DNA of 10,482 nucleotides from an uncultured archaeon. Lineage in GTDB: Archaea; Asgardarchaeota; Thorarchaeia; Thorarchaeales; Thorarchaeaceae. The translations under genes were made by a program, and so were the position numbers. The DNA is taken from NCBI GenBank assembly GCA_964631415.1, contig CAZVZC010000053.1, positions 1 through 10,482 on the forward strand. The letters are read 5' to 3'. Of this stretch, positions 1 through 10,482 are shown piece after piece. Numbering within the stretch: the stretch's first letter is position 1; every line of letters starts with the position of its first letter. The notes under the pieces are model-generated. The model saw nothing but the letters and a program-made list of their open reading frames with translations, made no database searches and had not been told where the DNA came from.

Positions 1-328
1 TCACAGCTATCTCCCATGTCCATGTAAAAGCGAGAAGCGGAATGGCGACGATCAACCCATATCCCAAGAAGATGAAAAACCAGTATGCTTGAGTCCTGTC
101 AGCTATCTCTCCACTGACCAATCGCACAACGTAGCCGAGCAATTCGCCAAGTCCGCTGACAAGACCCACGACCAAAGCCGTTGCACCAAGGTAGTAGAGG
201 TAGTCGGGGACCAGACCACGCGCGCCTTCGTACACCGTGTCACCCATCAGGCTCACAATGCCGAAGAGAATGATGGCTACATAGGCCGTCCTGTGACCGA
301 TGGAACCGTTTTTCACAGGTGCCATCAT
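1..328 (-). CDS. MFS transporter, N-terminal part (runs off the left edge)
   Basis: Manual minus-strand translation: MMAPVKNGSIGHRTAYVAIILFGIVSLMGDTVYEGARGLVPDYLYYLGATALVVGLVSGLGELLGYVVRLVSGEIADRTQAYWFFIFLGYGLIVAIPLLAFTWTWEIAV. It has hydrophobic helices, the D-x-x-YEGAR TM1 signature and an MFS motif-A-like G-x-x-ADR. Alternative in-frame ATGs lie at 325 and 346. Missing from the ORF track because it has no stop in the window. Confidence 0.9.
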   Translation of the reverse strand, partial: MMAPVKNGSIGHRTAYVAIILFGIVSLMGDTVYEGARGLVPDYLYYLGATALVVGLVSGLGELLGYVVRLVSGEIADRTQAYWFFIFLGYGLIVAIPLLAFTWTWEIAV

Positions 329-368
329 GGCAAATCCGCCATTCATGTTTTTGGGTCCATCCAAGATG

Positions 369-477
369 ATGAAGCAGGTTGCCGAATGCTGATCTGACAA
401 CCAGACCATGGTTTCCCATGATTTCCCATGAAGCAGGTTGCCGAATGCTGATCTGACAACCAGACCATGGTTCCCCA
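369..477 (+). repeat. Direct repeat, two copies of 50 bp with 59-bp period, plus an internal 10-bp tandem duplication
   Basis: ATGAAGCAGGTTGCCGAATGCTGATCTGACAACCAGACCATGGTT is identical at 369-413 and 428-472, extending to 418/477 with one mismatch. TTTCCCATGA is tandemly repeated at 412-421 and 422-431. Confidence 0.95.
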
Positions 478-1758
478 AGACGTATCGCCTCTGAAGGCCT
501 TGAGAAACTCTCTAAGCAGTATCCCGTCAGGGGGCATTGGCCTCGTTCTATTCCTCCAGAAGAACTACAACCTGCTGAGCCTCGGGATAGGCGAACCTGA
601 CTTCAAGACTCCAGACCACATAATCGAAGCTGCGGTCGAATCACTCAGAAGTGGGATGACACACTACTCGCCTGATGAGGGACTTTACGCCCTCAGACTG
701 GCAATCTTGGAGAAGACTCAGAGAAACAACGGTTTCGGCTTTGATCCCGACAGCCAGGTGGTTGTCACATCTGGGACAAGCCCGGCAATCTCTGGCGCGA
801 TATTTGTGTCGGTGGACCCCGGAGACGATGTAGTCATCCCCACTCCAACTTATCTGGGATACGAACCGATGGTCAGACTTGCAGGGGCTCATCCTGTTTT
901 TGTGCCATCCGCTGAAGAGAATGGTTTCATTCCAACACAAGATGAGATCTCTGATGCAATCACATCAAAGACGAAGATGATAATAGTGTCATCCCCTGCA
1001 ATCCAACAGGAGCAGTCTGGGGCCAAGACTCTCTGAGAGCTGTTACGGACTTGGCAACTGATCACGATTTGTTTGTTCTTTCAGATGAGCTCTATGAGAG
1101 AATCGTGTTTGATGGCTTTAGGGCCCACAGCATTGCCGCCATGGATGGCATGTTTGATAGAACCATAACAATCAATGGAGTGTCGAAGAGTCATGCAATG
1201 ACAGGATTCAGGGTTGGTTGGTTGATTGCACCCAAGCACATAGTTGACGCTTATCTCAAGGTTCACCGGTACAATGCTGTGTGCGCACCTGTACCTTGTC
1301 AAGCAGCTGCAACAGCAGCTCTTACTGGTCCCGATGATGCAGTCAAGCAGATGATAGATGAGTATAGCAAAAGGAAGAACCTTCTGGTTTCGCGCATCAA
1401 CAACGATGCCCCATTCATGAGCACGATTGGATGCAAGGGAGGTTTCTTTATGTTCGCGAATGTGAAAGAACTCGCTGACTTGCATCGTCAGACAATGATC
1501 TCGCTACTGACACATGGATCTGGCAAGTCATTTTTAGGACGAATACCATCTGAGTTGGTGAGTCTTCATGATCTCAGTGGTTCAGATTCGCTACTGGTCA
1601 TGCTCTACTTCGCCTACGCAGCAGGCGTGCTGACTACTTCCGGTGCCTTCTTCGGGGCCGGCGGGGACGGTTTCCTACGTCTTTCCATTGCTCAGAGCAG
1701 CGACAAGATTGATCTAGCTGTTAACAAGATGGCTGAGGCGCTCAATGCATTGGAGTAG
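467..1758 (+). pseudogene. PLP-dependent aminotransferase class I/II (aspartate aminotransferase-like), frameshifted at ~993-996; pseudogene or sequencing error
   Basis: ORF 467-1036 has LSLGIGEPDF, THY and DPGDDVVIPTPTY. ORF 1051-1758 has SDELYE, the PLP lysine motif SKSHAMTGFRVG and FLRLS. Adding one base to the CCCC at 993-996 restores IIVSSPCNPTGAVWGQDSLRAVTDLATDHD and joins the two ORFs. Confidence 0.9.
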
Positions 1759-1990
1759 CAATCCAGACTAATGGCAGAGCCATTCCTAGGACGGACTCAC
1801 TCGACACGATGTCCATCTTCGTCCAACTGACAGTAACTGCAGTGGACTGCAATGGATTCCTCTCCACCTTGACGTCAGCTTTGTGGTAACCAGCTAGGTC
1901 CGATTCAGGGAAGTCGAATCATCCAGGCAAGTGGAGTCCTCAGATGGTGTCCGCTGTATAAGAACCGTCCACAAAGGGGTCGGTCAGTAA

Positions 1991-2000
1991 CAGTCTTATT
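1991..2000 (+). promoter_or_regulatory. Putative archaeal TATA box for a leaderless DUF362 transcript
   Basis: TCTTATT at 1994-2000 lies about 24-30 nt upstream of the ATG at 2024, with no clear Shine-Dalgarno sequence. Confidence 0.4.
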
Positions 2001-2023
2001 CCGGATGTGCAGACTTGTGGGGT

Positions 2024-3223
2024 ATGAGTTCTGAGACAGCGAAAGTGTACTTCGGGTCTGTGAAACAAGGAAACAGAGGTAAGTTTGCCTCGTTTGCTGC
2101 GAAAGTCGATGAGGTTGTCAAGAGACTCGATCTGTCCACGCTTGAGAAGAAAGACAAGGTCGCCATCAAGATGCATCTGGGATATGAGGATGGCTATCAG
2201 ACAATCCCTGTGTTCTTTGTTCGGCGAATAGTTGAGGCTGTGAAGAAGACGGGAGCATTCCCCTTCATAACTGATAATCCGACATCAGTCTACAACGCTG
2301 TCAATCGGGGATACACGTCTGAAACCTGTGGGTGCCCTTTGATACCATTCGACGGAGTGAAGGACAAGTATCTCTACAAGACAAAGGTTGATTTCAAGGG
2401 AATTGAAACTCTCGACATGGGCGGTGTTCTCCACGATTCTGATGCGTTGATAGATCTGTCTCATGCCAAGGGTCACAACACATGCGGCTACGGAGGGGCA
2501 ATAAAGAACTTGGCCATCGGAGGGTTTTCCGCTCAGAGTCGATGGGTGAAGTATCACAACATCTGGCAGGCTATCCCATACTGGAAACCGGACAAGTGTA
2601 CACCAGAGCATGCAAAGAAGCTGGTAGAATCGTGCCCGGACCACTGCATCACGTACAAGGAAGCTGAGCACGAGCTGAAGCTTGAGTTCGATATGTGTAA
2701 CCAGTGCATGAAATGCATTCAATCTGACAAAGGCGTAGGTTCTCTGGAGCTAAGGCAGGAGAGCTTCTCTCTCTTCCAAGAACTGATGGCCATAGGCACA
2801 AGCAAGGTGTTGGAGAACTTCCCTCAGAGCAAGAGGTTCTTCATCAACTTCCTTATAGAGATAACAGCGTACTGTGACTGTTGGGGGGTTTCTCAGCCCT
2901 GTATCGTGAACGACATCGGGGTGCTCGGTTCCAGAGACATTGTCGCGATAGAGAAGGCCACGCTGGATCTGATTGCGAAAGAGGCCCTAGTTGAATCTAT
3001 GATACCTCTCTTCTTCAGGCCGAACCTCGACCGGAAGGCGAACCTTCACCCTTTCGCAAGGATACACGGGCCGATGAAGAACCCATATATCGTGGTCGAC
3101 TACGCTGAGAAGCTAGGTCTGGGGACGAAGAACTACGAGCTGATTGAGGTGTTATCGCCGACCTCAACGCTAACCATGAAAGCGCCAACGCATGTGTCTG
3201 AGATTGAGCCTACGTTCTTCTGA
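2024..3223 (+). CDS. DUF362 domain-containing Fe-S protein with a ferredoxin-like insert
   Basis: Motifs KVAIKMHLG, SHAKGHNTCGYGGAIKNLAIG, CDCW and DIGVLGSRDIVAIEKA; the insert carries CP and CNQCMKC. The ATG at 2024 is preferred over the TTG at 2015. Confidence 0.9.
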   Translation: MSSETAKVYFGSVKQGNRGKFASFAAKVDEVVKRLDLSTLEKKDKVAIKMHLGYEDGYQTIPVFFVRRIVEAVKKTGAFPFITDNPTSVYNAVNRGYTSETCGCPLIPFDGVKDKYLYKTKVDFKGIETLDMGGVLHDSDALIDLSHAKGHNTCGYGGAIKNLAIGGFSAQSRWVKYHNIWQAIPYWKPDKCTPEHAKKLVESCPDHCITYKEAEHELKLEFDMCNQCMKCIQSDKGVGSLELRQESFSLFQELMAIGTSKVLENFPQSKRFFINFLIEITAYCDCWGVSQPCIVNDIGVLGSRDIVAIEKATLDLIAKEALVESMIPLFFRPNLDRKANLHPFARIHGPMKNPYIVVDYAEKLGLGTKNYELIEVLSPTSTLTMKAPTHVSEIEPTFF

Positions 3224-3240
3224 GCCTCTCGGGTCGTTCA

Positions 3241-3258
3241 GGAGGGCACTAGCCCTCC
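3241..3258 (+). terminator. GC-rich hairpin after the DUF362 stop (possible 3'-end element)
   Basis: GGAGGGC-ACTA-GCCCTCC forms a perfect 7-bp stem 17 nt after the stop codon. No strong U-tract follows. Confidence 0.4.
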
Positions 3259-3374
3259 CTTAAGGCAGGGGACTTGTTGTACAGCTTCAGAATGAGCGTG
3301 CGACCGGATGCTGATGGTTGCTGCGAACAAGTTCCTAATAAGGTCTAGAAGGACTTCCATCTCAGCGATGGAAT

Positions 3375-3548
3375 ATGGCGATTCTGAAAGAATCATGGGT
3401 AATGCCTTTGGGCTGCACCTGCCTAGCGGCTGCAATCCTCTTGGATCGTTTTGTGCCCGGCGATGGCGTAATCGATTTCATGATTGGCACGCTGACCGGG
3501 ATGTCGATTGTCCTGAACCTGGTGGGTCTGTACAGAAGCCGGAAATAG
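3375..3548 (+). CDS. Small two-TM membrane protein, 57 aa (not in the ORF track)
   Basis: MAILKESWVMPLGCTCLAAAILLDRFVPGDGVIDFMIGTLTGMSIVLNLVGLYRSRK*: two hydrophobic segments, a GxxxG (GTLTG) and a basic C-terminus. AT-rich CCTAATAA lies at 3334-3341 upstream. Confidence 0.75.
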   Translation: MAILKESWVMPLGCTCLAAAILLDRFVPGDGVIDFMIGTLTGMSIVLNLVGLYRSRK

Positions 3549-3796
3549 CTGCGAGTCTCACCTGATGGTTGAGGAGTCAATACCTAGTCCTTGGCCTCAC
3601 ATAGGCTGGCTTCGGAGAGACGAGCCTGAGTAGGACGACGTACTCCCCCGGCATCAACGGCAAACGTGACGACATTCCATAGGGTTTACGAACTGCGGAG
3701 CCGGCTTCGGGACGAAGTATCACATTCGTTCGACCGGATGCACGACGTAGAACCTAGGTAGTTGTTCAGGATGGCTCCGACTTCGGAGCTCAGCCG

Positions 3797-3810
3797 AAGA
3801 ACGCTTAATA
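3797..3810 (+). promoter_or_regulatory. Putative BRE/TATA element upstream of the 3884 ORF
   Basis: Purine-rich AAGAACG followed by CTTAATA (3804-3810), the most TATA-like stretch in this intergenic region. Confidence 0.4.
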
Positions 3811-3883
3811 CCGGTCACTGCAACATACACTTGGGACCTCGTCTATGTGAGTTGTCAGCCCACTCTCGCATGGACCCAAGAGC

Positions 3884-4381
3884 GTGTCAGTCGTGTCAAG
3901 TGAATCCGAGTCATTTGCGTATCTCAACCCCGAAGAGCGCCTGAAGAAGTACAAGGAGTTCTTGGCGTCTCTGGAAAGAGAGGACGCGGCAGAACGACAC
4001 AGACATGCTGGCCATCCATCGGGAACCCAGTCAAAGGTGGTGCCGGCCCGACAGGAATCCGCAAAGACAGACTCGCATGATGGGCATGAAACTGCTAGCC
4101 TGAAGCCCTGTGGCGCGATATCAGGCCGACAGAAGGAACCAGAGGCAAAGGCTGCAGAAGAGAGGAATCGAGTGCTGCTGAGAGTCAAGCAGCGTGCCGT
4201 TGAGTCCGAAATAGACGAGATCCGCAGAGAGAAGGCTCAGCTCGAGAGGAAGCTAGAGAGAGGGCATATTAAGCAGGATGCGTATCAGCAGGAACTCGAG
4301 CAACTCGTGAAGCGGGGTCAGACCCTGCTTCGTAGAAGGCTCGACGTCGCCAAAGAGCTGAGCGAAGTTGCCGACGACTGA
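3884..4381 (+). CDS. Hypothetical charged coiled-coil protein
   Basis: 165-aa ORF with a GTG start. It has an N-terminal amphipathic helix (PEERLKKYKEFLASLE), a low-complexity middle and an E/K/R-rich heptad C-terminus, and overlaps the next gene by 14 bp. The start is uncertain. Confidence 0.75.
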   Translation: MSVVSSESESFAYLNPEERLKKYKEFLASLEREDAAERHRHAGHPSGTQSKVVPARQESAKTDSHDGHETASLKPCGAISGRQKEPEAKAAEERNRVLLRVKQRAVESEIDEIRREKAQLERKLERGHIKQDAYQQELEQLVKRGQTLLRRRLDVAKELSEVADD

Positions 4382-5006
4382 ACGCAAGAGCGTTGGCGTC
4401 CTTGGTTTTGGAGACAGCTTGACTGCTGGAACACCCGGTTATGACCCCACAACTGGCTACGGGAATCAGCAGTCGCAGTATGGGTACTGGCTTGTCAGGA
4501 AGGCAAGAGAGGCGCGACAGCTGACTCTGGAGTTCGACAATCAAGGTGTTCCGGGTGAACTGGTCCGACATATGCTTCAACGTCTGCATAGCATCTTGAC
4601 TAAACACAGCTATGCCATCATCGTTATTCTTGGCGGCAGCAACGACTTGGGCTGGGGCGATGAACCGGACAGAGTGTTCGGTCACCTGAAGGACCTCTGG
4701 CAGTATGCGCTGGATAAGGGATCGGATGTCATTGCATGTACAATACCCCCTGTCGGAATGGCCTATCCTCCGCTGCAAGAAGCTCAGTTCCGATTCAACG
4801 ATATGATTGCCGAAGCATCGCGAGAGCAGGATTCTGTGCTGCTTGTCGATCTGTTTGCAGCATTGTCCAACGAAAGAGGACTCCTGCGGGCGGAGTTCGA
4901 CAGTGGCGATGGCCTGCACATGAATGAATACGGTTACAGGCAGATGGGTGAGAGCATCTGGATGGAGGGTATCAAGCGGATGCTGGACTCATCTCGTATT
5001 CGCTAG
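4368..5006 (+). CDS. SGNH/GDSL hydrolase (lipase/esterase family)
   Basis: All four blocks are present: FGDSLT, NQGVPGE, GGSNDL and DGLHMNEYGY. TTG start. Confidence 0.93.
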   Translation: MPTTERKSVGVLGFGDSLTAGTPGYDPTTGYGNQQSQYGYWLVRKAREARQLTLEFDNQGVPGELVRHMLQRLHSILTKHSYAIIVILGGSNDLGWGDEPDRVFGHLKDLWQYALDKGSDVIACTIPPVGMAYPPLQEAQFRFNDMIAEASREQDSVLLVDLFAALSNERGLLRAEFDSGDGLHMNEYGYRQMGESIWMEGIKRMLDSSRIR

Positions 5007-5016
5007 TTTCATCGGT

Positions 5017-5028
5017 TGCTTTTTCTTG
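5017..5028 (+). terminator. Putative archaeal oligo-T terminator
   Basis: TGCTTTTTCTTG lies just downstream of the SGNH hydrolase stop. Confidence 0.45.
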
Positions 5029-5122
5029 TAGGGCACCATTATGGGTTGCCAGCACAATACAATCACACAAAAATGAAATACGCCCAGTCACCAGAGGCGT
5101 TCTAGTAGCCGGAGGACCTGCT

Positions 5123-6037
5123 GTGAGTGCGAAGCGCCGACTCCCAAAGACAAGCCGACTGGCCTTTGTCAGCACCATATGCGATATGAGCAGGCGCGGC
5201 GATATCGATGCAGTCATAGGCACCTTCGAGGGCTACTGGACAGACAAGACTCGCTATCCTTGGCAGAACACGTACACACTACTGGAAAAGTACTGGGCGC
5301 TAGAGAATCCTGAAACAGACGTATCGGAAACACTACTGCTGCTTCGTGATGCCGTGTTCGGAGCCCTCGGACTTCACTCACTCAGTCTGCCACTTGAGAT
5401 ACCGACACAAGAGGTCTTGAAGAGAATCATGAGAGGACGCTCATGGAAAGACTCTCGTCGGTCAGTCAGAGAATACCTTTCTCAGGTCGTATCTGACATG
5501 GTTGAGCATGGTCAAATAGCTCATCTCATCCCTTCTGGATTGAGGCATGATGGGTTGGGATTCCTTCTGCCCGCCCTAGAAAAAGCTCGACTTGACGAGT
5601 TCCGGAATGCACGACCAAAGACAACACGCGGCAAGTTCGATCTTAGACCTCTGTCGAAGTCGGTCATTGGCCGGACACTTCTAAGGCAGCTATCGATGAA
5701 GACCGAGAAGCTTGCAGAGGATGATCCCCAAGTGGGGCAGGTAGAAGAAGCGTATGAACATATGCTCTTGGACCTCGAAGTCGGTGAAGGAGTGGCGACT
5801 TTGTCACCTGATGAGACTCTGCAGGTGACAATCAGCGGCGAGCCTCTTGAAGAAACGACCGAGAGAAAGCAGGCTCGAGGGGTCCTTCCACTTACCCCTG
5901 GGGTGCAGACTAACCTAACAGAGTATGTTGGGCCGCCTGCAGATTCGCGAAGTCCCGAGAAATCTGACGACAGCGAAAGCCGAAGGGGCAAGAAACGAAA
6001 GAAGGTTGAGGGCAATACCGGAGATGAGGAGTCATGA
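5123..6037 (+). CDS. Hypothetical protein, 304 aa, helical N-terminal domain and disordered tail with PIP-box-like and basic motifs
   Basis: Long ORF with a GGAGG RBS at 5111-5115 before the GTG, and an ATGA stop/start overlap with the next gene. No family recognised. Confidence 0.85.
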   Translation: MSAKRRLPKTSRLAFVSTICDMSRRGDIDAVIGTFEGYWTDKTRYPWQNTYTLLEKYWALENPETDVSETLLLLRDAVFGALGLHSLSLPLEIPTQEVLKRIMRGRSWKDSRRSVREYLSQVVSDMVEHGQIAHLIPSGLRHDGLGFLLPALEKARLDEFRNARPKTTRGKFDLRPLSKSVIGRTLLRQLSMKTEKLAEDDPQVGQVEEAYEHMLLDLEVGEGVATLSPDETLQVTISGEPLEETTERKQARGVLPLTPGVQTNLTEYVGPPADSRSPEKSDDSESRRGKKRKKVEGNTGDEES

Positions 6038-7569
6038 CTCGGGTGGCAAAACGCAAAGCAGGGACAAAGAGGAAGGCAAAGCCACCGAGCTTGGACGAGA
6101 TTGAGGCCGCCGCTGTCGCCGGCCTTCGAGATATTGCTTGGCGTCTCGACTCTCCTGACATGGCAGTAACGTATGAGGCGGCAGCTAAGATGTCCACGTT
6201 TCCTGTGACGAGGTCTCTGCTCCCTAGGGCCATGAGCGCCATCAAAGCTGACGACCCGATTGTCCGGAAGGCCGCCTTGGGGATGGCTGGAATGAACGCC
6301 TACGGCTCATATGTCAATGAACTGGTGACGCTGATGAAGGGCGTGAACCCGGCTGATCGCGAGCAGGTCCTTCAGGTCATCGAACAGAGAATGAGACAGA
6401 CTGGGGGACTTGGGTCTACTTCGGAGCAGAAGCGGTGGGTCGACGCGCTTGAAGGACTTGGCAGAGAGCACCAGCCCACGGTTTTTGGCATCATGGCACT
6501 TCTTGGACCACAAGGGACTCAGTGGGTGAGAACGCTGATTACTGAGAGAGTGGAAACCTTGCACCCAGGTGCAGTCCAGAGACTGACTGCCTTCACCGAA
6601 CCGACTCGCGACGCATTGCTGAAGGGTTTGTGTCAGAGGTCTGCAGAGAAGAAGCGTGAGTTGCTGCCATATATCTGCGGGTTGATTGACACAAAGACGA
6701 TTCAGTATCTCACACCCTTCCTGAAAACGGGCGACTGGCATGATAGATCTGAGGTTGCGGAAACTGTGGGAAAGCTGGGCATCATCTCCCCGGCCGGAAT
6801 TGTGATGGACATAGTCGCTGATGCCGACTGGCGCGTCAAGCAAGCGTTCTTGAAGGACCTGAACATTGCATCGTCGAAGTTCGCGGCCTTGCTGAAGATT
6901 CTCGGATACCTTGTCGGGGATTCACACACAAGAGTGGGAGGACTGGCTGAGAGGTGCCTGCTAAGACTGGGGTCTGAGCTGTGTCGTGGCTCCACAATCG
7001 AGGCGCAGCAGAAGAGGATCGAAAAGGAGTTCAGAGCGCATCTTCTGAAAGCTGCAGATGCTAACAAGGACATCCAGTCAGACTGGCTTGGTGTGAGCCT
7101 TGTTGAAACATTCCCTATTCCAGTCTTCTCCGAGCAGGAAGAAGAGTTGACTAAGGGCATCGAGAGAGCCCAGGGTGTGAGTCTAGAAGACATTGGAGGT
7201 CCTAAGCCGGGTGCTGCGCCAGAAACCCCGAAGAAGGACAGTCGTTTCGATCTGATGGCTGCTCTCATTGGTGCTCGCCAAGCCGCCAAAGCTCCGGAGG
7301 CTCCTCAAGAGCAAGCATCTTCGTCGACAGAACATGTTTCGCCTCTTCCGGTTTCGGGTTCGACTCCAACAGACCGATTCATGATGCTGCTGAGGAGTAT
7401 GACAGCGATATCCGGGAAGGAAGTCTCCATCTCCAAGCTGAAGGAGAACGCCGTTTCATCGGGGCTGACAGAGCAGGAGTTCGACACCACACTTGAACAG
7501 CTTGAGCGGGATGGGATTGTCTATCGCTCAAGAAAGGGTTCAGTAAGCATTGTCGACATCGAAGTCTAG
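6034..7569 (+). CDS. HEAT-repeat protein with a C-terminal winged-helix domain
   Basis: HEAT-like units include DDPIVRKAALGMAG, GDWHDRSEVAETVGKLG, DADWRVKQAFLKDL and GDSHTRVGGLAERCLLRLG. A P/A/E/S-rich linker leads to the C-terminal GLTEQEFDTTLEQLERDGIVYRSRKGSVSIV. GAGGAG RBS at 6026-6031. Confidence 0.8.
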   Translation: MTRVAKRKAGTKRKAKPPSLDEIEAAAVAGLRDIAWRLDSPDMAVTYEAAAKMSTFPVTRSLLPRAMSAIKADDPIVRKAALGMAGMNAYGSYVNELVTLMKGVNPADREQVLQVIEQRMRQTGGLGSTSEQKRWVDALEGLGREHQPTVFGIMALLGPQGTQWVRTLITERVETLHPGAVQRLTAFTEPTRDALLKGLCQRSAEKKRELLPYICGLIDTKTIQYLTPFLKTGDWHDRSEVAETVGKLGIISPAGIVMDIVADADWRVKQAFLKDLNIASSKFAALLKILGYLVGDSHTRVGGLAERCLLRLGSELCRGSTIEAQQKRIEKEFRAHLLKAADANKDIQSDWLGVSLVETFPIPVFSEQEEELTKGIERAQGVSLEDIGGPKPGAAPETPKKDSRFDLMAALIGARQAAKAPEAPQEQASSSTEHVSPLPVSGSTPTDRFMMLLRSMTAISGKEVSISKLKENAVSSGLTEQEFDTTLEQLERDGIVYRSRKGSVSIVDIEV

Positions 7570-7667
7570 GCTGACGTGTTCCGTCTTCTCGGACAAGAAA
7601 CAAGTTTCGATGGGCAAAGACTAATGTGCTGGGTCTACATGAAACGCATGTAGGCGAGGTGCCGCAT

Positions 7668-9017
7668 ATGGTCCAGTCGGTTTTAGTCAAGGGTGGCTTG
7701 GTAGTGACCGGGGACTCTCAGGGCAGAGTGATCCCTGGCGGCTTTGTGAGGATTGAGGGAAACAGGATATCTGAGGTTGGCAAGGGAATACCTCGCCTGA
7801 AGTCAGACGAAACCATAGACGCATCGAGGAATGTAATCATCCCGGGTCTGATAACAGCGCACACACATCTCTATGGCATTCTCCTAAGGGGCGCGACCCT
7901 TGGCATAGAGCCCCCTACAGACTTTGCCCAGGTCCTTCAGCGCGTGTGGTGGCCTCTTGACGAAGCTCTGACCCTTGATGACGCAAAGGCTAGCTCTCTG
8001 GCTGCATCAGCAGACATGCTCCGCAATGGATCTACATTCTATGCGGATACCTATTCAGGTCCGAACTCGATTGACGGTGTGCTGGACGGTATTTCGGATG
8101 CCGCCTCCGAAGTGGGCATCCGTTCAATGCTGGCGTTTGAAATCACTGAACGAAACAGCCCCCAAGAAGCGGAGCGCGGTCTGCAGGAGAATGTGAGATT
8201 TGCTCAGCGCTGTTTCAAGGAGAAAGGCCTCTCGTCAGCGATGATGAGCCTCCACGCCTCGTTCACGGTGAGCGATGAGCTCATCACAAGGGCAGTGACA
8301 CGAGCATCTGGCCTCGAAATCCCTGTGACCATCCATACTTCTGAAGGCCTGGTGGACGTTTATCACAATCTTGAGAAACACGGAGAGAGGACAGTCGAGC
8401 GTCTAAACAGACTCGGTGTGCTGAAACGTCGTACTGTACTGGCTCACTGCGTACATGTCACTGCGCCAGAGATTGAGATGATGGCGCGGCAGGGTGTGGG
8501 TGTCGCGCATAACCCAATGAGCAACATGCTCAATGCGGTCGGTACTTCGCCAGTACCCGACATGCTCGCACGACGAATCCCGGTTGGTCTTGGCAATGAC
8601 GGTTGGATCTATGACCCGTTCGAGAATATGAGGTGTGCATTGACGGTTCATCGGCTTGCAGCATGGAACCCCAGCGTCATGACTGCCGAACAAGTGTTCA
8701 GAATGGCCACTCTTGATGGGGCCCGATGCTATGGGCTTGACCGGGAGCTGGGTAGCATCGAAGCTGGAAAGATGGCGGACATCGTTCTCCTTGGTGTTTC
8801 AAGAGTGCCGACGCCACTCGATGCCAGTTCGGTCATTGGCCACCTAGTCAACACATTCGGCGGCAGGGATGTGGAACGTGTGATTGTTGATGGAAGAACC
8901 GTTGTAGACCATGGGCGACTGTCACTGATTTCAGATGACGAAGTCGCAAAGAGATGTCAGAAAACGACTCAGGACCTATGGTCAAGACTATCAAAAAGAA
9001 GCACTAAGAAACCGTGA
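7668..9017 (+). CDS. Metal-dependent amidohydrolase, SsnA/MtaD(TRZ/ATZ)-like deaminase family
   Basis: Metal-ligand motifs HTHLY, LHASFT, IHTSEG, AHCVH and GLGNDG, plus HNPMSNMLNAVG and GSIEAGKMADIV. FAQVLQRVWWPLDEAL resembles the SsnA subgroup. The ATG at 7668, preceded by GAGGTG (7656-7661), is preferred over the GTG at 7626. Confidence 0.92.
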   Translation: MVQSVLVKGGLVVTGDSQGRVIPGGFVRIEGNRISEVGKGIPRLKSDETIDASRNVIIPGLITAHTHLYGILLRGATLGIEPPTDFAQVLQRVWWPLDEALTLDDAKASSLAASADMLRNGSTFYADTYSGPNSIDGVLDGISDAASEVGIRSMLAFEITERNSPQEAERGLQENVRFAQRCFKEKGLSSAMMSLHASFTVSDELITRAVTRASGLEIPVTIHTSEGLVDVYHNLEKHGERTVERLNRLGVLKRRTVLAHCVHVTAPEIEMMARQGVGVAHNPMSNMLNAVGTSPVPDMLARRIPVGLGNDGWIYDPFENMRCALTVHRLAAWNPSVMTAEQVFRMATLDGARCYGLDRELGSIEAGKMADIVLLGVSRVPTPLDASSVIGHLVNTFGGRDVERVIVDGRTVVDHGRLSLISDDEVAKRCQKTTQDLWSRLSKRSTKKP

Positions 9018-9044
9018 CTTATACAGTCGGAGCCCGTTTGTATG

Positions 9045-9072
9045 AAAAAGGATACAGGGGCTAATGCCCCTG
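9045..9072 (-). terminator. Hairpin plus U-tract terminator between convergent genes
   Basis: The minus strand reads CAGGGGC-ATTA-GCCCCTG (9055-9072) then TATCCTTTTT, starting 6 nt after the stop of the 9079-9777 gene. Confidence 0.7.
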
Positions 9073-9078
9073 AGTATT

Positions 9079-9777
9079 CTACTTTCTCTTCATGCAGACG
9101 ACTGCACCAAGAATGACGATTACGCCCACTCCAATTCCCACAAGCAGGATGTTGTCCTGTAGCATCACGATCAGGTCGTTTGGCAGACCGGTTCGGATGG
9201 CACTCAGGTTGAGTATCTCAGTTGAGTTGGAAACATAGGTGGTCTTCATCGTATACTTTGCCAAGAAGCCGTCTGACTTCAGATACGATGCTGCCAAGGT
9301 AAGCCTCTGACCGCCTGACGCATATGTGAGTGACATTCCCCAGTAGGCTGAATTGGTGGTGAATGTGGTTGTGTCGTTCCAGAGAATGTAAGTCTGGACG
9401 ACCTCAGTCATGAGCGTCCAGTTACCCATTGGGACAGCAAAGTGTTCTCCAACAAGAACCAGCAGGCCCAAGAACAAGAGACCGTACATTCCCAAGTCAG
9501 TCCCATTGGTCCACTTCATACTGTAGTCGATTTCTGGTACCTGAGTCCAATCTGTAATGACATTGGGGATTGTGGGAGGTGTATCTGTCACCAGAATGTA
9601 CATACCTTCGTGGAGGCCAAGATCCTCTTCGACGCTCACGGCATCCATCGTGAAATTGAACTGATCATTATCTGCAACTCCCCACGAAAGATTCTGGGAG
9701 GTCGCCGCAGCAGCTGGTGAAACAGCAAACATCAAGACGGTAGCCACAGCTACCAGCCACACAAGCGTGCGTTTCAT
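9079..9777 (-). CDS. Exported, C-terminally membrane-anchored cell-surface glycoprotein
   Basis: Sec signal peptide (MKRTLVWLVAVATVLMFAVSPAAA), seven N-x-S/T sequons, and a C-terminal TM helix (ILLVGIGVGVIVILGAVVC) followed by MKRK. Confidence 0.88.
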   Translation of the reverse strand: MKRTLVWLVAVATVLMFAVSPAAAATSQNLSWGVADNDQFNFTMDAVSVEEDLGLHEGMYILVTDTPPTIPNVITDWTQVPEIDYSMKWTNGTDLGMYGLLFLGLLVLVGEHFAVPMGNWTLMTEVVQTYILWNDTTTFTTNSAYWGMSLTYASGGQRLTLAASYLKSDGFLAKYTMKTTYVSNSTEILNLSAIRTGLPNDLIVMLQDNILLVGIGVGVIVILGAVVCMKRK

Positions 9778-10184
9778 ATTCTTCCATCCTTTTGTACCAC
9801 ATCTCCAGTGGCAGTCGAACGGTCAACGGGGTTGCAGAAAAGCTTTCGCCTAATCTCCTTCGCAGGATGGTTCTGCAATCTTCTCTTTGAGTGAACACAA
9901 TCGACCGCGAGAACTCTTGCGTGTTAGCAGTGGCAGCTGGAAACGAAAGCAACATCACCTAGATGATGAGGGTGTCCAGAACCTCCGGAATGTGTCTTAT
10001 CTGATTGTTTTTCGCCGTGATGACTCGTGAGTCGTAGTGCTTCAATTGCCTGTGAAGAGATGATCTCTCTGTCGTCGAAGCCGAATCCATGGGCTCCATA
10101 GCGGGAGTGTTGTATCCAATCGGTGCCGAATACGTGTACCACTCAATAGGGTTTTGAGCTTGTTCGGTCGAGATTTTGCCAACA

Positions 10185-10482
10185 ATGTCTAACGAGAAAC
10201 CAGGCTACATTTACGATGGACCCATCTTTGACGCCCATTCTCATGCAGCGGATGAAACTGCTTTGCGGCTGATGATGGAGGTCGCCGCACAGTATGGCGT
10301 AGAGAGAAGACTCCTCATCTTACACAATGCCAAGCCCGCAGCATTCGAAGAGAAGTACCCTGATCGTTTCGTTTTTGCCAGGTTTCTCATGATCTCGAAC
10401 TTGCTCCCGTTGGAACCCGACAAGCTAAAGGCAGAAATCGATTCAATGGCTGTGGATCGGTACAGCGTCGCGAAGATGCACT
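10185..10482 (+). CDS. Amidohydrolase-2 family TIM-barrel metallohydrolase, N-terminal part (runs off the right edge)
   Basis: Manual translation MSNEKPGYIYDGPIFDAHSHAADETALRLMMEVAAQYGVERRLLILHNAKPAAFEEKYPDRFVFARF...SVAKMH shows the DxHxH metal motif, YPDRF and KxH. Not in the ORF track. Confidence 0.85.
   Translation, partial: MSNEKPGYIYDGPIFDAHSHAADETALRLMMEVAAQYGVERRLLILHNAKPAAFEEKYPDRFVFARFLMISNLLPLEPDKLKAEIDSMAVDRYSVAKMH

Follow-up and report, generated by a model that had tools for sequence, protein, structure and literature searches.

The A–B gene pair

The window, by which we mean the whole analysed stretch of 10,482 nucleotides, carries two large genes in tandem that are referred to here as A and B. 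Gene A (5123..6037, + strand) opens with GTG and encodes 304 amino acids; gene B (6034..7569, + strand) opens with ATG and encodes 511 amino acids, with HEAT repeats followed by a C-terminal winged helix. A Shine-Dalgarno-like GGAGG (5111..5115, + strand) was read directly in the sequence 7 nt upstream of the GTG of gene A, and GAGGAG lies at 6026-6031, upstream of the ATG of gene B. The two frames are joined by ATGA (6034..6037, + strand), in which the TGA stop of gene A (6035-6037) overlaps the ATG of gene B (6034-6036). The start of gene A is backed by the alignment, since the relatives open with MSKK at the same position. About half of the 18 A–B loci that were measured have the same 4-nt overlap and every other gap is at most 54 nt. 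An earlier sequence-only reading had described two genes, each with a ribosome-binding site, joined by ATGA; the open reading frames, GGAGG, GAGGAG and the overlap bear this out. Its guess at a probable Asgard host was also correct, the relatives being named Candidatus Thorarchaeota at NCBI. Scans of the window for Rfam families, tRNAs and bacterial-type promoters and terminators returned nothing relevant.

Distribution and linkage

The A–B pair is confined to one family of Thorarchaeota and has no eukaryotic homologue. Gene A was present in 55 of the 59 genomes of this family and in essentially none of the 191 other genomes of the phylum. A search of 1.84 billion representatives yielded 45 relatives of A, and 60 relatives of B were found, named Thorarchaeota almost throughout. 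Of 24 genomes sampled from the family, 23 retain both genes, in most cases without internal stops. All 20 fetched neighbourhoods had A and B adjacent and in the same order, with differing flanking genes, so that the linkage in relatives, which the sequence-only reading had singled out as a check, was found throughout this set. The entire block is syntenic within the family, and part of the adjacency therefore reflects shared ancestry. No specific description of a Thorarchaeal HEAT/winged-helix system or of an Asgard PIP/HEAT system was found in the literature.

Protein A: an orphan domain and a tail with a PIP-like motif

Residues 10-221 of protein A (5150..5785, + strand) form a mostly helical domain, modelled with pLDDT of about 90-97, which bears the predicted contact surface for B. 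Protein A matched no family in Pfam (E up to 0.1) or NCBIfam, and its profile found nothing among PDB sequences at E up to 10. Comparisons of the fold gave a best E of only 0.5 with Foldseek against the PDB, a best Z of 4.4 in a wide VIA search and a TM of at most 0.31 in the ESM Atlas, where a feature search also returned no usable match. These searches found no relative of A, in agreement with its earlier description as a protein of no recognisable family; the novelty of the fold is not thereby demonstrated. No catalytic signature, nuclease or other, was recognised in A, and in Pfam and NCBIfam neither A nor B had a recognisable catalytic domain or resembled an enzyme or a cofactor-binding protein.

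The tail of A (residues 222-304) was modelled as disordered, with pLDDT below 60, and contains two conserved motifs and a basic cluster. The first motif, TLQVTISG (residues 232-239; 5816..5839, + strand), corresponds to T-x-Q-[VIL]-T-L-N-G, found in 34 of 37 relatives, with T232, Q234 and G239 invariant or nearly so. The second, QTNLTEYV (residues 262-269; 5906..5929, + strand), resembles a PIP box. The pattern Q-x-x-L-T-[ED]-[YF]-[IVL] was found in 32 of the 37 full-length relatives, the rest of the tail being variable and disordered; among these 32 the count was 32 for Q, 32 for L, 29 for T, 29 for E or D, 32 for Y or F and 32 for I, V, L or F. The motif was missing in five of the 37 relatives, and in one lineage (L069) its region has decayed to in-frame stop codons. 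The basic cluster, RRGKKRKK (residues 287-294; 5981..6004, + strand), lies further towards the C-terminus.

The PIP consensus is QXXhXXaa (PMC4929162). Set against Q-x-x-[LIM]-x-x-[FY]-[FY], QTNLTEYV fits at positions 1, 4 and 7; at position 8 the consensus is aromatic, whereas A has V and its family I, V or L. The C-terminal PIP boxes of the same genome also have L at this place: Fen1 ends in QSALSDFL and Nre in QTHLTEFL, and the motif of A agrees with the own-genome boxes at 6 of 8 positions. PCNA itself is encoded in this genome (contig G000:C14). The motif combines disorder with conservation among orthologues, as looked for in a PIP motif, its Q and L being invariant where it occurs, and the PCNA-binding-like tail motif noted from the letters alone stands as a PIP-like one. 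The function of NreA in Haloferax requires its PIP motif (PMC4929162).

Positive flanks increase the affinity of a PIP motif for PCNA, and negatively flanked motifs have been argued to be poor binders (PMC6881253). In the relatives of A the motif is followed by 8-24 Lys/Arg residues, and their tails carry a median net charge of +11.5. For the flanks of seven residues before and after the motif this median is 0, and for the next 20 residues it is +5.5. In the A protein of the window the flanks are likewise at 0 and the next 20 residues at -1; its tail, with a net charge of 0, has an acidic patch, SPEKSDDSES.

Protein B: HEAT solenoid, linker and winged helix

The model of protein B (pLDDT 81.6) comprises a HEAT/ARM solenoid at residues 20-343 (6091..7062, + strand), a low-confidence linker of about 100 amino acids and a winged helix at residues 445-506 (7366..7551, + strand). 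Residues 193-272 matched Pfam HEAT_2 (PF13646) with E 4.9e-9 and a score of 36.8 bits, the gathering cut-off being 27.7, and the same family was matched in 36 of 38 relatives of B. Within the disordered linker the model and the alignment revealed a short conserved helix (residues 404-418; 7243..7287, + strand) in which L407, A410 and L411 are invariant or nearly so. The order of HEAT repeats, flexible linker and terminal winged helix had been read correctly from the sequence. A family of PBS-lyase HEAT-like proteins (PF03130), raised at that stage as a possible metabolic identity for the pair, was rejected: HEAT_PBS was matched by none of the 38 relatives at E up to 0.01. NCBIfam gave no match to B, and the Atlas search returned nothing beyond generic HEAT clusters and the Thorarchaeota cluster to which B itself belongs.

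The winged helix most resembles the one at the C-terminus of MCM. In VIA, residues 442-507 matched 2ma3 with Z 11.3 and an rmsd of 1.4 Å over 66 residues, and 2m45 with Z 10.1, non-MCM winged helices lying within 1-2 Z units of the MCM match. The family profile of B matched 2m45_A with E 6.7e-5. Among the 38 relatives, Pfam assigned MCM_C in 11, RPA_C in 10 and WHD_MCM8 in 10; the winged helix of the window's own B matched WHD_MCM8 alone, with 17.6 bits, under the cut-off of 26. As to an MCM helicase, no AAA/MCM core family was matched in B, and residues 20-343 are a HEAT solenoid instead. A match of the winged helix to a 727-aa ORF of the same genome (contig C5; E 0.047) was not used as evidence.

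The predicted A–B complex

In three runs, modelling of A together with B gave ipSAE of 0.87, 0.87 and 0.86; of three controls, the highest reached 0.00. Of 80 solved complexes 58 attain this mark, as do 2 of 110 mismatched pairs; these counts apply approximately here, the modelling having used our own alignments. At least 76% of the contacts agreed between the runs and the partner pLDDT was at least 71. The predicted interface comprises residues 21-30, 51-96, 133-142 and 178-193 of A and residues 20-131 of B, the latter forming the putative docking site for A; it thus lies on the folded domain of A, not on its basic tail. On the A side conservation is somewhat higher at the interface than elsewhere in the fold (0.62 versus 0.54; permutation p 0.015), whereas the interface residues of B are no more conserved than the remaining solenoid. 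No similar complex has been solved, as A has neither a sequence relative in the PDB nor a fold match.

A family of paralogues of 410-460 aa has an A-like domain fused to HEAT repeats. One of these, P0114, was aligned to the A profile by hhalign with a probability of 96.5% and E 9.4e-10, and matched HEAT_2 with E 3.8e-8. The match of its HEAT part to the HEAT profile of B was unreliable (hhalign probability 4.8%), hence the HEAT region of the paralogue is not demonstrated to be specifically B-like. In addition, a helix-hairpin-helix domain (HHH_5) is found at the C-terminus of A in some lineages and at the N-terminus of B in others. The partnership of A and B, suggested earlier from the gene overlap, is now supported by the adjacency in relatives, the ipSAE against the controls and the fused paralogue; the modelling of the pair, proposed at the same time, did predict an interface.

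Discussion

What was computed for A and B covers the two genes, how far they are conserved and linked, their domains, the conservation of the motif and the predicted interface; from these we infer a cellular role. Since no catalytic domain is recognisable in A or B, a scaffold or adaptor is the most likely role of the pair. In the model that we propose, A and B would form a heterodimer, with the helical domain of A, an orphan fold, seated on the HEAT repeats at the start of B. Through its PIP-like box A probably attaches the complex to the sliding clamp PCNA, and the Lys/Arg-rich stretch behind the box, or the HHH domain in some lineages, probably contacts DNA. At the end of its linker of about 100 amino acids, the MCM-type winged helix of B probably either binds DNA or brings in a further protein of replication or repair. 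A link of the pair to DNA is plausible in view of the PIP-like tail motif, the winged helix and the HHH_5 domain of some members. The A–B pair would accordingly be a heterodimeric scaffold or adaptor tethered to clamp and DNA at Thorarchaeal sites of replication or repair, with PCNA binding, DNA binding and the cellular role as its presumed parts; we favour this reading tentatively and put it somewhat below an even chance. Of the clamp-associated DNA-transaction complex envisaged by the sequence-only reading, the partnership is supported and the DNA link is plausible; the comparison with HAWK and kleisin subunits is not supported.

A more specific version seems doubtful. In it, A–B would be a hitherto undescribed accessory complex peculiar to this lineage, serving the replisome or the repair machinery of Thorarchaeota and built on a fold not found elsewhere: a non-catalytic clamp-to-helicase adaptor that bridges PCNA, through the PIP-like tail, and the MCM/RPA network, through a borrowed winged helix, and to which nothing in other archaea or in eukaryotes corresponds. 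Among known organisms none is more closely related to eukaryotes than the Asgard archaea, and work on their DNA replication seeks clues to the origin of the eukaryotic replication machinery. The reach of the present findings is limited to one family, the pair has no eukaryotic homologue and the function is a guess. If the guess is right, a new non-catalytic, clamp-tethered scaffold would join the short list of archaeal PCNA partners, with, in A, a well-modelled domain lacking known fold relatives and, in B, a clear instance of the tail domain of a helicase put to new use on a HEAT scaffold.

Both HEAT solenoids and winged helices are interaction modules of a generic kind, and winged helices often bind proteins. 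The complex could be a general protein–protein scaffold with no tie to clamp or DNA, for instance a platform for regulation or assembly in the manner of the PP2A A subunit, in which the tail motifs and the winged helix dock other partners. Such a role is rather unlikely in our view, though the likeliest of the alternatives. The best structural matches of the B solenoid are the PP2A A subunit (7xvk_A, Z 15.4, rmsd 8.7 over 316 aligned residues), IntS4, importin-alpha and catenins. Over about 300 residues B 20-343 aligns with PP2A-A (7xvk_A, 9j5i_D), IntS4 (7sn8_D) and importin-alpha (2c1t_A) at Z 13-15, with an identity of 11-15% and an rmsd of 5-12 Å, a generic repeat-protein likeness. Like PP2A-A, the solenoid of B is predicted to hold a partner at one end; it differs from these scaffolds in lacking phosphatase or importin partners and in having the extra linker and winged helix. 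The metabolic genes next to the pair and the non-basic immediate flanks of the A motif also suit a general scaffold. It is opposed by the 6-of-8 agreement of that motif with the own-genome PIP boxes, by the recruitment of a DNA-binding HHH_5 domain to the module in several lineages and by the MCM tail as closest match of the B winged helix.

That the solenoid of B is an importin-alpha-like receptor or chaperone for basic peptides (histones, ribosomal proteins or the Lys/Arg tail of A), so that the pair would act on basic proteins and not on DNA, is very unlikely. In Foldseek, B is matched best by armadillo proteins carrying (KR)n peptides and by importin-alpha with a bound NLS, and in this genus the end of A and the start of B are rich in Lys/Arg. 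However, these matches have TM of at most 0.33, generic for solenoids, the predicted interface is on the folded domain of A, and the basic N-terminus of B is not kept in the family consensus.

We consider it highly improbable that A–B serves the adjoining metabolic genes, for instance as an assembly or regulatory factor. The conserved neighbours are indeed metabolic, with no replication gene among them: the order DUF362, (small ORF, GDSL hydrolase), A, B, SsnA-like amidohydrolase repeats throughout the family, and in most loci the amidohydrolase comes after B in the same orientation. Yet these neighbours have been lost or relocated in several genomes (L026, L035) where A and B are still together, the pair shows no likeness to enzymes or cofactor-binding proteins, and the PIP-like motif, HHH_5 and the MCM-type winged helix point elsewhere.

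An archaeal counterpart of the kleisin and HAWK subunits of SMC complexes, to which the HEAT repeats and winged helix of B and the presence among many matches of Pds5 (5f0o_A, Z 9.4) and of the winged helix at the Scc1 C-terminus (Z 9.0) might point, is scarcely credible and was rejected: A has no kleisin family match in Pfam (E up to 0.1) and no convincing fold match, the Rad21 chain 6yuf_B being at noise level (Z 3.3), its C-terminus is disordered and not a winged helix, PP2A-A, IntS4 and importin-alpha outrank Pds5 as the MCM winged helix outranks that of Scc1, the A–B syntenic block contains no SMC gene, and no kleisin partner was identified.

Returning to the proposed clamp- and DNA-tethered scaffold, its parts can be set beside known systems. 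The C-terminal domain of B resembles the winged helices of archaeal MCM (2ma3, 2m45) and RPA32 (4mqv_C, 9f27), its carrier being a HEAT solenoid instead of an AAA+ helicase or OB-fold protein. Among archaeal clients of PCNA, those with a PIP box (Fen1, NreA and NucS; PMC4929162) share with A a short motif of the Q-x-x-h-x-x-a type near the C-terminus and a disordered tail. Unlike theirs, the motif of A is placed 35 residues from the end and not at the extreme terminus; A also differs in its fold with neither relatives nor catalytic signature, in its obligate-looking HEAT/winged-helix partner and in being a candidate PCNA binder.

A further comparison comes from eukaryotic chromatin assembly. 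The large subunit of CAF-1 (p150/Cac1) unites one or more PIP boxes, a Lys/Arg-rich stretch that binds DNA and a winged helix at the C-terminus; it is a non-catalytic assembly factor recruited by the clamp. No sequence or fold relation to it and no histone-binding acidic domain was found in A or B, and the partners differ, being WD40 proteins there and a HEAT solenoid here; what the A–B pair would share with CAF-1 is the combination of a PIP or PIP-like box, basic stretch and winged helix.

Organization and Distribution of the Gene Pair

The two genes lie on contig C53 of a 2.16 Mb genome (85% complete). Gene A (5123–6037, + strand) has a GTG start and encodes 304 aa, whereas gene B (6034–7569, + strand) has an ATG start and encodes 511 aa; the TGA stop codon of A overlaps the ATG of B in an ATGA motif (6034–6037, + strand). 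The GTG start is supported by the relatives, which begin at the same alignment position. In the sequence, GGAGG was read 7 nt upstream of the A start and GAGGAG immediately upstream of the B start, so the ribosome-binding sites and coupling overlap proposed in the sequence-only reading were borne out. Its guess of an Asgard origin was also right, since relatives of both proteins are labelled Candidatus Thorarchaeota at NCBI.

Sampling of 24 Thorarchaeaceae genomes recovered A in 23 and B in 23. Thirteen other families were sampled as well, and neither gene turned up there, save for one weak match (E 4.6e-6) in genome G038 to the winged-helix tail of B. When the A profile was run over 251 Asgardarchaeota genomes, A was detected in 55 of 59 genomes of the family, with a single marginal match (E 0.002) among 191 genomes outside it. 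The expected linkage across Asgard genomes held within the family: A lay next to B, with the gene order unchanged, in each of the 20 neighbourhoods retrieved. The spacing in 18 loci ranged from a 4-nt overlap, seen in about half of them, to a gap of 54 nt.

Architecture of A and B

In a model built on a 27-sequence alignment, residues 10–221 of A form a mostly helical domain (pLDDT about 90–97), and residues 222–304 are of low confidence. Neither Pfam nor NCBIfam offered a family name for A. The folded domain gave no Foldseek match in the PDB better than E 0.5, a top Z of just 4.4 against 48,161 chains in VIA-align, and TM ≤ 0.31 in the ESM Atlas fold search; the A profile matched no PDB sequence. 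Among 1.84 billion representative proteins, the profile matched only 45 (33 of them below 1e-30). The literature searched contained nothing on the module; its building blocks are known individually, and the A domain and the combination are undescribed there.

B scored 36.8 bits for Pfam HEAT_2 (cut-off 27.7). Its model (overall pLDDT 81.6) places a solenoid at residues 20–343 and a winged helix at 445–506, much as the sequence-only reading had described; between them lies a disordered linker, with a short conserved helix at 404–418 (L407, A410, L411). The winged helix is nearest to the MCM C-terminal one (2ma3, Z 11.3, rmsd 1.4 Å over 66 residues; 2m45, Z 10.1), with RPA32C and others at about 9. 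The B family profile matched 2m45_A at E 6.7e-5, and Pfam MCM_C, RPA_C and WHD_MCM8 each matched about a quarter of the B relatives. B itself is not an MCM, because the ATPase core is absent.

Predicted A–B Interface

Modelling of the complex with both alignments predicted an interface (ipSAE 0.87, 0.87 and 0.86; best control 0.00). Among solved complexes, 58 of 80 attained this mark, versus 2 of 110 mismatched pairs; the counts are only a rough guide here because the alignments for A and B were our own. The runs shared at least 76% of contacts, with partner pLDDT of at least 71. As A has no PDB relative, no like complex has been solved, and a memorised structure is therefore unlikely to explain the score. 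The models support binding between A and B, which we consider likely.

The predicted interface joins residues 21–30, 51–96, 133–142 and 178–193 of the A domain, including invariant R25, G26 and R75, to the first repeats of B (20–131). Its conservation was modestly above the rest of the fold in A (p 0.015), with no excess in B in the same comparison. The conserved A motif at 232–239 and the B helix 404–418 (window 7243–7287), both in disordered regions, fall outside it.

Many genomes of the family encode a fused paralogue of 410–460 aa, in which an A-like domain precedes HEAT repeats (HEAT_2 matches in the C-terminal half); hhalign against the A profile gave probabilities of 96.5% and 94.3% for two such proteins, P0114 and P0120. 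Examples occur in G002:C49 (L065:5671–7035, − strand), G009:C2 (L066:6319–7551, + strand), G153:C1 (L067:6079–7323, + strand) and G011:C3 (L068:6131–7387, + strand). The paralogue has neither PIP-like tail nor winged helix, sits at loci unrelated to A–B, and was not found in the window's own genome (85% complete). An HHH_5 domain is found at the C-terminus of A in some lineages and at the N-terminus of B in others. These two independent genomic facts agree with the predicted A–B binding.

At one locus (L069:3800–4060, GCA_014728035.1), A and B share a single reading frame with several stop codons between them. The intervening stretch carries a decayed remnant, DEKELTHY, at the expected position of the PIP-like motif, and B begins with an HHH_5 domain.

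The Tail of A and a Possible Link to PCNA

Two islands stand out in the otherwise variable A tail. The first, at residues 232–239 (window 5816–5839), reads T-x-Q-[VIL]-T-L-N-G and is kept in 34 of 37 relatives; the second, at residues 262–269, reads Q-x-x-L-T-[ED]-[YF]-[IVL] and is kept in 32 of 37, with Q and L invariant among those 32. A Lys/Arg-rich end follows the second island, and the median net tail charge across relatives is +11.5; the window's own tail has a net charge of 0, with an acidic patch ahead of RRGKKRKK.

The second island departs from the textbook PIP box, QXXhXXaa (PMC4929162), in its final position, which is aliphatic instead of aromatic. A scan of the last 45 residues of the genome's ORFs found 16 PIP-like motifs, two of them in known clamp clients. 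These end in QSALSDFL (Fen1, with XPG_N and XPG_I domains) and QTHLTEFL (Nre, with Nre_N and Nre_C domains), so the QTNLTEYV of A closely resembles the PIP boxes of its own genome. In Haloferax, the repair function of NreA needs its PIP motif (PMC4929162), and a PCNA gene is present in the genome studied here. PCNA affinity is strongly tuned by flank charge (PMC6881253), and the residues immediately flanking the A motif are not basic, which counts against a PIP box. The PCNA-binding-like tail noted earlier proved to be a conserved motif, and the odds that it links A to the sliding clamp appear evenly balanced.

Likely Role

No catalytic domain is visible in A or B. On the best reading, the A–B heterodimer may act as a scaffold kept at DNA, with the PIP-like tail, the MCM-type winged helix and either basic or HhH elements as its attachments; we put forward this whole reading tentatively, as a little short of an even chance. 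A scaffold without relation to DNA is less likely: the B solenoid matches generic HEAT/ARM proteins only (PP2A A subunit, Z 15.4 and 14.1; IntS4, 13.5; importin-alpha, 12.9), which speaks for it, and the resemblance of the winged helix to that of MCM speaks against it. An importin-like chaperone for basic proteins, which the importin-alpha match brings to mind, is quite improbable. That the pair works with neighbouring enzymes is about as improbable: synteny extends to the wider block, DUF362–(small ORF–GDSL)–A–B–amidohydrolase, so part of the A–B adjacency is inherited, but neighbour genes vary between loci while the A–B pairing is constant. The kleisin/HAWK analogy of the sequence-only reading is poorly supported and hardly credible, as Pds5 matched the solenoid at only Z 9.4, below all the proteins listed. 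The DNA-bound scaffold would combine familiar parts in a way that is new relative to the literature searched.

Other genes of the window also stood out. The first 14 nt of the GDSL hydrolase gene (4368–5006, + strand) are shared with the end of an ORF for a 165-aa protein without a recognised family (3884–4381, + strand); the two genes co-occur in several relatives and may therefore form another coupled pair. The amidohydrolase (7626–9017, + strand), whose gene in most relatives comes after B and is read in the same direction, is nearest to SsnA and nucleoside/chlorohydrolase deaminases, below every NCBIfam cut-off. A class I/II aminotransferase, nearest to aspartate aminotransferase, is interrupted: its N- and C-terminal halves, covering profile positions 3–155 and 175–358, fall in separate ORFs (467–1036 and 1051–1758, respectively, + strand) that differ in frame. 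The interruption is a frameshift, so either the gene is a pseudogene or the assembly is wrong at this point.
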